Shown here: in pieces, positions 1-64,000 of the stretch
How the letters are laid out: each line of letters starts with the position of its first letter
How positions within the stretch are numbered: position 1 is the stretch's first letter
Assembly (NCBI GenBank): GCA_964638585.1
Contig: CAZXAN010000001.1
Coordinates: 23,454 to 87,453 of the forward strand
Direction of reading: 5' to 3'
Source: an uncultured Candidatus Saccharibacteria bacterium
GTDB lineage: Bacteria; Patescibacteriota; Minisyncoccia; Phycocordibacterales; Phycocordibacteraceae
Length of the DNA: 64,000 bases
Notes under the pieces: model-generated
Database searches by the model: none
What the model was told of the DNA's origin: nothing
Seen by the model: the letters and a program-made list of their open reading frames with translations, nothing else
Made by a program: the position numbers and the translations under genes

Positions 1-987
1 CATATTATGAAAGACTCAATCCCGCGTTCTCTCGCTCTCGGTATGGGTTCTATCACTGCACTTTTCCTCACGTCGCTCGCTTCAAGAGTAGGCACTGGCT
101 CTGTATCTGTTTTTACACTTGCCAGCAATCTAGAAGCGGTACCTTTATCGTTAATCGGTGCTTCATATGCTGTAGCGGCGTTCCCAGCGCTCTCTGAAGC
201 ATCGGCGCTTAAGAATAAAGATGAGTTCACGCGCGTTCTCTCATCAAGCGCGCGCCACATAATCCTCTGGTCTGTCGTGGCTGTAGGGCTAATTGCAGTT
301 TTACGCGCTCACATAGTCCGAATTATTCTTGGTAGCGGTGCATTTGATTGGAACGCGACGCGTCTCACGGCAGCTCTGTTAATTGTTCTTGCTGTCGGCT
401 TAGTCGCGCAAGGCCTTGTTCTTTTATTTTCTCGTGCGCTCTATGCCGCTAAGCAAAGTTGGCGACCGTTCTTTTATCAGCTTGCCGGAGCAGTGTTTAC
501 TGTGACGCTCGCTATCACGTTCTTGTCTATGGAAAATACTGCCATGCATTCTTCAATAAATTCTCTCCTGCGAGTTAGCGATGTGAGCGGAACAGCCATA
601 ATCCTAATCGCGCTTGCTGCCGCTCTCGGTCACATATTCCTTGTACTACTCTCTCTCGTTGCTCTAAAGAACATCGCTCCAGGACTGTCTTCTGGGCTAG
701 TTCTCCCGTTACGAGACGGAATTATTTCTGCTGTTGTTGGTGGTATTGCAACGTATGTCACTCTCTCTCTTCTTGGCGGTATAGCACCGCTCACGACTCT
801 CGCATCTGTCTTAATACAAGGAGTCATAGCTGGAGCAGTTGGGTCCGCATTTGTTGGCCTAACATTGTACTTATTGAAGAACCAAGAGTTTCTTGTAATG
901 GCTGGAGCACTTGATAGATTATTGCATTTGAATAGCGGACGCTCAGCTGTTCTAGAGCCATCGGCCGAAGAGCCTAAACAACCATGA
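1..987 (+). CDS. murJ: MOP-superfamily flippase, MurJ/MviN-like, C-terminal part (5' end runs off the window)
   Basis: The ORF is open from the window edge. It encodes a polytopic membrane protein with many hydrophobic helices, and its C-terminal region resembles MurJ-type lipid II flippases. Its stop overlaps the lepA start (ATGA). Confidence 0.45.
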   Translation, partial: HIMKDSIPRSLALGMGSITALFLTSLASRVGTGSVSVFTLASNLEAVPLSLIGASYAVAAFPALSEASALKNKDEFTRVLSSSARHIILWSVVAVGLIAVLRAHIVRIILGSGAFDWNATRLTAALLIVLAVGLVAQGLVLLFSRALYAAKQSWRPFFYQLAGAVFTVTLAITFLSMENTAMHSSINSLLRVSDVSGTAIILIALAAALGHIFLVLLSLVALKNIAPGLSSGLVLPLRDGIISAVVGGIATYVTLSLLGGIAPLTTLASVLIQGVIAGAVGSAFVGLTLYLLKNQEFLVMAGALDRLLHLNSGRSAVLEPSAEEPKQP

Positions 988-2801
988 ACACAGAACACAT
1001 ACGAAATTTCTCTATAGTTGCGCATGTTGACCACGGTAAATCTACGCTTGCTGACCGGTTACTGGAGCGCACTGGCACTATCCCAGACAGACTTATGCGT
1101 GACCAATTTTTGGACAGAATGGATCTGGAGCGCGAGCGCGGTATCACGATTAAGATGCAACCAGTCCGGATGAAATATAAAGAGTACGTGATGAATCTAA
1201 TAGACACGCCAGGACACATAGACTTTTCATATGAAGTTTCGCGTGCATTAAAAGCAGTTGAGGGGGTGCTTTTGCTCGTTGACTCTACACAAGGTGTTCA
1301 GGCGCAGACTCTGACGACTCTCGGCGCAGCAAGGGCTGCAAATTGCACTATCATCCCTGTCGTCTCAAAGATAGATTCTCCCGCAGCGAGAGTTCATGAG
1401 GTGAGCGCGGAGCTGGCAAAACTTTTAAAAGTATCTGTAGACGATGTGATAGCTGTGTCAGGTAAGACAGGAGAAGGTGTTGAGGAATTGCTAGAGGCAA
1501 TAATTAAGCGTATACCGCCGCCGACAAGGTTAAACCTTGCGAATTCTAAAGGTTTAACCTTGTCGGCGGAGCCACGTGGAATTATTTTTGATTTCTCATA
1601 TTCAACACACAGAGGTATCGCAGTGTACTTGCGCGTCTTAGATGGCACGTTCAAAAAAGGTCAACAATTAAGATTCCATTCGGCTCATAATGAGTTTATT
1701 GCACTAGAAACAGGCATATTTGCCCCAGAAGAAAAGGCTTCAGAAGAGCTGTCTGCAGGCGAAATAGGATACATCGTGACCGGCATCAAAGAGCCAGGTA
1801 TCGTTGGGGTAGGTGACACCATAGGTGCTGTACATGGCAAGCTAGCAGCTCTAGATGGCTATGAGAAGCCTAGACCGGTCGTATGGGCGTCTGTGTATCC
1901 AGAAAATCAAGATGATTTGCCGTTACTAAGAAAATCTCTAGAGAGACTGCGTCTCTCGGATTCTTCACTCTCGTTTGAGGAGGAATCGTCCGGAGTCTTG
2001 GGTAGGGGATTCAGATGTGGTTTTTTGGGCCTTCTGCACCTAGAAATAATCACAGAACGTCTGCGACGCGAATATAGTTTAAAACTGGTTGTCACAATTC
2101 CCACTATTTCATACGTAGTCACTAGAACAAACGGAACGCGAGAAACCATATACACTCCGTCACGGTTTCCAGAGCACGGCGACATAGCGAAGATAGAAGA
2201 GCCGTGGGCTAGAGTCATCATCATCACGCCTCCGTCGGTCGTCAGTTCTCTGATTCAACTTCTCTATGATCACGAGGCAAATACTATGGCAACAGAGTCG
2301 TACCAAGATGGGAGAATAGAGATGACTATAGAGATGCCGCTTCGCGAGCTCATGCGCGGATTCTTTGATAAATTAAAAAACATTTCTTCTGGTTATGCGT
2401 CTCTCTCATATGAGATACTCCCAGAGCGCGAGGCAGATGTAGCGAGACTAGATGTGTTGGTGGCCGAAGAGCCGGTCGCCGCATTTGCGCGCGTGGTCGC
2501 GCGCAGAAGGATAGTAGAAGAGGGAGAAAAAATGGTAGAAAAATTGCACTCAATCCTGCCGAAACAGCTTTTCAATACAAAGATTCAAGCAAAAGTAGAA
2601 GGGAGAATAGTCTCGTCACGTACTCTCTCTGCAATGCGAAAAGACGTTACTGGTTACTTATATGGAGGAGACGTCTCGCGCAAAAACAAGTTGCTTGATA
2701 AACAGAAGCGCGGTAAGAAGAAAATGCTAGAAAGGGGAACGGGTAAAGTAAATATACCCGAAGACGTCTTTATGAAAATGGTGCAGTCTTCTTCAGAGTA
2801 G
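984..2801 (+). CDS. lepA: Translation elongation factor 4 (LepA/EF4)
   Basis: The N-terminus reads NFSIVAHVDHGKSTLADRLL, a G1 P-loop, followed by DTPGHIDF. A full EF-G-like domain order is present and the length is about 600 aa. Confidence 0.95.
   Translation: MNTEHIRNFSIVAHVDHGKSTLADRLLERTGTIPDRLMRDQFLDRMDLERERGITIKMQPVRMKYKEYVMNLIDTPGHIDFSYEVSRALKAVEGVLLLVDSTQGVQAQTLTTLGAARAANCTIIPVVSKIDSPAARVHEVSAELAKLLKVSVDDVIAVSGKTGEGVEELLEAIIKRIPPPTRLNLANSKGLTLSAEPRGIIFDFSYSTHRGIAVYLRVLDGTFKKGQQLRFHSAHNEFIALETGIFAPEEKASEELSAGEIGYIVTGIKEPGIVGVGDTIGAVHGKLAALDGYEKPRPVVWASVYPENQDDLPLLRKSLERLRLSDSSLSFEEESSGVLGRGFRCGFLGLLHLEIITERLRREYSLKLVVTIPTISYVVTRTNGTRETIYTPSRFPEHGDIAKIEEPWARVIIITPPSVVSSLIQLLYDHEANTMATESYQDGRIEMTIEMPLRELMRGFFDKLKNISSGYASLSYEILPEREADVARLDVLVAEEPVAAFARVVARRRIVEEGEKMVEKLHSILPKQLFNTKIQAKVEGRIVSSRTLSAMRKDVTGYLYGGDVSRKNKLLDKQKRGKKKMLERGTGKVNIPEDVFMKMVQSSSE
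1518..1569. repeat. Perfect inverted repeat inside lepA CDS (21-bp arms ccgccgacaaggttaaacctt, 10-nt spacer containing GAATTC)
   Basis: Read directly: arms 1518-1538 and 1549-1569 are exact reverse complements. The repeat encodes an extra segment (TRLNLANSKGLTLSAEP) between the G domain and domain II, relative to canonical LepA. Confidence 0.8.
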
Positions 2802-3090
2802 AGAGATCGCGTCGACCATCGAACACACGGAGTATTCGAATACTTTCTGAGTCCATTGCTTGTTCATAGAAAACGATCCACGGTTTCATCGTAAAGCTAC
2901 GCGGGTTCCCAGCGAGCTCTTTATGCGTTCGGCCGATATCTGGCCAGTGAGCGAGCAGGGTAAATAGATGGTAGAAGCGCGTGAGAATTTTTTCTGCCAG
3001 AGTATCGTCGCTGACGAGTTCTAGATATTTTGCGAGCAAAGCAAGGTCATTTGTTGCTTCCTCCGAAAGAACAAAGTACGGCTCGCGCAT
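2770..3090 (-). CDS. parE: Type II toxin, ParE/RelE family
   Basis: 106 aa with the ParE-like pattern (..KPWIVFYEQAMDSESIRILRVFDGRRD..). It sits immediately downstream of a small ORF in classic antitoxin-toxin order. Confidence 0.65.
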   Translation of the reverse strand: MREPYFVLSEEATNDLALLAKYLELVSDDTLAEKILTRFYHLFTLLAHWPDIGRTHKELAGNPRSFTMKPWIVFYEQAMDSESIRILRVFDGRRDLSTLKKTAPFS

Positions 3091-3099
3091 GTGCGGATA

Positions 3100-3324
3100 T
3101 TATTTTATAGCAATCGCTCGTCGGAACTCCGCGTGAGTGCGTATCGTGGTTTTCTTGCCTCGCCGAAGCGATGCTCGCGCCGCCTTGAGCGCAGTATCAA
3201 GTGCGCGGAGATTGCGTGTTACGAATCGGCTCGTGAACGCTCCGTCTGCAGACGCTCCACGTCCACTTCCGCGAAGGTCCTGCTGATTGTAAGTAAGTGT
3301 CTTCATATGCAGAAAGTATAGCAT
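3100..3324 (-). CDS. Putative antitoxin partner of the ParE-like toxin
   Basis: 74-aa basic ORF directly upstream of the toxin, with a 9-bp gap. The family is not recognised from sequence; the call rests on position only. Confidence 0.4.
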   Translation of the reverse strand: MLYFLHMKTLTYNQQDLRGSGRGASADGAFTSRFVTRNLRALDTALKAARASLRRGKKTTIRTHAEFRRAIAIK

Positions 3325-3409
3325 ACCCTACCAGGCAAGCGGCACCATCCCCGAAGACGTCTTTATGAAAATGGTGCAGGAATCCAGCAATTGAGCCATT
3401 TTTTGGCTA

Positions 3410-3438
3410 TTGACTTACAGATTAAGGCATGATATGAT
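3410..3438 (+). promoter_or_regulatory. Sigma-70-like promoter (TTGACT-17 nt-TATGAT) for the 3488 gene
   Basis: The -35 TTGACT (3410-3415) and -10 TATGAT (3433-3438) have exactly 17-nt spacing. An AAGGA Shine-Dalgarno lies about 10 nt before the ATG at 3488. Confidence 0.45.
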
Positions 3439-3487
3439 GAACTTAACTCGGAATGGTCCGAGCCTTGCACATTGAAAGGAACAGCTC

Positions 3488-4213
3488 ATGAAAAAGTATG
3501 AGACAGTCCAAAACCCGCTTAGCGCGGGAGAAATTCGTGATTTACACTTGGCGGTCCTCGCGCAAATGCCGCTCAATCTTGATTCGGCAAAAGTGCGTGC
3601 CGATCTAAAAAGCAAGACCGCACTTGGTCGCGACCTCGGGAAGTTCTTCCGTGACCGCTACGCTCTGCAGACACTCGTCGACACTGCCGCGTGGATTGAC
3701 TTCTATCGCCGGACTTTCGGCAAAGAAGTCGACCTGACCAATCTGCACGTGCCAGCTAAGCCAGAGTACGAGTGCTGGCCGATCGTCATTGTGCAAGGCA
3801 TCTCGAACAATGATGCTTTTGACGCTTGCAAGAAACAGTTCGGCAAGGCGTGGCGGTATGTGGACGACCTCAACACGGTCCGCGATATCGTGAAGCGCCC
3901 CGACGGAGCATACGTGGTCTGGGTTAAGGCGAATATCGAAGCTGATCCCGACTGCGCAAATGTTTCGGCGGACATGATCGAGAAGTGTGCGCTCAACACG
4001 CTCACGCTTCGCGAACGGCTCGTCCTTGAGCTTAAGTACTTCGATGAAACAAAGTCGCATCTCGACATCAAAAACTGGACACTCTGCGCGGGCTCTCGGG
4101 ATGCGGGCGGCGACGTCCCGCGCGTGGGCTGGGGCGGCGACGGGTTGGGCGTCTACTGGTGCGGCGTTGGCGGCGCCAGCCCGTACCTCCGTGCCCGTGC
4201 AGCAGTTTCCTAA
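3488..4213 (+). CDS. Hypothetical protein (GC-rich, Gly/Ala-rich low-complexity C-terminus)
   Basis: 241-aa ORF with a good promoter, Shine-Dalgarno and a strong intrinsic terminator. No family recognised. Its GC looks much higher than the neighbours by eye, and the antisense ORFs across it are shadow ORFs. Confidence 0.5.
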   Translation: MKKYETVQNPLSAGEIRDLHLAVLAQMPLNLDSAKVRADLKSKTALGRDLGKFFRDRYALQTLVDTAAWIDFYRRTFGKEVDLTNLHVPAKPEYECWPIVIVQGISNNDAFDACKKQFGKAWRYVDDLNTVRDIVKRPDGAYVVWVKANIEADPDCANVSADMIEKCALNTLTLRERLVLELKYFDETKSHLDIKNWTLCAGSRDAGGDVPRVGWGGDGLGVYWCGVGGASPYLRARAAVS

Positions 4214-4242
4214 CCCTTTGGTCTTTGGGCTTATGCCCTTCG

Positions 4243-4279
4243 GGCCGCATTGGTAATCCAATGCGGCCTGCTTCTTTTA
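4243..4279 (+). terminator. Rho-independent terminator
   Basis: An 11-bp stem (ggccgcattgg / ccaatgcggcc) with loop taat is followed by tgcttctttt. Confidence 0.6.
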
Positions 4280-4312
4280 TGATATGAATAATAATTTTGG
4301 TATAGTAACTCA

Positions 4313-4666
4313 ATGCGCGGGAGACAATTAAGACAGGGATTACTGATAGGGTTTTTGTTGCTCGTCGCAGGCTGGCTGATCTCGCTTATCTGGGGGCTCT
4401 CTGGCAAGGTACAAATAGCTGTCCAAGAGGCTCATAATGCAGAGAGGCAATATAAGGCGCTTGAGGAGCGCAAAGCGGTTCTGCAGGCGAATATTGCCGC
4501 GCTCGCGACTGAGCGAGGGCAGGATGCCGCCATTCGCACCGCTTTCGGGGTCGCGCGCCCCGGAGAAGAGGTTATCGTAGTTGTGCCACCAGAGCCTTCC
4601 ACTACGACACAGTCTCTTTCTTGGTGGCAGAAGATATTGAGTTGGTTCCCAGCCAAAAGCCCATAG
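4313..4666 (+). CDS. ftsB: Septum formation initiator (FtsB/DivIC-like)
   Basis: 117 aa with an N-terminal TM, a coiled-coil segment (QEAHNAERQYKALEERKAVLQANIAAL) and a short Pro/Thr-rich tail. This is the typical FtsB/DivIC architecture. Confidence 0.5.
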   Translation: MRGRQLRQGLLIGFLLLVAGWLISLIWGLSGKVQIAVQEAHNAERQYKALEERKAVLQANIAALATERGQDAAIRTAFGVARPGEEVIVVVPPEPSTTTQSLSWWQKILSWFPAKSP

Positions 4667-4718
4667 GGCATTTAGGCGGGCCCGCCCCAATGGCGCAACG
4701 CCTTTGGGCTGGGTTAAT

Positions 4719-4789
4719 GCGGAATTGGTTTAGTGGTAGAACAGATGCTTCCCAAGCATCGGGCGGGAGTTCGATTCTCCCATTCCGCA
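4719..4789 (+). tRNA. tRNA-Gly(CCC)
   Basis: Cloverleaf read by hand: acceptor GCGGAAT/ATTCCGC, D-arm GTTTAGTGGTAGAAC, anticodon stem GATGC/GCATC with loop TTCCCAA, T-arm GGGAGTTCGATTCTCCC. CCA is not encoded. Confidence 0.85.
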
Positions 4790-4937
4790 CACGGATAGAT
4801 AATGTGCCAGCCACGCAAGTTTTAACGCCAATACGTAAAATAGACTGTCTATGCAGGGTATTTCGTGTACTCAATAACGTGCCTACCAAGAAATTCCGTT
4901 CAGTTTATCCACAGACACAACGAGAATCGAACTTTCT

Positions 4938-4970
4938 GTAAAACAAAAGCACTGGTCGATAACCAGTGCT
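4938..4970 (-). terminator. Intrinsic terminator (hairpin agcactgg/ccagtgct)
   Basis: An 8-bp stem with a T-run on the minus strand (plus-strand A-run 4940-4948). It lies downstream of the minus-strand small gene ending at 4996 and also downstream of tRNA-Gly. Confidence 0.4.
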
Positions 4971-4995
4971 TTGGATGTGGATTCTATGATTCACC

Positions 4996-5235
4996 TTATT
5001 TTTCAGGAGATGAAGGCTCTTTCTTATTCTCCAGCGCCGCCAGCATAAGGATGGTCCCAATAAAGGTTACGACTATCCCGATGTATGGATGACCAGTGAA
5101 AAAAGCGATTCCCCCCAATATTAAGGTGGTCATGAGAACGATGAAGCCCCCGACTTCATTTTGGAAAGAGCGATCGTCACCGCTACACTTTTCTTCAGAT
5201 TGTTGCGTCATCATTTCCTCCGCATGGAACGTCAC
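4996..5235 (-). CDS. Small hypothetical membrane protein (2 predicted TM helices)
   Basis: 79-aa ORF with two hydrophobic helices and a terminator hairpin downstream. Confidence 0.35.
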   Translation of the reverse strand: MTFHAEEMMTQQSEEKCSGDDRSFQNEVGGFIVLMTTLILGGIAFFTGHPYIGIVVTFIGTILMLAALENKKEPSSPEK

Positions 5236-5424
5236 GGGAAAAGTCCTGTGATCGTTTGATACGGGGGAATAGCTTCTGTCTCTAAACTACGCTTGATTTG
5301 ATTACTGTCAAGGACGCCGACTAGGTGGATAACTCCTTGACATGGAAACAGGGCATGATAAGGTAAAGGAACAAATCGCCAAACGGCGTCCGAGAACGCC
5401 CACCGCAAGGTGGGCTTTCGCTTT

Positions 5425-5805
5425 CTAGAAGAGTTCGGTGTACTTGGTTCTCAGTTCTTTGAACTTTCCTCGACTCATACGTCCCAGTTTCCGCTGTAGT
5501 CTTTTGGCGCTCAGCAGTCGTCCTTGGCTCAAGATAACAGAGCCCGCAGTGTCATGCAGTGTGTGAGGGAAATAATACACACTGTCCTTTAGAGCCGAGG
5601 TCAGAGGAAGTCCTATGAAAATATCTTTGTTGAATTTTCTCAGCACGCATACTGGCCGCTCGAAGTTGTCGTTCTTTCCGTCTTCTTCATAACCGATATT
5701 GAGTCCAAGACTGCACCACCAAATATCTCTCTCACTAAATTGTGGAATTGTTTTCTTTGCTTCGATCTCTCCTTTCTGCGAGTGCCAAGCAGCATAATCT
5801 TTCAT
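5425..5805 (-). CDS. MazF/PemK-family toxin (mRNA interferase-like)
   Basis: RDIWWCSLGLNIG..ERPVCVLRKFNKDIFIGLPLTS matches the MazF/Kid beta-barrel core. The C-terminal segment QGRLLSAKRLQRKLGRM resembles the MazF C-terminal helix. No cognate antitoxin ORF of at least 60 aa lies upstream. Confidence 0.6.
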   Translation of the reverse strand: MKDYAAWHSQKGEIEAKKTIPQFSERDIWWCSLGLNIGYEEDGKNDNFERPVCVLRKFNKDIFIGLPLTSALKDSVYYFPHTLHDTAGSVILSQGRLLSAKRLQRKLGRMSRGKFKELRTKYTELF

Positions 5806-6223
5806 TACGCATCAGAATAGCAAGCTGATTGCGTATGTCGAGAGCCTAGTTGGTACATTCTCACCCCTGTACCTAGATCTTCTTGTCATATAGATTGGTA
5901 TGCATGCAAATCGACGACACAGACTTTAAAGAAATCCTCGAACTTCTTCCGCAGGAGAATCTTCCGTCTGATCCAGCTGAAGCTCGTAGGGCAGTCGAGA
6001 ATTTTGTTGACCTCGTTGAACTCTTAATGAGACCACTGCCACTTCCTCCTGCTGGGCCATCCGCACTCAGACAGCCTTCTTCAGATCTTCCGGAACAAGC
6101 GCCTGTATCTCTGCCACGTCCTCAATCAACTTCAGAATTTGAGGGTCGCGATTGATGTATCGGGTTCGAACGTCGTTGATGAGCCTGCACTCGTGTGATA
6201 TACTTACTAAAATAATAAAAAAT

Positions 6224-6466
6224 ATGGATAAAAACATCACCATTTACAGCACGCCGACTTGTCACTTCTGCCAGATGGCAAAGGACTTTTTAAAGGAGAA
6301 GGGCATCGGTTATACCGAGTTTAACGTCGCGAGCGACTTAGAAAAGCGCCAAGAGATGATACAGAAGTCTGGTCAAATGGGAGTACCGGTGATATTTGTT
6401 GGCGATGAGTTGATTGTCGGTTTTGACAAAGAGAGACTCTTCTCTCTGCTTGGCATAACCGCGTAG
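6224..6466 (+). CDS. Glutaredoxin-like protein (NrdH/YruB-type, CxxC = CHFC)
   Basis: The track ORF 6152..6466 probably starts at the internal Met (MDKNITIYSTPTCHFCQMAKDFL..). It has a CxxC thioredoxin-fold motif and is about 80 aa. Confidence 0.7.
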   Translation: MDKNITIYSTPTCHFCQMAKDFLKEKGIGYTEFNVASDLEKRQEMIQKSGQMGVPVIFVGDELIVGFDKERLFSLLGITA

Positions 6467-6472
6467 CGTTCG

Positions 6473-6544
6473 GCCCCCTTAGTTCAATGGATAGAACGGC
6501 TCACTCCTAACGAGCTGATTCAGGTTCGACTCCTGAGGGGGGCA
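6473..6544 (+). tRNA. tRNA-Arg(CCT)
   Basis: Acceptor GCCCCCT/GGGGGGC with a G-U at pair 7-66; D-stem GTTC/GAAC; anticodon loop CTCCTAA; T-arm TCAGGTTCGACTCCTGA. There is an A-C mismatch closing the anticodon stem. Confidence 0.75.
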
Positions 6545-6566
6545 CATGCTGTTATAATATTGACAT

Positions 6567-6839
6567 ATGGACCCTGAGATAAAACGTCAGCTTGAAGAGA
6601 TACACGCACTAGCCAAGGACAATCATCGTTTGCTTCGTTCTATGCGCAGACATCAGCTGTTCGGTACTATCGTGACGATTGTGTTCTGGCTCGTCATTCT
6701 TATCACCCCGTTCTACATCTATCAACAATATCTCCAACCTCTCGCCGCAAAATTTTCCGCGCCCAGCTCTGCGAATTCTGGAGGCCCTACTTTCCCAGAT
6801 ATTCAAAACCTGATAAACTCATTTAAAGCAGGGCAGTAG
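6567..6839 (+). CDS. Small hypothetical membrane protein
   Basis: 90-aa ORF between two tRNA genes with one clear TM helix. No family recognised. Confidence 0.35.
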   Translation: MDPEIKRQLEEIHALAKDNHRLLRSMRRHQLFGTIVTIVFWLVILITPFYIYQQYLQPLAAKFSAPSSANSGGPTFPDIQNLINSFKAGQ

Positions 6840-6848
6840 CCCCGTATT

Positions 6849-6921
6849 GCCTAGGTAGCTCAGCTAGTAGAGCATTCCCCTGAAGAGGGAAGGGTCATCA
6901 GTGCAAATCTGATCCTAGGCA
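6849..6921 (+). tRNA. tRNA-Phe(GAA)
   Basis: Acceptor GCCTAGG/CCTAGGC, D-arm GCTCAGCTAGTAGAGC, anticodon stem TTCCC/GGGAA with loop CTGAAGA, T-arm ATCAGTGCAAATCTGAT. Confidence 0.9.
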
Positions 6922-7051
6922 CAGATATGTATTGGGTACAAGTCGCAGTCCCCTTGTGGGGGAGCGGCAGGGCGAGGGTTTCGACATTGACTATAGACAT
7001 AGATATAGCGTATATTCAGCCTCGGACACATCATCTTATAGAGAGGGGCAA

Positions 7052-7777
7052 ATGGAAACCGAAGGAATTGAACGGTATTTGAAAGTAGAATTTCGAAACA
7101 AGAATCTGCTCACGCAGGCGCTTACTCATCGGTCGTACATCAACGAAAACCGTAAATGGCCAGTCCCTCACAACGAGCGATTGGAATTGCTCGGCGACGC
7201 AGTACTCGAGCTGATTGTTACCGAGTATCTGTTGAAAGCTTTCCCTAAAGAACCCGAGGGGAGGATTACAGAATTGCGATCTGCGCTGGTGTGTACCTCG
7301 ATGCTTTCTCAAGTTGCGGATGACTTACGCATATCCCGCTTCATGTTCCTCTCACGGGGACAGAAGAAAGACAACGAACGTGCACAGCAGAAAATTTATG
7401 CAGATGCGGTCGAAGCCATATTCGGAGCTCTCTATGTCGACCAGGGTATCGCTGAAGTAGAAAAGTTAGTTTCGCGTCTCATTCTGCGCGAGCTAATGGA
7501 CATAATCAAGGCAGGCACAAAACCTGCAAAAAGTTTGGTCCAAGAGTTTGCGCAGGAGCACTTCGGCGTGACCCCCAGTTATAAAACAATAGAAGCAACA
7601 GGCCCAGATCATGCGAAATGTTTCAGGGTCGCCATCTGTCTCGGGAACGACATCCTTACGTCCGCAGTAGGATTATCAAAGAGTGAAGCCGAGACTGAAG
7701 CTGCAAAGATTGGTTATACAGCATTACGATTCAAACTTCGCTCACGAGAGACAGAGGAAGAAGATATAGAGGAATAA
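7052..7777 (+). CDS. rnc: Ribonuclease III
   Basis: The RNase III signature NERLELLGDAVLELIVTEYL is followed by a C-terminal dsRBD. Start placed at METEGIERY, which has a GAGAGGGG Shine-Dalgarno; the track ORF begins upstream at 6932. Confidence 0.9.
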   Translation: METEGIERYLKVEFRNKNLLTQALTHRSYINENRKWPVPHNERLELLGDAVLELIVTEYLLKAFPKEPEGRITELRSALVCTSMLSQVADDLRISRFMFLSRGQKKDNERAQQKIYADAVEAIFGALYVDQGIAEVEKLVSRLILRELMDIIKAGTKPAKSLVQEFAQEHFGVTPSYKTIEATGPDHAKCFRVAICLGNDILTSAVGLSKSEAETEAAKIGYTALRFKLRSRETEEEDIEE

Positions 7778-7779
7778 TG

Positions 7780-7815
7780 CAAAACGACCGCGCCATAAGC
7801 GCGGTCGTACTTCTG
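7780..7815. terminator. Bidirectional intrinsic terminator (10-bp stem acgaccgcgc/gcgcggtcgt)
   Basis: A hairpin sits between the convergent rnc (+) and the 7843..8277 (-) gene. The plus strand has an A-run before it and a T-containing tail after it. Confidence 0.45.
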
Positions 7816-7842
7816 AAAGACGAAACAACTAGTTGGTGCGAG

Positions 7843-8277
7843 TCAGTGAGGTTTGAACCGCCTCCATTCCCCGACCATGATGCGCTCGGGGATCACGCAC
7901 GACATGGTGTTGTAGCGCAGGTGGTAGAGGGCTCCTAGCCCTTGACCCGGGATTTTCCCGACATGCGGTACCATCACCGGTAAGATCGCTGGCAGGTCCC
8001 CCTTAAAGCAAGCGAATTTCACCTCCCTGAAGAACTGCTCCGCCTGGTCGTAGAGAGACCGATAAACAGGAACAGCACTTTCCTTCAGAGCGGCCAAGGT
8101 CTCGCTCAATTTGAGCAATATCTGATCGCGCCCTCGGTAGCGCGCCCAGTTGACGACACCTTGCCGATCCGGAAGGTTATACTCGTTGTTATTGGTACCC
8201 TGCATGGAACGTATGGGCCGAGTTGACGGTGTAATCGTCCTGCCGACCTTTGTTGCAACAGCACTTTGTTGATTCAT
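7843..8277 (-). CDS. Hypothetical protein (GC-rich)
   Basis: 144-aa ORF, no family recognised. GC appears elevated relative to neighbouring genes. Confidence 0.4.
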   Translation of the reverse strand: MNQQSAVATKVGRTITPSTRPIRSMQGTNNNEYNLPDRQGVVNWARYRGRDQILLKLSETLAALKESAVPVYRSLYDQAEQFFREVKFACFKGDLPAILPVMVPHVGKIPGQGLGALYHLRYNTMSCVIPERIMVGEWRRFKPH

Positions 8278-8345
8278 AACCTATCCTTTCTATCGTTAAC
8301 AGACCAAAAACCCACTTCTTTCTACCGCAAAATAGTCAATTTAGC

Positions 8346-8372
8346 AAATAAAAAGCCGCCTGTGACAGCGGC
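8346..8372 (-). terminator. Intrinsic terminator downstream of rpoD
   Basis: On the minus strand the hairpin gccgc-tgtcacag-gcggc is followed by TTTTT. Confidence 0.45.
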
Positions 8373-8396
8373 CTGTCAATACGTCAGAGATATTGC

Positions 8397-10118
8397 TCAC
8401 GGACTTGCCAGATAATCCATACGGATGTTGGCTATTGTCGCACGAAGCTTCTTGTCTCGCTCAACTATCCACTTCATCCGCTGGCAAGCATGGAGCACGG
8501 ACGTATGGTCTCTCTTGAATATCTTTGCTAGCTTGACCAAACTGAAGTTGAAGTCCAAGTTAAGCAAGTACATCACGAGGTGACGTGGCCACACGAATGA
8601 ACGGCGCCGAGACACACCGAGAACGTCATCCACACTTACACCGTACGCTTTAGCTACCGTCTGAAGTACTTTTTGTGAAGCGTCTTCTTTTTCTAATGTA
8701 ACGACAGAGCCGACATCTGCGACGATTGGATCCTCTTCCGGTGGCTCGACTACAACTGCGGGTTCGCGATCAAGCTGTATAGCTCGTAAAACCTTCTTCA
8801 CAGCTCGAGCCGCGACTTGACGAGCATACTCGCGCGTGAAGCCGAACTTGTTTCCGATGTCCTCGAGCGTGAACGACCTGTCGCCGTTAACTCCGGTTCT
8901 GAGACTGAGTACCTCCCGTTCTTGTTGTGTAAGTGTACGGAAGGCTCGCTCTACTTCATCGGCGTTAGCCCTTTCCATCAAGACATCTTCTTGGGTCGGA
9001 CTGGTATCGGCAATGAGATCGAGGAGAGGAGTGTCACTATCTCCAACCTCTTCGTCCAAGGAAACCATATTTTGGAAGCGAAGCGCCTCTTCGAGAAGAT
9101 TGGCCTCGCTGGGAGCGAGCTCCATTGCCGACGTAACCTCTCGGAACGTCGGTTCGCGACCTAGTGTGCTTGTGTACTCGCGTCGTGCCTTAAAGTACTT
9201 GCGCATAGTCTCACACAAGTGAACGGGAATGCGAACTATCCGATCGGTATCCATGATCGCTCGTGTGATGACCTGGCGGATCCACCACGTGGCATACGTA
9301 GAAAACTTGTAGCCGAGATGATAATCGAACTTCTCGACCGCTTTCAGTAGCCCGATGTTTCCCTCCTGAATTAGATCGAGAATGGTGAGACTTTCTGCAG
9401 TGCGAGTGTAGCGTCTCGCGATTGAAACCACGAGCCGCAAATTCGCCTTGATGAATCGCTCTTTGGCGACATTGTCTCCCTTTTCGATCTTTTGCATCAA
9501 TGCCACTTCCTCGTCCCTTGAAAGAATCCTGAACTGTCCGGCCTCCTGCAAGTATTTGTACAAGAGGTCATCGTGGTCCGCCCAGGGCAATTCGTACAAA
9601 GGTTTTGAGGTGACGAGTGGGTCTTCGATATCTTCAATTGCTTCTTCTACCGAGAGATCGACTTCTGCGAGAGTTGAAACATCTTCCGTTGCCGATTCTT
9701 CGACCTCGATTAAAGGCTCGTCGACTCGATTTGTCGGATAGAGTGGTGTGGCGCTAGGCCTCGAAACCACTTGTTTCTTCGGAAACTCCAGTACTTCCGC
9801 CTTGCCCGATACGCCGAGCTTGGCATTTTTCAGATATTCGCCCAGCTGAGTGACAAAGAATGAGAGAAGCTCTCGGTCTTTAATCACGCGAGCTGGCAGT
9901 AGTTCGGTAATTTCCGTAGGAGTTATATACCCGCGGCGTTTCGCGATTTCCAGGATGTGCGAATTCTTTGAGTTTAAGGTCCGTTTATTAAGTTCAGCCA
10001 GGAACGAAGGCACTACTTCTCCCATATTTACGACATTGGTCTTGTTCATTCTTACCCCTGTAAACGTTTGAGTGGTTAGTGGAAAGATCGGGTTTACAAT
10101 CTGATGCAAATCTCGCAT
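8397..10118 (-). CDS. rpoD: RNA polymerase sigma-70 factor (RpoD-like) with a C-terminal DnaA domain-IV-like DNA-binding domain
   Basis: Regions 1.2 through 4 are recognisable ([18 protein letters not shown].. and the 4.2 [30 protein letters not shown]). An extra roughly 100-aa tail, [34 protein letters not shown].., matches the DnaA C-terminal DnaA-box-binding domain almost motif for motif. The true start may be the internal Met at about 10049. Confidence 0.9.
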
Positions 10119-10228
10119 ATCTTACACAGCTTGTCAACGTATAGACAGACTGCCGTTTTAGTGTAAAGTTATTTTCGGAACGGTTTTTTTGACTTCAATC
10201 AAACGCTAGACAACAGGAGAACAAAATC

Positions 10229-12301
10229 GTGCTTACTCCCTTTGGGTACCAGCAGGAATGTCTTGCAGTTACGGAAGCAGCGCGTCGTGACCATGAAAAA
10301 AGAGCTCTCGTCGTAATGGCAAGCGGGCTTGGAAAGACTGTTACCGCCGCGTTTGACGCCAAGTCATGGCGCCAGAAGAACACGGGTCGGTATCTCTATC
10401 TCTGCCACCAGAACGATATTCTCTATCAGGCCAAGACAACCTTTGAGGGTATCGTTGATCAAGGACAGACCTATGGGTACTTCCATGGGCAAGAAAAAAG
10501 CGCCGGGGCTGATTTTCTTTTTGCGTCGCTTCAGACGATGGAGCGCCACAAAGAGTCTTTTGACCCTCGTGCGTTCGCGTATATTCTGGTTGACGAAAGT
10601 CACCATTCTAGTGCGCGGACGTATCGCACCACAATCGAGTATTTTAAGCCGGATTTTTTGTTGGGGGTGACCGCTACTCCCGATCGGCTTGATGAACTTA
10701 ACATCCGCGATATCTATGGTGAGGAGGTGTACTCCTTGCCACTCGACGAGGCTATGGCGAGAAAGTTGGTAACACCAGTGGATTATCGGCTCCTCACTGA
10801 CGAAATACAACTTTCTGGCTACATTGAAACCGGCGGGGGGCGAATGAGCATCAACAAGCTCAATCGGAAGATTTTCATCCCGCGTCGGGATGAGGAGATT
10901 GCGAAAATCATCGCTCGTCATGTCAGTGGTGTGAAAAGTCCTCGCGTTATTATCTTCTGCAATTCGGTTCAGCACTGCGACCACCTGGCCAAGTTTATTC
11001 CGAACTGTTTCGCCATCCACTCGCGCGTTCCGTTAAAAGAGCGCGCCGTACGGTTGGAGCTGTTTCGGCAAGGCTTGGTAGGCACGGTGCTCGCCGTTGA
11101 CGTCTTCAACGAGGGTATAGACATACCACAGGCGAATGTCATCGTTTTCCTGCGGTCAACTGACTCTCCGACAGTCTTTCTCCAGCAATTGGGGCGAGGT
11201 CTGCGGAAGAATGAGGAAAAAGAAAAAGTGATCGTCCTAGATTTTGTCGCTAACTGCGAACGGATCAAGATGGTGCACGACCTCTATCAGTCGGTTGAAC
11301 GAAAAAAACAGCAAGTGCAAAAACAGTCGCAGCAGTCGAGCGGGCTTGAACCGATGACACTCAACATCAAGACGGGTGAATTCAAGGAAAAAATAGTACC
11401 CATTCTTAATCTGTTGGAACGGGTTCATCCGAGCTTCTATCCGACGTGGAAAGAGGCTGCAGAGGCCGCCTGCGAGCTCGGTGTTGGTTCAAAGGACGAG
11501 TACGCGAAGCTGTACCTGAAAGACCCACGCCTCCCGTCTAGCCCGCGCTACACATACCGCACCGATTTCCCAGGCTGGGAAATCTTCCTCGGCAAGCGAA
11601 CGGCAGAACGATACGAAACGTGGCAAGAAGCGAGCAAGGCCGCCATAGCGCTTGGTATAAAAACGCCAGCTGAATATAAAGAGCGATATACCGAGGACAC
11701 TAAACTACCGGCTGACCCGCCGTCATACAAAGAGTGGCCACGGTGGCCAGTGTTTCTGGGAGGCGAATTGAGAGACCTCTATCCTGACTGGGAGCAAGTA
11801 GCGAAGGTGTGCAAACACCACAAAGTTCAGTCGGTGGCCGAGTACTGGGACCTGTGTGATAAGGACAAGCGATTGCCACGACGACCCCATGATGTCTACG
11901 AAGACTTCCCGGGATTTGCGAAAATGCTTGGTACTAAGCGCATCGTTGAGGACCCATATCCGACCTGGCAGGAAGCGAGTAGAGCTGCAAAAGAGCTTGG
12001 CATAAAAAGTTCTTTTGATTACACGAAGAAGTACAAAAAGAATACTCAGCTCTATGCAGCGCCCGCCGATCGGTACCCGGATTTCCCTGGATGGGCTACC
12101 TTCTTAGGTATTCCAGAACGAGAAGTTGTTCAGGATCCATACCCGACGTGGCAAGAAGCAGGAAGAGCCGCAAAGACTCTAGGGATCCAGAGCGGGACTG
12201 AGTATCACCAACGGCGTCGAGAAGATCCACGTCTGCCCGGAGTGGTTCATCGATATAAAGGGTTCCCGGGCTGGAACAAATTCCTGGGTAAATCTCGCTA
12301 A
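10229..12301 (+). CDS. SF2 DEAD/DEAH-box helicase (ResIII-like) with five C-terminal helicase-associated (HA) repeats
   Basis: Walker A MASGLGKT and motif II VDESHH are present, followed by a Helicase_C region (QQLGRGLR). The C-terminal 290 aa comprise five repeats of about 55 aa each, YPTWQEAxRAAKELGIxSxxEY..LPxxPxxY.xFPGWxxFLG. GTG start with AGGAGA Shine-Dalgarno. Confidence 0.8.
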   Translation: MLTPFGYQQECLAVTEAARRDHEKRALVVMASGLGKTVTAAFDAKSWRQKNTGRYLYLCHQNDILYQAKTTFEGIVDQGQTYGYFHGQEKSAGADFLFASLQTMERHKESFDPRAFAYILVDESHHSSARTYRTTIEYFKPDFLLGVTATPDRLDELNIRDIYGEEVYSLPLDEAMARKLVTPVDYRLLTDEIQLSGYIETGGGRMSINKLNRKIFIPRRDEEIAKIIARHVSGVKSPRVIIFCNSVQHCDHLAKFIPNCFAIHSRVPLKERAVRLELFRQGLVGTVLAVDVFNEGIDIPQANVIVFLRSTDSPTVFLQQLGRGLRKNEEKEKVIVLDFVANCERIKMVHDLYQSVERKKQQVQKQSQQSSGLEPMTLNIKTGEFKEKIVPILNLLERVHPSFYPTWKEAAEAACELGVGSKDEYAKLYLKDPRLPSSPRYTYRTDFPGWEIFLGKRTAERYETWQEASKAAIALGIKTPAEYKERYTEDTKLPADPPSYKEWPRWPVFLGGELRDLYPDWEQVAKVCKHHKVQSVAEYWDLCDKDKRLPRRPHDVYEDFPGFAKMLGTKRIVEDPYPTWQEASRAAKELGIKSSFDYTKKYKKNTQLYAAPADRYPDFPGWATFLGIPEREVVQDPYPTWQEAGRAAKTLGIQSGTEYHQRRREDPRLPGVVHRYKGFPGWNKFLGKSR

Positions 12302-12329
12302 CCAGTTGTCCTTTGTTCTCATTCACACG

Positions 12330-12362
12330 CCACAGATGATGAGTCTGTGGTGTTTTCTTTTT
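12330..12362 (+). terminator. Intrinsic terminator of the helicase gene
   Basis: Hairpin ccacaga-tgatgag-tctgtgg followed by tgttttctttttt. Confidence 0.6.
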
Positions 12363-12369
12363 TACATAT

Positions 12370-12401
12370 AAAAACCACAGACTACTTACGAGAGTCTGTG
12401 G
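12370..12401 (-). terminator. Intrinsic terminator of the minus-strand small HTH gene (same stem sequence as the facing terminator)
   Basis: On the minus strand, hairpin ccacagact-ctcgtaagt-agtctgtgg followed by TTTTT. Confidence 0.55.
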
Positions 12402-12606
12402 TACGGAAGTTTTTCTTTTTATGTTTGGCGAGTTTCTTGCGGAAGTAGCCAGCCATTATGGCATTCACTGTGTAGTTATCTAGACCTATTTCTCGTATCT
12501 GTTTCGAAAGTCGAAGAATAGTAGCGACCTCGTCGTCACTCATTCCGTATTCGCGTGCAATGTCTTGAAGTGAAATCATGTCTGATTCTCCATGGAAACC
12601 ATCCAT
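12382..12606 (-). CDS. Small HTH-containing protein (sigma-70 region-4-like helix-turn-helix)
   Basis: 74 aa. The segment ISLQDIAREYGMSDDEVATILRLS looks like a helix-turn-helix. Weakly supported. Confidence 0.3.
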   Translation of the reverse strand: MDGFHGESDMISLQDIAREYGMSDDEVATILRLSKQIREIGLDNYTVNAIMAGYFRKKLAKHKKKNFRTTDSRK

Positions 12607-12682
12607 AGATATAGTACCGAGATAATTCTGTGAAAGTTACTCCTCATATGAAATATTTTGAGTCCATTTTATAGAAACGAAA

Positions 12683-12712
12683 AGCCCACGATGTAGCTTG
12701 GGGCTAATCGTG
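12683..12712 (-). terminator. Putative intrinsic terminator
   Basis: A 7-bp stem (cccacgat/atcgtgg) has a T-rich tail on the minus strand, downstream of the 12734..13231 gene. Confidence 0.3.
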
Positions 12713-12733
12713 GACCTGGTGCAACCTGCGCTG

Positions 12734-13231
12734 CTAGACTGTCGGAAGGAAGTCCGGTGCATCTGGATCTGATGCCAGGAGTGTCGCGTAGTGAGTCGCT
12801 TCAGCGCACAGAGCAGCCGAATTCATTCGTGCGAACATCTCGTCAAAGTACGGCTGAACTCCGCTGACAGCGCTGATGACGCCGTCGACGATAGCGCTAC
12901 CCCAGTACAGCGGATCTCCTGGAAGAAGCATGTGTGGTTTGGTCATGATAACGTCGCGTGACGAGAGTCCCGTTCGCCACGAAATCATGGCTTTGCCGTA
13001 CGCATACTTGCGGTACGGCCACTTCCATTCCGCTTCGACGCCGAATGAGTACTCGAATAGAATCGGGAGGGGCCGTCCGTTTTCATATCGAATGTTTGGG
13101 TCGAGAGCGACTATATGCAAGTCTCCACCTTTGACGTGATTACCGCTGATTGCATTCCTGATGCCAGGGAGTACGAACGCCTCAAAAGCATTATATGCTT
13201 TCGTTTTGTCGAGAAACGGTATTGGATTCAC
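12734..13231 (-). CDS. Hypothetical protein, possibly GlcG/HbpS-like (DUF336)
   Basis: 165 aa and GC-rich. There is a weak resemblance to DUF336 heme-binding proteins (GSAIVDGVISAVSGVQ). Confidence 0.3.
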   Translation of the reverse strand: MNPIPFLDKTKAYNAFEAFVLPGIRNAISGNHVKGGDLHIVALDPNIRYENGRPLPILFEYSFGVEAEWKWPYRKYAYGKAMISWRTGLSSRDVIMTKPHMLLPGDPLYWGSAIVDGVISAVSGVQPYFDEMFARMNSAALCAEATHYATLLASDPDAPDFLPTV

Positions 13232-13457
13232 TTGAAAGTCTCCGGTTTGGGTTATTGAGAAAGTACTATCGTCCGTATTGACGATACTTGCTTTATAATA
13301 TATTGATTGATTATTGTCAAATTCTCTGGATGAAGGATGCTCCCGTTTTTGTTATCGAGTAATCTCTATTAGAAAAAAGCAGTCCCCTTTGGGGTTCAAA
13401 ACTGTTTGGTATGAAAAAGTGAACCGCCTCCCAACGGTTCTGTTGGTGGCGGCTGCT

Positions 13458-13853
13458 CTATTGCCTCAACGTTGCGAAGTAGTCACGCCAGGTGGTTCCT
13501 TTCGTATGGTCACGCGGCACGAATTTTTCGATCAGCATGACCTCGATGTCGATATTAAGCGGAGAGAGTCGCTCCACAATTTTCTCGAGCTCATCAGCCG
13601 ACGCCTTTGACCCAATCACACGAAGAAAGGGTTGACCTCCGCCATCAGTGTCGACTACCGTGTCGTCGTACAGCGTAAGAACGACGTCCTTCTCGTACGA
13701 GGCCCCCTTAAGCAGTCTCTTCGTCGCCAGATATACCGCGCTACAGTCCGATGCTTCGGGAAAGCCGTGGAACTCAATGTTCGGCATTACATTCTCCTTA
13801 AGGATGGTGGATGCAAACCAGTTTCCCGGTTCGCACGTTTGCACTAACGCCAA
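13458..13853 (-). CDS. Hypothetical protein translationally coupled to the upstream XRE regulator
   Basis: A TTG start lies 1 nt after the XRE stop, and an internal Met (MPNIEFHGF..) is an alternative start. No family recognised. Confidence 0.35.
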   Translation of the reverse strand: MALVQTCEPGNWFASTILKENVMPNIEFHGFPEASDCSAVYLATKRLLKGASYEKDVVLTLYDDTVVDTDGGGQPFLRVIGSKASADELEKIVERLSPLNIDIEVMLIEKFVPRDHTKGTTWRDYFATLRQ

Positions 13854-13854
13854 C

Positions 13855-14139
13855 TTATTTTGCCCGATTGAGAATAGGCTGAACAGAAAGTAAAAGTTCG
13901 CGCTGGAGTCTCTTTATCTCGTCCTCGGGATGCTGAATCGATTCGGCGACGAAAACGAGTTGGGAGAGTCTCAGTCCAAGAGCTTTTGCGATTTTTTGTG
14001 CGGTCTGCAACGATATTCCGCGCTGGTCCTTTTCAATTCGTGTGATAGCCGACGGCGACAGCCCAGTTCTTTTTGCAAGATCCTTCCCAGAAAGATCAAT
14101 GTTCTTTCGTGCGAGTCTTATTGCTAAACCGATCTTCAT
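13855..14139 (-). CDS. XRE-family HTH transcriptional regulator
   Basis: LSGKDLAKRTGLSPSAITRIEKDQRGISLQTAQKIAKALG is a canonical Cro/CI-type HTH. Confidence 0.75.
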   Translation of the reverse strand: MKIGLAIRLARKNIDLSGKDLAKRTGLSPSAITRIEKDQRGISLQTAQKIAKALGLRLSQLVFVAESIQHPEDEIKRLQRELLLSVQPILNRAK

Positions 14140-14266
14140 ACGAAACTCCTCGTTCGTTATTGGCGGTGTCTAGGCGAACCCCAGACGTGCCACAACATTA
14201 CCTCTGTAAAGTCCAATGTCAAATGAAAAATAGAACCGCCCGTCTAATGAACCATGAGCGGCTCTA

Positions 14267-14695
14267 TTAGACGGACGGTAAGGGTTTAATGTGGAAGATA
14301 TACTTGAATCCGAAGTACGCCAAGACCGATACGAGAACCGTTAAAATCGCTTGTGCTACAAGATAGTGAAGGTGGAGATATTCCACCAGAACGTAGAGCA
14401 AGCCAGTATTGATGATCCAATTACCAGCCGCCATAAACGTGTACAGGACGAGCTGACGGTTCAACGATTTTCTATCTTTGTTTTTAAAGGTCCAATACTT
14501 CTGACTCAAAAAGTTCACGAAGTAGTAGCCTACAAAAGCTACGGTTGCCGAGGCGATGTACCAGACACCCGCAAACTCTGTAAGTCCATAGAGCAGTGCA
14601 TAATACGTAGCAACGCTCAAACTTCCAACAATAAGAAAGCGACCCACACGGCCACTCTCTTCCACCAGAGCAGGTCGCATGATAGGTTCTCCCAA
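14267..14695 (-). CDS. GtrA-family membrane protein
   Basis: 142 aa with four TM helices and the GtrA-like motif QKYWTFKNK. Confidence 0.65.
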   Translation of the reverse strand: MGEPIMRPALVEESGRVGRFLIVGSLSVATYYALLYGLTEFAGVWYIASATVAFVGYYFVNFLSQKYWTFKNKDRKSLNRQLVLYTFMAAGNWIINTGLLYVLVEYLHLHYLVAQAILTVLVSVLAYFGFKYIFHIKPLPSV

Positions 14696-14829
14696 AGTTA
14701 TCCTTCTTAAGACTCCTATACGTGAACTAGGAAGTCAAATGAGATAGAATAAAGCTAATGACAAATAATGAATTGCCACTTGGTGTGTATGAGCGCTACA
14801 AAGGCAAATCGTGATAATGTAATGCAACT

Positions 14830-15483
14830 ATGATTAAGCTTGTAATTATCGATATTGACGACACTCTCATTCTCACAGAGAAAGCTTGTTTTAAGGTTGA
14901 AAACAGGATTGCAGAAGGAATGGGATTCTTACCTATGAGCAGAGAAACTCATATGAAGAATTGGGGAACGCCGTTAAAAGAAGCTATAATCGAAAGATTT
15001 CCAGGAATTGATGCAGAAGTCTTTGCACAGAAACTAAAAGAACAATTGCCGGATTTGGTGAGAACCGGGGAGATGGACGCTGTAAGCGATACGAACGTTC
15101 AGACTCTAGAAGCTATAAAGAAACTAGGGAAACGACTAGCCATACTCACGTCACGAGAACTATATGAGATGGAACATCTCTTAGACACAACCCATGCGCT
15201 GAATGATAAGATAGAAGCTTTTTTTCACAAGGATAATTCTGACTATACAAAACCAAACCCGAAGGTGTTTGATAAGATTCTTAGTCACTTTAACGTTGCA
15301 CCTTCGGAAGCGGTGTATGTTGGGGATACTCTAAATGATGGTCTTTGTGCCAAAGCCGCAGGACTTCACTTCGTTGCTTTGTTGGAAAGTGGGCTAAAAA
15401 CGAAAATGGATTTTGCATCGGTTCCGGTCGATTATTTCGCGAATATATTCTCTGATGTAGTAAGTTACGTCAACGCCAACTGA
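14830..15483 (+). CDS. HAD-family hydrolase
   Basis: Motif I VIIDIDDTL (DxDxT), a later VGDTLNDGLCAKAAG motif, and a Rossmann-like layout. Confidence 0.75.
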   Translation: MIKLVIIDIDDTLILTEKACFKVENRIAEGMGFLPMSRETHMKNWGTPLKEAIIERFPGIDAEVFAQKLKEQLPDLVRTGEMDAVSDTNVQTLEAIKKLGKRLAILTSRELYEMEHLLDTTHALNDKIEAFFHKDNSDYTKPNPKVFDKILSHFNVAPSEAVYVGDTLNDGLCAKAAGLHFVALLESGLKTKMDFASVPVDYFANIFSDVVSYVNAN

Positions 15484-15490
15484 TACTGCC

Positions 15491-15928
15491 CTAGACTGCT
15501 AGCTCGTCCAGGTCTTTAACTGAAATCCATGCGGCCATCATCCCAAAACCTTTTTTATTGATATCAAAGTTATTTATTCGTGATGGATTTTTAAGAAAAA
15601 TCAGCAAGCAATAGTTTTTATCTTTAAACATTTTATAGTACTTGGGTATTTCTTTTTCTGGAATGCCATCGCAGCCACCGTATTCAGTAAGAATCTGTTT
15701 AACTTTGCTCGGAGTTAAATGAGAAAACTGTAAAACGGAAGCAACATCAGCCTTCAGAGTTATCGGCTCGCCAGAGTTTTTAAAATAGACGGTATCATTC
15801 TTTTGGATTCTGTCCCAAGGCGTATATTTGTTTTTATACCACCGGGACTCAATTGTTTTCTCCCCATTTAAAATCTTGGGCAACAAACCCCATGATTTCT
15901 TCATTATGGCCACATGGTGCATATTCAA
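15491..15928 (-). CDS. ASCH (PUA-like) domain protein
   Basis: MKKSWGLLPKILNGEKTIESRW.. matches the N-terminal ASCH motif, and the protein is of ASCH size. Confidence 0.55.
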   Translation of the reverse strand: MNMHHVAIMKKSWGLLPKILNGEKTIESRWYKNKYTPWDRIQKNDTVYFKNSGEPITLKADVASVLQFSHLTPSKVKQILTEYGGCDGIPEKEIPKYYKMFKDKNYCLLIFLKNPSRINNFDINKKGFGMMAAWISVKDLDELAV

Positions 15929-15994
15929 TTCATTCTACCAACATAAGCTCTGTGGGGTAAAAGAAACACCCCGCCTTGGCGGGGTGTTGAAGCA

Positions 15995-16936
15995 TTAAGG
16001 ATTCGGCTTCTCTTTTGACCTCATTGGGTACGGTATTCTTCGTAACCAACCTCTCGCTGGTTTGTATGAACCCGGTAAAAGGTGCGTAATGACTTCGTCG
16101 TCGTGATATTTTTGTTCTTTCTCCGTTGCGAGTCTGGTCCGATAAAACATTGCCGAAGCCAGTTCTCCGTCCCAGAAGAGGTTCTCCCAACATGCGTAAC
16201 GTCCCGTATCTTTGATTTTCGCGATTACACTTTGAGGAGGACATACCGGAGCATAAAATTTCCACCAACTGTACGGCCGCATCAGTTCAATGCCTTTTTT
16301 CTTTGGCTCTTTAGTTACTGGGTCGTACATACGTTGCTTCGGCACGCGGACAATCACGGTGTCGCCCGCGCTGATATTGCCGGACACATACACGCTCCCG
16401 ACAACGCCACGTTTCCCGATAGCGACATTGGGGAAGAGACGATCAAGTCCCAGAATATCTGGGAACTTCGACTGAATCGCTTCTCCAGGCCACTGACAAG
16501 GAGTGTTTTCAGCCCACACTACGAGGACAGTCGTTCGCTTCTCGGTTTCGCTTTTTTGAAAGAACAGCATCGTGCCTGTTGGGAGCTGAGTGAACTTCGG
16601 AATGCCGCTCACGACAAGATTCTCGCCGAGGCACCCATACGGGATAGTTTCAGGGAGACTCATTGCCATTGCGATTTCCGTTAACTCTTCCAGTGAGACG
16701 GCCGAGAACTCGCGATAATTTGCTATCTCGGTCCCTTTTGACAAACCGAACTTTCGCAACTCACGTTCACGCACATCCAAGAGTCGTGTCCCGGAATGGG
16801 CGTCACCGCGAATGCCGTGAGCGCGAATTGCTTGAAGCTTCTTCACCTGGGTCGATATAATCGAGCCGAAAGTGTTTGCTACCAAGACCGCTTCAACACG
16901 ACCTTGAAGTTCAATGGGTTTCTTCTCCACTTTCAT
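15995..16936 (-). CDS. MOSC-domain protein (YiiM-like) with C-terminal extension
   Basis: RAHGIRGDAHSG and GENLVVSG are MOSC beta-barrel motifs. The last 130 aa or so are unassigned. Confidence 0.5.
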   Translation of the reverse strand: MKVEKKPIELQGRVEAVLVANTFGSIISTQVKKLQAIRAHGIRGDAHSGTRLLDVRERELRKFGLSKGTEIANYREFSAVSLEELTEIAMAMSLPETIPYGCLGENLVVSGIPKFTQLPTGTMLFFQKSETEKRTTVLVVWAENTPCQWPGEAIQSKFPDILGLDRLFPNVAIGKRGVVGSVYVSGNISAGDTVIVRVPKQRMYDPVTKEPKKKGIELMRPYSWWKFYAPVCPPQSVIAKIKDTGRYACWENLFWDGELASAMFYRTRLATEKEQKYHDDEVITHLLPGSYKPARGWLRRIPYPMRSKEKPNP

Positions 16937-17222
16937 TTCAATCTCCTGTGGCGGGATGTTGATGCATTACGGACTTTCGTCATTATTGGTGCCTTCTCGC
17001 AGTTGCTTCAAGCGACGTTCCCAATAGATCGAACGAATCAGCAGGACAACCAGTATAATGACGCCTAAAATGGTAATGGTGGTATCAGACATCTGTGCTA
17101 CCTCCTAATCTCGGTTTCGGCCAATACAGACCTCTACAGTTAGGCTAGCATATCTGCTATTCTTGAGCCATGATTGTTCCAATATCTTCCCATTAAGCCT
17201 AATTATAGTAGAATATACATAT

Positions 17223-17828
17223 ATGCTCGTAGATCTCTCAGTCGAACTCAACGAAAAAACACCAATCTATCCGGGGGATCCCGAGACCAGGATTAATGCG
17301 GCGGGCGTTCTCGAAAATGACGGGTATCAGGACCATTATGTCTGTGTAGGTACCCATGTCGGTACACACATGGACGCACCGTCTCATATGGTAGCGGGAG
17401 GAAAGAATCTAGACGACTTTTCGCTCGCCCAATTTTCTGGTAATGGAGTCTACATAAAAACAGGAAGAAATTTTGATTTAAATGAGATTAGTAAAATTCC
17501 AATCAGTGCTGGCGATATTGTTCTGTTCCATACTGGTATGAGCGACGTGTATCACGAGAAGTCATATTATGACGACTACCCAGCGATTCCAGAAGAGGTC
17601 GCGAATTACCTCGTAGAGAGGAATGTAAAAATCGTCGGGGTTGATATGTGTAGTGTTGACCACCCGCCTTTCCCGGTTCATAAAATTCTGCTTAGTAAAA
17701 ATATTCTCATTATTGAAAATCTTACCAACCTAAGTGCTTTAGCAGAGAGGTCATTCAAGATTTACGCCTTTCCAATAAAACTTCAAATCGATGGGGCACC
17801 AGTGAGGGTGGTTGCTGAAACTGAATAA
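17223..17828 (+). CDS. Cyclase-family protein (kynurenine formamidase-like)
   Basis: GTHVGTHMDAPSHM is the metal-binding His cluster of the putative-cyclase family. Start placed at the internal Met MLVDLSVELN. Confidence 0.75.
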   Translation: MLVDLSVELNEKTPIYPGDPETRINAAGVLENDGYQDHYVCVGTHVGTHMDAPSHMVAGGKNLDDFSLAQFSGNGVYIKTGRNFDLNEISKIPISAGDIVLFHTGMSDVYHEKSYYDDYPAIPEEVANYLVERNVKIVGVDMCSVDHPPFPVHKILLSKNILIIENLTNLSALAERSFKIYAFPIKLQIDGAPVRVVAETE

Positions 17829-17831
17829 AGG

Positions 17832-17857
17832 TTCCAACATCGTCCAAGACGGCCAGC
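17832..17857 (+). promoter_or_regulatory. Conserved intergenic motif copy 1 (ttccaaCATCGTCCAAGACGGCCAGC), 4 nt after the cyclase stop
   Basis: The same 22-nt core recurs at 18551-18576. A degenerate copy at 19351-19377 is located from 7 nt after the proB stop. Confidence 0.6.
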
Positions 17858-17881
17858 TAATCATTTTGCTATACTCACCCA

Positions 17882-18544
17882 ATGAAACTTCTGCTTACAT
17901 CGAACGGTCTCGCTAACAAATCTATTATCGCGGCTCTCTTTGAATTGGCGGGGAAACCCGCCGGAGAGATGAATGTCGTTTTTATTCCAACGGCAGCAGA
18001 TGCCGAGGAGGATGACAAATCGTGGCTTATCAATGATCTCGTAAATATACAGAAACAGGATTTTAAACAAATCGATATTGTTGATATCGCGGCTCTGCCT
18101 AAAGAGTCATGGCAACCGCGTCTTGAACATGCGGACATTCTTTTTTTTGGCGGCGGCCATACTCGTCACCTCGTACACTGGTTTAAGAAATCGGGACTTG
18201 CAGATATTCTTCCTGAACTTCTCAAAACGCGGGTGTATGTTGGAATTAGCGCAGGCAGCCTTGCAACGGGACCATCACTTGCTCTAAGCAGTTCCACTGA
18301 TGCGCCGTTTGACTACAACGACGATATCCCGTACGACGGGAAAGGCCTGCATTTGGTCAACTTTCATGTTCGCCCGCACTTCAACTCACCGGACTTTCCG
18401 AACGCGCGCACAGAGTATCTACGAGAAAAGGCCAAAGAAGTACCTGAAGCCATATACTGTCTCGATGATCAGTCTGCTCTAAAAGTAATTGACGACAACG
18501 TAGAAATCGTAAGCGAAGGGGAAACCCTAGTTTTTAACAAATAA
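17882..18544 (+). CDS. pepE: Peptidase E-like (S51 family dipeptidase)
   Basis: 220 aa with a GISAGS nucleophile motif and an S51 fold pattern (FFGGGHT..). Confidence 0.7.
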   Translation: MKLLLTSNGLANKSIIAALFELAGKPAGEMNVVFIPTAADAEEDDKSWLINDLVNIQKQDFKQIDIVDIAALPKESWQPRLEHADILFFGGGHTRHLVHWFKKSGLADILPELLKTRVYVGISAGSLATGPSLALSSSTDAPFDYNDDIPYDGKGLHLVNFHVRPHFNSPDFPNARTEYLREKAKEVPEAIYCLDDQSALKVIDDNVEIVSEGETLVFNK

Positions 18545-18550
18545 GAATCG

Positions 18551-18576
18551 TTCTAACATCGTCCAAGACGGCCAGC
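18551..18576 (+). promoter_or_regulatory. Conserved intergenic motif copy 2 (ttctaaCATCGTCCAAGACGGCCAGC)
   Basis: Identical 22-nt core, 7 nt after the pepE stop and 6 nt before the proB ATG. Confidence 0.6.
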
Positions 18577-18582
18577 AAATTT

Positions 18583-19344
18583 ATGAAACGAATCATTGTA
18601 AAAATAGGAACTAAAGTTCTCACAAAAAGTGATGGTACACTTGATATTGAATTTCTAAAACACATTGTCGATCAAATAGTGGAGCTGCGCAAAAAGGGTC
18701 TGCAGGTGGTGCTAATAACATCAGGAGCAGGTAGTGCAGGCAAGAGTTTGGTGTCATTGCAGGGCATACAATCTGAGACCGTACGAAAGCAAGTGTTTGC
18801 TGCTGTCGGCCAAGTAAAGATCATGAGTACCTATGCTGAGTTGTTTAGGGAATACGGCTTCTACTGTGCACAAGTATTAGCCACTAAGGAAGACTTCCGG
18901 GATGAACAACATTACACAAATATGCAAAATTGTTTTGAAGGATTGTTGCTCGATAACGTAATACCCGTGGTTAACGAGAACGATGTAGTAGCTACCACCG
19001 AACTCCTCTTTACTGACAACGATGAGCTCGCTGGTCTTGTGTCGCAACAACTAAAAGCCGATTTCCTGGTACTCCTTACCAGCACCGACGGTATTCTGGA
19101 TGCCAACCATAAAACTATTTCCAAGGTGGACTCATCTAATGCCAAGACGGTGATGGGGTATATCACTCCGGATAAGTCCACGGGCGGACGGGGAGGAATG
19201 ACCTCAAAGTTTACTGTGGCTAAAGAATTGTCTGAGAAAGGAATATCTGTACATATAGTTGACGGGAAAAAAGAAAACATCCTCTTAGATATAGCAAATG
19301 GAGAAACTACAGGCACTCACTTTATTCCTCAGGCAGGAGTTTAG
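18583..19344 (+). CDS. proB: Glutamate 5-kinase (PUA-less)
   Basis: Collinear with ProB throughout: RIIVKIGTKVLT.., VVLITSGAGSAG, VIPVVNENDVVAT, TDNDELAGL, GGMTSK. There is no PUA domain, and no proA nearby. Confidence 0.8.
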   Translation: MKRIIVKIGTKVLTKSDGTLDIEFLKHIVDQIVELRKKGLQVVLITSGAGSAGKSLVSLQGIQSETVRKQVFAAVGQVKIMSTYAELFREYGFYCAQVLATKEDFRDEQHYTNMQNCFEGLLLDNVIPVVNENDVVATTELLFTDNDELAGLVSQQLKADFLVLLTSTDGILDANHKTISKVDSSNAKTVMGYITPDKSTGGRGGMTSKFTVAKELSEKGISVHIVDGKKENILLDIANGETTGTHFIPQAGV

Positions 19345-19350
19345 GTGAAG

Positions 19351-19377
19351 TTCCGCGTCGTCCCAAATGGCCATCTC
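19351..19377 (+). promoter_or_regulatory. Conserved intergenic motif copy 3, degenerate (ttccgCGTCGTCCCAAATGGCCATC), followed by TATAAT
   Basis: About 17 of 22 core positions are shared with copies 1 and 2. TTGTTATAAT lies 12 nt before the ATG at 19400. Confidence 0.45.
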
Positions 19378-19399
19378 GTAAATTTGTTATAATTCAAAC

Positions 19400-20020
19400 A
19401 TGAAAAAGAAGATACAAGTGCTCCTCATTCATGGTGGCGAGACCTTTAAGAACAAACGGGATTACATGAAGTATCTAAGGACTAGGCCAGTTGTGGCCGT
19501 GGCGAGAAGGCGTTGGGCGGCCGAGTATCTCGATAAGAATCTGGGTAAAGGATTTGAGATAATCAGGCCACGAATGCCACTTCAAGAGAATGCTCAGTAT
19601 GAGGACTGGAAGATTTATTTCGAACGGCATCTGCCCCTTCTCAGAAGCAAGTTTATCCTCATCGGAAATTCGCTCGGTGGAATATTCCTCGCGAAGTATC
19701 TCTCCGAAAATAAGTTGTCTAAGAAAGCACTCTCGACGTATCTCACCTGCGCACCCTTCGACAATACATTGCCGAGAGAAGATCTGGTTGGCGGGTTCAC
19801 TCTGAAAGCGGACCTATCGCTCATCGAGAAGAACACCAAGAATCTCCACCTACTCTTCTCTGGTGACGACCCCGTGGTGCCCGCTGCTCACGCCGAGAAA
19901 TATAGGAAGAAATTAAAAAATGCACACATTGTCGTTTATAAAAGCAAGAACGGTCACTTTATGGTGCCATCCTTCCCAGAAATCATCAAAATGATCAAAC
20001 TAGATATCAAAGAATCGTAA
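19400..20020 (+). CDS. Alpha/beta-hydrolase (YdeN/RBBP9-like serine hydrolase)
   Basis: GNSLGG nucleophile elbow and an approximately 200-aa esterase fold. Confidence 0.55.
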   Translation: MKKKIQVLLIHGGETFKNKRDYMKYLRTRPVVAVARRRWAAEYLDKNLGKGFEIIRPRMPLQENAQYEDWKIYFERHLPLLRSKFILIGNSLGGIFLAKYLSENKLSKKALSTYLTCAPFDNTLPREDLVGGFTLKADLSLIEKNTKNLHLLFSGDDPVVPAAHAEKYRKKLKNAHIVVYKSKNGHFMVPSFPEIIKMIKLDIKES

Positions 20021-20025
20021 ATCTT

Positions 20026-20364
20026 ATGATCTCCTACGACGATTTCGAGAAAGTAGATATACGAGTCGGAAAGATACTTGAGGTACAAGATTTCCCTGAA
20101 GCGCGGAATCCGGCATTCAAACTGAAGATCGATTTCGGCCCGGAGATTGGCACCAAAGTGTCAAGCGTACAGGCAGTCGGTACACATAAAAAAGAAGAGC
20201 TACTAGGCATGCTCGTCTGCTGTGTCGTTAACTTCCCAAAGAAACGTATTGGTCCGTTTGAATCCGAAGTCCTCACACTCGGATTCAAGAACACTGCAAG
20301 TATCGGATGGGTACTTATCAGTCCGGCGAAATCGAGCGTAGAAATTGGCAGTAAGCTACAATAA
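20026..20364 (+). CDS. tRNA-binding protein (CsaA/EMAP-II-like OB-fold domain)
   Basis: FEKVDIRVGKILEV...KLKIDFG matches the tRNA_bind (Myf) domain. Confidence 0.7.
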   Translation: MISYDDFEKVDIRVGKILEVQDFPEARNPAFKLKIDFGPEIGTKVSSVQAVGTHKKEELLGMLVCCVVNFPKKRIGPFESEVLTLGFKNTASIGWVLISPAKSSVEIGSKLQ

Positions 20365-20371
20365 ATTCATT

Positions 20372-20941
20372 ATGGAAATTGGCATCTGGGGAGATAGCAT
20401 CACCTACGGCGCGGGCGACAGCGAAGCTCTCGGTTGGGTGGGACGTCTGCGTAAATTGTTGGAGAAAGGTGACGATGTAAGCGTCTATAACTTTGGCATT
20501 TGTGGAGATACGACTGACGATTTATTAAAACGATTTTCAGTAGAAGCAGATGCAATCAAACCGAATGTCATTGTATTCGCCGTTGGCATTAACGATTCCA
20601 AATATCCCGCTGGCGAAACTGAAAATGTAATTCAGCTAGATAGATATAAACAAAATATTCGGGAACTTCTAAAGCTCGCAAGAAATTACACTGACAAAAT
20701 TATTATTGTAGGGGCTACAAAAACAGACGAAGCTCTTACAAGGGAGAGTGGTACGCGTTTTGTAAATGCAGTAATTCAGACATATAACGATTTTCTTAAA
20801 GAATTTTCCGAATCAGAAGGTCTGACCTATGTAGATGTTTTTGATGTGATTGATATCGGTACTGACTTGGATGATGGTCTGCATCCGAACGATCAAGGAT
20901 ACGAAAAGCTCTTTGAGGCAATAAAAGGACCCATTGAATGA
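20372..20941 (+). CDS. SGNH/GDSL hydrolase
   Basis: GDS block I IWGDSITYG, then GINDS and a DGLHPN block V. Start placed at the internal Met MEIGIW. Confidence 0.7.
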   Translation: MEIGIWGDSITYGAGDSEALGWVGRLRKLLEKGDDVSVYNFGICGDTTDDLLKRFSVEADAIKPNVIVFAVGINDSKYPAGETENVIQLDRYKQNIRELLKLARNYTDKIIIVGATKTDEALTRESGTRFVNAVIQTYNDFLKEFSESEGLTYVDVFDVIDIGTDLDDGLHPNDQGYEKLFEAIKGPIE

Positions 20942-21669
20942 AAGACTTCTTCCAATTTTCTCGTTACCTCTTTGTTTTTGCTCACCCGGATGATGAGATC
21001 TATACCTGTGCATTTATAAAAAAATTGGTAAGCGAAGGAAAGGACGTTAATATTCTCTACATAACAAGTGGAGATTATCAAGGTCCAGAAATGATTGAAG
21101 TGAGAGAAGAAGAAGTGCAGGAGTCTACACGACTTCTAAATGTCCCCGTGGCAAACGTGCATTTCATGCGTGTTCCAGAGCGGCAATTGATGGGTAAGGT
21201 AAACGAAGTTCGCGAGAATCTTCTGACACAAGCCACCAATCTCTCGCCCGACTGCATAATTGGGCACGATTTTGAGGGAGGACATAACGGTCATGATGCC
21301 GTTAGTTTCTGCGCCTCGCGTGTAGCAGAGGAACTTCATATTCCTTTGTATGCTTTCCCCGCGTATCACGGATGGCCGGAGAAACGACTATGGAATCAGT
21401 TTGCGTCTCACAAAGCAACAGATATTCTCACACTTACGCAAGACATGCAGGTATTGCAAGATCAAGTGATAGCTACTCACACAAGCCAAGCTGGATTTTT
21501 CAACACAATTAGGCAGAGTAGCAGTAACGAACTTCTCTCGACTCGCGAGATATTGAGGCGAGTATCAGAGCCTATAAATTATATGGAGCCACCGACTGTA
21601 CCAGTGGGCTATGAGTACCCAGGTAGCAAAATTCGTTTTGAGGATTTTAAGACCGCAGTAATAAGGTAA
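20938..21669 (+). CDS. PIG-L/LmbE-family deacetylase
   Basis: AHPDDE signature near the N-terminus, plus the HxxH pattern. Confidence 0.8.
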   Translation: MKDFFQFSRYLFVFAHPDDEIYTCAFIKKLVSEGKDVNILYITSGDYQGPEMIEVREEEVQESTRLLNVPVANVHFMRVPERQLMGKVNEVRENLLTQATNLSPDCIIGHDFEGGHNGHDAVSFCASRVAEELHIPLYAFPAYHGWPEKRLWNQFASHKATDILTLTQDMQVLQDQVIATHTSQAGFFNTIRQSSSNELLSTREILRRVSEPINYMEPPTVPVGYEYPGSKIRFEDFKTAVIR

Positions 21670-21670
21670 A

Positions 21671-22099
21671 ATGAAAAATATGTTAAATCACATAACATTG
21701 CGGGTGAACGATTTAGAGAAAAGCAAAAAATTCTTTCTCGCGACACTTGCACCACTTGGATATAAGCTCTTTGTAGAAAAAGAGAAGTCAGCAGGATTTG
21801 GACAGGTAGATGTGGAAGGTAATCGGGATTTTTGGATTCATGAAGGAAAAGTCAGCGAGGTCAAATCTTTTTCGTGCCTAGCCTTTACTGCTTCAAGCAA
21901 AGAAGCGGTAGAAACTTTCTATAATGCCGCACTTGAAGCGGGAGGAAAGGACAATGGTGTTCCAGGGTATAGACCCCAATATCATCGGGGATATTATGCA
22001 GCGTTCGTACACGACCTCGATGGTTACAATATCGAAGCAGTATGGGACGACTTAGAAAAACTAAGAGGGTCTGGGTATATGGCGCCTCATAAACTATGA
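21671..22099 (+). CDS. VOC/glyoxalase-family protein
   Basis: MLNHITLRVNDLEKSKKFF is a typical VOC start, and the protein is about 140 aa. Confidence 0.7.
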   Translation: MKNMLNHITLRVNDLEKSKKFFLATLAPLGYKLFVEKEKSAGFGQVDVEGNRDFWIHEGKVSEVKSFSCLAFTASSKEAVETFYNAALEAGGKDNGVPGYRPQYHRGYYAAFVHDLDGYNIEAVWDDLEKLRGSGYMAPHKL

Positions 22100-22653
22100 A
22101 CATAAAATTAGGTACTCTGAATATTATTCCAGCGACAAAGCATCCGGAATTGCTTGCGACCTCAGTTGCAAGTGCTCTTTCAAGTTTCGCTAGAGCAAAT
22201 GAGATGGGAGTAACAGAAATTGATCCAAACTTATCTGATACGGCAGCTTTCTGTGAGTATTATCAAGTTGGTATGAATCAAGCCGCCAATTGTGTAGTGC
22301 TAGAAGCTAAACGAGCCGATAAAAGCTGGTTTGCCGCATGTGTCATTCTGGGCAGTACTCGAGCAGATGTTAATGGGCTCGCACGGCGTATTCTTGATGC
22401 TCGAAAAGTGTCATTTGCCCAGATGGACAAGGCCGTGGTACAAACGGGAATGGAATATGGTGCCATAACTCCAATTGGTCTCCCAGGTGACTGGCCTATT
22501 CTTATTGATAAAGCCGTGGCCGACTCAGAGTATATAATCATCGGGAGCGGGATCAGAAAATCAAAACTGGTAGTACCGGGGAAACTTCTTGCTAGTTTGC
22601 CGAACGTCCAAGTTCTAGAAGGTTTGGGACGCGAAGTTGTTGTACTGACGTGA
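22096..22653 (+). CDS. YbaK/ProX-like aminoacyl-tRNA deacylase domain protein
   Basis: 185 aa with a YbaK-like pattern (..AITPIGLPGDWPILIDK..). Confidence 0.45.
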   Translation: MNIKLGTLNIIPATKHPELLATSVASALSSFARANEMGVTEIDPNLSDTAAFCEYYQVGMNQAANCVVLEAKRADKSWFAACVILGSTRADVNGLARRILDARKVSFAQMDKAVVQTGMEYGAITPIGLPGDWPILIDKAVADSEYIIIGSGIRKSKLVVPGKLLASLPNVQVLEGLGREVVVLT

Positions 22654-22806
22654 ACTACTTGGTTTCGATAATCGTCGCTCTCGTTGGCATCGCGCTTGGA
22701 ACGTATATCGCGCGACAGAAAGCGAAAGTCGGATTTATCGCCAAGCCCCTCGACTGCGCTCGGGATAAACAGACGGAGCAGAAAGCCGAGAACAAACTAC
22801 CTTCTC

Positions 22807-23265
22807 TCATACCATTGGATTGGACTTTAAAAATTTTGAAGCAAAGAAGAGAACAGGGTACAGAATAACGAGCCCCCAAGGCAGTAAGTCAGAGAAGATG
22901 ATCTCTTGGAAAAGACTCAGCTTCTCTCTCCCTTCGTTAATCGCTAGCCAATCAATAGGGTAGAAGTAAAAGAGCAGACCAAAAATCAAATTTATCACAG
23001 CTATTGCAATTCCCCATGTCAATAAAATAGCATTAGATTGCGGTCGTACTTTGTTTACCACGATCATAAGCAGTGAAATCACCGTCGACAGTACGAGCGA
23101 TAGTAGTAAGAATGGTAACCATCCATCTTTGCCATCAGTACTCTTAAAATAGCCCGTCAAAAGAACCACTAGACTTGAACTCATTATTGGGATAAAGAGA
23201 CAGAGAAATTTGTTCATATATACAGGATAGTATACATCCAATAAGCAGCGCGCTGAATAACTCAA
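22807..23265 (-). CDS. Hypothetical membrane protein (4 TM)
   Basis: 152-aa hydrophobic ORF. It overlaps the weaker + strand 72-aa ORF 22650..22868. Confidence 0.4.
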   Translation of the reverse strand: MSYSARCLLDVYYPVYMNKFLCLFIPIMSSSLVVLLTGYFKSTDGKDGWLPFLLLSLVLSTVISLLMIVVNKVRPQSNAILLTWGIAIAVINLIFGLLFYFYPIDWLAINEGREKLSLFQEIIFSDLLPWGLVILYPVLFFASKFLKSNPMV

Positions 23266-23457
23266 CTCGGTGAGTTATTCGCCCCAGCAGGGCTCAGTTA
23301 TGGGTTAAAATGTATCTATGCCTCCAGAAGAAACCCCAACACCAGACGCTTCGCATTCCGCGGCGGCGAGCCCGCGAGTCTGCGAGCGGGCGAGTAAGCA
23401 TTAGGGCGTGGTATTCTGTATGAAATGAGTTCGAGCGAATTCATATAGACTCACCAT

Positions 23458-24534
23458 ATGTTTCAACGGCTTGTAGCATGGATGCAAAGACGAGAGAGAC
23501 ATCTCTCTGCCTTTGCGATGGTTGCAGGATTTATAGTAGACAGCATATTTTTTGAGCGCATTGACTTGTGGCAGACACAGATAGTTTTTGCTTCTTATAC
23601 TGCTATCTGCTTTGTAGCAATTCCGCTCTTGCACTGGATTGAGTCGCGTCAGTTACCTGCACTACGATTGCGTCTGTTGTTGCCTCTCACGATCCAGTTT
23701 GCGCTTGGCGGGTTCTGGAGCGGGTTCGTCATCTTTTACGGACGCTCGGCAGTTCTCGGCGCGTCTTGGCCGTTCTTACTCTTCTTGTTCTTAGTATTTG
23801 TTGGCAGTGAATATTTTAGTAAGTATCACGCTAGACTCGTCTTCACTAGCGTACTATTCTTCTTCGCTCTTTATTCATACGCAATATTCGCAGTGCCAGT
23901 ATACACAGGTACAATCGGGACAATGACGTTTCTAGGTAGTGGGCTTGTGGCAATATGTGTCTTCGCACTATTTACCATACTCTTGCGCTTCTTAAGCCGA
24001 GATCGTTTTCTAAGTGATTTGTGGAGGATAAGAGCTGGCGCGCTTATTGTCCTCGCGGTTATGAACATTTCTTATTTCACAAATATATTACCGCCGTTGC
24101 CTCTCTCTGCAGTCGCTGGTGGCATTTATAACAAAGTGTGGCGAGTACCTGGCAACTACATGGCTAGTAGCGAGGATCAATCGTGGAAGGTCCGCTATCT
24201 CGGCTTCTCTCCAACAATGCACGTGACTCAGGGCAGATCTCTTTTTGCATATAGTTCTGTATTTGCTCCAACATCTCTAAAAACTAAGATCGTGCATGAG
24301 TGGCAGAGATATGACACTAATCAGAAAAAATGGGTAACAACAGCCACAGTCTCGTATCCAATAGTCGGTGGTCGCGACGGCGGATATCGCGGGTACTCAA
24401 CTGCTTACGTATTTAGCTCTGGCAAGTGGCGTGTAAATATAGAGACATCAGATGGCCGTCTGATAGAACGGCTATCGTTTATCGCTGAACAGACCCTAGA
24501 TCTCCCAGCGCTTAAAACTATAACCCTGGAGTAG
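23458..24534 (+). CDS. Hypothetical membrane protein with C-terminal soluble domain
   Basis: 358 aa with about 6 TM helices, then a roughly 150-aa extracytoplasmic domain. No family recognised. Confidence 0.5.
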   Translation: MFQRLVAWMQRRERHLSAFAMVAGFIVDSIFFERIDLWQTQIVFASYTAICFVAIPLLHWIESRQLPALRLRLLLPLTIQFALGGFWSGFVIFYGRSAVLGASWPFLLFLFLVFVGSEYFSKYHARLVFTSVLFFFALYSYAIFAVPVYTGTIGTMTFLGSGLVAICVFALFTILLRFLSRDRFLSDLWRIRAGALIVLAVMNISYFTNILPPLPLSAVAGGIYNKVWRVPGNYMASSEDQSWKVRYLGFSPTMHVTQGRSLFAYSSVFAPTSLKTKIVHEWQRYDTNQKKWVTTATVSYPIVGGRDGGYRGYSTAYVFSSGKWRVNIETSDGRLIERLSFIAEQTLDLPALKTITLE

Positions 24535-24536
24535 TT

Positions 24537-25037
24537 TTAACCTGCTTTTACGCGGAGTTTTGTTTGTTTTGCCTTATCTAGCTTAGGCATAATGATTGTT
24601 AGTAAACCGTCTTTGGCGCTAGCAGAAGAAGCGTCTACATCTACCTCTTGAGGTAGCATAATTGTTCGCGAGAATGAGCCCCAGAAGAGCTCACGGGTGA
24701 AATAGTCTTGGCCGACTATTTGCTCTCTCTCCATTCGTGATCCGCTTATCTCAACCATGTCACGACTTATAGAAATAGACAGTTCGTCTGGACGCACTCC
24801 GGCTACAAATGCGCGTATAACGATGTCGTCGGCAGTCTGGTGCACATCAACTGGCAGTTGACCGTCGCTTGTCGGCAGATCGTCAGAGAGGGGAGACGGG
24901 CTAGATGAACGGTTAGAAGGTTTTGTATTCGGCGTAATGCGCGTAGGCACTTGCGCTACAGGCGCCTCATCATCAAACGAGTCAAATGCACCGCTCGTTG
25001 TGTTGCTATAAAGACGTTCAAAGAAAGATCTTTTCAT
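24537..25037 (-). CDS. Hsp20/alpha-crystallin small heat-shock protein
   Basis: Alpha-crystallin domain (..VDVHQTADDIVIRAFVAGVRPDELSISI..GLLTIIMPK). Confidence 0.8.
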   Translation of the reverse strand: MKRSFFERLYSNTTSGAFDSFDDEAPVAQVPTRITPNTKPSNRSSSPSPLSDDLPTSDGQLPVDVHQTADDIVIRAFVAGVRPDELSISISRDMVEISGSRMEREQIVGQDYFTRELFWGSFSRTIMLPQEVDVDASSASAKDGLLTIIMPKLDKAKQTKLRVKAG

Positions 25038-25042
25038 ATTGT

Positions 25043-25747
25043 TTAATAAGTTTTTTTAGGGAAATTGCTATACTGAAAATATTTTAATACTTCAAATGCC
25101 GCGAACAAAACAACGGCGACCATCCAAACAAGGAAGAACGCAGTGAGCGCTGTTGAAGTTCCTTCTCTCATGATAAGCATATTAAAGGCAGTGTGCAATG
25201 CGATAGCGAGGATAAGTCCTGTCGCAGATGCGATAGTGCGAATAAAAGGATGATATTTTGCAGAAAATGCGAATGCAAAACCTAGTGAGGCAGACGCTAC
25301 GACGTGGAGAAGTGTCGCTCCAATGAAGCGCAAATTACCAGTGAAGATTCCTGCGGCAAAGTCTCCCATTGAGAGAGGAGAAACCAAAAAGAGCATGTTT
25401 TCGGCAGCCGCAAAGCCTAGAGCGACAGTAATCATGTAAATAACGTAATCTGGAGATTCGTCTACTGCTCTACGCCATAAGATAAATGACGCTGCCATTA
25501 TATATTTCAACACCTCTTCAATTAGCGCCCACGAGAGCAAGACAGAAGATTCAAGCTGTAAGTGCTCTTTTGCATAGATCTCTAGAAGAAGCACGAACGG
25601 GACAGCCGCCATTCCTGCTATAAATGTTAGTGCGATCAACCTTTTGGGTTCTGGGTGTGAGGAATCCTCTTTAAGGAGGAAGTACAGCCAGATAAATGAT
25701 GGCAAGAGCCCTCCCAAAAATGCGTAGCCGAGAGTTGTGAGAGTCAC
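25043..25747 (-). CDS. PrsW-family intramembrane metalloprotease
   Basis: EEVLKY, AAAENMLF and ALHTAFN correspond to the PrsW motifs (EExxK, FxxxE, HxxxN). Confidence 0.7.
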   Translation of the reverse strand: MTLTTLGYAFLGGLLPSFIWLYFLLKEDSSHPEPKRLIALTFIAGMAAVPFVLLLEIYAKEHLQLESSVLLSWALIEEVLKYIMAASFILWRRAVDESPDYVIYMITVALGFAAAENMLFLVSPLSMGDFAAGIFTGNLRFIGATLLHVVASASLGFAFAFSAKYHPFIRTIASATGLILAIALHTAFNMLIMREGTSTALTAFFLVWMVAVVLFAAFEVLKYFQYSNFPKKTY

Positions 25748-25751
25748 TCAA

Positions 25752-27917
25752 CTATTCTACCACGGGCCATTTGGCGATCATTAAGTATTTAGAGTCTTTC
25801 GTTGGCAGGGACTGATATATTTCTTCAGTGATGAATGGCATAAATGGGTGGAGGAGCTTAAGCGAGTTCTCCAAGATATAGTAAAGCGTCGCAGCGTATC
25901 CATCCTTGCCCTTGCTCTCCTCAATAATTTCGTCCGCAAAGCGATGCCAAAGATAGTGATAGAGTTTCTCTCCGGCCATATAAATGCGAAATTCTTCAAT
26001 GTCGTTCGTAACGTCCACAATGAGCGCATCAAATTCGGCTTTCAACTCTTCCTTAATGTCTCCCGAGCGTTCTTGTGAGAGAACAAAACGCGCGATATTC
26101 CAAAGCTTGTTCGCGAAGTGTTTGTAGCCCTTTACCTTGTCCTCGCTGATGCGCATATCTGTACCAGGAGTGTTGCCAACAACTAGCGCCATACGCGCAG
26201 CATCTGCTCCAAACTTCGCCGATACGTCAAGCGGATCCATATTGTTGCCGAGCGATTTGCTCATCTTCCTTCCAGACGCATCGCGCACAAGGCCGTGCAA
26301 GTACACTGTTTTAAACGGGATAGTGCCGAGTGTAAATTTAGTCATAAGTATCATGCGCATGACCCAGAATGGCAAAATGTCATAGCCAGTCTCCAACAAG
26401 TCAGTCGGATGATAATTAACAAAATCATTTTCTGGTCCTGGCTTGCCCCGCGTAGCTTCAGCGAAGTGGGGCCAGCCGAGAGTAGAAAACGTCCACAGAC
26501 CAGAAGAGAACCATGTGTCTAGAGTGTCCTCGTCTTGAGTCCACGTGCCCTCCATAGCTTCAGCGACGGAGGGGCCATCTCCGACTTTTATATCTTCTCC
26601 CTTGTACCAAACAGGCACGCGATGTCCGTACCATATTTGCCTACTGATGCACCAGTCGCGAAGGTTTTCTACCCAGTGTAAGTATGTTTTCTCAAAATAT
26701 TCTGGAATTATTTTTATCTCGTTAGATCGTACAGCATCTATAACAAGCTCTTTCAGCGTCTTATCACGTTCAGGAATTTTTATATTCACATCAATAAACC
26801 ATTGGAGTTTAATCTGCGGCTCGATGATACCGCCAGTTCTCTCTGCAGTAGAAATATTGTGTATGTAGTTCTCATCAACTTTAACCAACAGTCCCTTATT
26901 CTTAATCTTGTCGACGATTTTTGGACGGGCCTCTGCTATTTTCATTCCAGAAAACTCTCCGGCAGCGGGGAGAAGCCTTCCTCTCTCATCAATTATTTGC
27001 TCCCTATCAAGTTCGAATTTTTCAGCCAGCTCGAAGTCGTGTGCAGAATGCCACGGGGTGATGGTCATTGCACCCGACCCGAATTCCATATCCTGCTCCG
27101 GATCGTGTATAACCGTTGCAGTAATCGGGCCGTTGATCCACTCGAGGTCAATCTTTTGACCATGTGCAAACTGTTTGTACCGTGCATCTTTAGGATTGAT
27201 AACGACGTATTTATCACCAAACTTTGTTTCCGGTCTGACGGTGCCAATAACAAATGGTCCGTATTGAAAATAATAAAATGGCGCTTTCTCCTCAACGTAC
27301 ACAACCTCGTCGTCTGAAATAGTTGTCTGGCCCTTTGGGTCCCAGTTCACGATGCGATGTCCGCGATATATAAGGCCGGCGTCATACATCTTTTTAAATA
27401 CCGTATTCACTGCGCGATTACGCGCCGTGTCTAGTGTAAATGCTTCGCGCGACCAATCAAGCGAGGCGCCCATCGTCTTCAGTTGATTCACAATAGTGTC
27501 ATGACTCTCGCTCGCAAATTTCTCAATCCGCTTCAATAGTTCTTCGCGACCCAGTTCGTGTCTGTTTTTCCCCTCCTCTTTTTTAATCTGTTTCTCCACA
27601 ACCGACTGTGTCGCGATGGCGGCATGGTCGGTGCCTGGTACCCAGAGTGTCCTAAAACCTCGCATTCTCTTATAACGCACAAAGACGTCCTCAATCGCGA
27701 GCATCAGCGCGTGACCCATGTGGAGCCTCCCGGTCACATTTGGCGGTGGCAGAACGATTGAATATGTAGGAGCGTCGGCCGTAGTCACTCCCTGTCTCAC
27801 GCACTCGTCGGGGTTGAAGAGTCCTCTCTTCTCCCATTCGGCATAGATGCGCGCCTCGGTGGCGCTCGGGTCGTAGGGCTTTAAAAACTTCTCATCCATT
27901 GAATAAAAATATACCAT
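25752..27917 (-). CDS. valS: Valine--tRNA ligase (compact form, lacks C-terminal coiled coil)
   Basis: PPPNVTGRLHMGHA (HIGH region) and KMSKSLGN, with a class-I editing domain in between. 721 aa. Confidence 0.9.
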   Translation of the reverse strand: MVYFYSMDEKFLKPYDPSATEARIYAEWEKRGLFNPDECVRQGVTTADAPTYSIVLPPPNVTGRLHMGHALMLAIEDVFVRYKRMRGFRTLWVPGTDHAAIATQSVVEKQIKKEEGKNRHELGREELLKRIEKFASESHDTIVNQLKTMGASLDWSREAFTLDTARNRAVNTVFKKMYDAGLIYRGHRIVNWDPKGQTTISDDEVVYVEEKAPFYYFQYGPFVIGTVRPETKFGDKYVVINPKDARYKQFAHGQKIDLEWINGPITATVIHDPEQDMEFGSGAMTITPWHSAHDFELAEKFELDREQIIDERGRLLPAAGEFSGMKIAEARPKIVDKIKNKGLLVKVDENYIHNISTAERTGGIIEPQIKLQWFIDVNIKIPERDKTLKELVIDAVRSNEIKIIPEYFEKTYLHWVENLRDWCISRQIWYGHRVPVWYKGEDIKVGDGPSVAEAMEGTWTQDEDTLDTWFSSGLWTFSTLGWPHFAEATRGKPGPENDFVNYHPTDLLETGYDILPFWVMRMILMTKFTLGTIPFKTVYLHGLVRDASGRKMSKSLGNNMDPLDVSAKFGADAARMALVVGNTPGTDMRISEDKVKGYKHFANKLWNIARFVLSQERSGDIKEELKAEFDALIVDVTNDIEEFRIYMAGEKLYHYLWHRFADEIIEESKGKDGYAATLYYILENSLKLLHPFMPFITEEIYQSLPTKDSKYLMIAKWPVVE

Positions 27918-28274
27918 TACTTGAACAAATGAACGAGTTAAGGCATAGTTGTTATGGGCACAATGTGAACTAATGGAAAGGGCAGATCATGGCAGATAAC
28001 GAGACAGTCAGGTGCTTCTTGACCAACCTGTTCGAGCATCACGCGACAATTGAAGTTCCAGACGGTAAGGCGATTCAGATACCCATCGCCTATCTTCGTT
28101 CGCATACGCACGGTGGCTACACTCTGCTTCCTGGCGCCACAATAGAGCATGTGTTTAAACACAGCACTGGCGTGCGGCAGATGGTTGTGAGGGCGCCGAA
28201 GGAGTTGATCGACAGGATCCCTGCGTGACCAGCAGGAACATCGAAAAGGCCGCGGTGGCGGCCTTTTTTATTTG

Positions 28275-29501
28275 TTACGAAGTGAGTGATCGATTCCCGT
28301 CTGCTTTAAATTCTGTAGAGAACTCGCCTCTGAGTGCTCGGTAGTAGCCGGCCAGCGCAATCATGATGGCATTATCGGTAGTCAAACTAGGAGCAGGAAG
28401 CAGGAGGCGGCAAGCAGGGAATGAAGACGCCATTTCACGAGTAAAGACTCGGCGTATGTGAGTGTTCGCTGAGACCCCGCCGCCAATAACAAGCGTTTGC
28501 GCGCCAGTCTCTTCAAGCGCCTGCGCCGTCTTCTTCCACAGCACATCTGCAACCGCGTTTTCAAATTCGTGCGCTAGATGCTGTTTTTCTTCATCACTCA
28601 AATCTGGTTTATCTTTCAATAAATACAACACTGCTGTTTTCAGCCCCGCAAACGAGAAGTCGCACGTGCCCGAATCTATCATCGGCCTCGGCAATGTGAA
28701 GGGTTTCGTAAATCCTTCATCTAATGAAGGATTTACGAAACCCTTCATGAGAAGTGATTCGGACAGTTTAGAAAGTTCGGGGCCGCCAGGGTAGGGGAGG
28801 CCGAGCATGCGCGCGACCTTGTCATAGGCTTCGCCGACTGCATCGTCGCGCGTCTGACCTATGAGCTCATATTTCAACCATTCTTTCATTAGCACTAGTT
28901 CTGTGTGGCCACCAGAAATGAGAAGCGCAAGCACGGGCAATTTTATATCTTTGATTTTGAGCTCGTCGTCGCTGCCCGCCGAAGGCGGGGCGACATGATT
29001 TCGGCTTGCTAATGCCGAAATCACATGTCCTTCCATATGATTCACCGCCACCAGAGGCTTGTCCCAGACGAGCGCAAGAGCTTTCGCGAAGTTGATGCCC
29101 ACCCATAGCGCAGGTTCTAGACCTGGACCTGCTGTTACGGCTATCGCGTCTATTTCGGGCGGCTCGCATTCAGAAACGAATTCAAAAAAGACTTCTACGA
29201 GGCCGGGCTCACGCGCCAAAATTTCTGAAATTTTGGCGCGTGATTCTTCTGGTATCGCCTGAGCATCTTCATGCAGAAGTTCTGCCTCTTCGAGCGCTGC
29301 TTCCAGAATTGGTACAAGATTCTTCGCGTGCTCGCGCTTCGCGAGAGCAGGGAAGACCCCGCCGTATTCTTTATGAACTTCTATCTGCGAAATAAGTGCA
29401 TTCCCGAGCACAGAGAATGTTGCACTGGACTGGTCTCCACTGCATTCAAGAATCGCAATCGCCGTTTCATCACAACTTGTCTCAATGGCTAGGATTTTCA
29501 T
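28275..29501 (-). CDS. tsaD: tRNA N6-adenosine threonylcarbamoyltransferase
   Basis: MKILAIETSCDETAIAIL.. and a Kae1/TsaD fold throughout, plus the HMEGH metal site. The track ORF extends a further 57 codons upstream; start placed at the canonical MKIL. Confidence 0.9.
   Translation of the reverse strand: MKILAIETSCDETAIAILECSGDQSSATFSVLGNALISQIEVHKEYGGVFPALAKREHAKNLVPILEAALEEAELLHEDAQAIPEESRAKISEILAREPGLVEVFFEFVSECEPPEIDAIAVTAGPGLEPALWVGINFAKALALVWDKPLVAVNHMEGHVISALASRNHVAPPSAGSDDELKIKDIKLPVLALLISGGHTELVLMKEWLKYELIGQTRDDAVGEAYDKVARMLGLPYPGGPELSKLSESLLMKGFVNPSLDEGFTKPFTLPRPMIDSGTCDFSFAGLKTAVLYLLKDKPDLSDEEKQHLAHEFENAVADVLWKKTAQALEETGAQTLVIGGGVSANTHIRRVFTREMASSFPACRLLLPAPSLTTDNAIMIALAGYYRALRGEFSTEFKADGNRSLTS
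28697..28747. repeat. Perfect inverted repeat inside tsaD CDS (24-bp arms tgaagggtttcgtaaatccttcat, 3-nt spacer cta)
   Basis: Arms 28697-28720 and 28724-28747 are exact reverse complements, 51 bp and in frame. The repeat encodes about 17 extra residues (..MKGFVNPSLDEGFTKPF..) in a loop that is short in canonical TsaD. Confidence 0.85.
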
Positions 29502-29523
29502 AATCTGTAGTAGTATAGCTCGT

Positions 29524-30072
29524 ATGCAGAGAAATGACCTACTTGTATGGATAGACCTCGAAATGACCTCGATTCGCGACGCACGAATTGACACGATTAC
29601 AGAGATTGCGATCGTGTTAACGGACAAAGATCTAAACACGGTAGCTGAAATGGAAAATATGGTTGTACACACAGATAGAGAGTTTTACGCGTCGCGTACA
29701 TGGACCAGCGACCCGCAATTAGAAGAGTTAATTGACGAAGCTGCTGCGAGCATCATAACGCTGGAAGAAGCCGATGAGCGAGCGCGAACCTTTCTAGAAG
29801 AACATGTTACGCCTCAGTCGTCACCGCTGTGTGGCAACTCGATTCATTCAGATCGCCATTTTATGAAATTGCAGATGCCTCGGTTTGAGAGTTATCTGTT
29901 TTACCGTTGTATTGATGTGTCAAGTATTAAAGAACTCGCGCGTCGCTGGGCTCCAGCGATCTATGAAGAAGCAGAGCGCCGCAAGGGTGTGAAGCCACAC
30001 CGGGCAAAGGCGGATATTATTAATTCCATTGAAGAGCTGAAGTACTATCGAGATAATTTCTTCAAGCTATAA
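29524..30072 (+). CDS. orn: Oligoribonuclease
   Basis: LLVWIDLEMTSI.. and a DEDDh exonuclease pattern, 182 aa. Its start codon lies only 22 bp from the divergent tsaD start. Confidence 0.85.
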   Translation: MQRNDLLVWIDLEMTSIRDARIDTITEIAIVLTDKDLNTVAEMENMVVHTDREFYASRTWTSDPQLEELIDEAAASIITLEEADERARTFLEEHVTPQSSPLCGNSIHSDRHFMKLQMPRFESYLFYRCIDVSSIKELARRWAPAIYEEAERRKGVKPHRAKADIINSIEELKYYRDNFFKL

Positions 30073-30925
30073 CAGTATCGGGTTCGATAACGGTCCATGG
30101 AATCGGTGAGCCCCACGGGAGTGAGAATGCGGCGGACTTCGGATGGCCGTTGCCACCGTATTTCTGCGCTAACTCTGCCGCGTTGACTGTATTATCACTA
30201 CGAATGGACACTCGGAGGCCAGTCGCGCCTGCTCGAACAATTAGTGCAAGCGGCGGACGCTTCTCCCGTAATTGATTGCCGAGTTCCGTAATGAACATTT
30301 TCTCACCAGCCACCAGATAGCAAGTATGCCCCTCAAATGTGACCAGCTCAGCGCTACCTGCGAGCTGGTGGGAAAGTAACTTAAAATATTCCTGATACGC
30401 ACTTCCGCGTTCAACCATCTTTGAACGTTTATCCGCATCATCCATATCTCGGACAAATGCATCCCACGTATCAAAGTGCCATGGCTGCGCATATGTATAA
30501 GTGATAATTGCTCGCTCATCGTCGGGCATCATGCGAAAGAGGTCAGCATCTTCAACGTATTTAAGAAAGGTTGGGAGCGGTGTTTCTGGGTGAAAATAAT
30601 TCCAAGAAATAGAAGCACCAGAGCGATTTGAATCATAGACATGGTTCGGCATGGATTCGACAACTGCACGAATGCCCTCGTGATGATCCAGAACAACTAG
30701 AGACTTTGAGTTCTTCAATAACTCGTTCATAATCTCTTGGTCATAGCAGAAATCGACCATGTAGATTTGTTTGCCGACAATGTGCGCCGGAACGGGCTGG
30801 CCATACTTAACCGGGATATATTCTGCCGTGTCGCCAAATTTTTTCCACGCGGCGTAGGCGCCACCGAAGCCGTCAGGACATCCGCCGTGATATAGAACAG
30901 CGATTTCTTTACGATGTTCGTGCAT
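30062..30925 (-). CDS. DHH-family phosphoesterase (NrnA-like nanoRNase/pAp phosphatase)
   Basis: LVVLDHHEG is the DHH motif, and the N-terminal DHH-like domain is followed by a DHHA1-like C-terminus. Confidence 0.65.
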   Translation of the reverse strand: MHEHRKEIAVLYHGGCPDGFGGAYAAWKKFGDTAEYIPVKYGQPVPAHIVGKQIYMVDFCYDQEIMNELLKNSKSLVVLDHHEGIRAVVESMPNHVYDSNRSGASISWNYFHPETPLPTFLKYVEDADLFRMMPDDERAIITYTYAQPWHFDTWDAFVRDMDDADKRSKMVERGSAYQEYFKLLSHQLAGSAELVTFEGHTCYLVAGEKMFITELGNQLREKRPPLALIVRAGATGLRVSIRSDNTVNAAELAQKYGGNGHPKSAAFSLPWGSPIPWTVIEPDTVIA

Positions 30926-30942
30926 ATGCTTAGTGTACTTGC

Positions 30943-31824
30943 CTAGCGCACAAAACGCACGTAGATGCCGGCAGAAATAACTCGGTCGGTAGATGATTCT
31001 TTAATGTGCAGCTCGCCTGCTTCGCCGCTTATTTCTCCAAATACACTTTCAACTGCTTGTGCAAAAGAAATAGACGCATAGCCAGCCGCGTAGCCGTTTA
31101 GTAAAAAGAATGAGCCAGTAGAATCAGCTAGCAGTGAGCGGCAAGCGGTAAGCAGGGTATGCAGGTCCTCTTCTATCTTCCACACCTCTCCCTTTGCGCC
31201 ACGTCCGAAGGCCGGCGGATCTAAAATAATGCCGTCATATTTAGCCCCGCGACGTACTTCGCGCTTTACAAATGCTAGTGCATCATCCAGCATCCAACGA
31301 ATCTTATCTTCGCCTATACCAGAGAGTCTCGCGTTTTCATTTGCCCAGTCAAGAGACTGTTTGGACGCATCAACGTGCGTGACGAATGCTCCGGTACGCG
31401 CGGTAGCCACTGTCGCAGCCCCTGTATAGCCAAAGAGGTTTAAAACCTTCATCTCCGCGCGTGCCGACTTCGCGAGCCACTCCCAGTTCGGAGCCTGCTC
31501 TGGAAATATACCGACATGTTTAAAACCTGTGAGTCGAGCAATGAGCGGTAGGCCGGTGCGTATGACAGTCCACGATTCTGGCATTGATTTCTTTATCCGC
31601 CAGCTGGCGGACCCAGAACCTTTCTTTTCTTGTCCGTCAGTGGGTGTAGCAAAGACAGCGTGAGCAGAATCCCATAGCTCTGGCTTTTGCTTCTGCCAGA
31701 GCGCCTGCGTCTCTGGTCGCGCGACGACGACCTCGCCGAAACGTTCCAGCTTCATGTTGTCTCCCGAATCGAGAAGCTCATAGTCTCCGCACGATTTTGC
31801 AACTAGGTGCTGGTCCAACTTCAT
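30943..31824 (-). CDS. Class I SAM-dependent rRNA methyltransferase (RlmI/YccW-like, no PUA)
   Basis: VLNLFGYTGAATVATA (motif I) and ILDPPAF (motif IV). Confidence 0.6.
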   Translation of the reverse strand: MKLDQHLVAKSCGDYELLDSGDNMKLERFGEVVVARPETQALWQKQKPELWDSAHAVFATPTDGQEKKGSGSASWRIKKSMPESWTVIRTGLPLIARLTGFKHVGIFPEQAPNWEWLAKSARAEMKVLNLFGYTGAATVATARTGAFVTHVDASKQSLDWANENARLSGIGEDKIRWMLDDALAFVKREVRRGAKYDGIILDPPAFGRGAKGEVWKIEEDLHTLLTACRSLLADSTGSFFLLNGYAAGYASISFAQAVESVFGEISGEAGELHIKESSTDRVISAGIYVRFVR

Positions 31825-32615
31825 GGTTCGATTTTGCTCACCACAAGTAACGCTTCAGGATGTTTGCGAGACCATTCATAAAAAACGATAGCGGCTGAGA
31901 CTGCAGCATTTAATGATTCGGTCCTTGCATTCATAGGGATGTTCAAAGTGACATCACACGCATCAAGCGTCTTTTCGCGTATGCCAGCACCTTCGTTCCC
32001 GACGACAAATGCGACTGGGGCATCAAAGGCATCTGTACCAAGAGTCGCTGTGCCGTCCATCGCCAAACCATAAACCCAGAAGCCTTTTTCTTTTAGCACT
32101 TTCAGCGTGTTGTTTACATTTCCGATAGAGACGAGAGGAATGCGGAATGCCATGCCGGCCGAAGTCTTCACTACAGCCCCTGTAACACCAGCCTGATGGT
32201 GCTCGGGTATAAGAACGCCGGATAATCCAAAAGCTGCTGCAGAGCGAATGATAGCTCCGACGTTGTGCGGGTCCTGTACCTCACCGAGGACTGCGACTGC
32301 AGGATTAGATTTGATGTCAAGCTTTTCTAAAAAAGTATCAAAAGATAGGAGAAGGGCAGATGGATCCATGATAGCGATGACTCCCTGGTGGGTGGCGTCT
32401 CTCCCGACCAGCTCCTTGCCTTTGTTATGAGCCAGAGGAACGGTAGGGATGCTGTTCTGCTCCAGCAGTTTTCGCAATTCTGTCTCACGTAGATCTGGCG
32501 CTAGAAATACTTTTTTTATCACGCGTGGGGTATTAGAAAGAGCCTCCACGAGCGCATGCTTGCCGTAGATATAGACCTTCCCATCCGTATTTTTTTTGAA
32601 ACGTTTTGGTATCAC
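31821..32615 (-). CDS. rlmB: TrmH/SpoU-family RNA 2'-O-methyltransferase (RlmB-like)
   Basis: N-terminal substrate-binding domain plus a SPOUT core (..DPHNVGAIIRSAAAFG.., VGNEGAGI, ESLNAAVSAAIVFYE). Confidence 0.8.
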   Translation of the reverse strand: MIPKRFKKNTDGKVYIYGKHALVEALSNTPRVIKKVFLAPDLRETELRKLLEQNSIPTVPLAHNKGKELVGRDATHQGVIAIMDPSALLLSFDTFLEKLDIKSNPAVAVLGEVQDPHNVGAIIRSAAAFGLSGVLIPEHHQAGVTGAVVKTSAGMAFRIPLVSIGNVNNTLKVLKEKGFWVYGLAMDGTATLGTDAFDAPVAFVVGNEGAGIREKTLDACDVTLNIPMNARTESLNAAVSAAIVFYEWSRKHPEALLVVSKIEP

Positions 32616-32617
32616 AG

Positions 32618-32691
32618 TGCGCCGTGAGGAATTCGAATCCCCGACCTACCGCACGTCAAGCGGTCGCTCTAACCAACTGAGCTAACGGCGC
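32618..32691 (-). tRNA. tRNA-Val(GAC)
   Basis: Reverse complement gives GCGCCGT..TAGCTCAGTTGGTTAGAGCG..ACCGC-TTGACGT-GCGGT..GGGGATTCGAATTCCTC..ACGGCGC-A. Confidence 0.85.
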
Positions 32692-32696
32692 ATATT

Positions 32697-33389
32697 TTAA
32701 ATATTGGAACCCTTTATTACTTTCTCACAGAATCCATTAGCAATATACATCAGGCGTCGCTGTATATCCACTCGCCCGCACTCTATAAGACAGACGCCCT
32801 TATAATGCGGATAGGTAGCTTTTCCTGCCGTTCTTTTATCTAGCGATGGCTTTCCGAAGTTAGAGAGCGACAATTTGAGTTCTTTGGACCAGAATAGCTT
32901 CATCGCATGTGGATTCTGGTCCGCACGAAGATGTAGATAGCATTTGATTTTCTCTTTAGGCACACCGTAGATTTCTTGGAGACATGTAATATAGAATTTA
33001 GCAATACGATAATCTGAACTTCCAAGCGAAGTCCCAACACTTTTCTTAGAGCCTTCTCCAAGGTAGAGAAAAGCAAGTGCGAGTTCTAGCGTCGTCGTGT
33101 CGTTGGGAATATTCTTTAAGACCGTTGCCCCTATCTGAGCAGCTTTCTTTAGACGGTCGTTCTTTTGTGCGTTGTGCCACTTAACGGCCTCGACACGGGC
33201 ACTTTCAAGTCCTTGTTTCGCTCGCTGTTTCAATTTAGCCTGATGTTTTTTGGAAAGAAGTACAGAATGAAACCATCCGCTTAAGGTTGAACGAGGAATA
33301 CCCAATTCTTTCTCAATGTCTTTAATTGAATTTCCCTTGCGTCGCAGAGCGACTGCCCAAGACTTTTTATTCGCCCATCTTGAAATCAT
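32697..33389 (-). CDS. HTH-domain protein with a LAGLIDADG-like motif (possible homing-endonuclease-like)
   Basis: N-terminal HTH IKDIEKELGIPRSTLSGW, then central LALAFLYLGEGSK, which loosely matches LAGLIDADG. It lies between tRNA genes. Weak call. Confidence 0.3.
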   Translation of the reverse strand: MISRWANKKSWAVALRRKGNSIKDIEKELGIPRSTLSGWFHSVLLSKKHQAKLKQRAKQGLESARVEAVKWHNAQKNDRLKKAAQIGATVLKNIPNDTTTLELALAFLYLGEGSKKSVGTSLGSSDYRIAKFYITCLQEIYGVPKEKIKCYLHLRADQNPHAMKLFWSKELKLSLSNFGKPSLDKRTAGKATYPHYKGVCLIECGRVDIQRRLMYIANGFCEKVIKGSNI

Positions 33390-33438
33390 GTATAAATGAT
33401 ACCATCAAAGGTACGAATAAAATCGTTTTTCCACAGCT

Positions 33439-34089
33439 CTATAGCTTGCTCTTGATAATTGCCAAGGTTTCGTCGCCAGACTTGTCATAGAGCTCTCTAG
33501 ACATCACATTTATGTGTGCGAGATCTCTGTAACGTTTGAGACGTTCTCTTAGCAAAATAGGGTAGCTTCTACGTAGCGCTGATTCTTCAGATTCTTCTGT
33601 CAGTCTAGTAAAATTGCCACACCAAGCGATCGGCTTGGGCTTCTCAAAAAATAGCTCTACCAGTTTGTCTAGCGACTCGTCACCAACGTCTAGATGCACC
33701 ACCAGCGTGTTGTCGCGCAGTAGATCAAGCGTAGACGAATTAACGTGTATAACGCTACCTGTGGTGTCAAAGATAAGATTCTTGCCAGACAGACTCATCG
33801 CCACATTTTCAGTAAACTCATTTTCAAGTTCTAGATATCTGCGTTCTCTCTCTTGGTATGTAGAGCTAGTCGGATGTCCAAGCCACTCTGACATCGCCTC
33901 TTGTCCCTCAATTCCTAAAACTTTTTGTATATCGTCGTCAACCTGATACCAGAGAAAATCTTTCTCGCTCTCAAGCATTTTTGCACGATAGCTCTTACCA
34001 CAGCTCGCCATGCCGACAAAGGAGAGGCGGAGTGTGCGGGCATTTAGGTGCGCATCAAACTCTTCTGGTGTAAGAAGTTCTGGATTCAT
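33439..34089 (-). CDS. P-loop kinase-like protein (shikimate/gluconate-kinase fold)
   Basis: Walker A FVGMASCGKS, then DDDIQKVLG..E..YLELENEF.., matching an AroK/GntK-like layout. Confidence 0.4.
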   Translation of the reverse strand: MNPELLTPEEFDAHLNARTLRLSFVGMASCGKSYRAKMLESEKDFLWYQVDDDIQKVLGIEGQEAMSEWLGHPTSSTYQERERRYLELENEFTENVAMSLSGKNLIFDTTGSVIHVNSSTLDLLRDNTLVVHLDVGDESLDKLVELFFEKPKPIAWCGNFTRLTEESEESALRRSYPILLRERLKRYRDLAHINVMSRELYDKSGDETLAIIKSKL

Positions 34090-34094
34090 AACTA

Positions 34095-34166
34095 TGACCC
34101 TACCGGGAGTCGAACCCGGGTTTAGAGCTTGAAAAGCTCTCGTCCTAACCGTTAGACGATAGGGCC
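34095..34166 (-). tRNA. tRNA-Glu(TTC)
   Basis: Reverse complement gives GGCCCTA..GTCTAACGGTTAGGAC..AGAGC-TTTTCAA-GCTCT..CCGGGTTCGACTCCCGG..TAGGGTC-A. Confidence 0.8.
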
Positions 34167-34228
34167 TTTGCGCACTGGTTTATCCTAGCATTTTCGTGTT
34201 CAAATGCTAGAATCGCGATACAAGGCAA

Positions 34229-34315
34229 GGAGGCGTGGCAGAGTGGTCGAATGCGCTAGTTTCGAAAACTAGTATGCTCGAAAGGGTATCGGAGGTTCGA
34301 ATCCTCCCGCCTCCG
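34229..34315 (+). tRNA. tRNA-Ser(CGA), long variable arm
   Basis: GGAGGCG..GCAGAGTGGTCGAATGCGC..CTAGT-TTCGAAA-ACTAG, long variable arm, GGAGGTTCGAATCCTCC..CGCCTCC-G. Confidence 0.85.
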
Positions 34316-34328
34316 CATTGATAAAACT

Positions 34329-35027
34329 TTAACGGATGGCCTCCCAACCGGCGTGCTTGAGAACGCGTTTTGGCAGTCCTGCCTGCATATTTATGAAGAA
34401 CATTTTCAAGTAACCTTTTTGGATAAAACGGCGCGCAGAGGTGACTACTTGGTCTGTGTTTATAAAAAAATATTTACCATATTTTGCTAGATCTCTTGAA
34501 TATTTCAAGTCTTCTCCGGAGACAAGTTCTTCGTCATACTTTACTTTGTACAACAAATCTTTACGCACTATGTGAGCGCGGTGCATTATCTTTATCAACT
34601 TGTCAGTTACGTTTGTGTACCATGACCAGAACTTGCCTGTGCGAGAGTAGTCATCTAGAATCACTTCTGTTGTGCCGTATCCTACGAGCGGATTGGCATC
34701 TAGATATGCATTAATCTCGTTCAAGACATTTCTTTTTAAAAAAGTGTCTGCGTCTAGCAATATCGCCCACTCCACAGAGGGAGAACATTTGTTAACACCG
34801 AAGTTACGCGCTCTTGATACACCTTTTTCAGATTGGTATACATGACAATTATCTGACTCGTACTTCTTAGCTATTGAGAGAGTAGCGTCGGTTGAACCGT
34901 TTTCTACCAGAACAATCTCGTATTTATCTTTGGGATAATCTATAGAAATGAGGCAATCTAGAGTCTTGCCTATAATGCGCTCTTCGTTGTGTGCGGGGAC
35001 TATAATTGAGAAGAATCTAGTGTGCAT
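34329..35027 (-). CDS. Family 2 glycosyltransferase
   Basis: IIVPAHNEE..LVENGSTD..LLDADT carries the GT-A DxD signature. Confidence 0.8.
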   Translation of the reverse strand: MHTRFFSIIVPAHNEERIIGKTLDCLISIDYPKDKYEIVLVENGSTDATLSIAKKYESDNCHVYQSEKGVSRARNFGVNKCSPSVEWAILLDADTFLKRNVLNEINAYLDANPLVGYGTTEVILDDYSRTGKFWSWYTNVTDKLIKIMHRAHIVRKDLLYKVKYDEELVSGEDLKYSRDLAKYGKYFFINTDQVVTSARRFIQKGYLKMFFINMQAGLPKRVLKHAGWEAIR

Positions 35028-35067
35028 TATGTTACTATAACTTGACTCACGCCTATGCGCTATCGCA

Positions 35068-36168
35068 ATGAAAAAGAGAAAAGTTAACTTAGATTATCTT
35101 AATTTATACCAAGAGATCCCACTCTTTTGTGCTATTGAGATAGGAGCAATTTTTAATAAAAAATCACTCAACAAGACGGGTAAAGTGCTTATCGTGAACA
35201 CGTGTCTAATAGGCGAGTTTGCTGCCTCTGTACCTGCTATGAGCGACTTTATAAAGCGCAATAGAGGAATAACGGTTGACCTGATGGTCTCTCCGCCTAT
35301 CAAATCTCTAGCCGAGAAAATACTTGGAGTAAATAAGGTATATATAGCTAAGTCGCTCTATGGACGGCACAACGAGAGAATAGGTGAGATTGAGCAGACG
35401 TTTACTGCTTATGATGAGATATTTGTAATGAGAGTAAGCAGAGATGCATTCAGGGTCATCCGTAAGATAAAAACGAACAGTCTATCAACCGGTCTCAAAC
35501 AATACAGCGGATATGGGATTCATTTGTGGTGGAACGTATTAACGCGTAAGTTGCCAAAGCAATGGATAGAACTCAACTTTGAAATGCTCGGTGGGCAGAT
35601 GAGAGAAGTGCCATTTGAAGAGATGTTTAAATTTGACGAAGGTGATTACGCAGATGTTACTAGACTTGAAGCTATGCAAACACTTGAGAAGAAAGTCATT
35701 ATTCACACCGGCTCGGGCTGGGTAATGAAGAAGTGGAGTACGAGTAAGTGGGTGGCCCTGATAAGCAGGATGCACGCTCTTGGCAATATGCGTTTTATTT
35801 TTGTCGGAAGCGGAGAAGATGCAGACGACTATGCAGAGATTGCTTCTCGTCTCGGATTCAAAACATACTCTCTAATCGGCGAGATAGATTTATTGAAATT
35901 ACTTTTCGTTTTACGTAAGAGCGACTATTTTATTGGCATTGATAGCGGGCCTATGAACATGGCTCACTTAGCTGACACGCGCAGTCTAGCAATACTAGGC
36001 CCAGGCCCGCACTTTTTTATGCCATGGGATAGTAGAGACATAGCGTTAGACAAATCGCACGGTAGGGGGCTTTACCAAATGTTCTTCTATAAAGAATGCG
36101 GGTTTATTGATAAAATAACTGCTGATGAGGCTTTTGAAGCATTCAAAAATAAAATATGGAATTCTTAA
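35068..36168 (+). CDS. Family 9 glycosyltransferase (heptosyltransferase-like)
   Basis: GT-B two-domain layout, IIHTGSGWVMKKWSTSKWVALI and a GIDSGPMNMA motif typical of GT9. Confidence 0.7.
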   Translation: MKKRKVNLDYLNLYQEIPLFCAIEIGAIFNKKSLNKTGKVLIVNTCLIGEFAASVPAMSDFIKRNRGITVDLMVSPPIKSLAEKILGVNKVYIAKSLYGRHNERIGEIEQTFTAYDEIFVMRVSRDAFRVIRKIKTNSLSTGLKQYSGYGIHLWWNVLTRKLPKQWIELNFEMLGGQMREVPFEEMFKFDEGDYADVTRLEAMQTLEKKVIIHTGSGWVMKKWSTSKWVALISRMHALGNMRFIFVGSGEDADDYAEIASRLGFKTYSLIGEIDLLKLLFVLRKSDYFIGIDSGPMNMAHLADTRSLAILGPGPHFFMPWDSRDIALDKSHGRGLYQMFFYKECGFIDKITADEAFEAFKNKIWNS

Positions 36169-36740
36169 CAACACACACACTTCTTGCATACGCTGTTCTA
36201 TTCTTAGGCTCTTATTTTGAAACGCTGATAGGTGTTGGGTTCTTTATTTACGGCGAGATATTCTTTATCCCCGGCGCTCTCTTAGCGGGTGCAGGTGTGC
36301 TCAACATATGGTTAGTAGCGGTCGCGCTAATAGCAGGTGGAGTTTTAGGAGACAGCTCTAGCTTTGTCCTTGGTAAGAAATACGGGGCTTCAATTTTTAA
36401 AGAGCACAACAAAATTTTCAGCCTTACTAACTATCAAAAAGGTTTAGATTTTTTTGATAAATATGGGACGAAGGCGATATTTTTTGCCCGCCTTCTTGGG
36501 CCCGTGTCGTGGATAACTCCGTTTCTCGCTGGGACATATAACGTGCCGTACAAAAAGTTTATCGGCTACAACATTCTAGGAGTCACAGTCGGCATAGGCC
36601 AGTTCCTCATCGTTGGCTACTTCTTTGGCGCCAACTACGAGACAGTCCTATCTATAATAAAAAACGATGCGATCGTAGTAGGTATAGTCGCAGTCATAGT
36701 TCTCGGCTTGTACTACGTCTACCAAAGAAACAGGGGATAG
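36156..36740 (+). CDS. DedA/VTT-domain membrane protein
   Basis: 194-aa polytopic protein. GEIFFIPGALLAG matches the DedA re-entrant loop motif. Confidence 0.7.
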   Translation: MEFLTTHTLLAYAVLFLGSYFETLIGVGFFIYGEIFFIPGALLAGAGVLNIWLVAVALIAGGVLGDSSSFVLGKKYGASIFKEHNKIFSLTNYQKGLDFFDKYGTKAIFFARLLGPVSWITPFLAGTYNVPYKKFIGYNILGVTVGIGQFLIVGYFFGANYETVLSIIKNDAIVVGIVAVIVLGLYYVYQRNRG

Positions 36741-37667
36741 TTACTGCTTCTTAATCCAGAGATAGATGTCCTCAAGAGCCTTCACTCCGTCGCCTGCGGC
36801 GATATTGTTTTGGTGATATAACTCATCAGTGCAGTCTCCGGCGGCCCAGATGCCGTCAACATTTGTGCGTTGATTACGTGGATCAACTTTTACTCTCTTT
36901 ACAGCGTCCATCTCAACGAGACTCTCAACATAGTCTGTGTTCGGGATAACGCCAGCCTCTACGAAAATGCCAGAAACAGCAACTTCTTTTTCTTCATTTG
37001 TATCTTTGTCTGTATATTTCAAACCGCTTACAAACTTGTCACCCAACACTTCGGTCGGTTCAGCGTGCGCGAGTATTTTCATATTCGGATGCGCACGAGC
37101 TTTTTCTAGTGTGACAGCATCAGCTTTAAAATCTTTATGTCTGTGAATGAGTGTGACAGATTTTGCATATGCCAAAAGTTGCAAGGCAGTTTCAAAGCCG
37201 GCATTACCGCCACCAATCACCGCGACATCCATGCCGCCGAAGAGAGGGCCGTCGCAAGAGGCACAGTAAGTAACACCTTTATTTTCAAATTTCTCTGCGC
37301 CCGGGACATCAAGCTTGCGCCTACCTGCTCCAGAGGCGACGAGCACTGCTTTCCCTAAAAACTCATCACCCTTTTTTGTTTTCACAACAAAAGTACCATC
37401 TGCCTTTTTTGAAAGGGAAGTAACACGCTCGTGGGTCGCGAGCGTGACGAACTCGCCCTTCACCGCGTCTAAGTGTTCAGCAAACGCCTTGGCGAGATTC
37501 ACTCCGCTAATCTTGGGCGACCCTATCCAATTTTCTATGCCGTCAGACACCACAGACTGTCCGCCGATTTCTTCAGCAATAATTACTGTTTTCAGATGTT
37601 TGCGCGCCGCATACACCGCCGCCGCCACCCCCGCGGGTCCGCTCCCGATAATTATGAGATCGTACAT
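36741..37667 (-). CDS. trxB: Thioredoxin-disulfide reductase
   Basis: MYDLIIIGSGPAGVAAA (FAD), CASCDG redox-active disulfide, and GGGNAGFETAL (NADPH). The track ORF starts at GTG 37679; the canonical Met is at 37667. Confidence 0.9.
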   Translation of the reverse strand: MYDLIIIGSGPAGVAAAVYAARKHLKTVIIAEEIGGQSVVSDGIENWIGSPKISGVNLAKAFAEHLDAVKGEFVTLATHERVTSLSKKADGTFVVKTKKGDEFLGKAVLVASGAGRRKLDVPGAEKFENKGVTYCASCDGPLFGGMDVAVIGGGNAGFETALQLLAYAKSVTLIHRHKDFKADAVTLEKARAHPNMKILAHAEPTEVLGDKFVSGLKYTDKDTNEEKEVAVSGIFVEAGVIPNTDYVESLVEMDAVKRVKVDPRNQRTNVDGIWAAGDCTDELYHQNNIAAGDGVKALEDIYLWIKKQ

Positions 37668-37672
37668 AAAAT

Positions 37673-37750
37673 TAGGCACTAGGCACTAGGCGCTAGTAAC
37701 AACAGTATAACTTACTCTAATGCCTAAAGCCTAGCGGTCTAGCGCCTAGT
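37673..37750. repeat. Inverted arrays of TAGGC heptad repeats around the trxB promoter / ftsZ 3' flank
   Basis: Plus strand reads TAGGCAC TAGGCAC TAGGCGC TAG. The mirror-image copies (minus-strand TAGGCGCTAG..GCTAGGCTTTAGGC) lie 30 nt away. ACTAGGCGCTAG and CTAGCGCCTAGT are exact reverse complements. Confidence 0.6.
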
Positions 37751-38989
37751 TTATTTCTTATGTCTGCGGAGAAATGCTGGGATAGCGCCCCAAGCCTCAT
37801 CGTCTTCTGGAGCTGGCAAAGCGTCTTCGCGTTTGTGTGGTAAGGCCGTGACTATAGGCTCTTCTTTTGCCACATGGGAATCTGCTTTTTTATTCTCTGG
37901 CTTTTCGGTCTCAATTTTTTCTTCGCGCTTCAAAACGTCGTGATAAATTCTGCCTTTTTCTTCTTCACGCTTTTCTACCGGCATGGCAAACAGAGAACGT
38001 TCTGGTCCTGTGTGAGAAGAGTGTAATGCACTTTCTGGAAAGCCTGTTGCGATTACGATTATACGTATCTGGCCCTTCTTGAGCTTCTCGTCTCTCATCA
38101 TGCCGAATATGATTCTGGCATTCTTATCAACAGACTCGTTGATAACCTTTGCAGCCTCTTGCACCTCCATAATGCCGAGATCGTCAGAGCCGGCAACGAC
38201 GAAGAGTATGCCCTTGGCACCGCTGATAGAGACGTCCAGGAGTGGGGAATTGACCGCCTCGTGCGCGGCGACCTTGGCGCGATCGTCGCCCTCGGCGACT
38301 CCGATACCCATAAGCGCCGGCCCTGCGCCCTCCATAATCGCCTTAATGTCATTAAAGTCTGTGTTGATGTCTCCAGGTGTCGTGATGATGTCAGAGACTC
38401 CCTCAACCGCCTGACGCAAGATTTCATCGCAGAGTGCGAACGCATCTTTCGCAGAAGTATTTTTATCAACGATAGCGAGCAACTTGTCGTTAGGGATGAC
38501 GATATAGGCGTCTACTTCTTTTTTCAATTCTGCCAAACCTCTTTCTGCAATGTCCTTCCTCTGTGCGCCTTCAAATGAGAATGGTTTGGTGACTACTGCG
38601 ATGACGAGCGCGCCAACTTCTTTCGCAATTTTTGCGACTATTGCTGAGGCGCCAGTGCCTGTGCCGCCGCCCATACCACACGTTATAAAAACCATGTCGC
38701 TTCCCGAGAGTGCTTCTTGAATTTCTTGACGAGTCTCTTCAGCAGCACGCTTGCCGAGCTCTGGGTTCATGCCAGTCCCGAGGCCCCTCGTCAAATTTTT
38801 CCCAATGTGGATCTTTCTCTTCGCGAGAGAGCGATGGAGGTCTTGTGCGTCAGAGTTGACCGCAACGAACTCAACGCCACGCACCTTTGATTCAATCATG
38901 TGGTTTATGGCGTTTTTGCCAGAACCACCAACACCAACGACGCGGATTCGCGCAAATGTCTCAACTTCAGGCTCTATTCGTTTGGACAT
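37751..38989 (-). CDS. ftsZ: Cell division GTPase FtsZ
   Basis: VGVGGSGKNAINHM and GGGTGTGAS (T4 tubulin signature), with a T7 loop. Start placed at MSKRIEPE. Confidence 0.95.
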   Translation of the reverse strand: MSKRIEPEVETFARIRVVGVGGSGKNAINHMIESKVRGVEFVAVNSDAQDLHRSLAKRKIHIGKNLTRGLGTGMNPELGKRAAEETRQEIQEALSGSDMVFITCGMGGGTGTGASAIVAKIAKEVGALVIAVVTKPFSFEGAQRKDIAERGLAELKKEVDAYIVIPNDKLLAIVDKNTSAKDAFALCDEILRQAVEGVSDIITTPGDINTDFNDIKAIMEGAGPALMGIGVAEGDDRAKVAAHEAVNSPLLDVSISGAKGILFVVAGSDDLGIMEVQEAAKVINESVDKNARIIFGMMRDEKLKKGQIRIIVIATGFPESALHSSHTGPERSLFAMPVEKREEEKGRIYHDVLKREEKIETEKPENKKADSHVAKEEPIVTALPHKREDALPAPEDDEAWGAIPAFLRRHKK

Positions 38990-39080
38990 ATAAGTATTAA
39001 ATATAATGAGTACGTGAGGGCTATCATACCAGAACTCTGTAGTATGCAAATCTTGACACTTTCCCGATGCAACTCGTTAT

Positions 39081-40238
39081 TTAAGGCAAAAACTGACGGA
39101 AGAACTTGGTGATGGAGGCGCCGAGTGGGCGCTTCGGAGCATTTGTGTCGCCGGTGAGGCCCCAGAGTGCCAGACCATAGGCGACTGCCCATGTCGCGTC
39201 GCGAATTTTTGTATCCGTAGAAATCTTGAATTCTGCAAGCCGAGCAGGAAGCTTGAGTGAGCCTCGCGCAATGTCGCTGATTGAGCCTACTCCGGCTCCG
39301 CCGCCCGAGATTATTATTCCTGCAGGTAACGGACCTCTACGCCCCAGCGACTTCAAGTGCTTATCAATAAGCGCGAACATTGTGTTAAGTCTATTCCCGA
39401 TAAAGTCGTCAATCTTCTTACGCGGATACATCTGCCCTGAGAGCCTGCCGAGCTTCACTCTCTCTGCTTCTTCAAGAGAGATACGCAGTCCGAGAGCTAT
39501 GTCGTCTGTGATATGGCTAGAGCCCATAGGGAAAACTTTTACAGACATAGGTATGCCCTCGTCATACACGACTATAGAGACGGTCTCGGCGCCTATGTTT
39601 GCAAGCAAGCATCCCTTCATCTTCTGGTCACCTTCTAATAGCACGTACGAGCCGGCGAGAGGGGATGCCATATGGTCAATAACCTCAATATCTGCGTCCT
39701 CAACTGCTTTGAACAGAGCATCTTCGTGTTGTGCAAGGCAAGTGATGAATAGGTAATCTACTTCTACGCGGACACCGTTCATACCGATAGGGTCGCCAAG
39801 AACCTTTGTGCCATCAATCCGATATTCTAGCGGGATAGAGTGGAGCACATGCCTATTTAAAAATCCTGGCGCAGCCGCTTCTCGCGCGGCCTTGCTAGCC
39901 TTCTCAATATCAAGAGCTGTGATCTCTTGGTCTGCGCGAGAGATTATTGCAAAGCCAGTCGCCCTAGCTTCGTCAAGAGAGATGCCTCCGATGGCGAGAA
40001 ACGCAGAGCGTATCGGTACACGAGCAGTTGACTCGGCTTGGCGCTTAGCCTCGCGTATGCTATTTGAAACTTCTTCTTTATTTACTATGTAGCCATGGCG
40101 CAGACCCTTTGATTCTGCAAGTCCTGTGCCGATAATGCGTAACTGATGCGAGCCGTTCTTATCAGACACCTCTTCTACTACGACCATTTTTACTTGGTAC
40201 GTCCCTATGTCTATGCCGGTGGTTATTCTCCGTGCCAT
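39081..40238 (-). CDS. ftsA: Cell division protein FtsA
   Basis: MARRITTGIDIGTYQVKMVVVEE.. Actin-like ATPase with an SHS2 insert; 385 aa. Confidence 0.9.
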   Translation of the reverse strand: MARRITTGIDIGTYQVKMVVVEEVSDKNGSHQLRIIGTGLAESKGLRHGYIVNKEEVSNSIREAKRQAESTARVPIRSAFLAIGGISLDEARATGFAIISRADQEITALDIEKASKAAREAAAPGFLNRHVLHSIPLEYRIDGTKVLGDPIGMNGVRVEVDYLFITCLAQHEDALFKAVEDADIEVIDHMASPLAGSYVLLEGDQKMKGCLLANIGAETVSIVVYDEGIPMSVKVFPMGSSHITDDIALGLRISLEEAERVKLGRLSGQMYPRKKIDDFIGNRLNTMFALIDKHLKSLGRRGPLPAGIIISGGGAGVGSISDIARGSLKLPARLAEFKISTDTKIRDATWAVAYGLALWGLTGDTNAPKRPLGASITKFFRQFLP

Positions 40239-40611
40239 ATTTAGTTACGAGCTTTTGTTCGCATTTATTCATCTTAACACCATGCACCCACCCTTTTATA
40301 TGCAATGCGCCGTGGATAAATAAATAGAGGCAGTAGGCGCTAGGCGTTAGGCCATAGGCAGGGGCTTGTTTCTTTGCTTCGCTAGGACAGATAATAATCT
40401 CGCAATTTTTGTCGCCGACTACATAAGACAGTACATTCGGCACATAAGACTTCTTACGCAACTTCTTATTTAAGGACAATGCTTTAGCTGGGCCTACAAA
40501 AACGAGCGAGACCTCCCAGTCGGGTAGCAGTTCTTTTGCAATTTTAGAAAATGCCAAACGCGATTTGCCGTAGGCAAATCGCGTCTCATTATTTATAGAA
40601 ACGCCCGGCAT
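40162..40611 (-). CDS. ybeY: Endoribonuclease YbeY (overlaps ftsA start by about 77 nt)
   Basis: NVLSYVVGD..IIICPSEA.. and the zinc motif HGALHIKGWVH (H3xH5xH). Confidence 0.65.
   Translation of the reverse strand: MPGVSINNETRFAYGKSRLAFSKIAKELLPDWEVSLVFVGPAKALSLNKKLRKKSYVPNVLSYVVGDKNCEIIICPSEAKKQAPAYGLTPSAYCLYLFIHGALHIKGWVHGVKMNKCEQKLVTKYGTENNHRHRHRDVPSKNGRSRRGV
40328..40364. repeat. Four tandem TAGGC heptads (GCAGTAGGCGCTAGGCGTTAGGCCATAGGCAG) inside the ybeY coding region
   Basis: 7-nt periodicity read directly. On the coding (minus) strand the region encodes AYGLTPSAYCLY in YbeY. Confidence 0.6.
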
Positions 40612-40614
40612 TAT

Positions 40615-40887
40615 CTACTTCTTACCGCCCTTACCTCGCGCATTTCGCTTGGCGGCAGGATCAATCTTGCCTAATTTAACTAGCTCGTTGTATGTTTCTC
40701 TACGCACTTTAGATATGAGAGCGCGTTTAAGGCCAACGTTCTTAGACTTTGAACGTTTAAAATATCGGCGGTCGCGCATCTCGCGCACTAGGCCGAGTCC
40801 CTGCGCACGGCGGGTAAATCGGCGAATAAGCGCGGCGGCACTCTCGTTCTTGCCTCGCTTAACTTCTACTCTTGTTCCTGCTGTCAT
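40615..40887 (-). CDS. rpsU: 30S ribosomal protein S21-like
   Basis: 90-aa highly basic protein. ..LIRRFTRRAQGLGLVREMRDRRYFKRSKSK.. matches the S21 pattern. It lies immediately upstream of ybeY. Confidence 0.5.
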   Translation of the reverse strand: MTAGTRVEVKRGKNESAAALIRRFTRRAQGLGLVREMRDRRYFKRSKSKNVGLKRALISKVRRETYNELVKLGKIDPAAKRNARGKGGKK

Positions 40888-40955
40888 GATTGCTGGATTC
40901 TAACATTCGCAAGAAATAAAGACAATACGCGGGAGAAAGGTGTATTATAGACAAT

Positions 40956-42002
40956 ATGAATGCCAAACTATTGCGACCATACTTCTTGGGGGCTCTAATA
41001 CTTATTTCTCTCACGTTAACGTTTTTTATCCTACGTCCATTCCTCGTCACCCTTGCGCTCGCGGCGGTGTTTGCGGTCATCTTACGGCCTCTGTATCACT
41101 TACTTTCCAAACGCATAAGCAAGTCACCAGGGCTTGCCGCGTTTGTAACTATGGCTGTCACTGTGATATGTATCTTGATCCCATTATCATTTCTATCATT
41201 ACAGATTGTTGAAGAGGCACAAAATCTATACACCTCTCTATCAGATGGCAGTGGAGTAGCGTACCTAGATACAGTATTCAGACAGGCAAATGAATCAATA
41301 AACCTATACGCACCAAGTCTCGCGATTTCTGGCTTTGACTTGTCTGTCTCTATTGATCAATATTTGAAAGACGGTCTTTCATGGCTAATATCTAATATTG
41401 GCGGAGCATTCGGCAGTGCTGCGCAACTTCTTCTAGATCTTTTTGTATTCTTGATTGCTCTCTACTATCTATTACGCGACGGAGAAAAACTCAAACAGAA
41501 GATTATTGAGATGAGTCCGCTTGCTGACACAGAAGACAGTATGGTGCTCTCACGACTTGATGTGGCGGTTACGTCAGTAATCCGTGGGAGTCTCGTGATA
41601 GCTCTTGTACAGGGAGTATTGACCGCAATTGGCTTCACCATATTTGGAGTGCCAAACAGCATCTTATGGGGAGTGGTTGCGATGTTTGCAGCACTTATCC
41701 CAGGCATAGGCACATCCATTATCTTGATACCGGGAGTAATATACTTGTTCATAATAGGAGCGACGGTGCCGGCCGTAGGTCTGTTGATATGGAGCCTTGT
41801 CGCTGTAGGCTTGATAGATAATCTGCTCGGGCCACGTCTAGTCGGTAGGGGTATGCAATTGCATCCGCTTATCGTTTTACTGTCGGTCTTTGGAGGTCTT
41901 GGTCTCATAGGGCCTGCAGGACTATTTCTTGGCCCACTATGCGCCAGTCTGCTATTTGCACTGCTTTCAATCTACCAGCACGTCTCTAAACAACCAACAT
42001 AA
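40956..42002 (+). CDS. AI-2E family transporter (PerM/YhhT-like)
   Basis: 348 aa with 8 TM helices, in the UPF0118 arrangement. Confidence 0.7.
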   Translation: MNAKLLRPYFLGALILISLTLTFFILRPFLVTLALAAVFAVILRPLYHLLSKRISKSPGLAAFVTMAVTVICILIPLSFLSLQIVEEAQNLYTSLSDGSGVAYLDTVFRQANESINLYAPSLAISGFDLSVSIDQYLKDGLSWLISNIGGAFGSAAQLLLDLFVFLIALYYLLRDGEKLKQKIIEMSPLADTEDSMVLSRLDVAVTSVIRGSLVIALVQGVLTAIGFTIFGVPNSILWGVVAMFAALIPGIGTSIILIPGVIYLFIIGATVPAVGLLIWSLVAVGLIDNLLGPRLVGRGMQLHPLIVLLSVFGGLGLIGPAGLFLGPLCASLLFALLSIYQHVSKQPT

Positions 42003-42022
42003 ATACACTAACCATGAACGAA

Positions 42023-43201
42023 TTAATGGGCAAAAGATTTCAGGCGTTCGGCGAGGCCGAGAAGGGGTATGATTGTTTCTTCTTGAGTTGCGCGATTGCG
42101 CAGGATTGCAGAACCCTCAAGAGCCTCTTTGCGCCCCATTATGAGCAGATACGGGCTGTTAAGTTTCTCTGCAAGATACATCTGTTCTGTGAGAGACTCT
42201 GTGCCGATACTCTGAGTGATCGGTACACGTGCATGTCTAAATTCTTCTGCGAGACTTATAGAAAGTCTTTTTGCTTCATCGCCGATATGTACAAACGAGA
42301 ATCGTAGCCGTGAAGGTTTTGCTTTAACAACAACCTTTCCCTCACTGGCTATCGTAAGCACCGCGCCAGTTGCAGTGAACGGAGCAGAGGGGAAGAAGTG
42401 GCGGGCTAGATCGTTGTAACGCGACCCCCACGCTACGCGTTTGTCACCCGATATTAATTCAAAGCATGTGTCATTCCAGATATTCCCTCGGCTGATAAGG
42501 TGTCGAGCAAGCTCGTACGGTGTTTCTGTCAGCTCTAAATATTCAAGCAAATCTTCAAATCGTTTTCTGCTAGCGTCTGAGAGATGTTCGCTTGGAGACG
42601 GCATATCGTCTGTGTACTCTTGTCCACTAGACTCAGAACCATTTAGTGCGGAGGCGAGTAATAATTCGGCAGCTCCAAATGCATCTTGTCTTGCGTGCGC
42701 TACATACTCTTCTGGGAGAGTCGTGGCGCGCTTCTTGAAGAAAACCCCTAGCTCGCGCGCGTAACGAGCTCGTGTCTCCTTGTCTCCCATAGAATTAATA
42801 CGGACGACAGGCTCTTCTCTAAACAGATCGCGAGATAGTGCAATAAGAGCTCTAATAACAACTGCATCAGCGAGCGCGCGGTCAGTGCCTAGAGCGTGGA
42901 ATTGGATAGTCGCCTTTTTTGGTACTGGACGACCGGGAGTTATATTGGTATGCCAGATAAAAAGAGGTTGTCGTGCATTTGGTGCGCAAGATGTGTTTTG
43001 ACAATGTTTTAAGAAGCTTGCCACTGTCTCGGCAACAGGATCTAGTGAGAGACTGGCAAGTGTGTCTGGATATCCTGCTTTGGGTCGTGCACTGCCTCGT
43101 GCCAGCGCCGTGAGTGACGAGAGCGGAGTGAATCCATAATATTGACCAACGAGAGATGCCTTACTTAAGAGTTCTTCGGCCGGAATTGTGTCACGCATCA
43201 T
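42023..43201 (-). CDS. hisS: Histidyl-tRNA synthetase-like class II protein (divergent HisS/HisZ family)
   Basis: ATIQFHALG (cf. RYRQFHQ motif), WGSRYNDLARHF..TATG (cf. GGRYDxL..PAVG), and a C-terminal anticodon-binding-like domain (YLLIMGRKEALEGSAILRN). Several catalytic motifs are degenerate. Confidence 0.45.
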   Translation of the reverse strand: MMRDTIPAEELLSKASLVGQYYGFTPLSSLTALARGSARPKAGYPDTLASLSLDPVAETVASFLKHCQNTSCAPNARQPLFIWHTNITPGRPVPKKATIQFHALGTDRALADAVVIRALIALSRDLFREEPVVRINSMGDKETRARYARELGVFFKKRATTLPEEYVAHARQDAFGAAELLLASALNGSESSGQEYTDDMPSPSEHLSDASRKRFEDLLEYLELTETPYELARHLISRGNIWNDTCFELISGDKRVAWGSRYNDLARHFFPSAPFTATGAVLTIASEGKVVVKAKPSRLRFSFVHIGDEAKRLSISLAEEFRHARVPITQSIGTESLTEQMYLAEKLNSPYLLIMGRKEALEGSAILRNRATQEETIIPLLGLAERLKSFAH

Positions 43202-43752
43202 GGTGAGTATTTTGTAGCACCAGGGAATAGACCTAGGTCTTTGAGAGGGAGCAGACGTAGATCAACTCTGCCGATAATATTTTTGCGCGGTAGAGGTCCC
43301 CAGACTCTGCTATCAGAGCTATTTGGACGGTTATCTCCCATAACAAAATATTCTCCCGGATTCAGCGTCACGTTTTTGGTATATGTCGCATCTTCATTTA
43401 CTGCATATGGTTCAGATAGAGTTAGACTCTCTCCAGAGACCGTGGCAATTGTCACAACACCGCTTTTTATTGAGACTGTCTCGCCTGGCAAGCCGATAAT
43501 GCGCTTGATATAGAAGACGGACGGTTTACCTGGGTAGCGAAATACGACATTCTCTCCTCGTTCAGGAGATTTGAACGCATATAAAATCTCGTCAACGATT
43601 AAATAGTCTAGATTACTAAATGTTGGATGCATTGAGTCGCCATCAACTACGAATGGAGAGATAACAAAGACGCGAATAGGAATAACAACGACTACAATTA
43701 GGAATGCAAGTGTGAAAAGATCCTTCAGTAGACCCTTCCAAGTATCAGTCAT
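43198..43752 (-). CDS. lepB: Signal peptidase I
   Basis: SPFVVDGDSMHPT (catalytic Ser box B), GDNRPNSSDSR (box E), and an N-terminal TM. Confidence 0.85.
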   Translation of the reverse strand: MTDTWKGLLKDLFTLAFLIVVVVIPIRVFVISPFVVDGDSMHPTFSNLDYLIVDEILYAFKSPERGENVVFRYPGKPSVFYIKRIIGLPGETVSIKSGVVTIATVSGESLTLSEPYAVNEDATYTKNVTLNPGEYFVMGDNRPNSSDSRVWGPLPRKNIIGRVDLRLLPLKDLGLFPGATKYSP

Positions 43753-43849
43753 GCAGGCATTGTACGCGTATGTTTGTAGAGCGCAAGCCCAGCACCAAAT
43801 TTTTTAGAAAAAAGTTGGTGCTGGATGAATTTTTTGCTATGATAAGCGT

Positions 43850-44446
43850 ATGAGTATCGTCATAGTAGGCCTTGGTAACCCAGGTAAAGAGTACGAGAAG
43901 ACTAGGCACAACGCCGGTAGAAGCGCGGTAGAGCTAGTGGCTAAGAACGAGGGCTTTGACGGGTTCGTTTTTAATAAAACTGCGAACGCGCTGGTGAGTA
44001 AAGGCGCGGTTGATAGTGAGAACACAACACTTGTTCTCCCAGAGACTATGATGAACCTGTCTGGTAAGGCTGTCGTGGCTTTTGTGAAGTCGCCAAAGGC
44101 CGCAAAAAACTTGTTAGTGATACACGATGACTTAGATTTACCGCTCGGCACGATAAAGATGGTATTTGCGCGCGGCTCGGGCGGGCACAAGGGAGTGGAG
44201 AGCATAATGCGCGCTATTAAAACCGACGCGTTCGCGCGCATCCGCATCGGCATCTCGGGAGTTGGGAAGAAAAATCAGGCGAAAAAAGTTTCTGGAGAAG
44301 AGAAGGTAATAAAAATGGTGATAGGGAAGTGGAAACCCTCTGAAGAGGCAGTTGTGAAAAAAACTCTCAAAAAAGTCGCCGAAACCGTCCGTCTCTACTG
44401 CACCTCCGGCATTGAATCCGCCACCCAATTCGCCAACACCCGTTAA
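43850..44446 (+). CDS. pth: Peptidyl-tRNA hydrolase
   Basis: IVIVGLGNPGKEYEKTRHNAG is the Pth signature; 198 aa. Confidence 0.9.
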   Translation: MSIVIVGLGNPGKEYEKTRHNAGRSAVELVAKNEGFDGFVFNKTANALVSKGAVDSENTTLVLPETMMNLSGKAVVAFVKSPKAAKNLLVIHDDLDLPLGTIKMVFARGSGGHKGVESIMRAIKTDAFARIRIGISGVGKKNQAKKVSGEEKVIKMVIGKWKPSEEAVVKKTLKKVAETVRLYCTSGIESATQFANTR

Positions 44447-44460
44447 TTAATGTTTTTCCT

Positions 44461-44733
44461 ATGAAGACAAAGATAACTCAGTGGAGCATTGTAATCTTGC
44501 TGGTGGTAATGAATACTCTCTGGCTGTATGTAAGTAAGTACGTAGTGTACGTGAACATAGGGATTTTGGTTCTGTCAGTCGGCATCATTTATTTCGTACT
44601 CAAATATAAACAAGAGGATCAGTCTGCCAAGGGCCGGCTTATTTATATCGGTTTGGTCTCTTTCGCTACTATTTTCCTTTTCTTGCTTGGCTTAGCGATT
44701 TTTGACCTAATGTTTTTCGGGTACAAGCATTAA
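44461..44733 (+). CDS. Small hypothetical membrane protein (3 TM)
   Basis: 90-aa hydrophobic ORF immediately after pth. Confidence 0.35.
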   Translation: MKTKITQWSIVILLVVMNTLWLYVSKYVVYVNIGILVLSVGIIYFVLKYKQEDQSAKGRLIYIGLVSFATIFLFLLGLAIFDLMFFGYKH

Positions 44734-44849
44734 CGAGTTTTGAGGATATCAGATGTCCACAAAACTACTCAAAAAAGCCTGATTGGTGCTTGATTTCAAT
44801 ATCGTCGCGCTCATAACGCCCAAGAATCACATCTCTTGAGAATTCTTTA

Positions 44850-45663
44850 GTGAGGGACGTCTAACGTCCCTCACTCGAAGGACCCGGTGCTGTGTAGTGC
44901 AGAGTCGTCAGGTATATTGCGGCCGAGAATCACGTCTCGGGCGTACTCGCGGTAATCATCTGGACTGTAAAGCGATGTAAGGAACTTCTTGTCGACAATT
45001 GGCCGATTGAAAGTTCCAACATAATCACCTAGGCTCGAATACGGATATGCACTCGCCCAGGCATAGGCTTCGTTAAAGTTACTCCGCGCCCAATTGTAGC
45101 CCTTAGGGTGAACATCGAATGCGTTTTTCACTTGGATGTACGCCGATACGTATCGGAAATAATTGTCATCGTCCACAGTTCGCGCACAATATGAACCTTG
45201 GAAGAGGGATCCTTTTTCACAATAGCGTTCGTTAAATTTCTTTGCCATCCCGGTGCCTAGACGATGCATAAAGCGTACGACACCACCTTCCTTGATTTCC
45301 TGGAGCAGAAGGTGAAAGTGATTCTCGACGAGTCCAAAAGCGACTAGTCCAACATGTGAATCACGTTCTGGCCAATGAGGTGGCCGCTCGAAGGTTCGGT
45401 GAACGTGAGCGTCATATAAATCGCGATGCCAATTTGGAGAAGTGAAGCTGTCGTTGAAGTGAGTCAGCATCAGCAAGAATCTGAATCGATCTGCCTCATC
45501 ACGAACGATAGGTAATCCTCGCGTTCCTCGTTGAACGACGTGAACGTACGACCCAATGCTGAACGGCTCCTTCCGCATACACCAATCATACACGACCTGA
45601 GGGACGTTAGACGTCCCTCAAATGTCCTTGTGTGCATAAGTGAGGGACGCTAAGCGTCCCTCA
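44850..45663. mobile_element. REP-RAYT unit: IS200-like tyrosine transposase flanked by three REP palindromes
   Basis: GAGGGACG-N5-CGTCCCTC at 44850-44874 overlaps the RAYT stop. GAGGGACG-N5-CGTCCCTC at 45598-45620 lies 5 nt upstream of the start. GAGGGACGC-N3-GCGTCCCTC sits at 45641-45663. Confidence 0.7.
44871..45593 (-). CDS. REP-associated tyrosine transposase (RAYT; IS200/Y1-transposase-like)
   Basis: YVHVVQRGTRG..FLLMLTH.. and the HUH motif ENHFHLLLQE, then FMHRLGTGMAKKFNERYCEKGSLFQGSYCAR (catalytic Tyr region) and WARSNFN..SSL. Collinear with PF01797-type RAYTs. Confidence 0.75.
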   Translation of the reverse strand: MYDWCMRKEPFSIGSYVHVVQRGTRGLPIVRDEADRFRFLLMLTHFNDSFTSPNWHRDLYDAHVHRTFERPPHWPERDSHVGLVAFGLVENHFHLLLQEIKEGGVVRFMHRLGTGMAKKFNERYCEKGSLFQGSYCARTVDDDNYFRYVSAYIQVKNAFDVHPKGYNWARSNFNEAYAWASAYPYSSLGDYVGTFNRPIVDKKFLTSLYSPDDYREYARDVILGRNIPDDSALHSTGSFE

Positions 45664-46024
45664 GGAAAAAGTATTGAAGCCGCGACCCAGTTTGCCAACA
45701 CGCGATAGTCTTCAAATTGAAAGCCCCGCGACAAAAGTTCATCGCGGGGCGGCATCACATATTTCGTCACATTTGTAAGTAATTTCACGACGATCTGGCC
45801 GACGACCAAGACAGAATCACCGTGCAGACATGAAAGACGTTCGACCGTTGCTTTAGCCACGACAAACAATGCGGCAAGCAATCCGGTGTTCTTCATACCC
45901 ACAAATCTGTCAGTATCCTAGCGCACATGGTTGTTTTTGTCAAGGTATCCCCGCAAACTGAGAGACAGCACGACCTCCCGCTGGGGAGGTCGATGCGTGT
46001 TCCGATATTGCACTTGCCGGAGCG

Positions 46025-47146
46025 TTATTTCTTCTTGCCAGCAAAGGTGAGTGTCATGCGCTGATCTTTTGGTTCAAACAATGAGATTGTGAATGGATAG
46101 GTCTTGCCAAGTTCTAGAGTTGAACGGAGCTCGGCTGGCGTCGCGAATTCGCTGACGTGAACAAGGCCCGCGACGCCCTCTTCAATAGAAGCAAGTGCGC
46201 CATGCTTGTTATATTTAATAACGACGCCCGGCACCTCCATACCCTTACTGTAGCGTTCAGCGGCAGTGTGCCAAGGGTTCTCCTTCAGCGCCTTGATAGA
46301 GAGCGATATCTTGCCGTCTTTTATTTCAATAACTTTTACGCGCACCTTATCGCCCACATTGAAGAGCGCGTGTGGATCTTCTACGAGGCCCCAGTCCAGC
46401 TCGCTTATATGCACGAGGCCTTCAAGACCTTGTTCAATCTTGACGAAGACGCCGAAGTCTACGATGCCCGTTACCTCGCCGTCGGCACTGTCGCCGACCT
46501 GATACTTATCAATTAGCGAAGCCTTCTCGTCTGCTTCGTTGCCTGTGCGCTCAGAGAAAATAAGTTTACCCTCCTTGGCGTCCGCAGTGATGATGCGAAC
46601 CGAGAGTGGATGGCCGACAAGATTCGTGAGTTCACCCAAGATCTTCTCTTTATCGCCTTCGGGGACGCGCGGATAATGATCCTTGGAGAGCTGTGACGCT
46701 GGCAAGAAGCCTTGGATGCCCTGCCATGTGAGAATGAGACCTCCCTTGTTCGCCTCCTCAACGTTGAGAGAGTAAGCAGTCTGCGATAGAATCGCCGTCT
46801 CTGCCTCGCCCCAGATAGCGGCCTGACGAGCTTCTTTCAGCGAGAGCTCTATGTAGCCATCGCGACCGGCTGGGTCGACGACCTTGGCCGAGATAATGTC
46901 GCCCGGATTCGCCTTGCGCAATACATCAGCGGCGTTGAGGTATTCACGACCGTAGATAAGACCGGTGCCAAAGGGCGCTAAGTCGATATAAACGCGTCCG
47001 CGGCTGATGGCGATAATAGTGCCTTCTACCAAGTCGCCAGTAGACGGCGGCATCGGGATAGCATCAATTAAGCCAGCCATCGGATGGTCTTTTTCTAGAT
47101 GTATTGTTGGTAAAGGCAAAGCCTTCACCTTCGTCTCGTCAGACAT
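46025..47146 (-). CDS. rpsA: 30S ribosomal protein S1 (four S1 domains)
   Basis: Repeated S1 OB-fold domains (GDLVEGTIIAI.., GDIISAKVV.., GEVTGIVDFGVFV.., VPGVVIKYNKHGA..). Confidence 0.85.
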   Translation of the reverse strand: MSDETKVKALPLPTIHLEKDHPMAGLIDAIPMPPSTGDLVEGTIIAISRGRVYIDLAPFGTGLIYGREYLNAADVLRKANPGDIISAKVVDPAGRDGYIELSLKEARQAAIWGEAETAILSQTAYSLNVEEANKGGLILTWQGIQGFLPASQLSKDHYPRVPEGDKEKILGELTNLVGHPLSVRIITADAKEGKLIFSERTGNEADEKASLIDKYQVGDSADGEVTGIVDFGVFVKIEQGLEGLVHISELDWGLVEDPHALFNVGDKVRVKVIEIKDGKISLSIKALKENPWHTAAERYSKGMEVPGVVIKYNKHGALASIEEGVAGLVHVSEFATPAELRSTLELGKTYPFTISLFEPKDQRMTLTFAGKKK

Positions 47147-47266
47147 AATATAAAAGCAGTGCGGATTTTTGATAAGGGTTCTGGCTCCTTGCGGAACGCA
47201 GTGTTAGCCACTTACTACTTCTCCAGCACGCAACAAAAAGACTATAGCAGATGATGTAGAAAATGG

Positions 47267-47289
47267 AAAGGCCCGCTTAGTACGCGGGC
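47267..47289 (-). terminator. Intrinsic terminator downstream of the 47353..47688 gene
   Basis: An 8-bp GC stem aggcccgc/gcgggcct is followed by a T-rich tail on the minus strand. Confidence 0.45.
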
Positions 47290-47352
47290 CTGTCTCCTTT
47301 CATAAGAATGTTCAATTGATTGATTTGCTTTCGGTCCCGGAATGATGTGGAC

Positions 47353-47688
47353 CTAGTTCACGTTGCCCGCGCTCGCCCAGAAATTGGCATTGCCGCCGAT
47401 GCTTTCGCGCGTCATGTCGATAGTCGCGGTGTCACCGGATTTCGCATCGAGCTGTGCCGTCTGGCCGACCCTCGTGTATCCACGGAAATTAGCGTTGGGC
47501 TTGCCGGCGCCGGGGCTGATGTACCCGAGCTGACGACTGGGGCCAGTGCTGTGCCGGTCGCGGCGGTTGGTGGCGTCCATGTTGTCGGCGAACGAATTTG
47601 CCGTATTGACGATTGCCTGGGCAGCTCCAGCAACTGTGCCTAGCGCGGCGGCAACGGCGGCATTAATCATTCTTGTCTTGAATCTCAT
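47353..47688 (-). CDS. Small secreted hypothetical protein (signal peptide, GC-rich)
   Basis: MRFKTRMINAAVAAALGTVAGAAQA is a signal peptide with AQA cleavage site. Strong AAGGAGA Shine-Dalgarno. 111 aa, GC visibly above neighbours. Confidence 0.45.
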   Translation of the reverse strand: MRFKTRMINAAVAAALGTVAGAAQAIVNTANSFADNMDATNRRDRHSTGPSRQLGYISPGAGKPNANFRGYTRVGQTAQLDAKSGDTATIDMTRESIGGNANFWASAGNVN

Positions 47689-47816
47689 ACGAGTTTCTCC
47701 TTAAGGTTTGAAACAGGTTGATTTCGCGAAAGGACGCGCCAAGGACGATACAAGCTGTCAAAGGAACGTCTGAGGGTTAATCTACCAGAATCATTTCAAT
47801 TTACAAGACCCAAAAT

Positions 47817-48521
47817 GTGTCGCAGGGGATAACATTTTGTGCTACAATATACGCAATGGTTATCACGCATCACGGGGGTCAATGTATCAAGGTTACCTTC
47901 GGCGATTTGACGCTCGTCTTTGATCCTATCTCTAAAAGTGGCACTCTGCCCGCAGTGCGATTCGGCGCCGATATCGCCCTAGTCTCGCGCGACCATCCCG
48001 ATATGAATGGCGTTGACGAAGTGACTTACGGCGACAAAAAGCCTTTTGTTGTGAACGGCCCCGGCGAGTACGAGAGAGGAGGCGTAGTGATACAAGGATT
48101 CCTCTCACACAGTGCGTACAACTTGGCGGCGAAACACCCAAGCAACTTGGGTGTTTCGCCGCCAAGTTTCGTGAATACTATATATAGTGTGCAACTTGAG
48201 GATATGACTCTAGTGCATCTCGGTGCATTGTCTGACACTGAACTGTCACAAGAGGCGCGCGAGAGCATTGACGAGATAGATGTATTGTTTGTGCCGATTG
48301 GTGGTGAAGGTGTTCTATCTGCTTCAAAGGCGCACGAACTCGCGGTGTCGCTAGAGCCAAAGATAATAGTACCTATACATTGGCAAGGAGTGGGTGCGCC
48401 GAAATCTCTTGAAGCATTTCTTAAAGAGGCTGGTAATGGGAATGAAAAAGTTGATAAGCTCACACTTAAGAAAAAGGATTTGACGACTCTTGAAGGGAGT
48501 ATAATGGTTATAACTCAATAA
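47817..48521 (+). CDS. MBL-fold metallo-hydrolase (UPF0173-like)
   Basis: MVITHHGGQCIKVTFGDLTLVFDP.. and later DVLFVPIGG, consistent with Lactamase_B_3. The start may be the internal Met at 47856. Confidence 0.55.
   Translation: MSQGITFCATIYAMVITHHGGQCIKVTFGDLTLVFDPISKSGTLPAVRFGADIALVSRDHPDMNGVDEVTYGDKKPFVVNGPGEYERGGVVIQGFLSHSAYNLAAKHPSNLGVSPPSFVNTIYSVQLEDMTLVHLGALSDTELSQEARESIDEIDVLFVPIGGEGVLSASKAHELAVSLEPKIIVPIHWQGVGAPKSLEAFLKEAGNGNEKVDKLTLKKKDLTTLEGSIMVITQ
48121..48167. repeat. Perfect inverted repeat inside the MBL-hydrolase CDS (22-bp arms acttggcggcgaaacacccaag, 3-nt spacer caa)
   Basis: Arms 48121-48142 and 48146-48167 are exact reverse complements. The repeat encodes NLAAKHPSNLGVSPPS in frame. 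Confidence 0.85.
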
Positions 48522-48524
48522 GAT

Positions 48525-48863
48525 ATGAAAACTGTCTTTGAACACATAGAACATGTTAAGGGCCAGCCACATCATATCCGCAAGAGCATTGCATTTGTCT
48601 CTGCAACTGTCGGGGCGGGGCTAATCGCACTCGTGTGGCTCGTGGGCTCTGTTGCAAACGGATTGTTCGCTGTACAAGGGTCTTCGTTTGCTGATGCCAC
48701 TGGGGGTGCAGAAGCAGTAGATGTCACAAACAATTCTCAAGGCATCGCAGGTGTTGCTGCGGTACTAGACAACGAGGACGCGCCAGCTCACATTGAGATC
48801 GTAGACACAACAGCAGGCAAGGCCCCTGTTAAGAAGCCAGAGCAGACTACGATACCGTTCTGA
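48525..48863 (+). CDS. Hypothetical membrane-anchored protein
   Basis: 112 aa, one TM helix, Ala/Gly/Val-rich ectodomain. Confidence 0.35.
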   Translation: MKTVFEHIEHVKGQPHHIRKSIAFVSATVGAGLIALVWLVGSVANGLFAVQGSSFADATGGAEAVDVTNNSQGIAGVAAVLDNEDAPAHIEIVDTTAGKAPVKKPEQTTIPF

Positions 48864-48878
48864 TATTAAATATATTTT

Positions 48879-51353
48879 ATGGCGCGTGGAAAAGCAGAAA
48901 AAGAAGACGGTGACGTGACTCCCGTTGCGTTAAATGTCATTAATCAGCCGATAGTCGCCGAGATGCGACAATCGTATATTGATTACGCGATGACGGTTAT
49001 CACCGCGCGCGCTTTGCCCGACGTCCGTGACGGCTTGAAGCCGGTGCACCGCCGTATCCTCTACGCCATGCGCGACATGGGCCTTACTCCGACGGTCAAG
49101 TTCAGGAAGTCTGCAACAGTGGTCGGCGAAGTGCTCGGTAAATATCATCCGCACGGCGATATCGCCGTCTACGACTCTATGGCCAAGATGGCGCAAACAT
49201 TTTCATATCGCTACCCGCTTGTTCTTGGTCAAGGCAACTTCGGCTCTATAGACGGCGATTCGCCTGCGGCTATGCGCTACACCGAGGCCAAGATGTCGCG
49301 CATATCAGACTCTCTGCTTGCCGATCTTGAGAAAGAGACTGTGTCTTGGATACCCAATTATGACGCGACTCGTGAAGAGCCAAGAGTTCTACCAGCCGCT
49401 TTGCCAAACTTGTTGCTAAACGGTACCCTCGGCATTGCGGTCGGCATGGCGACTAATATCCCTCCGCACAACCTACGCGAGGTAGTCGCCGCCACAGTCC
49501 ACTTGATTGAGAATCCTGATGCAACCACTGATGACTTATTACAATTTGTAAAAGGTCCGGACTTTCCACTTGGCGGCGTCGCCTTCAGCCAGACGGACAT
49601 TAAACATGCATACGGTACAGGTAAGGGGCCAGTCGTAGTGCGCGGAGAAGCGGAGATTATTGATGATGGTAAGAAAGACACGAAGATAATCATCACTTCA
49701 ATCCCGTATCGCGTTAACAAGAGTGACTTGATTACGAGGATTGCGGATTTGGTACAAGAGAAAAAGCTGGAGGGTATTCGCGATCTGCGCGACGAGTCCA
49801 CAAGCGATATCCGCGTCGTGGTAGAGCTGAAGGGCACCGCGCATCCGCAAGCAGTTTTGAATAATTTGTATAAACACACAGAGCTTGAGAGCACCTTCCA
49901 CTACAACATGCTCGCTCTTGTAGACGGTGTACCAGAGATGCTCTCACTCTCGGGGATGCTAGAACACTTTGTGCATCACAGACAAGAAGTGGTGAAGCGT
50001 CGTACAGAGTTTGACCTGCGCCAAGCAGAGGCACGCGAGCACATTTTGCTTGGACTCTGCAAGGCGCTTGACCATATAGACGAGGTCATTGCGATTATCA
50101 AGAAGGCAGCTGACGTAGCGTCTGCGAGTCTCGCTCTTCAGAAGAAGTTTGGTTTTTCTGTTCTCCAGGCTGCTGCCATTCTTGAAATGCGCCTCTCTAA
50201 GCTCGCCGGTCTTGAGAGAAAGAAAATAGAAGATGAGTTGACGGAAGTACAGGTGCTTATCGCTAAGCTTAAAAAGATTCTCTCGTCGGCAAAGAATATT
50301 CTCGCCGTGGTTAAGAGCGAGCTCATGGAGCTAGGCGAGAAATATGGTGATGATCGCCGTACAAGAATTGTGAAGGGCGGTGTGCAAAACATTTCAGTAG
50401 AGGACCTAGTTCCAGACGAAGAGAGCATGCTAGTCCTAACAGAGGGCGGATATGTAAAGCGTACTAATCCAGCAGAATATAAAAAGCAGAAGCGTGGCGG
50501 AGTGGGTGTAGTGGATATTGCGACTAAAGAAGAGGACATAGTCACGCACTTCTTGGTCACGTCAGCACATAGCGACCTATTATTCTTTACTAACTTTGGC
50601 AAGGCGTATCAGCTCAAGATGTATGAGATACCAGAGGGCAAGCGCGCCACCAAGGGCAAGAGCATTATGAACTTCTTACCGCTCTCTGGTGAAGAAGCGG
50701 TGACGAGTGTCTTAGCCGTGCCGAAGGGTGCCGCGCTTGACGCATCTTCAGTATTTTTTGTCACAAGAGAGGGCGCAGTCAAGAGAGTCTCTGCAAAGAG
50801 CTTCGCAGACGTGCGTCGCTCTGGCATCATCGCTATTAATCTCAAGAAAGGGGACACTCTTGTCTCGGCGCACTTATCTGCAGAAGGTGACACGGCATCT
50901 ATTGTTACTGCTAAAGGGCAGTCAATAAGATTTGAGGTAGAAGATGTACGCGAGATGGGTCGTACTGCCGGAGGCGTGCGCGGAGTGAGCGTTAAAAAGG
51001 GCGATAAGGTAGTCTCTGCCGAGGTTATATCTGTGGCCGCAAAGGACGCTTCACTTTTGGTAATTATGAGCAAGGGTTATGGCAAACGTACAAAACTTTC
51101 TGAATATAAAGTGCAGGGCCGTGGCGGTTCTGGCATCAAGACCGCTGCCGTAACGCCGAAGACGGGCGAGGTAATAGGCGCCCGAGTTGTGTTTGGTAAT
51201 GCTGAAGACGAAGAGCTAGTAGTTGTATCAAAGAAAGGGCAGGTGATACGCACGAGCGTCAACGAGATACCTCTAATCTCTCGCGCAACACAAGGTGTCC
51301 GAGTCATGCGCCTCTACGAGGGCGACAGCATTGCCAGCATGGTTGCACTCTAA
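48879..51353 (+). CDS. gyrA: DNA gyrase subunit A (compact)
   Basis: [31 protein letters not shown] (catalytic Tyr region) and GyrA-box beta-pinwheel repeats in the C-terminal domain. 824 aa. Confidence 0.95.
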
Positions 51354-51448
51354 TCAGGTCACGAGATCAACCTTGTGAACTGGGCGTGGGCGGTGTAGGG
51401 TTCTGACAGGAGTGACCGGACGGAGCGACACTTTGTCCGTGGCTCTCA

Positions 51449-51751
51449 TTGATGATCTGGCCAGAAAACCAATTGGTGAAAGGAGATGTTATGAGTCAGT
51501 GGAGTGAAAAGAGCAATGCTGAACAGGAAAAGCTCCTTAGGCAGGTAGCTAATAATGTCCTAGAAGCTAAGGATTGGAAGGAATTCGCGGACTTCATGGA
51601 CACCAGCAACGGTAGAGTGCTCATGTTCCTGGAGGCGACGGTTGTCGCCAAATTACGTGAAGGCAGGATAACGCGCACAACTGCGCGGAAGTCATATCTG
51701 AAACTTGGTCTCAAGATTCCAAATGAAATGCAAGAGGAAATACCTTTCTGA
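51449..51751 (+). CDS. Hypothetical protein
   Basis: 100-aa ORF (or 86 aa from MSQWSEKS). No family recognised. Confidence 0.3.
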   Translation: MMIWPENQLVKGDVMSQWSEKSNAEQEKLLRQVANNVLEAKDWKEFADFMDTSNGRVLMFLEATVVAKLREGRITRTTARKSYLKLGLKIPNEMQEEIPF

Positions 51752-51804
51752 ACGAATGGTGGATTGCGCGGCTGCCCTGGGCAGCCGCGTGTTATTTTAT
51801 ATGT

Positions 51805-52341
51805 ATGGCAAATGCATTTAGTTCTCCACACGAAAATGTCCTGCAGATGGGATTGCACAATGGTATGAAGGTAGGCGACCTAGGAGCAGGAAGCGGACAC
51901 TACTCGCGCGCAGCCGCTGGTGTTGTGGGACATAGCGGTAAGGTATACGCGATAGATGTACAAGAAGATGTTTTAAAACACTTGAAGCTGAATTCGCACA
52001 TACATCATCAGAGCATTATTGACACAATTTGGGGCGATATTGAGAAGCCTGGCGGGACGCACCTGCGCGATGCATCTCTTGATGCAGTTATTCTAGCGAA
52101 CACGTTATTCCAAATTGAAAACCGTTTTGGATTATTGAAGGAGATTAAACGCATTTTAAAGCCTGGTGGCAAACTCATGGTTGTTGATTGGGCAGGGAGC
52201 TATGGCGGGATGGGTCCGGTACCTGAAAAGGTTGTTACAGAGAGCGACACAGAAGCTTTTTTCATCAACGGCGGATTCCACAAGGTTAAATCATTTCGTG
52301 CTGGCCCGCATCATTACGGGATAATATTTACTTCGCCATGA
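51805..52341 (+). CDS. Class I SAM-dependent methyltransferase
   Basis: VGDLGAGSGHYS (motif I), AIDVQEDV (motif II), LKPGGKLMVVDW (post-II/III). Confidence 0.7.
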   Translation: MANAFSSPHENVLQMGLHNGMKVGDLGAGSGHYSRAAAGVVGHSGKVYAIDVQEDVLKHLKLNSHIHHQSIIDTIWGDIEKPGGTHLRDASLDAVILANTLFQIENRFGLLKEIKRILKPGGKLMVVDWAGSYGGMGPVPEKVVTESDTEAFFINGGFHKVKSFRAGPHHYGIIFTSP

Positions 52342-53639
52342 AAATATCTCTGTTCCAAGCGATCTTACTCGGAGTGTTCAGTATCGGGGCGCTTATGGGT
52401 CTCTTTGTTTTTGCTACACACACCAACAACAATAGTGGTGGCGAAAACGATATTGGCACAGTAGTTATATGGGGCACTCTACCTAAGACAAGCATGGACA
52501 ACGTTTTGTCGTTAGCGGCGCAGGCAAACGAGGCTCTCAAGAATTTGTCATATGTGCAGAAGAGTCCATCAGTACTGTCATCAGAGCTTGCGTCTGCGAT
52601 AGCCACCGGTGTAGCACCTGACCTAATTCTCGCTTCACAAGAAGAGCTCCGATCAATCGCTAAATATCTATCACCTATACCCCTTGATATGCTCTCACAG
52701 GCTACATTTACCAGCACGTTTATTGAAGAGGGAGACGTATTCGCGACAAATGGCGGGTACTACGGCATACCGTTTCTTGTTGACCCTCTTGTACTCTTCT
52801 CTAATCGCGACATCCTCTCGTCTGCTGGTATCGCACGGCCACCCGCGACTTGGGAGGCGTTAACTGGTCTTGTACCAAGTGTAGCGCAGATGACACCAGC
52901 ACGACAAATAACTCGTGGCCTTATAGCACTCGGCACTTATGACAATGTTCGCAATGCGCGCGGGATACTCTCATCACTCTTTTTACAACAAAGTATTCCA
53001 ATTTCTTCATATAACAACGGTGGTCTAGGGGCCAATATTGGGTCTAATACTTCAAGCGGTCAATCTCCAGGCAAAGCTGTTGTAGGCTTCTACACACAGT
53101 TTGCCGATCCGTCTAAGGTCTCGTATACGTGGAATGCTTCTTTGCAAAGTTCTGACCAAATGTTTCTAGCAGGAGATCTGGCGCTTTACCTTGGCTATGC
53201 ATCTGAAGCACGATATATGACACAGGGCAATCCAAATCTTAACTTCGCGGTTACTGCTTTGCCACAACCTGCCACTGCCAAATTTAGAAATGCTTATGGG
53301 CTACTCTACGCATTTATGATCCCACGCGGAGCCAAGAACTCGTCGGGAGCGTATCAGTCTGCAGAATTCTTCACTACTCCTACAGCACAGATCTCGTCTG
53401 CCTCGGCTACTGGGCTCGCACCGTCTACTCTAAGCCAGCTCGCGAGCGTGCCAGACGACCCTGTCGCTGTGGTTGCGTATGCCGAGGCACTCTACTCAAG
53501 AGGGTGGCTGTCCCCAATGCCTGCCGACACAGACCGCGTCTTCTCGGGTATGATTAGGGATGTGATAAGCGGTCGCTCATCTATAGACAATGCGCTCATC
53601 TCTGCCGAGCGCTCTCTAACCCAACTACTACAACAATGA
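52338..53639 (+). CDS. Membrane-anchored extracellular solute-binding protein (SBP family 1-like)
   Basis: N-terminal TM, then TVVIWGTL.., APDLILAS.., GGYYGIPFLVDPLVLFSNRDILSSAGIARPPATWEAL (the YgvP..YNkdl..PkTWdEl hallmark). No ABC permease or ATPase genes are adjacent. ATGA overlap with the next gene. Confidence 0.55.
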   Translation: MKISLFQAILLGVFSIGALMGLFVFATHTNNNSGGENDIGTVVIWGTLPKTSMDNVLSLAAQANEALKNLSYVQKSPSVLSSELASAIATGVAPDLILASQEELRSIAKYLSPIPLDMLSQATFTSTFIEEGDVFATNGGYYGIPFLVDPLVLFSNRDILSSAGIARPPATWEALTGLVPSVAQMTPARQITRGLIALGTYDNVRNARGILSSLFLQQSIPISSYNNGGLGANIGSNTSSGQSPGKAVVGFYTQFADPSKVSYTWNASLQSSDQMFLAGDLALYLGYASEARYMTQGNPNLNFAVTALPQPATAKFRNAYGLLYAFMIPRGAKNSSGAYQSAEFFTTPTAQISSASATGLAPSTLSQLASVPDDPVAVVAYAEALYSRGWLSPMPADTDRVFSGMIRDVISGRSSIDNALISAERSLTQLLQQ

Positions 53640-54112
53640 AAACTCGTTATTTCGCCGTATTCGCATTCTCACTTTTTGCATTCGTGCCAACTACACACGC
53701 TGCCTGTATTTCTGACCCAGAGGCACCTAGCGTATATTTTGAAACAAGCACGGGTGCTCCATGTACACCGCAAACATCGGGACCAGCAATCACAAATCCT
53801 GGAAATAATCCGCAGATTACAAACCCAGGCACAAGTGTCACTCTCATCAACCCGCTCAAGGGCGGGGCAACACTAGAGTCATTTCTTAGTAGCATCTTAG
53901 ACTTCGTGATACGCATCGGCGCCATCATAGTCGTCTTGATGCTAGTCTTTGTCGGCTTCAAGTTTGTCATGGCACAGGGCAAGGACAGCGAGCTTGTAGA
54001 AGCAAGAAAGATGCTTCTCTGGACTATAGTCGGCGCACTGATCTTGCTTGGAGCCAAGGCTATACAAGTGGCTATAACAGAAACTGTGAAGGCGCTCTCT
54101 GTCGGCGGCTAA
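53636..54112 (+). CDS. Pilin-like small protein P1 (signal peptide, Cys/Pro-rich variable region, conserved C-terminal 2-TM hairpin; TrbC/VirB2-like topology)
   Basis: Signal peptide MKTRYFAVFAFSLFAFVPTTHA, variable region with 2 Cys, then TM1-(QGKDSELVEARK)-TM2. This hairpin is shared with the five downstream paralogs. Confidence 0.6.
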   Translation: MKTRYFAVFAFSLFAFVPTTHAACISDPEAPSVYFETSTGAPCTPQTSGPAITNPGNNPQITNPGTSVTLINPLKGGATLESFLSSILDFVIRIGAIIVVLMLVFVGFKFVMAQGKDSELVEARKMLLWTIVGALILLGAKAIQVAITETVKALSVGG

Positions 54113-54125
54113 ATATGATATTTGC

Positions 54126-54395
54126 ATGACATTTGCTCAATTCGTCGGTAACGGTCAATCAGGCATTATTGGCGCTATCAATACTGCCGTAGTGCCTGTC
54201 ATCTTCGCATTTGCATTCGCCGCATTCATCTGGGGTGTTACGAAATATTTCTTTATCAATGCAGACGATGAGACCAAGCGTGCCGAAGGCAAACAATTCG
54301 TACTATGGGGCATACTAGGCATGGTCGTACTGTTCTCTGTCTGGGCGCTCGTGAATATGTTGTTATCCACTCTAGGCATCGCGCCGAGGGCTTAA
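54126..54395 (+). CDS. Pilin-like small protein P2 (2-TM core only)
   Basis: IIGAINTAVVPVIFAFAFAAFIWG-..DDETKRAEGKQFVLWG-ILGMVVLFSVWALVNML: the shared core motif. Confidence 0.6.
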   Translation: MTFAQFVGNGQSGIIGAINTAVVPVIFAFAFAAFIWGVTKYFFINADDETKRAEGKQFVLWGILGMVVLFSVWALVNMLLSTLGIAPRA

Positions 54396-54412
54396 TATGT
54401 AATACTTAGACT

Positions 54413-54859
54413 ATGCAACAAACATTTACACAAACGTTCTCGTACGGTTTTAGTAGCGGATTTGGTGGTCCATATGCAACTGCGTGTGGGACAAACTATT
54501 TCTGCAGTCTCGCAAACATCATTATTAACACCATTAATGGCGTTCTCGTCCCACTTCTCTTCGCAATTGCATTTATCGTATTTCTATATGGCATAGCCAA
54601 GGCCTACATATTTTCTGGTGGCGAACCAGACAAGGTGAGCGAGGGACATAAGCTGATACTCTGGGGCTTGGTAGCCTTTGCCGTGATGATATCTGTATGG
54701 GGGCTTGTAAATATTGTCGCATACAGCTTCGGCCTCAATGGCTCTTATGCACCGCCAACTCCGACCTCGTATTCTGGGCAAAGTGTTCCTGGCACGTATG
54801 GTGGACAACCGCCAGGGTATTTAGAATGTCCGAAAAAGCCAGACGGGTCTTGTATCTAA
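54413..54859 (+). CDS. Pilin-like small protein P3 (Gly/Ser-rich N-terminus, Cys-containing C-terminal tail)
   Basis: Core IINTINGVLVPLLFAIAFIVFLYG..EPDKVSEGHKLILWGLVAFAVMISVWGLVNIV. Tail ..PPGYLECPKKPDGSCI. Confidence 0.6.
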   Translation: MQQTFTQTFSYGFSSGFGGPYATACGTNYFCSLANIIINTINGVLVPLLFAIAFIVFLYGIAKAYIFSGGEPDKVSEGHKLILWGLVAFAVMISVWGLVNIVAYSFGLNGSYAPPTPTSYSGQSVPGTYGGQPPGYLECPKKPDGSCI

Positions 54860-54875
54860 TCTATATAAATAAAAT

Positions 54876-55397
54876 ATGAAAAAAATCTCACTCCTCATTA
54901 CAATTCTCGCACTAGCTACGTCCTTTTCTATTCCAGTGGCTACCTCTGCTGTAGGTGTTGATGGCGCTTGCGATGACACTCTTGCCAGGTGTGACAGTGG
55001 TCTCACATGTTCTCTCGGTAAATGTTCTGTAGTTGGCGTTGGCCCAGGAAATACAGGAAATACAGGAAATGCTGGCAACAGTGGAACTGGTGGCACCCCA
55101 GGTAGCATCAATCAGACATACCTGACTTATTACTACACCCTCATCTTAACGATAATTAACTCATACCTCGTCCCGATACTTATCGCCATAGCATTTATAG
55201 TGTTCTTGTATGGCGTATACGAATACTTCATCCTCGGTGCCGCAGAAGAGGATAAGCGCAAAGAGGGTAGACAGTTCGTCTTGTGGGGAGTTATCGGCTT
55301 CGTCATAATAGTTTCGATCTGGTCTATTGTGAATATAGTTCAAAGCACGGTGATACCTGCAGGGCAGAACAACCGTCCGACCTATCCGACTCTATAA
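54876..55397 (+). CDS. Pilin-like small protein P4 (signal peptide, Cys-rich plus GNTGNTGNAGNSG repeat variable region)
   Basis: Signal peptide MKKISLLITILALATSFSIPVATSA, 6 Cys, a Gly-Asn-Thr repeat, then core IINSYLVPILIAIAFIVFLYG..EEDKRKEGRQFVLWGVIGFVIIVSIWSIVNIV. Confidence 0.6.
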   Translation: MKKISLLITILALATSFSIPVATSAVGVDGACDDTLARCDSGLTCSLGKCSVVGVGPGNTGNTGNAGNSGTGGTPGSINQTYLTYYYTLILTIINSYLVPILIAIAFIVFLYGVYEYFILGAAEEDKRKEGRQFVLWGVIGFVIIVSIWSIVNIVQSTVIPAGQNNRPTYPTL

Positions 55398-55481
55398 AAC
55401 CTTATCCACACAGGGCGTTATAGAGCATTGACCGCAGTGCTAGAAAAGCTACAATTATCTCATTATTCGTTTATTTGTATT

Positions 55482-55853
55482 ATGAAAAAAACACTTGCCA
55501 TTACTTCTTTAACAATCGCATCGTTTGCCGTACCGCTAGTGTCTATGGCCGCTGTTAGCAACCTTTCAGAGTTTGGAGGGTTTATTATCGGTATCATCAA
55601 CAATATTCTCGTACCGGTACTCTTCGCCATAGCATTTATCGTCTTCTTGTGGGGCGCATTCTCGGTCTTTATTCTTGGACACGACTCTGAAGAGACAAAG
55701 GAGAAGGGTAAGAATCTTATGCTATGGGGTCTTATTGGTTTCTTCGTCATGGTCTCTGTGTGGGGTCTCGTTAACCTGCTTACTGGCTCTATCCAGTTTG
55801 GCAATCCAGCTCAACAGACTCCTCCTGCCGCTCGAGGTACACAGCCTATATAA
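55482..55853 (+). CDS. Pilin-like small protein P5 (signal peptide plus 2-TM core)
   Basis: Signal peptide MKKTLAITSLTIASFAVPLVSMAAVS, then core IINNILVPVLFAIAFIVFLWG..SEETKEKGKNLMLWGLIGFFVMVSVWGLVNLL. The track ORF starts earlier at a TTG at 55428. Confidence 0.6.
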   Translation: MKKTLAITSLTIASFAVPLVSMAAVSNLSEFGGFIIGIINNILVPVLFAIAFIVFLWGAFSVFILGHDSEETKEKGKNLMLWGLIGFFVMVSVWGLVNLLTGSIQFGNPAQQTPPAARGTQPI

Positions 55854-55861
55854 GATAAGTA

Positions 55862-56149
55862 ATGGCTGTTCTAAACGAGTTTCTTGTTAAGGTTGTTACG
55901 CAGATAGTCAATCCGATTATCCTGCTTCTCTCTGCCGCCGCTTTTGTGGTATTTGTCTGGGGCGTGTTTGAGTTCATAGCGCACGCAGGAGACGAGACTA
56001 AGCGTACAGAGGGCCGTAAGGCTATCGGCTGGGGGCTCATCGGGCTAGTGATAATCTTTGGTGCATACGGCATAATCAATGTCGCTCTCGGCACATTTAA
56101 CCTAGGCACTATTGAATCTAAACTCCCTCCAAAATCTGCGACACCGTAA
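55862..56149 (+). CDS. Pilin-like small protein P6 (2-TM core only)
   Basis: VVTQIVNPIILLLSAAAFVVFVWG..GDETKRTEGRKAIGWGLIGLVIIFGAYGIINVA. Confidence 0.6.
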   Translation: MAVLNEFLVKVVTQIVNPIILLLSAAAFVVFVWGVFEFIAHAGDETKRTEGRKAIGWGLIGLVIIFGAYGIINVALGTFNLGTIESKLPPKSATP

Positions 56150-56176
56150 GATAGAATGGGGAAGTAAGGCAAATAA

Positions 56177-56252
56177 ATCCAGCACCTAGTTTTGTTGCAA
56201 AACTAGGTGCTGGATAAAAAAAGGCCACCGCAAGCGGTGGCCTTTGAGTTTG
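56177..56252. terminator. Bidirectional terminator region: an 18-bp perfect palindrome with 3-nt loop (56177-56215), then a GC hairpin ggccaccgc-aa-gcggtggcc plus T-tract
   Basis: atccagcacctagttttg / caaaactaggtgctggat are exact reverse complements. The second hairpin at 56223-56242 is followed by tttgagtttg on the plus strand and has a T-run on the minus strand. The region sits between the convergent pilin-like operon and the 56261 gene. Confidence 0.6.
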
Positions 56253-56260
56253 CTACTGTT

Positions 56261-57001
56261 TCAGCACTGTTTCGTGCCTTCTTGCACGAACCAATACTTT
56301 GGAGGTGTCTGCCCCTCTTTCAGAACGAACCAAAAAGTGTCTGCAATACCTTCAAATCCTTTTTCCGGGCCACCCTTATACGAGGTTTTAATTCCGAAGT
56401 CCTGGATGTTTCTTGGATCAAAGCAGACAGAAGTTCTGTCAGGAATCACAACCTTTACTGTAGAGCCGTTTCCTAACATCGTTGGCACACAACGACTTGT
56501 CGCAGTGCAGTCGTACTTACTACCGTTTTCTTGTTGTGATTGTTGCGTCTGCGACTGTTGCGAGGGTGTTTCCTCTACCCAGAGGTTCACCGCTGGCATG
56601 ATGATTAGGATTGATAACATCACACCAGCGAGTACCAACTGAAGCGTCTTTGTCGCCCCTTCTGCATGAATCGCGATTAGAACGGCTAGAACACCCCAGA
56701 GAACTACAAGCGAGAACCAATACTGTTGCCACTTAGCAACATCGGCGACGCGCACTGGAGAAAAAATCCCCCAAAGAACGAGGCCACCGCCAATAACAAT
56801 GAGCAGAATAGTCCAGACGTTTGATTTCAACTGGTCCGTCATGCTCTGTTTTGTGGAGGGAACTGCTCCAGCACTCGCTCCCGTGGTAGTCCCTGTCGTT
56901 GGAACAGTTGCCGTAGATGTTTTTTCGAACTTCATGCCTGGCAATATAACTCTCCAAGCAATGATCACTGCAAGTAGACCAAAGAAGAGATATGTAATCA
57001 T
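56261..57001 (-). CDS. Hypothetical membrane protein (Thr-rich linker, 4 TM, Cys-containing C-terminal ectodomain)
   Basis: 246 aa. No family recognised. Confidence 0.4.
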   Translation of the reverse strand: MITYLFFGLLAVIIAWRVILPGMKFEKTSTATVPTTGTTTGASAGAVPSTKQSMTDQLKSNVWTILLIVIGGGLVLWGIFSPVRVADVAKWQQYWFSLVVLWGVLAVLIAIHAEGATKTLQLVLAGVMLSILIIMPAVNLWVEETPSQQSQTQQSQQENGSKYDCTATSRCVPTMLGNGSTVKVVIPDRTSVCFDPRNIQDFGIKTSYKGGPEKGFEGIADTFWFVLKEGQTPPKYWFVQEGTKQC

Positions 57002-57999
57002 TTCTGATTTTCCTTGTCAGTAAAACTTTTTGCAATTGCCGCTGCAGTGCCAACCAGGTCAGTGAATCCTCCAGAACCAGCAATAATTGTTCGTTGACTG
57101 GATTTGTCGCCTTCTCCCGCTATTGCACGAGCAGTTTCGGCGCCAAGAACATCATGACCTTTTACATCAAGGTCTTTTGCCATTTTTGTCAATCCAGCAG
57201 TACGACCATCCAAAATCGCTTTTTCTTTACCGCCCAGACCTTCGCCCTCGCGGATGTTGGCCATTTTTTGACGTTCTTGAACTATCACATTTTGAACGGC
57301 AGTATTGAGCGTTTTGGAGAACTTTATTGCCTTGATTTGAGCGCTTTCGATGCGAATTCCCCAGCCAGGATTAGTATTGTTGCCGTGCACCAGTAGCTCG
57401 ATTGCAGTCTGAAGTTCAGTGCTGAATTCACTGATGCGAAGAAGCGCAACAGCAGGGCTAACCTTTGTGAGTCGTTCAGTGAACATTTTCACGCAAGTAT
57501 CTTCCATCTGCTTTCGAGCTTCGTCGACGGAACCAATAACTGTCAAGAAAGTCTTGAAGTCATCTATTCTCCAGCGAATCACTGGCACGACTTCTTCAGT
57601 CATACGATTGTCATAGGGGTCATTCTCTTCGATCAGAGCATCCTTGCTCGCCTGATTCCTGCCACTGAAGGTAACCCTTATTGGCGGTCTCATACCGAGT
57701 GCTTGTAATTCTGGTGGAACAGTACTGCCTTCCGGATCACCCGCACTTGCGCGATAGATTTTTTCCGGTTCAGCAGGGAGCTCGTCTTGTATGACGAGCC
57801 GTGTTTCTGTTACAAGCCAACATATTAGCAGCGGGACAAATACAAGACCGGAAGAGACGTTGAACAATGGTCTGCCCAACAGGAGGACACATCCTTGCTC
57901 CTTTGGACCGACGATTCGTAAACTTCCTGCCAAGTATAGGAGCAGTACGTAGAATGCGATCGTGAAGCCACTATAACTTTCTCCGAATATTTCAACCAT
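56998..57999 (-). CDS. SPFH/band-7 (stomatin/prohibitin-like) domain protein
   Basis: N-terminal TM then LRIVGPKEQGCVLLLGRPL..GLVFVPLLICWLVTETRLVIQD, an SPFH-like beta-strand pattern. Moderate support. Confidence 0.45.
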   Translation of the reverse strand: MVEIFGESYSGFTIAFYVLLLYLAGSLRIVGPKEQGCVLLLGRPLFNVSSGLVFVPLLICWLVTETRLVIQDELPAEPEKIYRASAGDPEGSTVPPELQALGMRPPIRVTFSGRNQASKDALIEENDPYDNRMTEEVVPVIRWRIDDFKTFLTVIGSVDEARKQMEDTCVKMFTERLTKVSPAVALLRISEFSTELQTAIELLVHGNNTNPGWGIRIESAQIKAIKFSKTLNTAVQNVIVQERQKMANIREGEGLGGKEKAILDGRTAGLTKMAKDLDVKGHDVLGAETARAIAGEGDKSSQRTIIAGSGGFTDLVGTAAAIAKSFTDKENQK

Positions 58000-58112
58000 G
58001 ATGATCTCCTTGTTTTGTTGCGATTGATATGCGTTACGGAATGTTCAAAACTAGCCATAAAGCAGGCTAGATTTCTGATACTTATGATACACGAAACTAC
58101 AGAAAAGTCAAG

Positions 58113-58198
58113 TGGTGCTGGGGAGAGGACTCGAACCTCCAATGGGTTGCCCCGCTAGCTCCTAAGGCTAGTGCGTCTACCAATTTCGCCACCCCAGC
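58113..58198 (-). tRNA. tRNA-Leu(TAG), CCA encoded
   Basis: Reverse complement gives GCTGGGG..GCGAAATTGGTAGACGC..CTAGC-CTTAGGA-GCTAG, long variable arm, GGAGGTTCGAGTCCTCT..CCCCAGC-A-CCA. Confidence 0.85.
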
Positions 58199-58234
58199 AA
58201 AATGCACGTGCGAACTTTATTAATCTAACACACT

Positions 58235-60682
58235 TTATTTCAAATACTCGGAGGCTTCGGCAGGAGTGAGAGAGTCTGGAGAGACAGAGTCGGGGAGGTA
58301 GATGCGGCGGAGGCCCTTTTTTAGGAATACACCCTGCTTAGATTTATAGAGTACAAGTGATTTGCCGGTGCGCGGATGTTTACCGATTTCTTTTACTATT
58401 TCTACACCCTTTGGAGGTTTCTTTGGTTCGGCGAGGAGGGTGAGAGCCTGATCAAGCGTGATAGTGTATGGGTCGCCGATCTTGGCCTTGAGCGAGCGGA
58501 ACTCGCCATCGCTGCCGACATAGGGGCCGAATCGGCCGGTGTTTGAAAACACTGCCTTGCCAGTTGATGGATGATTGCCGAGCTCGCGCGGGAGAGATAG
58601 GTAACGCACAGCATCTGCGAGAGTTACCTGCGACAGGTCAGTGCCTTTAGGAATACTTGCTCTCTTGGCGGCAACTCGTGGTCGTCCTCGACCACGTTTG
58701 CCGCCACCCCGCGAAGCTTTAGCGGAGTGGGGTTTTTCGTCACGCGCCCCCTTCGCTGAAGCTTCGGAGGGCCGCAGCATCTCTACATATGGCCCGAATC
58801 TCCCTGTTTTTATGTAGATTGCTTCGCCAGTGTCGGGGTGATTACCAATCGGCTCGTCCTGCTTTAGCTCGTGACCGTCTTCTGTCCGCGCGCCCATACA
58901 ATCCGGATACTTTTTACAACTCATAAAGACACCGCCACGGCCGAGCTTGTTCTCCATCGGGCTCCCGCAGAGCGGGCAGGGGAACTCAGCTCCAGAGTCG
59001 CCGAGCGATGTTGCCTTCGGGAGTTTATCTTTCGCTCGTACTGCCTTTTCAAACGGTCCATAAAATTCCGTGAGCGTTTCTGTATATCCGCGCTCGCCAC
59101 GCGCTATTTCGTCCAACTCGTCCTCCATTTCTGCAGTGAAGGTGTCGCTCACATAGGTGGCGAAATTTTCTTCAAGCCATCCAGATACGACCATACCGGT
59201 GGCAGTGGGCTGGAGCGCTCTCGCCACCTTCTCCACATATCCGCGATCTTGAATCGTCTTCATGATAGAAGCATAGGTTGATGGTCTGCCAATCCCTCTC
59301 TTTTCTAGTTCTTTAATTAATCCAGCTTCGGTGTATCTATTCGGTGGCTCGGTCTGCTTCTCTTCTGCGCCAAGAGAGATAAGAGATAGTGGATCGCCGA
59401 CAGCAAGCTTCGGCAGTTCAACATCTTCGCCTCGCGCTTTTGTGTCCAGCGCGAGCCAGCCGGGGAATAGTAGTCGCGAGCCGTTCGCGGTAAAGATGAC
59501 TCCTTGCTGCAAGGTGTCACCCTTACACACGACACCCGTGCGCATAATTCGCGCAGCCTTCATCTGCGAGGCGAGTGCGCGCGTGCGGATTAGCTCGTAG
59601 AGTTGTGTCTCATCAGGCGTGTTACCAGCGCGCGCGAGCGATGGGTTTGTCGGGCGGACAGCCTCGTGCGCCTCCTGCGCATTCTTACTCGTTGTCTTAT
59701 ACACGCGCACTTGTACATAGTCTTTACCAAAATCTTTTTCAACCACGTTCGCTATTTTCGCGACCGCCTCTGCGCCGAGATTTACCGAATCGGTGCGCAT
59801 GTAGGTGATATGGCCAGCTTCGTAGAGCTTCTGCGCGGCGCTCATTGTCCTTGAAGGCGCGAAGCCGAGTCGTGTAGAGGCAGTTTGCTGGAGTGTAGAC
59901 GTAGTGAAGGGCGGTCGCGGATTTCTGTCCTCTTCTTTCTCTACGACGTCTGCCACACTCCAGTTAGCACTTTTGCCTGCATTTACTATTCTATCTGCCT
60001 CTTCCTTCGTCGCCGGCTGTTCAACGCAGGTCGTGGCTAGCTCGCCAGTTTTTGATTTGAAAAGTGCCGAGAGTATGAAATAGGTGACAGGATCGAAAGC
60101 CTTAATCTCGCGTTCGCGCTCCGCGAGTATCCGGAGCGCGGGGGACTGCACTCTGCCAGCAGACAGCCCGTAACGGACCTTTTTCCAGATTAGCCCAGAC
60201 AAGTCATAGCCCACTATACGGTCCAGTACACGCCGCGCTTCTTGCGCGCGGCGCAGATTCTCATCTATATCGCGCGGATGCGCAATCGCATCTTTAATAG
60301 CATCCTCGGTAATTTCATGATACACAACGCGTTTTATAGGTTTGTTTTTTGACTTTTGAGATTTGGTACTTCCGAGCTCTTCCTGTATTAGCTCGGCGAT
60401 ATGCCACGCTATCGCCTCGCCCTCGCGGTCGGGGTCGGTCGCCAGATATATCTCGTCTGCTTTTTCTGCTGCTCGCTGTATCTTCTCTATTACCTCCAAC
60501 TTCCCAGGTGACACGACATAGCGCGGGATAAACCCGCCTTCAATATCCACAGCGTCTTTATTACTCTTCGGCAAGTCGCGGACGTGACCAACCGAGGCAA
60601 TGACCTCATAGTCTTTACCTAAATATTTCCCTATAGTCCTCGCCTTCGTCGGCGATTCTACTATTAATAATCTCTTACTCAT
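58235..60682 (-). CDS. topA: DNA topoisomerase I
   Basis: [22 protein letters not shown] (TOPRIM), a catalytic Tyr domain, and C-terminal zinc-ribbon-like repeats (CPLCGSPM.., GRFGPYV). Confidence 0.95.
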
Positions 60683-60715
60683 TCATTCACTCATAACGCG
60701 AGTAGCTATATTGTG

Positions 60716-61507
60716 TCAAACGACTTCTACGCAAATCGGGTGATGGTCGGATCCAAATCTATCAGTAATTACTTCTGCTTTTTTTATTGAAAACGTGTGT
60801 GAGACGAGGATGTGGTCTAGCTGTGAGCGCGAGAGCTGGTGCGTGATGGAGCCGGCGAGGGTGTTGACGAGTTCGTGCTGAACAAATCGCTCTTGGATAT
60901 TCGTGCGTTCGCGTCGGTGTAAGAACGCATCGCTCACTTTTCCTCCCAGAATCCAATTTAATATGGAGATATGTGGTGCCTCTATGGTGTTGAAGTCCCC
61001 GCAGACTACCGTCGGCTTTGATGAGTCGCGCTCGGCCATAGCCATTTCAAATTCTTTCAGTCTCCAAGCTGGTTGGGCGAGGATGAGATGTAAGTTAAAT
61101 ACTCGCAAAGACTGTTTGTCTGTCTTTATGTCAACGTAGAGAGCACTGCGATTGCGAATCTTTGTGAATAGTTGATTTGGCATAATCATTACGAACAAAC
61201 GCGTGCGTAGCGGTAAGAAGTGCCAGTATTCAGGGAAGGCGATGCCACCTTGCGAAGTAATCGGATGTTTCGATAATGTCACTACGTAGTTATGAACAGT
61301 ACCCCAAGGATAGAGCAGCTCTCGCTCGCTGCGAAACGCTATGTGATATGGGAGGCTCTGCAAACGTTTTAGAAATTTCTCTGGTACTTCTTGCAGACAG
61401 AAGATATCGAAGTCAGATGTAGATATGAAATCAAAAGCGCGATCCAATTCGCGGTTTCTACAAAGCATGTTCCATGAGTAGATTTTCATTTTTATGTGCG
61501 ATGCCAA
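60716..61507 (-). CDS. Endonuclease/exonuclease/phosphatase-family nuclease (Xth/ExoIII-like)
   Basis: MKIYSWNMLCRN.. and FCLQEV.., with a C-terminal SDHHPI motif typical of EEP nucleases. Confidence 0.65.
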   Translation of the reverse strand: MASHIKMKIYSWNMLCRNRELDRAFDFISTSDFDIFCLQEVPEKFLKRLQSLPYHIAFRSERELLYPWGTVHNYVVTLSKHPITSQGGIAFPEYWHFLPLRTRLFVMIMPNQLFTKIRNRSALYVDIKTDKQSLRVFNLHLILAQPAWRLKEFEMAMAERDSSKPTVVCGDFNTIEAPHISILNWILGGKVSDAFLHRRERTNIQERFVQHELVNTLAGSITHQLSRSQLDHILVSHTFSIKKAEVITDRFGSDHHPICVEVV

Positions 61508-62346
61508 GCGCCGAATTCCTCGCGGATGAGCCCGCGGAGTTCGAGAGCGACGAGGGCGGTGAGAAGCTCTCCTGCGGAAGTTTGACTTCCGCGAAGAATT
61601 TCATCCCGCGTCTTTGGCTCTTCTAGCATATTCCATACAACGAGCTCGGCGTCTTCTAGGTCACTCGGTGCGGTGAGTGAGGCAGACTCACGCGGGGCGA
61701 TATGAAGTGCTTCTAGGATGTGTAGCGGGTCAGACACGAGCGCAGCGCCGAGGCGGATAAAGAGATGCGAGCCGAAGGCGTGTGGGTCGCCGATGCGGTG
61801 GGGGATAGCGAGCAGGTCGCGATTATATTCTCCCGCTAAGCGAGCAGTGATGAGCGTACCGGATTTTTGCCCGGCTTCTATAATTAGCACTGCGTCAGAG
61901 ATCCCGACCATGATGCGATTACGCTCGGGGAAGTAGTAGACGCGCGAGGGTTCGTCAGGTGGATACTCCGACAAGAACCCACCGCCTTTTTCTAGAATTT
62001 CTTTTGCAAAGGGGCGATTACTTCTTGGATAGAGCACATTATCGCCAAGTCCTGAACCCGGCACAACTAATGTATGCAAGCCAGCAGAAAGCGCAGCTTT
62101 GTGCGCGCAAGTATCAGTACCGAGCGCCAGACCAGAAACTATAGAAACTGGATAACCAGATAAACCAGTAATTAATTTCTCGCACGCCTCTTGCCCATAG
62201 CGCGTCATAGCGCGTGAGCCCACTACCGTAAGTAGCTTGTGCCCAGCAGGTGGCAGAGCACCCCTTACCCACAGCCTTTTGGGCGGTTGCGGTATCTCCA
62301 GCAACTGCCCCGGCCACTCTGTGCGTTCAAGTTCGCGAATCTCCAT
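61492..62346 (-). CDS. dprA: DNA-processing protein A (DprA/Smf)
   Basis: VVGSRAMTRYG..IVSGLALGTDTCAHKAAL..GGGFLSEYP is the Rossmann-like DprA core. Confidence 0.85.
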   Translation of the reverse strand: MEIRELERTEWPGQLLEIPQPPKRLWVRGALPPAGHKLLTVVGSRAMTRYGQEACEKLITGLSGYPVSIVSGLALGTDTCAHKAALSAGLHTLVVPGSGLGDNVLYPRSNRPFAKEILEKGGGFLSEYPPDEPSRVYYFPERNRIMVGISDAVLIIEAGQKSGTLITARLAGEYNRDLLAIPHRIGDPHAFGSHLFIRLGAALVSDPLHILEALHIAPRESASLTAPSDLEDAELVVWNMLEEPKTRDEILRGSQTSAGELLTALVALELRGLIREEFGAWHRT

Positions 62347-62369
62347 GTGTGCAGTATAATACGTAGAAC

Positions 62370-63638
62370 ATGCTGGACATACATTTTATACGGGAGAATG
62401 TTGACTTGATTAAGGCGGGCGCCAAGAAGAAGCATATAGATGTAGATATTGATCGCCTTATTAAAGTTGACGACGAGCGAAAGCTTATTCGCCAAGAGCT
62501 TGATGCTAAAAAGTCTGAACAAAATCGCCGGAGCAACGAGATACAGCGCGCCAAGGACAAGGAGCGTGAGGTGATTATTGAGCAGATGAAGCATTTGAAA
62601 GATGGCATGGCCGAGAGCGAGGAACAGTTAAAGAAGGTAATGGAGGAGTGGCATAGGCTGATGCTCGCAGTGCCGAACATCCCTGACATGACTGTGCCAG
62701 AGGGCGACAGCGACGCCAATAATATGGAAGTTAAGAAGGTCGGCGTGCCGATCCAATACACCTTTCCACCCAAGAGTCATGTAGAGCTAATGACAAAGCT
62801 AGATATGGCAGACTTTGAGCGCGGTGCCAAAGTCTCTGGCTTCAGAGGATATTTTTTAAAGGGCGACGGCGCGTTGCTCTCGTATGCTCTCTGGCACTTT
62901 ATCTCTGACTTTTTTGTTAAAAAAGAAGGGTTCACGCCGATGATAGTGCCGAGTCTTGTGCGCAGAGAATCTTTTATGGGCACTGGCTATATTCCACAAA
63001 GCGAAGATGACTTGTATAAAACGCAGGATGATTATTATCTTGCTGGCACAGGTGAAGTCGCGACGATGGGATATCACATGAACGAAATTCTAGATGTGAA
63101 GCAATTCCCGATAAAATACTTCTCATTCTCGCCATGTTTTCGTCGAGAGATTGGAGCTCATGGTAAAGATACCAAAGGTTTAGTGCGCATACATGAATTC
63201 TTTAAATTTGAACAAGTTATACTCTGCGAGGCGTCGCACGAAGCGAGTGTGAAGTATCACGAAGAGTTAACGGCAAATGCAGAAGAGATGCTCCAGCTTC
63301 TTAAAATCCCGTATCACGTTGTAATAAATTGTGGAGGAGATATCGGACTCGGACAGGTTAAGAAATATGACATTGAGTGCTGGATGCCCTCAGAGGGCAC
63401 ATATCGCGAGACGCATTCCTCTTCTTACTTCCACGATTTCCAGACTCGGCGTTTAAACATTCGTTATAGAGATGAAAATGGTGAGATGAAGTTCGCGCAC
63501 TCTCTGAACAACACCGCACTCGCGACACCACGCATACTCGCTGTGATTATAGAAAATTATCAACAGGCTGACGGTACTATTGCAGTGCCAGAAGCTCTTG
63601 TACCGTATGTGGGGAAGAGCATCATCGGAGCGAGGTAG
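62370..63638 (+). CDS. serS: Serine--tRNA ligase
   Basis: MLDIHFIRENVDL.., an N-terminal coiled-coil arm, and class II motifs (..FRRE.. motif 2, GSGLAVPR-like motif 3 region). Confidence 0.95.
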   Translation: MLDIHFIRENVDLIKAGAKKKHIDVDIDRLIKVDDERKLIRQELDAKKSEQNRRSNEIQRAKDKEREVIIEQMKHLKDGMAESEEQLKKVMEEWHRLMLAVPNIPDMTVPEGDSDANNMEVKKVGVPIQYTFPPKSHVELMTKLDMADFERGAKVSGFRGYFLKGDGALLSYALWHFISDFFVKKEGFTPMIVPSLVRRESFMGTGYIPQSEDDLYKTQDDYYLAGTGEVATMGYHMNEILDVKQFPIKYFSFSPCFRREIGAHGKDTKGLVRIHEFFKFEQVILCEASHEASVKYHEELTANAEEMLQLLKIPYHVVINCGGDIGLGQVKKYDIECWMPSEGTYRETHSSSYFHDFQTRRLNIRYRDENGEMKFAHSLNNTALATPRILAVIIENYQQADGTIAVPEALVPYVGKSIIGAR

Positions 63639-64000
63639 TGAGCGTCTCGCAGATCGGCGGCGTAATCGCCGCCGTGTCTGGCTCATTGCATTTTTCATAC
63701 TGCTCCTGCTCCTACTTTCTACAACTATTTACGGTCTTAATCAGAGCGAGGTACGCATCGCGCATGTGAATATAATTGGTGGCGACAACACGTTCTCTGG
63801 ATTGGCTCTATCAGCAATGATCGGGAACTATATGGGGCTTATACCGCGTGATTCAATATTATTCTTTCCTGAAGATAGAATTCGCAGAGATATACTCGCT
63901 AGCAATAGCGACATCGCAGCCGTTTCTATATCTCGCAGTAGCCTCACAAGTATTTCAATAAAAATAGATACGCGCACACCTATAGCGCGCTGGTGCGGGC
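63607..64000 (+). CDS. ftsQ: FtsQ/DivIB-like cell-division protein, 3' end beyond the window
   Basis: Hand-translated frame: MWGRASSERGSERLADRRRNRRRVW-LIAFFILLLLLLSTTIYGL (TM)-NQSEVRIAHVNIIGGDN..LIPRDSILFFPEDRIRRDILASNSDIAAVSISR..IARW, a POTRA-like pattern. The ORF is open to the window end and so is not in the supplied track. Confidence 0.4.
   Translation, partial: MWGRASSERGSERLADRRRNRRRVWLIAFFILLLLLLSTTIYGLNQSEVRIAHVNIIGGDNTFSGLALSAMIGNYMGLIPRDSILFFPEDRIRRDILASNSDIAAVSISRSSLTSISIKIDTRTPIARWCG

Follow-up and report, generated by a model that had tools for sequence, protein, structure and literature searches.

Directly behind the stop codons of consecutive genes in a Candidatus Saccharibacteria contig we found a short recurrent DNA element, which we regard with moderate confidence as an attC-like, putative recombination site of tRNA-Gln-anchored cassette arrays. 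The DNA analysed is a stretch of 64,000 nucleotides, which is called the window throughout. According to this reading, the element would be an asymmetric DNA site of 27 nt with an A-rich leader that closes each single-gene cassette. One cassette unit would consist of its own promoter, an ORF and the element, and such units would be strung together in one-directional Patescibacteria arrays. In many genomes the start of the array follows immediately on the 3' end of tRNA-Gln. The array of the window would then read W0 / cyclase / W1 / pepE / W2 / kinase / W3 / hydrolase, where W0 to W3 are the copies of the element (Table 1). A full-text search of the literature, the motif sequence included, retrieved no description of the element.

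Table 1. Element copies, promoter-like sequences and genes of the window array
Feature	Position in the window	Strand	Basis or remark
W0, decayed element GTTCCAATATCTTCCCATTAAGCC	17174..17199	+	fuzzy match; nhmmer E = 12
Cyclase promoter-like TTCCCA-16-TAGAAT	TAGAAT at 17209-17214	+	-10 hexamer 8 nt before the ATG
Cassette 1 ORF, putative cyclase (PF04199), 201 aa	17223..17828	+	Pfam
W1, intact element: leader AAAG, core GTTCCAACATCGTCCAAGACGGCCAGC, TAA	17827..17860, core 17831-17857	+	nhmmer E = 4e-10
pepE extended -10 promoter TGcTATACT	17867..17875	+	6 nt before ATG 17882, leaderless
Cassette 2 ORF, S51 peptidase (Peptidase_S51, pepE-like), 220 aa	17882..18544	+	Pfam
W2, intact element: core GTTCTAACATCGTCCAAGACGGCCAGC, then AAA	18546..18579, core 18550-18576	+	
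Cassette 3 ORF, amino-acid kinase family protein (AA_kinase, ProB-like), 253 aa	18583..19344	+	Pfam
W3, decayed element GTTCCGCGTCGTCCCAAATGGCCATC	19350..19375	+	fuzzy match; nhmmer E = 21
Cassette 4 extended -10 promoter TGtTATAAT	19385..19393	+	6 nt before ATG 19400, leaderless
Cassette 4 ORF, serine hydrolase (PF06821-like), 206 aa	19400..20020	+	Pfam

An earlier note, made from the letters of the window, had reported a motif recurring behind three consecutive stop codons, and this observation proved to be real, with two near-identical copies and a decayed third. The window has exactly two occurrences of the string CATCGTCCAAGACGGCCAGC, at 17838-17857 and at 18557-18576 on the plus strand, and in 100 dinucleotide-preserving shuffles it gave no match, even when up to three mismatches were allowed. 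When the preceding GTTC(C/T)AA is included, W1 and W2 are identical at 26 of 27 bases, and the ungapped similarity between them covers 38 nt at 87% (repeat family D12). Both copies carry a CCA-to-CAA change that is absent from every other copy, and this private change suggests that, in this genome, one site was copied from the other or that the two exchanged sequence. W3 agrees with the family core at about 21 of 27 positions if one 1-nt gap is allowed, and it has retained the family CCA. Its nhmmer score alone is not significant, and we accepted this copy because of its position and because of the pattern TCGTCC-N4-6-GGCCA, for which the whole window has three sites, namely W1, W2 and W3. The earlier note had overlooked a fourth copy (W0), which heads the array upstream of the cyclase gene; we counted it because it occupies an array junction and has the same strand as the other copies. 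Pattern, fuzzy and HMM scans of the 64-kb window yielded no copies beyond W0 to W3. With the motif delimited as in the earlier note, the distances of 4, 7 and 7 nt to the upstream stop codons were correct. The distance to the next start codon is variable, as had been claimed, but the range of 6 to 30 nt was slightly too wide, the actual values being 24, 6 and 22 nt.

For the cyclase, the S51 peptidase and the kinase, Pfam agreed with the gene calls made before. The -10 hexamer of the cyclase gene is located 8 nt before the ATG and its start is likely leaderless. Just 6 nt separate W2 from the ATG of the kinase gene at 18583, and a -10 hexamer is absent there. The kinase ORF is identical across seven same-strain contigs. 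Orthologues of pepE (75-83% identity) occupy four different genomic contexts, and their homology to the window stops at the stop codon. No element follows the hydrolase gene of cassette 4 in the window. Homologues of this hydrolase (63-67% identity) carry an intact element 8-9 nt past the stop codon in three other loci (L068, L091, L106), and in the first two of these they form the first cassette after tRNA-Gln. The 64-kb window contains no tRNA-Gln gene, and when we searched for the source genome's own tRNA-Gln locus via the SerRS gene, all contigs ended just after dnaX. The window array is small, partly decayed and does not adjoin tRNA-Gln, and it may be inactive because two of its four junctions are decayed. 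The G+C content of the array genes (0.41-0.47) was uninformative when compared with the window mean of 0.474 (sd 0.043).

The element belongs to a family with the consensus GTTC[CGT]AA[CT]NTCGT[CA]CCAGACGG[CT]CAGC, preceded by an A-rich leader and followed by WAA, where the invariance of the core was largely imposed by the search patterns. A degenerate pattern of 21 nt matched 29 genomes among 185,579 species, and 26 of these 29 genomes, among them seven Saccharibacteria and several Paceibacterota-type groups, contain the complete element. A pattern scan of metagenomes gave at least 120 loci. Pattern scans and HMM together identified at least 289 elements in at least 146 other loci of Paceibacteria-type and Saccharibacteria genomes; the collected loci, each of up to 14 kb, amount to 821 kb in all. 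Among the loci listed, 58 carry 2-10 copies each (HMM search), and there is no case of elements on both strands of one locus. As a rule, no more than 12 nt separate an element from a stop codon, and in every matched genome the pattern matches are confined to one stretch of at most 8 kb.

The median spacing of the elements is 674 nt, which corresponds to about one element per gene, and 71 of 141 inter-element intervals contain exactly one same-strand ORF. The most regular picture is given by locus L018, in which each of 11 consecutive genes is followed by an element. In 15 intervals an opposite-strand ORF is the only one (L015 and L032 are examples) and there the polarity of the element is kept. 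A same-strand ORF ends no more than 150 nt upstream in 53 of 66 instances from other genomes, and in 29 of these 53 its end lies within 12 nt of GTTC. This bears out the earlier view that the element goes with the end of the upstream gene and not with the next promoter. In other genomes, 2 to 183 nt (in most cases 20 to 90) separate the element from the next ATG, and in most cassettes TGnTATAAT is found 6-8 nt before the ATG, the W2/kinase junction being an exception. The cargo consists of unrelated small enzymes (NUDIX, HAD, GNAT, S51, methyltransferases, HIT), and two loci with the same flanks (L008, L009) differ by about ten additional genes in L008. This cargo and its variability resemble those of cassette arrays.

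Of the 44 tRNA genes in the collected loci, 35 are tRNA-Gln genes, and all 35 lie upstream of every element in their locus and on the same strand. They represent about 30 distinct sequence contexts, and the genes upstream of this anchor differ (dnaX, the pyrG region, GIY-YIG). The element itself resembles tRNA-Gln in two parts, the T-loop (GGTTCGAAT-like) and the 3' terminus (...CCA-G-C). Only GGTTCNAAY and ...CCAGC are shared, and the element is 5 nt longer than the segment of tRNA-Gln from the T-loop to the 3' end. A plain copy of a tRNA or tmRNA 3' end was rejected on account of this extra length and of the silence of both ARAGORN and the Rfam tRNA model, and by its sequence the element would be classified as tRNA-like, not as a tRNA fragment. 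Exact copies of the tRNA-Gln 3' end (at least the last 13 nt) are interleaved with elements in 6 of the 35 loci, and in L077 and L135 the trailer behind the last element is the one that normally stands behind tRNA-Gln.

Comparison of related cassettes placed breakpoints at the element. One hydrolase cassette is 98% identical in L091, where it follows tRNA-Gln, and in L082, where it follows a tRNA-Gln-like unit; the homology extends from ...GTCCTAGTCTCGCAGCCAG to the middle of the element and the sequences diverge just before CAGC. Homology between the pepE gene of the window and its L011 orthologue begins at 17854, at CAGCTAAT, and the stretch from there to the ATG is conserved. In L026, two paralogous cassettes have ORFs that are 85% identical and elements that are identical at 27 of 27 positions, and their homology ends directly after CCAGC. 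The full identity of the element next to diverged ORFs indicates selection on the site. L034 and L035 have a common cassette (80% identity) with an intact element before each. The strain-level difference between L023 and L078 concerns a decayed element, at which sequence was replaced, and is not a clean cassette indel. Clean presence or absence of a cassette between near-identical strains was not found, the seven same-strain contigs being identical to the window, and no circular cassette intermediate was found either. The polarity of the arrays, their anchor at tRNA-Gln and the breakpoints of the cassettes argue for a DNA-level role of the element, and a protein-binding site is its likeliest molecular role.

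On this basis, we suggest that a hypothetical trans-acting site-specific recombinase would join the element of a circular cassette to the 3' end of tRNA-Gln or to a resident element, with the crossover just 5' of the terminal CAGC or within it. Each capture would add one promoter-ORF-element unit and older cassettes would be pushed away from the tRNA, so that the array would grow like an integron from its attI site or like a tRNA-anchored island. The family, the layout and polarity of the arrays, their anchor at tRNA-Gln, the places of the breakpoints and the lack of an RNA structure are results of the analysis; an enzymatic and still active recombination at the element, by a putative recombinase, is what we infer from them. 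The Pfam families that recur in 149 ORFs include no integrase family. When 1086 ORFs were clustered, the sole recombinase cluster recognised among the 30 largest was a large serine recombinase present in 3 loci, and in L134 this gene gives the impression of an independent element that was inserted next to the tRNA. Small GIY-YIG nuclease genes are the most recurrent neighbours and are enriched, yet they occur in 12 of the 146 loci listed. The symmetry of the element is limited to a 4-bp inverted repeat, unlike the core sites of tyrosine recombinases. A phage attP site was rejected, as no true copy of the element was present in IMG/VR: the strict pattern had 0 matches in these viral contigs, and the 12 matches of a loose 18-mer, all without the upstream GTTC part, were taken as chance because this part is missing and because 11 of the 12 lie in phage contigs with 54-68% G+C.

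A more far-reaching interpretation, which we offer tentatively and consider somewhat doubtful, would be that Patescibacteria possess a gene-capture system of their own that is distinct from integrons and in which a trans-acting enzyme reading tRNA-like DNA would provide a main route of accessory-gene flux in these reduced genomes. Self-promoted single-gene cassettes, each closed by the 27-nt mimic of the T-loop and 3' end of tRNA-Gln, would be inserted at tRNA-Gln or at tRNA-Gln-like non-coding units and would then be shuffled, and the enzyme might not be a classical integrase. Patescibacteria (candidate phyla radiation) have tiny genomes with few recognised mobile elements, and for this reason their acquisition of accessory genes is poorly understood. 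A conserved marker of 27 nt that is easily searched, bounds single-gene cassettes and leads to a hotspot anchored at tRNA-Gln would allow the flexible gene pool of the phylum to be catalogued straight from metagenomes and would help to explain assembly breaks at these loci. The element would also define a concrete biochemical target, the enzyme recognising the site, and might become a tool for gene insertion in the few cultivable Saccharibacteria. If the mechanism were confirmed, it would represent a second, independently evolved integron-like system, which would differ from integrons by its sequence-defined site and by cassettes with their own leaderless promoters.

Several of these observations could also be explained if the copies were passive repeats, scars or portable homology patches that descend from 3' fragments of tRNA-Gln. 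Exchange would then proceed by ordinary homologous recombination through the 27-nt identity and the flanking genes, for instance after natural transformation, and no dedicated recombinase would be required. The lack of a recombinase linked to the arrays, the likeness to the T-loop and 3' end of tRNA-Gln together with the exact partial copies interleaved, the frequency of decayed copies (W0, W3 and many weak nhmmer matches) and the private substitution of W1 and W2, as gene conversion would give it, are all consistent with this scenario. However, scars should decay and should follow the tRNA-Gln of each lineage, but the same 27-nt core is found from Saccharibacteria to Paceibacteria despite a varying tRNA-Gln acceptor arm, and the L026 paralogues have kept their element unchanged beside diverged ORFs. 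Moreover, the three breakpoints that were mapped lie together at the 3' end of the repeat and are not spread over it, and 27 nt is at or below the usual length for efficient RecA recombination. We therefore consider an origin as passive repeats unlikely, although it retains some plausibility.

Among the functions considered in the earlier note were some at the RNA level, namely a processing or stability site and an attenuator, and the note had pointed to a CGTC-caa-GACG hairpin within the motif. In this case, the element would be a 3'-UTR signal for processing, stability or factor-dependent termination between independently expressed genes, possibly one that imitates a tRNA and is recognised by the enzymes acting on tRNA 3' ends. 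Its location directly past stop codons, mostly co-oriented with the upstream gene, fits such a role, as do its T-loop-like and ...CCA-G-C-like ends and the fact that a new promoter, or a terminator hairpin using CAGCAAA of the element as one arm, often comes next. When we calculated folding energies, however, the three window copies did not differ from shuffled sequences, either as RNA or as DNA (z -1.1 to +1.2), and RNAalifold on 150 instances gave -0.76 kcal/mol and no covariation at all. In 50 of these 150 instances a C-to-A change breaks the innermost pair of the only stem without compensation, which speaks against a functional hairpin. At the gathering threshold, Rfam 15 detected 7 tRNAs in the whole window and nothing at the element; in E-value mode (17100-19500 and L018), only chance-level matches located elsewhere were obtained. 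A terminator scan of the three junctions found no intrinsic terminator (G+C-rich hairpin plus T run). Element polarity is unchanged where the cassette ORF is inverted, which is unlike an mRNA 3' signal. It can also be seen that each genome has one array and that the window has four adjacent sites for about 78 ORFs of at least 80 aa, and neither the tRNA-Gln anchor nor the breakpoints inside the element have an explanation at the RNA level. Thus, the RNA functions proposed earlier did not withstand these analyses and we rate them as improbable.

It is very unlikely that the element serves as a transcription-factor operator or as an upstream promoter element of a small regulon of neighbouring genes. 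In W1 and W3, GGCCA lies 19 nt before the -10 hexamer, and palindromic operator-like repeats exist at other Patescibacteria junctions (L008, ACAAGGTCCGACCTTGT; L173, ATTCGCGCGAAT). Across instances, however, the distance to the -10 hexamer can be anything from 16 to 26 nt or more, W2 is not accompanied by any promoter, terminators or convergent genes come after many copies, the genes downstream are not related to one another, and the element has no conserved dyad or direct-repeat symmetry. The variable spacing and the missing -10 hexamer at W2 also led us to reject a promoter or -35 element, so that the earlier statement that the motif is not a promoter box stands. A coding function, in which a conserved peptide G-S-N-I/V/F-V-P-D-G-Q-Q would be reached by frameshift or readthrough or would be the relic of a gene end, is hardly credible: four of the six most variable core positions are third codon positions and none is a second position in one frame, but this frame is never part of a long ORF, has no start codon and stands in phase 0, 1 or 2 to the upstream stop about equally often, and, in contrast to synonymous sites, the third positions of CCA, GAC and CAG hardly vary between diverged lineages. 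The hidden frame GSNIVPDGQQ was rejected because it is always short and in random phase to the upstream stop.

If the element is a recombination site of cassette arrays, as we prefer to think, integrons are the obvious system for comparison. Here as there, co-oriented and mostly single-ORF cassettes carry unrelated accessory functions, some with an inverted ORF, a conserved site beginning at or close to the stop codon terminates each cassette, the crossover would be located at the 3' edge of this site, and a fixed anchor site marks one end of the array. Arrays that lack an adjacent integrase recall the integrase-less attC clusters (CALINs), and near-identical attC repeats are known from sedentary chromosomal integrons. 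In contrast, attC is an imperfect inverted repeat (R''-L''...L'-R') of 57-141 nt that forms a single-stranded hairpin, whereas the element measures 27-37 nt, is asymmetric and lacks an R''/L''-L'/R' hairpin. Folding of the attC type, calculated for W1, W2 and the L021 copy on both strands as DNA, gave z values of -1.1 to -0.2 against shuffles. The element is conserved in sequence across the phylum, attC in structure only. The integron anchor is attI beside intI, whereas here it is the 3' end of tRNA-Gln, and an intI-like gene was recognised neither among the recurrent Pfam families of the 149 ORFs nor in the 30 largest clusters of the 1086 ORFs; as the loci span at most 14 kb, a more distant intI may exist. 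Integron cassettes are generally promoterless and driven by Pc, but nearly every cassette here has its own leaderless promoter.

Tycheposons of Prochlorococcus are multi-kb units with their own tyrosine recombinase and replication genes and with repeats that are plain partial tRNA copies; their islands extend in the 3' direction from a single particular full-length tRNA gene, tRNA-derived repeats stand between the units, newer units are expected next to the tRNA, and the cargo has niche or accessory functions (bioRxiv 10.1101/2020.12.28.424599). A niche or accessory cargo is common to both systems, as is the expectation that newer units lie next to the tRNA, the repeats between the units may be tRNA-derived here as well, and an island 3' of one full-length tRNA gene is seen for the element family, not for the window array. 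However, the units described here are single genes of about 0.3-1.3 kb with enzymatic or uncharacterised functions and no integrase, and the repeat is a diverged tRNA mimic that is common to distant lineages with differing tRNA-Gln.

REP/BIME sequences are likewise short intergenic repeats (20-40 nt) just downstream of stop codons, but the RAYT-mobilised REPs are imperfect palindromes of which tens to hundreds of copies lie scattered over both strands, often as inverted pairs. The element has no palindrome beyond 4 bp, forms one polar cluster and never occupies both strands of a locus. The pdif modules of Acinetobacter plasmids contain a single gene or a few genes and are bounded by XerC/XerD sites of 28 bp, on which an unlinked, host-encoded recombinase is presumed to act. 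In this respect they are similar to the arrays described here. Their sites, however, consist of two 11-bp inverted arms with a 6-bp spacer and alternate in orientation, whereas the element is devoid of inverted-arm symmetry and always lies in direct orientation.

The recurring motif with two near-identical copies, which the earlier note had described, proved to be real. The 20-mer CATCGTCCAAGACGGCCAGC is present in the window as two exact plus-strand copies, W1 behind the cyclase gene and W2 behind pepE (Table), and no match to it was obtained in any of 100 shuffled windows, with up to three mismatches permitted. When GTTC(C/T)AA is included, W1 and W2 are identical at 26 of 27 bases and their likeness spans 38 nt. 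The degenerate third copy (W3) is genuine as well, although it is weak and gapped: it has GTTCC, TCGTCCCA and GGCCA in common with W1 and W2, and differs from them by a 1-nt gap and several substitutions. The pattern TCGTCC-N4-6-GGCCA was found in the 64 kb at these three sites only. A fourth copy (W0, GTTCCAATATCTTCCCATTAAGCC), which is more decayed than W3, is located 5' of the first gene. Pfam bore out the gene calls of the note (cyclase, pepE, kinase), and 3' of the serine hydrolase gene there is a tight run of tRNA_bind, GDSL, PIG-L, glyoxalase and tRNA_edit genes. The names borne by homologous proteins assign the organism to Patescibacteria/Paceibacterota. At each junction the motif comes after the stop codon and before the following promoter. 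Many window genes carry a TGnTATAAT-type -10 hexamer 6-8 nt 5' of the ATG and no Shine-Dalgarno sequence, which implies leaderless transcripts. Such hexamers are found for the genes after W0, W1 and W3; the kinase ATG follows the end of W2 by 6 nt, without a -10 hexamer. Other window genes have clear GGAG-type ribosome-binding sites instead.

Coordinates of elements, genes and other features in the window and in loci from other genomes and metagenomes (L numbers)
Feature	Locus	Position	Strand	Remark
W0	window	17174-17199
W1, exact 20-mer	window	17838-17857	+
W2, exact 20-mer	window	18557-18576	+
W3	window	19350-19375
Cyclase	window	17223-17828	+	Pfam
S51 peptidase (pepE)	window	17882-18544	+	Pfam
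Amino-acid kinase	window	18583-19344	+	Pfam
Serine hydrolase	window	19400-20020	+	Pfam
Leaderless-type promoters (examples)	window	4298-4312; 17867-17881; 19385-19399; 43835-43849
Leaderless-type promoter (example)	window	62346-62360	-
tRNA-Gln-like non-coding unit	L135	1699-1882	element strand
tRNA-Gln-like non-coding units	L077			after tRNA end 277 and after element at 4536
tRNA-Gln-like non-coding unit	L082	about 3090-2905	-
tRNA-Gln-like non-coding unit	L040	6994-7131
tRNA-Gln-like non-coding unit	L068	ending 1586
tRNA-Gln-like non-coding unit	L104	ending 4887
tRNA-Gln-like non-coding unit	L148	ending 905
GIY-YIG gene	L021	3996-4250
GIY-YIG gene	L119	1608-1850
GIY-YIG gene	L134	5487-6230
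GIY-YIG gene	L008	7213-7455
GIY-YIG gene	L009	6719-6961
GIY-YIG genes, further loci	L121; L147; L023; L029; L069
tRNA-Gln	L134	2373-2444
Large serine recombinase	L134	2384-3965	element strand	two ORFs
TCTAATTCGCGCGAAT..GAATAG copies	L173	14905-14935; 15226-15256		3' of SerRS/dnaX
(C)ACAAGGTCCGACCTTGTAATTCTGGTATAGT copies	L008	5960-6000; 6675-6715
(C)ACAAGGTCCGACCTTGTAATTCTGGTATAGT copy	L009	5960-6000
71-nt repeat, three copies	window	54545-55678
TGCCCCGCGTAGCTTCAGCGAAGTGGGG-like repeats	window	26444-26573; 58705-58732
AGTGAGGGACGTCTAACGTCCCTCA-like repeats	window	44849-44873; 45596-45663
SAM riboswitch	L135	3070-3173		RF00162, 49.7 bits

Judged by its sequence, the window motif belongs to a family that spans the phylum. 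Matches to a degenerate 21-mer (TCGTMCMAGACGGYCAGCWAA) were obtained in 29 of 185,579 species genomes, and those of each genome fell into a single stretch of at most 8 kb. The full element was detected in 26 of these genomes, which are titled Nomura-, Kaiser- and Adlerbacteria, Paceibacterota, Parcubacteria, Saccharibacteria (seven) or, for some, only "bacterium"; the other three matches (Dehalococcoidia, Roseiarcus, Comamonadaceae) have no GTTC part upstream and seem to be chance hits. With a stricter 27-mer pattern at least 120 loci were recovered from JGI metagenomes, and an HMM built from the first instances yielded 289 copies (E <=0.01) in 146 loci and the window. The conservation profile consists of an A-rich leader, the core GTTC[CGT][AC]A[CT][AGT]TCGT[CA]CCAGACGG[CT]CAGC and a final WAA, where many core positions were fixed by the search patterns and the variable ones are shown by the extra copies found by the HMM.

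The copies outside the window are biased toward ORF ends, and the tie to the upstream stop codon with a variable gap to the next start, as proposed earlier, holds in other genomes. A same-strand ORF ended within 150 nt upstream of the element in 53 of 66 instances (in 29 of the 53 at most 12 nt from GTTC), and the next ATG followed the element by 2 to 183 nt (66 instances). At L018 the element is found at or just past the stop of 11 consecutive plus-strand genes, the next leaderless gene following 20-50 nt on. There are 58 multi-copy loci with 2-10 copies each, none of them with copies on both strands. Elements are spaced by a median of 674 nt. Exactly one same-strand ORF lies in half of the intervals, and 15 have only an opposite-strand ORF. 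The cassettes (promoter, single ORF and element) carry genes for unrelated small enzymes and unknowns (NUDIX, HAD, GNAT, S51, HIT, methyltransferases, pilin-like proteins), and the gene types of the window also occur as cassettes elsewhere. Serine hydrolase homologues (63-67% identity) in L068, L091 and L106 have an intact element 8-9 nt past the stop and are in L068 and L091 the first cassette after tRNA-Gln. The pepE orthologues (75-83% identity) were found in four different neighbourhoods, and between the same flanks L008 exceeds L009 by about ten genes.

The arrays are anchored at tRNA-Gln. ARAGORN called 44 tRNA genes in the element-bearing loci (821 kb), 35 of which were tRNA-Gln, and all 35 (about 30 distinct sequence contexts) share the strand of the elements and precede every one of them. 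Where 2 kb of sequence or more was available 5' of the first element (56 loci), a tRNA-Gln lies within 2.5 kb in 19 cases. The first cassette begins directly after ...CAGC(CA) of the tRNA, and the element itself resembles tRNA-Gln in the T-loop (GGTTCGAAT/GGTTCCAAC) and the 3' terminus (...CCA-G-C), with 5 nt more between these two parts. The trailer that follows tRNA-Gln also follows the last element in L077 and L135. In 6 of the 35 loci exact copies of the final 13 nt or more of tRNA-Gln recur inside the array, where each closes a non-coding unit about 140-220 nt in length. Such units come after tRNA-Gln or the last element, open with a stretch complementary to the 3' end of tRNA-Gln, contain GGA(C/T)TCGAA and several hairpins, and close with the copy from the tRNA-Gln of the same locus. 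They gave no tmRNA, no Rfam family and no ARAGORN call, and cassettes come after them just as after tRNA-Gln. They may represent a tRNA-like RNA that has not been described, or else a second type of anchor site. A SAM riboswitch adjoins the distal end of the L135 array.

No tRNA-Gln was found in the 64-kb window. In L009, a related genome, the stretch syntenic to the window end runs SerRS - Dus - dnaX - tRNA-Gln - array. In three samples the contigs of the source population stop no more than about 360 nt past dnaX, at the place where L009 has tRNA-Gln and the array, which hints at a repeat or variable region breaking the assemblies. After SerRS/dnaX of L173, from the same population, an ArsR-like HTH gene is enclosed by two copies of TCTAATTCGCGCGAAT..GAATAG, a 12-bp palindrome together with a -10-like hexamer. 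With two decayed copies (W0 and W3) and no tRNA-Gln beside it, the window array may be old or relocated. W1 and W2 are intact and share the A of CAA (at 17846 and 18565); the other family copies, roughly 289, all have CCA there, and the decayed W3 retains CCA too. This private substitution suggests that W1 and W2 have undergone copying, exchange or gene conversion with each other in this lineage.

In four comparisons the boundary of the cassettes coincided with the element's 3' end. A 98%-identical hydrolase cassette follows tRNA-Gln in L091 and a tRNA-Gln-like unit in L082; homology starts in the common ...GTCCTAGTCTCGCAGCCAG and stops within the downstream element just before CAGC. Homology between the window pepE and its L011 orthologue extends from 17854 (CAGCTAAT) to 2 nt beyond the stop. 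Two paralogous cassettes of L026 (ORF 85% identical, element 27/27) are alike from past the CAGC of the preceding element to directly after CCAGC. L034 and L035, from different lineages, have in common an 80%-identical promoter, ORF and decayed element, with an intact element before each. Taken together, the loci demonstrate the array architecture, its anchor, its polarity and its breakpoints.

A DNA-level cassette-junction role of some sort is likely, and we lean, with less assurance, toward the best-supported model, in which the element is a recombination site analogous to attC. The element of a cassette would recombine with another element, with a tRNA-Gln-like unit or with the 3' end of tRNA-Gln, which would take the part of attI. 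Crossover at or just 5' of CAGC would give polar arrays that grow at the tRNA. We infer that this exchange is enzymatic and ongoing. The main rival at the DNA level is that the elements are passive homology patches used by general recombination. As for an enzyme of site-specific recombination, the commonest ORF near the arrays (the largest ORF cluster) encodes a small GIY-YIG protein of about 80 aa. There are 13 copies, spread over 12 of 146 loci, and all but one share the orientation of the elements. In L119 and the L021/L121/L147 lineage the gene directly precedes tRNA-Gln; its end lies about 20 nt before the tRNA in several lineages. In L008 and L009 it is located at the far end of the array. 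A large serine recombinase was found at three loci. In L134 it adjoins tRNA-Gln and belongs to a group with small genes and an Xre-type HTH gene directly 3' of the tRNA and before the first cassette; this group is a separate integrative element at the same hotspot. Neither protein is general enough, and thus neither was assigned a recombinase role.

The RNA-level function and the CGTC-caa-GACG hairpin put forward in the earlier note did not hold up. Fold z-scores of the window copies were about 0, as RNA and as DNA, RNAalifold returned -0.76 kcal/mol with no covariation, Rfam gave no match to the element, and in one third of the copies the CGTC/GACG stem has A-G as its fourth pair. We agree with the note that the motif is not a conventional promoter box, a reading ruled out by the variable spacing. 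The element is not an attC proper (no hairpin, and no intI among the recurrent ORF families or the largest ORF clusters). It is neither palindromic nor dispersed, as a REP-like repeat would be, and a coding role was dismissed (short frame, random phase). Phage contigs (IMG/VR) yielded no true copy of it.

In concept the arrays come nearest to integron cassette arrays and CALINs and to tRNA-anchored islands of the tycheposon type (bioRxiv 10.1101/2020.12.28.424599). The element differs from integrons in structure and integrase, and from tycheposon-like elements in having neither a self-encoded integrase nor a plain partial tRNA. A full-text literature search, motif sequence included, returned no description of such arrays in Patescibacteria. 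We rate the kind of system, site-specific cassette arrays, as already known and this variant as new.

Several other repeats were observed. In L008, with one copy in L009 as well, a further junction sequence, (C)ACAAGGTCCGACCTTGTAATTCTGGTATAGT, is duplicated upstream of both pepE and the next MazG-like gene; it contains an 8-bp perfect palindrome immediately 5' of the promoter and resembles an operator more than the cassette element. The 71-nt repeat of the window (65-75% identity) lies within a run of small tandem genes, which are annotated in L173 as T4SS_pilin-like paralogues. Two families of small G+C-rich hairpin repeats (TGCCCCGCGTAGCTTCAGCGAAGTGGGG-like and AGTGAGGGACGTCTAACGTCCCTCA-like) are probably terminator hairpins unrelated to the cassette element.

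Follow-up and report, generated by a model that had tools for sequence, protein, structure and literature searches.

A single 64-kb stretch of patescibacterial DNA (the window, i.e. the whole sequence that was analysed) holds a palindrome translated within tsaD, the gene of an essential tRNA-modification enzyme, as well as a RAYT-like transposase gene flanked by hairpins that appear to be its cognates. We consider it probable that the palindrome is a REPIN-like doublet of the RAYT-flank hairpin type, sitting within the coding frame, and we infer that a RAYT-like enzyme mobilised it. These observations suggest that so-called "extragenic" repeats can settle in frame in housekeeping genes of the tiny CPR bacteria, where they are translated as protein loops. 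We found no published description of in-frame REP-like doublets in Patescibacteria.

The palindrome spans positions 28697-28747 of the window (51 nt), with arms of 24 nt each (28697-28720 and 28724-28747) that were 100% complementary in an inverted-repeat search, paired at 24/24 positions and separated by a gap of 3 nt. The perfect 24/3/24 structure given in the preliminary description was borne out by these arm coordinates and by dinucleotide-preserving shuffles of the window (n = 30), in which the longest perfect stem measured 9-12 bp; the likeness between the peptides of the two strands, which the description also pointed out, is a trivial result of the symmetry. Folded as single-stranded DNA, the element reaches -26.8 kcal/mol (z = -12). 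A search of the palindrome region against the curated RNA families of Rfam 15 with an E-value threshold returned nothing but miRNA-precursor models scoring below their thresholds, which any long hairpin would be expected to match, and at the gathering threshold Rfam 15 recognized only tRNAs across the whole window. No exact 20-mer of the palindrome arm was found in viral contigs. Library fold-back artefacts can yield perfect palindromes, and a chimeric fold-back read that entered the consensus during assembly or amplification was therefore weighed as a source. The gene that carries the element is essential and intact, with its reading frame running through the element. Assemblies made independently by different projects with different assemblers (ENA MEGAHIT, SPAdes, JGI and Logan), at least six in number, show it at this very site, with compensatory differences that are specific to each lineage; such an artefact is thereby excluded to within a negligible probability.

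The palindrome can be parsed as an inverted doublet, i.e. a 23-nt REP, a 5-nt spacer and a second 23-nt REP. The first REP-like monomer, TGAAGGGTTTCGTAAATCCTTCA (28697..28719, plus-strand reading), and the second, TGAAGGATTTACGAAACCCTTCA (28725..28747, inverted orientation), both fit the frame TGARGG-N11-CCYTCA. As read off the sequence, the first is itself a quasi-hairpin with nine stem positions, one G.T pair and a 3-nt loop, and the inner loops of the two monomers, CGT and ACG, are reverse complements. The 64 kb contain five matches to this frame, where chance would give 0.01; two of them are the tsaD arms and three flank the transposase gene. The exact flank REP is found three times in the window, where 0.02 would be expected. 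One of these, TGAGGGACGTCTAACGTCCCTCA (44851..44873; loop CTA), recognized by its frame and fold, stands at the 3' end of the RAYT-like gene and its TCA provides the stop codon of that gene. An extragenic doublet just upstream of the gene (45598..45663), identified by inverted-repeat search and frame match, is made up of REPs at 45598-45620 and 45641-45663 with a spacer of 20 nt, and the loop of the former, TAG, is the reverse complement of the CTA at the 3' end. The tsaD arms of the window agree with these flanking REPs at 14/25 bases, sharing the 23-nt frame and an outer stem with one compensated change, and the link between them is drawn from this shared frame together with orthology with the element of a sister genome. 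On the syntenic sister contig (L162 + L152), the tsaD insert reads TGAGGGAAGTTAAACATCCCTCA-ACAGA-TGAGGGATGTTTAACTTCCCTCA, and one of its arms is identical to an intergenic REP (L152, position 9958) at 22/23 positions and to the RAYT-flank REP at 21/25.

The transposase gene (44871..45578, minus strand) is present in one copy within the window, 16 kb from the tsaD palindrome, and encodes 235 aa from MRKEPF. Its assignment as a RAYT-like Y1/HUH transposase is based on Pfam PF01797 (38 bits, E 2e-9; cutoff 23), a fold match and synteny. The HUH motif reads NHFHLL, the Tyr residues in the segment YVSAYIQVKN are invariant, and both H92/H94 and Y148/Y152 are conserved without exception in an alignment of 20 homologs, some of which carry the JGI name RayT. 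The structure model (pLDDT 81) has its best PDB fold match in 4ER8_A, a TnpA_REP (RAYT) bound to its REP hairpin (E 2.5e-4), followed by the TnpA proteins of IS608 and IS200. The gene lies between an S1-domain gene and pth in the window, in L152 and in L154-L160, the same place in all relatives examined. Its flanking REPs are conserved too, with the same REP in L152, L154 and L157, and a more distant homolog carries a different REP. Features expected of a RAYT are present (a Y1/HUH fold with catalytic Tyr; inverted REP flanks). With the NCBIfam RAYT equivalog NF047646 the score was only 17.1 bits (E 0.004; cutoff 80), and sequence searches with the protein itself and with a 20-sequence profile of it returned no PDB chain; the enzyme is accordingly RAYT-like in arrangement and fold, and not a member of the curated equivalog.

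The gene that hosts the palindrome, tsaD (28275..29501, minus strand; 408 aa, Pfam PF00814), is intact, and the palindrome lies in frame within it, residues 252-269 reading MKGFVNPSLDEGFTKPFT on the minus strand. Only one of the three reading phases through the doublet avoids the REP's own TGA, judging from the sequence. The insertion site corresponds to a length-variable loop of TsaD with low pLDDT in the structure model. The preliminary description had some 17 residues added where canonical TsaD has a short loop. The palindrome is evidently translated as about 17 loop residues, in frame and at that loop; the net gain over canonical TsaD is smaller, 12-13 residues, because the gap at the insert is 13 residues relative to solved TsaD structures (8IEY and E. 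coli 4WQ5) and 12 relative to close relatives with a short loop.

A palindromic insert at the same tsaD site is common to at least six genomes. In the ortholog comparison that had been proposed as a check of lineage specificity, the insert extends beyond this genome, and many close relatives have no hairpin at the site, or have an unrelated one. What relatives carry there is either a palindromic insert or a short loop, and not a non-palindromic insert of the same length throughout the clade, the pattern that the preliminary description had set against its own reading. In each of six genomes the two arms differ from perfect complementarity at 0-1 positions, whereas between genomes about 8/23 positions differ (~35%); the two arms of the tsaD palindrome evolve in concert. 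The elements of the window and of L066 are 94-96% identical, compared to 72% for the whole of tsaD and 43% at third codon positions. In a neighbor-joining tree of TsaD the close clade is star-like and thus gives no information on whether the insert types are monophyletic, and a metagenome scan with the TsaD alignment gave, among the matches listed, mostly distant TsaD genes, with L072 and L073 being informative.

Concerted change of the arms would also be expected if the host had selected a cis-acting hairpin that regulates tsaD, e.g. by affecting the stability of its mRNA, cleavage by RNase III or pausing during translation, with the likeness to REPs being secondary. Compensatory changes conserve both this palindrome and a second one in the same gene (described below), the fold at 28697-28747 is very stable, and an RNase III gene is annotated in the genomic neighborhood of the window (L164). 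The close relatives that lack a hairpin at the site, or have an unrelated one, speak against such a role, as does the presence of the same elements in several unrelated genes and in intergenic DNA. No Rfam family was found above threshold, and the spectrum of sense-strand mismatches indicates no tolerance of wobble pairs (3 G.T vs 10 A.C); selection at the RNA level was set aside on account of this absence of a G.U excess on the sense strand. We regard a host-selected regulatory hairpin as quite improbable.

The REP-like doublet has relatives in further genes. A gene for a PF10672 methyltransferase is found with an empty site, a singlet or a doublet, and family members also occur in ValS and in dus of the window's own genome, where a further doublet lies just outside the 64-kb window, beyond the five monomers within it. 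The members in methyltransferase, ValS and Dus are all in frame and located in variable loops, and the frame in which they are read differs among them. Hairpins are strongly enriched in 1.6-1.7 Mb of related loci, GGAC-N2-N3-N2-GTCC hairpins numbering about 22 where about 1.6 would be expected, and the same 25-nt hairpin is found in two genes of one genome with its loop inverted (L013; L162). Several hairpin families can be distinguished (TGAGGG-N11-CCCTCA, ATGTNGGACGT..., CTTGGCGGT-GAA-... and CAAGGT-NNN-ACCTTG). The initial view that the element behaves as a palindromic element, comparable to those of Rickettsia, and not as ordinary coding divergence, is supported by this dispersed family, by the intergenic REPs of the sister genome and by the occurrence in other genes and frames.

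Our first idea was a pure origin by local template switching, i.e. a fold-back copy of adjacent native tsaD sequence with quasi-palindrome correction, without any mobile element or transposase. The mechanism has been documented in other systems (PMC8794818, PMC8604942), and much of the data fits it: arms are perfect within genomes and divergent between them, 53/70 in-ORF hairpins with at least 14 pairs are perfect, the sense strand has no G.U excess, palindromes can be nested or overlapping (e.g. L057 vs L028), and loops can be exact reverse complements between lineages (TTC in L014, GAA in L016), so that arm perfection, nesting and spacer inversion are all accommodated. It leaves unexplained, however, the 23-nt frame common to the arms and the transposase-flank hairpins, the 22/23 identity of the sister insert to intergenic REPs about 20 kb away, the recurrence of the same hairpin in unrelated genes and frames, and the near-identity of the window and L066 elements in the face of saturated synonymous divergence. 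One native arm with an inverted copy and no relatives elsewhere would be the signature of such an event, and both arms instead match the dispersed REP frame. Because the same hairpins were met outside tsaD, in further genes as well as between genes and beside the transposase gene, template switching was demoted to a mechanism of maintenance; as sole cause it is largely refuted by the cross-gene and intergenic sequence families, and we consider it improbable. Alongside a REPIN-like origin of the doublet, template switching probably contributes to the maintenance of the arms and to doublet formation, though not to the origin of the element.

Two more examples of the same architecture had been counted in the window, an undercount, as the inverted-repeat search found three further palindromes inside coding sequences. 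The first of these lies in tsaD itself (29209..29243; 17/1/17, peptide SRAKISEILARE), encodes the conserved RAKISEILAR helix and has been kept by compensatory changes across some 20 relatives, with pairing in 79.8% of cells, compared to 70.9% in shuffles (0/500); double changes occupy 44 cells vs 18 in shuffles. Its sequence is not REP-like and no REP relative of it was found, which implies that coding palindromes need not all share one origin; its relation to the REP-like elements is uncertain. A 23/3/23 palindrome (48120..48168), located by inverted-repeat and family searches in frame in the loop of an MBL-fold hydrolase, consists of two copies of a degenerate hairpin, CTTGGCGGT-GAA-ACCGCCAAG (18/21 identity for each monomer), and resembles the "type A" hairpins of TsaD, a likeness that was first thought to be possibly due to chance and was accepted on account of an exact 18-mer common to L158 and L016/L022. 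The third, found by the same searches, is a 26/0/26 palindrome (92%) in frame in a loop of lepA (1518..1569), built on a CAAGGT-NNN-ACCTTG hairpin. Its outer arm reaches into conserved PPP codons, and lepA of L070 has an inverted copy of CCGCCGCC, both of which favor template switching; since the outer arm copies these conserved codons, template switching may act secondarily. A single repeat family for all palindromes of the window was ruled out, as the arms in tsaD, MBL hydrolase and lepA are mutually unrelated and represent three families. Terminator-like intergenic hairpins are also present in the window.

Under the REPIN-like explanation, the doublet would have entered the part of tsaD that codes for the loop in a common ancestor of six or more of the Paceibacteria lineages sampled, and would have been moved there by a RAYT-like enzyme acting on single-stranded DNA hairpins, as IS200/IS605 and RAYT enzymes do. 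Its survival would have been favored by a length divisible by three (48 or 51 nt), by a phase that avoids the REP's own TGA, and by the tolerance of the TsaD loop for extra residues. The arms could then stay complementary either through selection for a hairpin that the enzyme can recognize, or through template switching within the palindrome. Among the sequences compared, no transposition event, no excision intermediate and no insertion polymorphism within a population came to light. If the link between enzyme and doublet holds, REPIN-like elements can inhabit the coding DNA of extremely compact genomes, and they offer a concrete source for the many insertions by which the loops of CPR proteins differ between lineages. 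What is aligned as a variable loop in a CPR marker protein may then be repeat DNA instead of homologous residues, a warning for annotation and for alignment-based phylogenomics, and the enzyme with its 23-nt hairpins would be a tractable system for studying the spread and perfection of protein-coding palindromes.

A broader reading, which we offer tentatively and regard as rather doubtful in its entirety, is that a domesticated RAYT-like enzyme in Paceibacteria (CPR) spreads several families of 15-25-nt hairpins, which, for want of intergenic DNA, would persist for the most part as in-frame segments of the surface loops of essential proteins. Loops of TsaD, ValS, LepA, methyltransferase, Dus and MBL hydrolase may, on the same tentative footing, have been repeatedly hit, overwritten and converted from singlet to doublet, and the elements might continually supply CPR proteins with the lineage-specific insertions that are typical of them. 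Some of the older inserts could even have been exapted into folded structure, the RAKISEILAR helix possibly among them. Should all of this be true, the transposase would be the first candidate mobilizing enzyme for RPE-like "protein-coding palindromes".

The closest parallels are the REP/REPIN and RAYT systems of E. coli and Pseudomonas (PMC3116915, PMC5581495, PMC3479197, PMC3733652), in which REPINs are known to flank RAYT genes and to undergo compensatory changes (PMC3116915, PMC5581495). Both there and here, short hairpin monomers are paired in inverted orientation and fold as a single long hairpin, which compensatory changes preserve; inverted hairpins flank a Y1/HUH transposase gene of stable syntenic position, and from one lineage to another the REP changes along with its transposase. 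The main departure is that REPs are by definition extragenic, whereas the elements in tsaD, methyltransferase, ValS and dus are in frame in genes and evidently translated. The doublet here is also very compact, measuring 48-51 nt with a spacer of 2-5 nt, whereas the REPs of Pseudomonas fluorescens stand about 70 nt apart. The enzyme falls well short of the curated RAYT equivalog (17 bits vs a cutoff of 80), and the host is a Patescibacteria genome of roughly 1 Mb in which, unlike in REP/RAYT systems, several hairpin families coexist.

In location, the tsaD element recalls the Rickettsia palindromic elements (RPE), reportedly described by Ogata et al. in Science in 2000, in that palindromic repeats lie in frame in housekeeping genes of a reduced genome, adding extra surface segments while function is kept. 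RPEs are about 100-150 bp long and belong to Rickettsia-specific sequence families. To our knowledge they are the only well-known in-frame palindromic repeats, and we know of no transposase that has been tied to them. The tsaD element has 51 nt, is REP-like, resides in a Patescibacteria host and has a candidate enzyme adjoining cognate hairpins; it is RPE-like in behavior and, set apart by size and host from RPEs as these are known by description, not a member of the RPE family.

Coding palindromes have also been described in mitochondrial genes of Nematomorpha (PMC6649704), where, as here, perfect inverted repeats lie in functional genes with both arms translated, and protein function and strict secondary structure are kept together. 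Those palindromes reach up to 284 bp, code for conserved parts of proteins in an organelle genome and are not associated with a repeat family or transposase, whereas the elements in this study are short members of dispersed families and lie in variable loops. Template-switch mutations are known to create and homogenize hairpins (PMC8794818), and yeast has coding inverted repeats (PMC8604942). Perfect arms, compensatory-looking paired changes and spacer inversion are the points of likeness, and template switching is likely to keep the arms identical and to turn singlets into doublets; it copies local sequence, however, and predicts no shared hairpin in unrelated genes, in intergenic DNA or beside a transposase gene. 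With IS200/IS605 elements (TnpA Y1; PDB 2A6O, 2F4F, 2XO6), the present system shares the enzyme fold, hairpins at both ends of the gene and, presumably, the single-strand "peel and paste" chemistry. Those elements are multi-copy, mobile as a whole and have two ends that differ, whereas the transposase gene here keeps one syntenic position in the sampled relatives and its flanks are the same REP, inverted.

A repeat search of the window confirmed the perfect 24/3/24 inverted repeat at 28697-28747 that the preliminary description had reported; the longest perfect stem in 30 dinucleotide-preserving shuffles did not exceed 12 bp, whereas the real window holds stems of 24, 23, 18 and 17 bp. Folded as single-stranded DNA, the element reaches -26.8 kcal/mol (z = -12). 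Its host gene (28275-29501, minus strand) encodes an intact TsaD of 408 aa (PF00814), whose nearest relatives, all Patescibacteria/Paceibacteria, are at most 79% identical. Residues 252-269, MKGFVNPSLDEGFTKPFT, are the predicted peptide of the element, and residues 253-283 are modelled by AlphaFold as coil with pLDDT below 50. TsaD does carry extra residues where the canonical loop is shorter, but not the ~17 proposed earlier: alignment with solved TsaD structures places a 13-residue gap exactly at the insert, and close short-loop relatives lack 12 residues there, so that the net gain is 12-13 residues. Since each arm is itself a small hairpin, and the inner loops (CGT and ACG) are mutually reverse complements, the element consists of two hairpin monomers in inverted orientation (an inverted doublet).

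Clustering of the hairpins led to a Y1/HUH transposase gene, the window ORF 44871-45593 on the minus strand, with its true start at 45578. The ORF matches Pfam PF01797 (38 bits, E 2e-9), its NHFHLL motif and Tyr residues are unchanged across 20 homologs, and the closest PDB fold to its predicted model (pLDDT 81) is that of the E. coli REP-associated tyrosine transposase (RAYT) in complex with a REP hairpin (4ER8), with the TnpA proteins of IS608, IS200 and ISDra2 next. It missed the NCBIfam RAYT equivalog cutoff (17 bits vs 80), and we therefore call it RAYT-like. More than 700 homologs occur in Parcubacteria/Paceibacteria, some of them named RayT by JGI, and the gene lies between an S1-domain gene and pth in every locus examined. 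Its flanks are TGAGGGACGT-NNN-ACGTCCCTCA hairpins (REPs), three in the window at 44851-45663, of which the 3' copy provides the stop codon of the gene, while those on the 5' side form an inverted pair with a 20-nt spacer, i.e. an extragenic doublet; the 5' and 3' REP loops are mutual reverse complements. The same REP flanks the gene in three related loci (L152, L154 and L157). At a fourth, L158 (9870-10790), a 65%-identical homolog is accompanied by a different inverted REP, CTGTGGA-N9-TCCACAG, again with upstream and downstream loops that are reverse complements, and enzyme and REP thus appear to change together.

The window has exactly five copies of the 23-nt frame TGARGG-N11-CCYTCA (0.01 expected), three in the transposase flanks and two as the arms of the tsaD element. 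The window arms (TGAAGG...CCTTCA) match the flank REP in length and, apart from one compensated transition, in their outer stem, although overall identity is 14/25. A closer match comes from a syntenic sister contig (ERZ27253369 k141_142843, comprising L162 and L152), which has TGAGGGAAGTTAAACATCCCTCA-ACAGA-TGAGGGATGTTTAACTTCCCTCA inserted at the corresponding position of tsaD; one arm of this insert is identical at 22/23 positions to an intergenic REP of that contig and at 21/25 to the RAYT-flank REP. Judged by these sequences, the tsaD palindrome appears to belong to the REP family that flanks the transposase gene. The TGA of the REP is avoided in just one of the three reading phases across the doublet, and tsaD uses that phase.

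The insert occupies a loop between the invariant motifs PYPGGP and LPRPM, where relatives have either a short loop or very different perfect palindromes of their own (20/0/20 in L002, 15/1/15 in L007, 15/3/15 in L014 and 20/4/20 in L057), and the site is a hot spot for palindromes. The preliminary description raised the question of lineage specificity; short-loop relatives lack the insert, and a homologous one is shared at the same site by five further genomes, L066 (23/2/23), L068 (20 bp with one G.T), L069 (25 bp with one G.T), L070 (21 bp) and L162 (23/5/23). About 8 of the 23 monomer bases differ between genomes, with 0-1 mismatch at paired positions inside each genome, which indicates concerted evolution of the two arms. 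Between the window and L066, the element is 94-96% identical and forms the best-conserved stretch of 17 codons in a gene that is 72% identical overall and 43% at third positions, which suggests that the nucleotide sequence is constrained or that other copies re-seed it.

Hairpins of this type are found in other genes as well, and across 1.7 Mb of related loci the REP core GGAC-N2-N3-N2-GTCC was counted ~22 times after removal of redundant copies (~1.6 expected). Two genes upstream of tsaD lies the gene for a PF10672 methyltransferase; its insertion site is empty in the window and is filled by a singlet in L072, by doublets in L004, L013, L068, L069, L073 and L162, and by other palindrome families in L002, L003, L010, L023 and L028. 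A ValS loop hairpin is present in L162, L013 and L019 and absent from the window; within each of the L013 and L162 genomes, ValS and the methyltransferase have an identical 25-nt hairpin with the loop inverted. The window's own genome has a further doublet, TGATGGACTTCGTAAGTCCATCA...GGACTTACGAAGTCC, in dus (tRNA-dihydrouridine synthase) ~2.9 kb past the right end of the window (L163, 12873-12918). It reads DGLRKS...GLTKS, in a frame unlike that of tsaD, so the homology is at the DNA level and not the protein level.

The window has two further in-frame palindromes, each in a loop for which the nearest relatives have 8-10 residues fewer. The first (48120-48168, perfect 23/3/23), in an MBL-fold hydrolase, consists of two copies of a degenerate CTTGGCGGT-GAA-ACCGCCAAG hairpin; TsaD of L016 and of L022 contains this hairpin too, and a TrxB-like gene of L158 has it in doublet form (17672-17710). 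The second, in lepA (1518-1569, 26/0/26, 92%), has the core CAAGGT-NNN-ACCTTG, with 22 intergenic and intragenic copies in 1.6 Mb (0.1 expected), and its outer arm is an inverted copy of conserved PPP codons; at the same lepA site the sister genome (L162, 19658-19710) has a different palindrome (26/1/26) containing GTGAGGGA. Upstream of murJ-lepA, ~7-9 kb before the window start, the same genome encodes a 569-aa reverse transcriptase (L164, 1303-3012; PF00078 RVT_1), which could be of group II intron, retron or DGR type. A second tsaD palindrome (29209-29243, perfect 17/1/17) resembles no REP family; it encodes SRAKISEILARE, a confident helix in the predicted model, inside a clade-specific insertion of ~39 aa. 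It is kept in ~20 relatives with compensatory double changes (79.8% paired cells vs 70.9% in shuffles, 0/500; 44 double-change cells vs 18), and this covariation forces coupled residue changes (RA..AR, RS..ER, RD..SR).

Outside ORFs, terminator-like hairpins stand between convergent or adjacent genes at 56177-56215, 56220-56245 and 43789-43824; two of the three have the motif CCAGCACC...TTTT in common and may therefore form another small repeat family. A run of small T4SS_pilin-domain genes (PF18895), annotated in the identical L163 stretch, occupies ~53.6-56.15 kb. An ORF-poor stretch directly upstream of tRNA-Gly (4719-4790) contains an imperfect palindrome with 36-nt arms (4648-4713) and an 11/4 hairpin (4243-4268), neither of which matched an Rfam family.

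In a sample biased to tsaD neighbourhoods, long ORFs contain perfect stems of 12 bp or more at a density of ~113 per Mb of ORF in the close clade, 69 in more distant CPR loci and 18 in the most distant loci (chance expectation ~0.4), and none were found in the 50 kb around tsaD in E. coli. Across all close-clade loci, in-ORF hairpins favour odd loop sizes (57 with 1 nt and 59 with 3 nt; 25-39 each at 0, 2 and 4 nt), intergenic hairpins favour 4-nt loops, and GT-NNN-AC at the stem top is common to all REP-like families. Of 70 in-ORF hairpins, 53 are perfect, and sense-strand mismatches comprise 3 G.T vs 10 A.C, a spectrum that argues against wobble-tolerant selection at the RNA level. The spacer inversions and nested palindromes seen among the TsaD-site palindromes, together with the lepA arm reaching the PPP codons, are signatures of template switching (PMC8794818, PMC8604942); compensatory changes are typical of REPINs (PMC3116915). 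Arm perfection may reflect selection for a hairpin recognisable by the enzyme, mechanical homogenisation, or both.

Taken together, the results support the reading of the insert as an in-frame palindromic repeat element and allow it to be refined: sequence comparison supports a putative REPIN-like doublet in Paceibacteria coding DNA, belonging to the REP family of a RAYT-like candidate transposase. Our literature search turned up no account of RAYT/REPIN elements in Patescibacteria, nor of coding palindromes in that group. The element is similar in behaviour to the Rickettsia palindromic element, yet is not one. REPs are by criterion extragenic, and the tsaD element breaks that criterion. The transposase gene shares the hallmarks of RAYTs (PMC5581495, PMC3116915), namely inverted flanking REPs, a constant gene place and a REP that differs with the enzyme.

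Follow-up and report, generated by a model that had tools for sequence, protein, structure and literature searches.

The locus examined here raises the question of how a perfect palindrome came to lie, in frame and translated, within a gene for an MBL-fold hydrolase, and of what kind of element it is. In the following, the window denotes the whole stretch of DNA analysed (64 kb), and related loci are designated by L numbers. The features concerned, with geometries written as arm/loop/arm in nucleotides, are:

47856-48521, plus strand: host gene for an MBL-fold hydrolase (Pfam Lactamase_B_3), 221 aa
48120-48168, plus strand: whole element, a perfect 23/3/23 palindrome translated as NLAAKHPSNLGVSPPSF, with homologous same-site copies in L081, L082, L083, L084/86, L161 and L162
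48120-48142, plus strand: left arm, a 'gaa-type' unit ACTTGGCGGC-gaa-ACACCCAAG encoding NLAAKHPS
48143-48145, plus strand: loop CAA, 3 nt
48146-48168, plus strand: right arm, a 'ttc-type' unit CTTGGGTGT-ttc-GCCGCCAAGT encoding NLGVSPPS

A palindrome of two hairpin units in the MBL-fold gene

The first-pass annotation had described a perfect 22/3/22 palindrome at 48121-48167. Its arms, ACTTGGCGGCGAAACACCCAAG (48121-48142) and CTTGGGTGTTTCGCCGCCAAGT (48146-48167), are indeed exact reverse complements around the loop CAA, but this description fell one A:T pair short, as pairing of 48120 with 48168 lengthens the stem to 23/3/23. Position 48120 is a first codon position of the CDS, and the palindrome is translated in frame as NLAAKHPSNLGVSPPS(F), as had been claimed. 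By direct calculation (64000 x 7 x 4^-23), the number of perfect hairpins expected in 64 kb with a 23-bp stem and a loop no longer than 6 nt is roughly 6e-9. The window had 16 perfect hairpins of 10 bp or more in the stem, versus 0.3 in first-order Markov shuffles; a chance origin was therefore rejected. The predicted folding energies were -47.9 kcal/mol as RNA (z = -8.95) and -31.1 kcal/mol as DNA (z = -8.83). Inverted chimeras occur in amplified DNA, but an artefact of assembly or amplification (for instance, a chimeric fold-back read) has next to no likelihood here, since the identical MBL-fold protein was present on 5 contigs from several sources, homologous palindromes with their own compensated variants were found in independent metagenomes and MAGs (L081, L082, L084/L086, L161 and L162), and the element was in frame in every case. 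An intrinsic transcription terminator was dismissed because the hairpin lies in the middle of the ORF and is followed by TTTCGTG, with no run of four or more T; genuine terminator-like hairpins in these loci are bordered by A and T runs. An integron attC-like reading fitted neither the geometry nor the position.

The building block of the element is a hairpin of 23 nt (10/3/10; stem 10 bp, loop 3 nt), in which the stem base ACTTGG/CCAAGT is conserved and the apex is variable. Each arm represents one degraded 23-nt unit, so that the element is a head-to-head dimer and, owing to this arrangement, folds as one 23-bp hairpin. The right arm is homologous to the single hairpin ACTTGGGGGTttcACCCCCAAGT of L001/L088/L085, and its variable positions are mostly third codon positions, so that the peptide NLGVSPPS is conserved. 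The variable stem positions correspond to second codon positions in the left arm, the peptide of which differs among lineages. In L082 and L162, the first base of the loop is T, by which the loop shrinks to 1 nt.

Six of the seven dimers found at this site were perfect and yet unlike in sequence, the remaining one (L083) being decayed and asymmetric with a diverged peptide. A comparison of orthologs, suggested by the first-pass annotation, turned up none that encodes the same peptide by non-symmetric DNA, L083 being the sole asymmetric copy. When the copies were compared in the long-hairpin fold, 96.9% of the cells paired and 6 pairs (12 cells) had changed on both sides; none of 500 shuffles matched the observed paired cells, double changes or covariation score, and the alternative fold into two small hairpins gave only 84% paired cells. 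Both arms thus change together, so that complementarity is kept as the sequence drifts. The perfect copies (n = 6) contained Watson-Crick pairs only, with no G:U intermediates, which suggests a constraint at the DNA level over one at the RNA level.

In the protein, the element falls in a loop between the predicted strands E76-84 and E104-112, with the insert forming residues 82-106 at low confidence (pLDDT <50). Among 142 distinct ortholog loop sequences, 112 had the insert-free short form YGLAKGQEEAVNT, 7 had the doubled palindrome at the same site, and 3 had a single 23-nt hairpin, ACTTGGGGGT-ttc/gaa-ACCCCCAAGT, the ttc form occurring in L001/L088 and L085 and the loop-flipped gaa form in L163/L164. 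The loop also hosts at least three other insert families (PTSPKATQG.., ATERERGSTEASRPN.. and QAKTSKAGSPDAEASRE), and the reading frame was kept in all insert variants. Relative to insert-free alleles, the element substitutes some host codons instead of being a clean insertion, and only its left junction varies among lineages. Alleles with and without the element stand side by side in very close relatives. Outside a patch of roughly 120 nt around the insert, L081 and L095 share about 99-100% identity; they differ in insert state, as do the pairs L162/L094 and L082/L110. The mostly synonymous differences in the L081/L095 patch mark it as a recombination tract, for which no closer donor was found among the loci compared. 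The element is translated and tolerated in a poorly ordered surface loop, and a host function need not be invoked.

Dispersed copies and other hairpin families

Copies of the element are spread over unrelated genes and intergenic DNA of related Kaiserbacteria/Paceibacteria genomes. Repeats ending in ACTTGG...CCAAGT were located within genes (MBL, tsaD and that of an oxidoreductase) as well as between genes, in keeping with the shared cttgg/ccaag ends that the first-pass annotation had anticipated; the window itself has one such locus only. The ends can be written as (TC)ACTTGG...CCAAGT(GA/T), the 5′ flanking TC being present in about half of the copies, and they lack a GTAG or CGTC terminal tag. 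A 23-mer identical to that of the single MBL hairpin lies in another frame in tsaD of L165, where it is read as ELGGFTPKF, and a related copy is present in tsaD of L166; xLGGxTxKF-type peptides occur at this site in about 24 of 120 tsaD orthologs. The L165 palindrome runs 9 bp into host codons, including those for the conserved LP of LPRP, and this extension of the stem points to a local templated process instead of transposition. Three intergenic units lie within 6.6 kb in L022. In L291, the MBL gene and a Pyr_redox_2 (thioredoxin-reductase-like) gene have an identical stretch of 51 nt that contains a 47-nt dimer. 

The flanks of these two L291 copies are unrelated, and the two identical dimers lie in 20.7 kb; they are read in different frames, as HLEVKHPSNLGVSPPS in one gene and SLGGETPKQLGCFTSKL in the other, and the orthologs of the Pyr_redox_2 gene in L168 and in the window are without the dimer. 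No target-site duplication was found at the two L291 copies, the flanks of which share only ATC (5′) and T (3′), and a MITE, that is, a miniature transposon bounded by terminal inverted repeats, was set aside as direct duplication is missing there. The ACTTGG element is thus dispersed and recently copied, not merely a tolerated local insertion. That related ultra-small (CPR) bacteria have this repeat in further genes and also outside genes indicates that it behaves like a tiny selfish mobile element residing in protein loops.

A DNA-uptake-sequence-like motif was discarded, since ACTTGG and CCAAGT show no over-representation: 770 kb held 156 and 96 occurrences, respectively, where a random hexamer would be expected about 188 times. 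When viral contigs were scanned with the 14-base pattern CACTTGG-N11-CCAAGTG, 120 matches were obtained, of which one was perfect; pairing of the inner 4 bp was near chance, and there was no sign of a phage reservoir. A search of the concatenated element-encoded peptides against a protein database returned no candidates, and it was uninformative because known positives were missed too.

Hairpins of the same design but of other sequence are found elsewhere in the window:

1518-1569, plus strand: imperfect (92%) dimer-type palindrome in lepA, after IPPP
28697-28747, minus strand: second dimer (24/3/24), lying in frame in tsaD and composed of TGAAGGGTTT-cgt-AAATCCTTCA units; its site is a hypervariable loop that precedes LPRPM
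44849-44875, no strand assigned: hairpin AGTGAGGGACGT-cta-ACGTCCCTCACT with a 10/3/10 core inside, flanking the 3′ end of the Y1 gene
44874-45617, minus strand: IS200/IS605-type Y1 (HUH) transposase-like gene, 2.2 kb upstream, a putative trans-acting enzyme
45596-45665, no strand assigned: two more TGAGGGACG hairpins, at 45598-45620 and at 45641-45663, bordering the Y1 gene at its 5′ end
cta-loop form of the hairpin: TGAGGGACGT-cta-ACGTCCCTCA

The tsaD dimer, to which the first-pass annotation had ascribed the same geometry and a different sequence, is built as the MBL element is (10/3/10, dimerised) and belongs to a different family (TGAAGG../TGAGGG..) with a resemblance to the hairpins that border the Y1 transposase gene. 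At the same tsaD site, L168, L169 and L170 have perfect but different dimers; at the lepA site, L170 has a perfect 26/1/26 palindrome and L168 has no insert. Other 10/3/10 families occupy tsaD, lepA, a methyltransferase gene and a tRNA synthetase gene, the first three with perfect dimers. Two ATGTTGGACGT-acc/ggt-ACGTCCAACAT units, of a non-ACTTGG family, lie in two genes of L170 (21 kb), and TCCGCCGGAGGCGGA dimers lie in two genes of L291. A further palindrome in tsaD (29209-29243) covers the conserved peptide RAKISEILAR; in 6 of 7 genomes it is perfect, the synonymous changes being compensated. The proposal that there is a family of hairpin insertions tolerated within ORFs was thus borne out by the dispersed copies, the low-confidence loop and the insert-free majority of MBL orthologs.

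The Y1 transposase gene and the relation to known repeats

The Y1 protein matched Pfam Y1_Tnp with 37.9 bits (cut-off 23) and the NCBIfam model for REP-associated tyrosine transposases (REP_Tyr_transpos) with 17 bits, far below the cut-off of 80; an HUH motif (NHFHLLL) and a tyrosine region (YxxxYIQxxN) were read from its sequence, and a PDB sequence search gave no match. Syntenic homologs with 65-87% identity, as in a resident gene, were present in L072, L001, L161 and L106. Genome-specific hairpins flank every Y1_Tnp homolog found. In the window, the loop of the 5′ hairpin at 45598-45620 is flipped relative to the 3′ copy, and loops are mutually flipped in all Y1 genes with hairpins on both sides (window, L001 and L029). 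The base TGAGGGA..TCCCTCA of the flanking hairpins in the window recurs in in-ORF dimers in tsaD and lepA of L170. The flanks of the Y1 genes of the window, L072, L001, L029, L161, L106 and L292 were TGAGGGACG, TGTGGACGCC, GAAGTCnGACTTC and AGTAAAGAGGT, and never ACTTGG; only the TGAGGGACG family was therefore seen around a cognate gene, and the ACTTGG hairpin as the cognate repeat of the adjacent Y1 transposase is unsupported, all Y1 genes found carrying other hairpin families.

Among described systems, REP elements and REPINs, which are REP doublets forming hairpins, with their RAYT transposases (Bertels & Rainey 2011, PMC3116915; Di Nocera et al. 2013, PMC3733652), share several properties with the present repeats: a short hairpin unit of 20-40 nt (here 23 nt, 10/3/10), head-to-head dimers that fold as one long hairpin or two small ones, and compensatory changes across the hairpin, which are common in REPINs (PMC3116915) and amount here to 6 pairs (12 cells). 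A single-copy, syntenic Y1 transposase gene flanked by hairpins is a further likeness, and from other phyla there are reports of REPs and dimers that lie within genes and are translated (PMC3733652). However, GTAG or CGTC tags, as defined in PMC3733652, are absent here, the units are 1-3 nt apart whereas the REPIN spacer measures tens of bases, conservation lies at the base of the stem and variability at the apex, the copies seen are mostly intragenic, and the ACTTGG family was not found beside a Y1 gene. REP/REPIN systems number tens to hundreds of dispersed copies per genome; the stretches covered here held one ACTTGG locus (window), two identical dimers (L291) and three units (L022). The Y1 protein itself is RAYT-like in its synteny across genomes and lies far under the RAYT model cut-off. 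IS200/IS605 elements, which move by single-strand 'peel and paste', likewise combine a Y1 HUH transposase with subterminal hairpins at both gene ends; in contrast, the Y1 gene here is syntenic, the MBL element is gene-less, and no specific target tetranucleotide has been established for it.

Rickettsia palindromic elements (RPEs) are about 100-150 bp long, whereas the element described here measures 23-51 nt and is set apart by this length. Like RPEs, which are selfish palindromic repeats discussed in PMC3733652 and PMC6649704, it lies in frame in unrelated housekeeping genes and is translated in differing frames, the same repeat having been found in the MBL and Pyr_redox_2 genes of L291 and, as the 23-mer, in the MBL gene and tsaD. 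RPEs lose repeat identity over time (PMC6649704), whereas the arms of the MBL element stay perfect across lineages. In this respect it recalls the coding palindromes of Nematomorpha mitochondrial genes, perfect inverted repeats in translated genes whose identity is binary (perfect or lost) and whose gain and loss are dynamic, which were taken to be parasitic and to be subject to an active mechanism of conversion, possibly by template switching (Mikhailov et al. 2019, PMC6649704). The MBL palindrome too is perfect in a translated gene while diverging, with six perfect copies and the decayed L083 reproducing the binary pattern. However, the repeats of Nematomorpha are up to 284 bp long, lie over conserved regions of proteins and were not described as dispersed copies of one sequence, whereas the MBL element is short, lies in a variable loop and belongs to a dispersed family; the RAKISEILAR palindrome in tsaD of the window is the closer analogue. 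Template-switch (quasi-palindrome) mutation according to the Ripley model (Monttinen & Loytynoja 2022, PMC8794818) resembles the present case in creating or repairing a perfect stem in one event, in multi-base compensatory changes, in loop flips and in stem extension, but it is a local mutation that does not disperse identical copies to other genes, and is best seen as a step in maintenance or growth, not as the identity of the element.

Taken together, the palindrome probably represents a non-autonomous miniature element built of hairpin repeats, of the REP/REPIN or RPE type. As regards the mobilising enzyme and the mechanism that keeps the arms perfect, we infer a scheme in which copying would proceed via single-stranded hairpin DNA, the likely enzyme being an IS200/IS605-family Y1 (HUH) transposase, such as the upstream one flanked by hairpins of the same geometry. 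Spread between lineages would occur by homologous recombination of the surrounding patch. The perfect arms may be maintained by a DNA-level process, for which template switching, hairpin-templated correction and replacement by sister copies are candidates, and only hairpin-competent copies would propagate.

Origin of the palindrome and its implications

The palindrome might instead have arisen purely locally, by a template switch or quasi-palindrome correction that copied the NLGVSPPS segment in reverse complement, with repeated switching keeping the arms perfect and no mobility involved. The perfect arms and compensated changes fit this account, as do the loop flipped in the single hairpin of L163, the extension of the L165 tsaD palindrome into conserved host codons and the compensated RAKISEILAR palindrome; variation confined to the left junction would be expected if one arm were re-synthesised from the other, and the mechanism is documented (PMC8794818; for coding palindromes, PMC6649704). 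Nevertheless, a local origin cannot account for identical copies that lie in different genes between unrelated flanks, as do the 51-nt stretch of L291 and the 23-mer that tsaD has in common with the MBL gene. Nor can it account for the presence of three intergenic copies in L022, or for the repeats that each occupy two genes in L170 and in L291. As the sole explanation it is largely refuted by these copies and appears unlikely, and local template switching probably contributes to maintenance and growth of the palindrome while being insufficient as its origin.

Selection by the host for a functional nucleic-acid structure, for example an mRNA hairpin acting in RNase III cleavage or translational pausing, or a cruciform or protein-binding site in the DNA through which the MBL gene is regulated, would agree with the very stable RNA hairpin, the strong covariation and the conservation of the RAKISEILAR palindrome across tsaD orthologs. 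Classically, RNase III acts on perfect duplexes of about 22 bp. This explanation is nonetheless quite unlikely, given that the structure is absent from 112 of 142 orthologs, differs in presence between very close relatives, recurs in unrelated genes and in intergenic DNA, and has six perfect copies with Watson-Crick pairs only, devoid of G:U intermediates; with Rfam 15 at the gathering score, only 7 tRNAs were detected across the window and nothing at 48120-48168. It is very improbable that the palindromic DNA is incidental to selection for new peptides in a hypervariable, possibly diversifying surface loop. The further insert families in this loop, and the contrast between the conserved NLGVSPPS of arm 2 and the variable peptide of arm 1, would suit such selection, but peptide selection does not yield perfect reverse-complement DNA in six lineages, the same DNA gives unrelated peptides in other frames of other genes, and the intergenic copies are untranslated.

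On the reading of the palindrome as a mobile hairpin repeat, a broader proposal may be put forward, tentatively and with less than even confidence: that CPR bacteria (Kaiserbacteria/Paceibacteria) harbour an undescribed class of minimal hairpin replicators, built of 23-nt units and head-to-head dimers, which reside mainly in coding genes in any frame, move between genes and, by recombination, between species, and have their palindromy actively restored at the DNA level. Within the literature searched, no account of REP-type or palindromic coding insertions in Patescibacteria/CPR was found. If the proposal is true, the same restoring process would turn conserved coding sequence into perfect palindromes, as over RAKISEILAR in tsaD, these bacteria would provide a counterpart to the unexplained coding palindromes of Nematomorpha mitochondria, and the phenomenon may be linked to domesticated Y1 HUH transposases and a reduced DNA-repair repertoire.

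The same-site perfect copies with drifting sequence offer a tractable case for studying the upkeep of palindromes, be it by template switching, inter-copy conversion or selection for transposition competence, and the hairpin repeats also offer a case in which mobilisation by Y1 transposases can be tested. Such repeats can serve as strain-level markers, and they can mislead alignments, gene trees and structure prediction. For the biology of these organisms, the finding means that very compact CPR genomes still carry selfish hairpin repeats, which, with little intergenic space, settle in loops of essential housekeeping proteins (MBL hydrolase, TsaD, LepA, methyltransferase and tRNA synthetase) and account for some of the variation in length and some of the lineage-specific insertions that had been unexplained in CPR proteins.

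A translated hairpin dimer in the MBL-fold hydrolase gene

In this CPR bacterium of the Parcubacteria/Kaiserbacteria type (names as in the sources), positions 48120-48168 of the window read AACTTGGCGGCGAAACACCCAAG-caa-CTTGGGTGTTTCGCCGCCAAGTT, a perfect 23/3/23 palindrome (arm/loop/arm) within an MBL-fold hydrolase gene (Pfam Lactamase_B_3, CDS 47856-48521). The first-pass annotation had described a perfect in-frame 22/3/22 palindrome; this was confirmed, each side being 1 bp longer than claimed, and the element, which begins on the first base of a codon, gives the peptide NLAAKHPSNLGVSPPSF on translation. The expected count of a perfect 23-bp hairpin in 64 kb was about 6e-9, and the window holds 16 perfect hairpins whose stem is 10 bp or longer, versus 0.3 in Markov shuffles. 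Predicted folding energies were -47.9 kcal/mol (RNA) and -31.1 kcal/mol (DNA), with z about -8.9 for both. Since five contigs carry an identical MBL protein and homologous palindromes are present in independent assemblies, an artefact was ruled out.

Comparison with related CPR genomes (loci and contigs with L-numbers) revealed that L001/L088 and L085 have one small hairpin of 23-25 nt at this site, (A)ACTTGGGGGT-ttc-ACCCCCAAGT(T), which encodes (H/N)LGVSPPS, and that L163/L164 have its loop-flipped -gaa- form, which encodes NLGVKPPS. The two arms of the large palindrome are each a unit of this kind, the left of the gaa type and the right of the ttc type, and therefore the element is a head-to-head dimer. 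In the dimers the small hairpins are partly decayed and the long hairpin is still perfect.

Perfect dimers at the MBL site (left arm; loop; stem)
Window: AACTTGGCGGCGAAACACCCAAG; caa; 23 bp
L081: AACTTGGCGGTGAAACCCCCAAG; caa; 23 bp
L162: AAACTTGGCGGCGAAACCCCCAAGT; a; 25 bp
L161: ACTTGGAGGCGAAACCCCCAAG; caa; 22 bp
L084/L086: ACTTGGAGGTGAAACACCCAAG; caa; 22 bp
L082: ACTTGGGAGTGAAACACCCAAGT; a; 23 bp

A seventh dimer, in L083, is decayed, with 19 of 23 pairs left. Alignment of the seven showed 96.9% of cells paired in the long hairpin and six pairs (12 cells) changed on both sides; these values were reached by 0 of 500 shuffles, and slid controls gave none. The alternative fold into two small hairpins gave 84% pairing only. 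The six perfect dimers contain Watson-Crick pairs only, with three of their four variable positions at third codon positions in arm 2 and second positions in arm 1; the arm 2 peptide NLGVSPPS is conserved and that of arm 1 is variable.

Distribution among orthologs and dispersal to other genes

The loop between QGFLS and NTIY was compared in 164 orthologous loci (L001-L164), giving 142 distinct sequences, among which 112 had the short form YGLAKGQEEAVNT without hairpin, seven a doubled palindrome, three a single small hairpin and 20 other inserts; the reading frame was kept in all. In the AlphaFold model, whose confidence is modest (pLDDT 63), the insert (residues 82-106, pLDDT <50) lies between strands E76-84 and E104-112, so that the site is predicted to be a connecting loop. 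When the loop was masked, a neighbour-joining tree of the gene showed the alleles with an insert to be scattered, each beside insert-free relatives. L081 and L095 are about 99-100% identical outside a patch of about 120 nt around the insert; the differences within the patch are mostly synonymous, and it marks a tract of recombination through which the element was gained or lost. A donor of the patch was sought and none was identified. Insert state also differs in the pairs L162/L094 and L082/L110 (94-96% identity).

It was also noticed that the loop holds other recurrent insert families, ATERERGSTEASRPN.., PTSP(Q)KATxG.. and QAKTSKAGSPDAEASRE, scattered on the gene tree (L003, L097, L133, L141; L025, L089, L101, L107, L114, L122 and others). 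None forms a perfect hairpin now, and at least the PTSPKATQG type resembles a decayed one (CCTACTTCGCC-aaa-GGCTACGCAGG). A second indel-prone loop follows VTYGD (PSSPSGRG in L081/L095, PSNKLRPG in L001/L088, AKRDGKEQT in L162), with no clear hairpin in the two inserts read.

Copies of the unit, with its ACTTGG/CCAAGT stem base, were located elsewhere. The tsaD gene of L165 contains the exact 23-mer ACTTGGGGGTTTCACCCCCAAGT, read in another frame as ELGGFTPKF, and that of L166 a related copy, ACTTGGGGG-cgaaa-CCCCCAAGT; xLGGxTxKF-type peptides occupy that loop in about 24 of 120 orthologs. L291, which is the contig of L086, has an identical 51-nt stretch including the 47-nt dimer in two of its genes, with unrelated flanks, and the orthologs in L168 and the window are without this insert. 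Three intergenic copies in L022 adjoin terminator hairpins.

Dispersed copies in L291 and L022
L291 10278-10324: dimer in the MBL gene, translated as HLEVKHPSNLGVSPPS
L291 1266-1312: dimer in a thioredoxin-reductase-like Pyr_redox_2 gene, translated as SLGGETPKQLGCFTSKL
L022 intergenic copy 1: TCACTTGGCGGTC-c-GACCGCCAAGTGA
L022 intergenic copy 2: ACTTGGAGGC-gag-GCCTCCAAGT
L022 intergenic copy 3: ACTTGGAAGC-ttc-GCTTCCAAGT

We regard these copies as the decisive evidence for a dispersed repeat. The proposal of a family of hairpin insertions tolerated within ORFs is supported, and the comparison extends it: a hairpin repeat of 23 nt is dispersed among these genomes, and the feature in the MBL gene is a head-to-head dimer of it that is translated. 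It is rather probable that the feature is a mobile element. Nothing observed requires a host function: most orthologs are without the element, close relatives differ in it, and copies reside in unrelated genes and intergenic DNA. A role of the hairpin in the mRNA, for example as an RNase III or pause site, seems quite improbable; an Rfam search gave no match for the element.

Other hairpin families and a Y1 transposase-like gene

Other hairpin families showed the same behaviour. The tsaD loop before LPRPM has perfect dimers in the window, L168, L169 and L170, different in sequence in each, and the lepA loop after IPPP, which is without insert in L168, holds an imperfect dimer in the window and a 26/1/26 one in L170. 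One methyltransferase loop contains perfect dimers in L167 and hairpins in L170, where ATGTTGGACGT-acc/ggt-ACGTCCAACAT is present in methyltransferase and tRNA synthetase genes. Dimers of TCCGCCGGAGGCGGA (peptide SAGGGSASGG) are present in two L291 genes.

Dimer of TCCGCCGGAGGCGGA followed by TCCGCCTCCGGCGGA (15/0/15)
L291: 6992-7021 and 7887-7916
L070: 2543-2572
L021: 1352-1379

The two L291 copies are identical and lie in an HGTP_anticodon-domain gene and pth, and the dimer is found in other genomes too. The window lepA palindrome has the ends CCGCCG../..CGGCGG. Intergenic hairpins at window 43789-43824 and 56177-56215 and L049 685-711 have CCAGCAC(C)/(G)GTGCTGG as their common stem base and differ in their apical stems, and look like a further family whose base is conserved and whose apex varies; the 56177 hairpin directly precedes a terminator-like hairpin (56220-56245). 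The ybeY ORF (40558-40584, minus strand) contains a perfect 12/3/12 hairpin, ACGCGATTTGCC-gta-GGCAAATCGCGT, and directly upstream of a tRNA gene (4719-4789) there is an imperfect 36-nt palindrome (75% complementary; 4648-4713). Most long perfect non-terminator-like hairpins of all loci and the window (837 kb) have a loop of 1 or 3 nt; where the stem is 17 bp or longer, nine have loop 1 and 12 have loop 3, versus two with loop 0 or 2. The junction ..ATC-n-GAT.., read TSDVG or SSD(D/E)G, is common to dimers of several families.

Transposase-like gene near the MBL element
44874-45617, minus strand: IS200/IS605-type Y1 (HUH) transposase-like gene, 2.2 kb upstream

Its product scored 37.9 bits with Pfam Y1_Tnp and 17 bits with the NCBIfam RAYT model (cut-off 80), and a PDB sequence search gave no match. 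Three copies of TGAGGGACG(T)-nnn-(A)CGTCCCTCA, with the 10/3/10 geometry of the MBL unit, flank the gene (44849-45665). The gene is syntenic in several genomes, and homologs in L072, L001, L029, L124, L161 and L106 each have a genome-specific flanking hairpin, with loops flipped where copies lie on both sides; by analogy, this arrangement resembles REPtrons. In L170, the dimers within the tsaD and lepA ORFs have the TGAGGGA..TCCCTCA base of these flanking hairpins of the window. L292 has two TGTGGACGCC hairpins around a 540-nt gap without a called Y1 gene, and another Y1 gene elsewhere. No Y1 gene found in the window and related loci was flanked by ACTTGG hairpins, and we therefore only infer a link of the ACTTGG element to a Y1 enzyme; mobilisation by such a transposase is possible but somewhat doubtful, less likely than mobility itself.

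Maintenance of the arms and relation to known elements

In L165 tsaD, the palindrome (19/3/19) reaches 9 bp past the unit into host codons, including the conserved LP of LPRP. A second tsaD palindrome was located in the window:
29209-29243, minus strand: perfect 17/1/17 palindrome, TCACGCGCCAAAATTTC-t-GAAATTTTGGCGCGTGA, encoding SRAKISEILARE

In contrast to the other palindromes, this one is no insert, and it covers RAKISEILAR, a peptide that almost all of the 120 orthologs have kept. At the DNA level, six of the seven genomes examined have a perfect palindrome of 14-17 bp here, in which synonymous changes are compensated (L166 and L170: AAA/TTT to AAG/CTT, L170 also with the centre ATTGC-g-GCAAT; L169: CGCGC/GCGCG to CGTGC/GCACG). 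The segment is part of a clade-specific TsaD extension.

The L165 extension and the RAKISEILAR palindrome point to upkeep of the arms by a local templated DNA process. Template-switch correction, which matches both observations (PMC8794818), would restore perfect arms, and as the maintenance mechanism it is conceivable at somewhat less than even chance. Alternatively, arms may be replaced by sister copies, or only hairpin-competent copies may propagate, as proposed for REPINs (PMC3116915); the three are not mutually exclusive. Coding palindromes of Nematomorpha are described as 'binary', either perfect or lost (PMC6649704), and the pattern here matches this.

The closest known systems are REP/REPIN-RAYT, for which intragenic REPs have been reported (PMC3116915, PMC3733652), Rickettsia palindromic elements (RPEs) and the Nematomorpha coding palindromes (PMC6649704). 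Traits in common with these are the hairpin unit, its head-to-head dimer, arms that change in a correlated way, location in frame within unrelated genes, and Y1 genes flanked by hairpins. However, the MBL element has a conserved stem base and variable apex; it differs from REP/REPIN in having no GTAG or CGTC tags, units only 1-3 nt apart and a cognate transposase that is a candidate only, and it is much shorter than RPEs. Because of these differences, filing it as REPIN or RPE was rejected. A viral-contig scan for the element gave chance-level results, a peptide-based database search gave no match and missed known positives too, and no description of such elements in Patescibacteria was found in the literature searched. 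The MBL element is described as a new variant of the REPIN/RPE-like kind in CPR bacteria.
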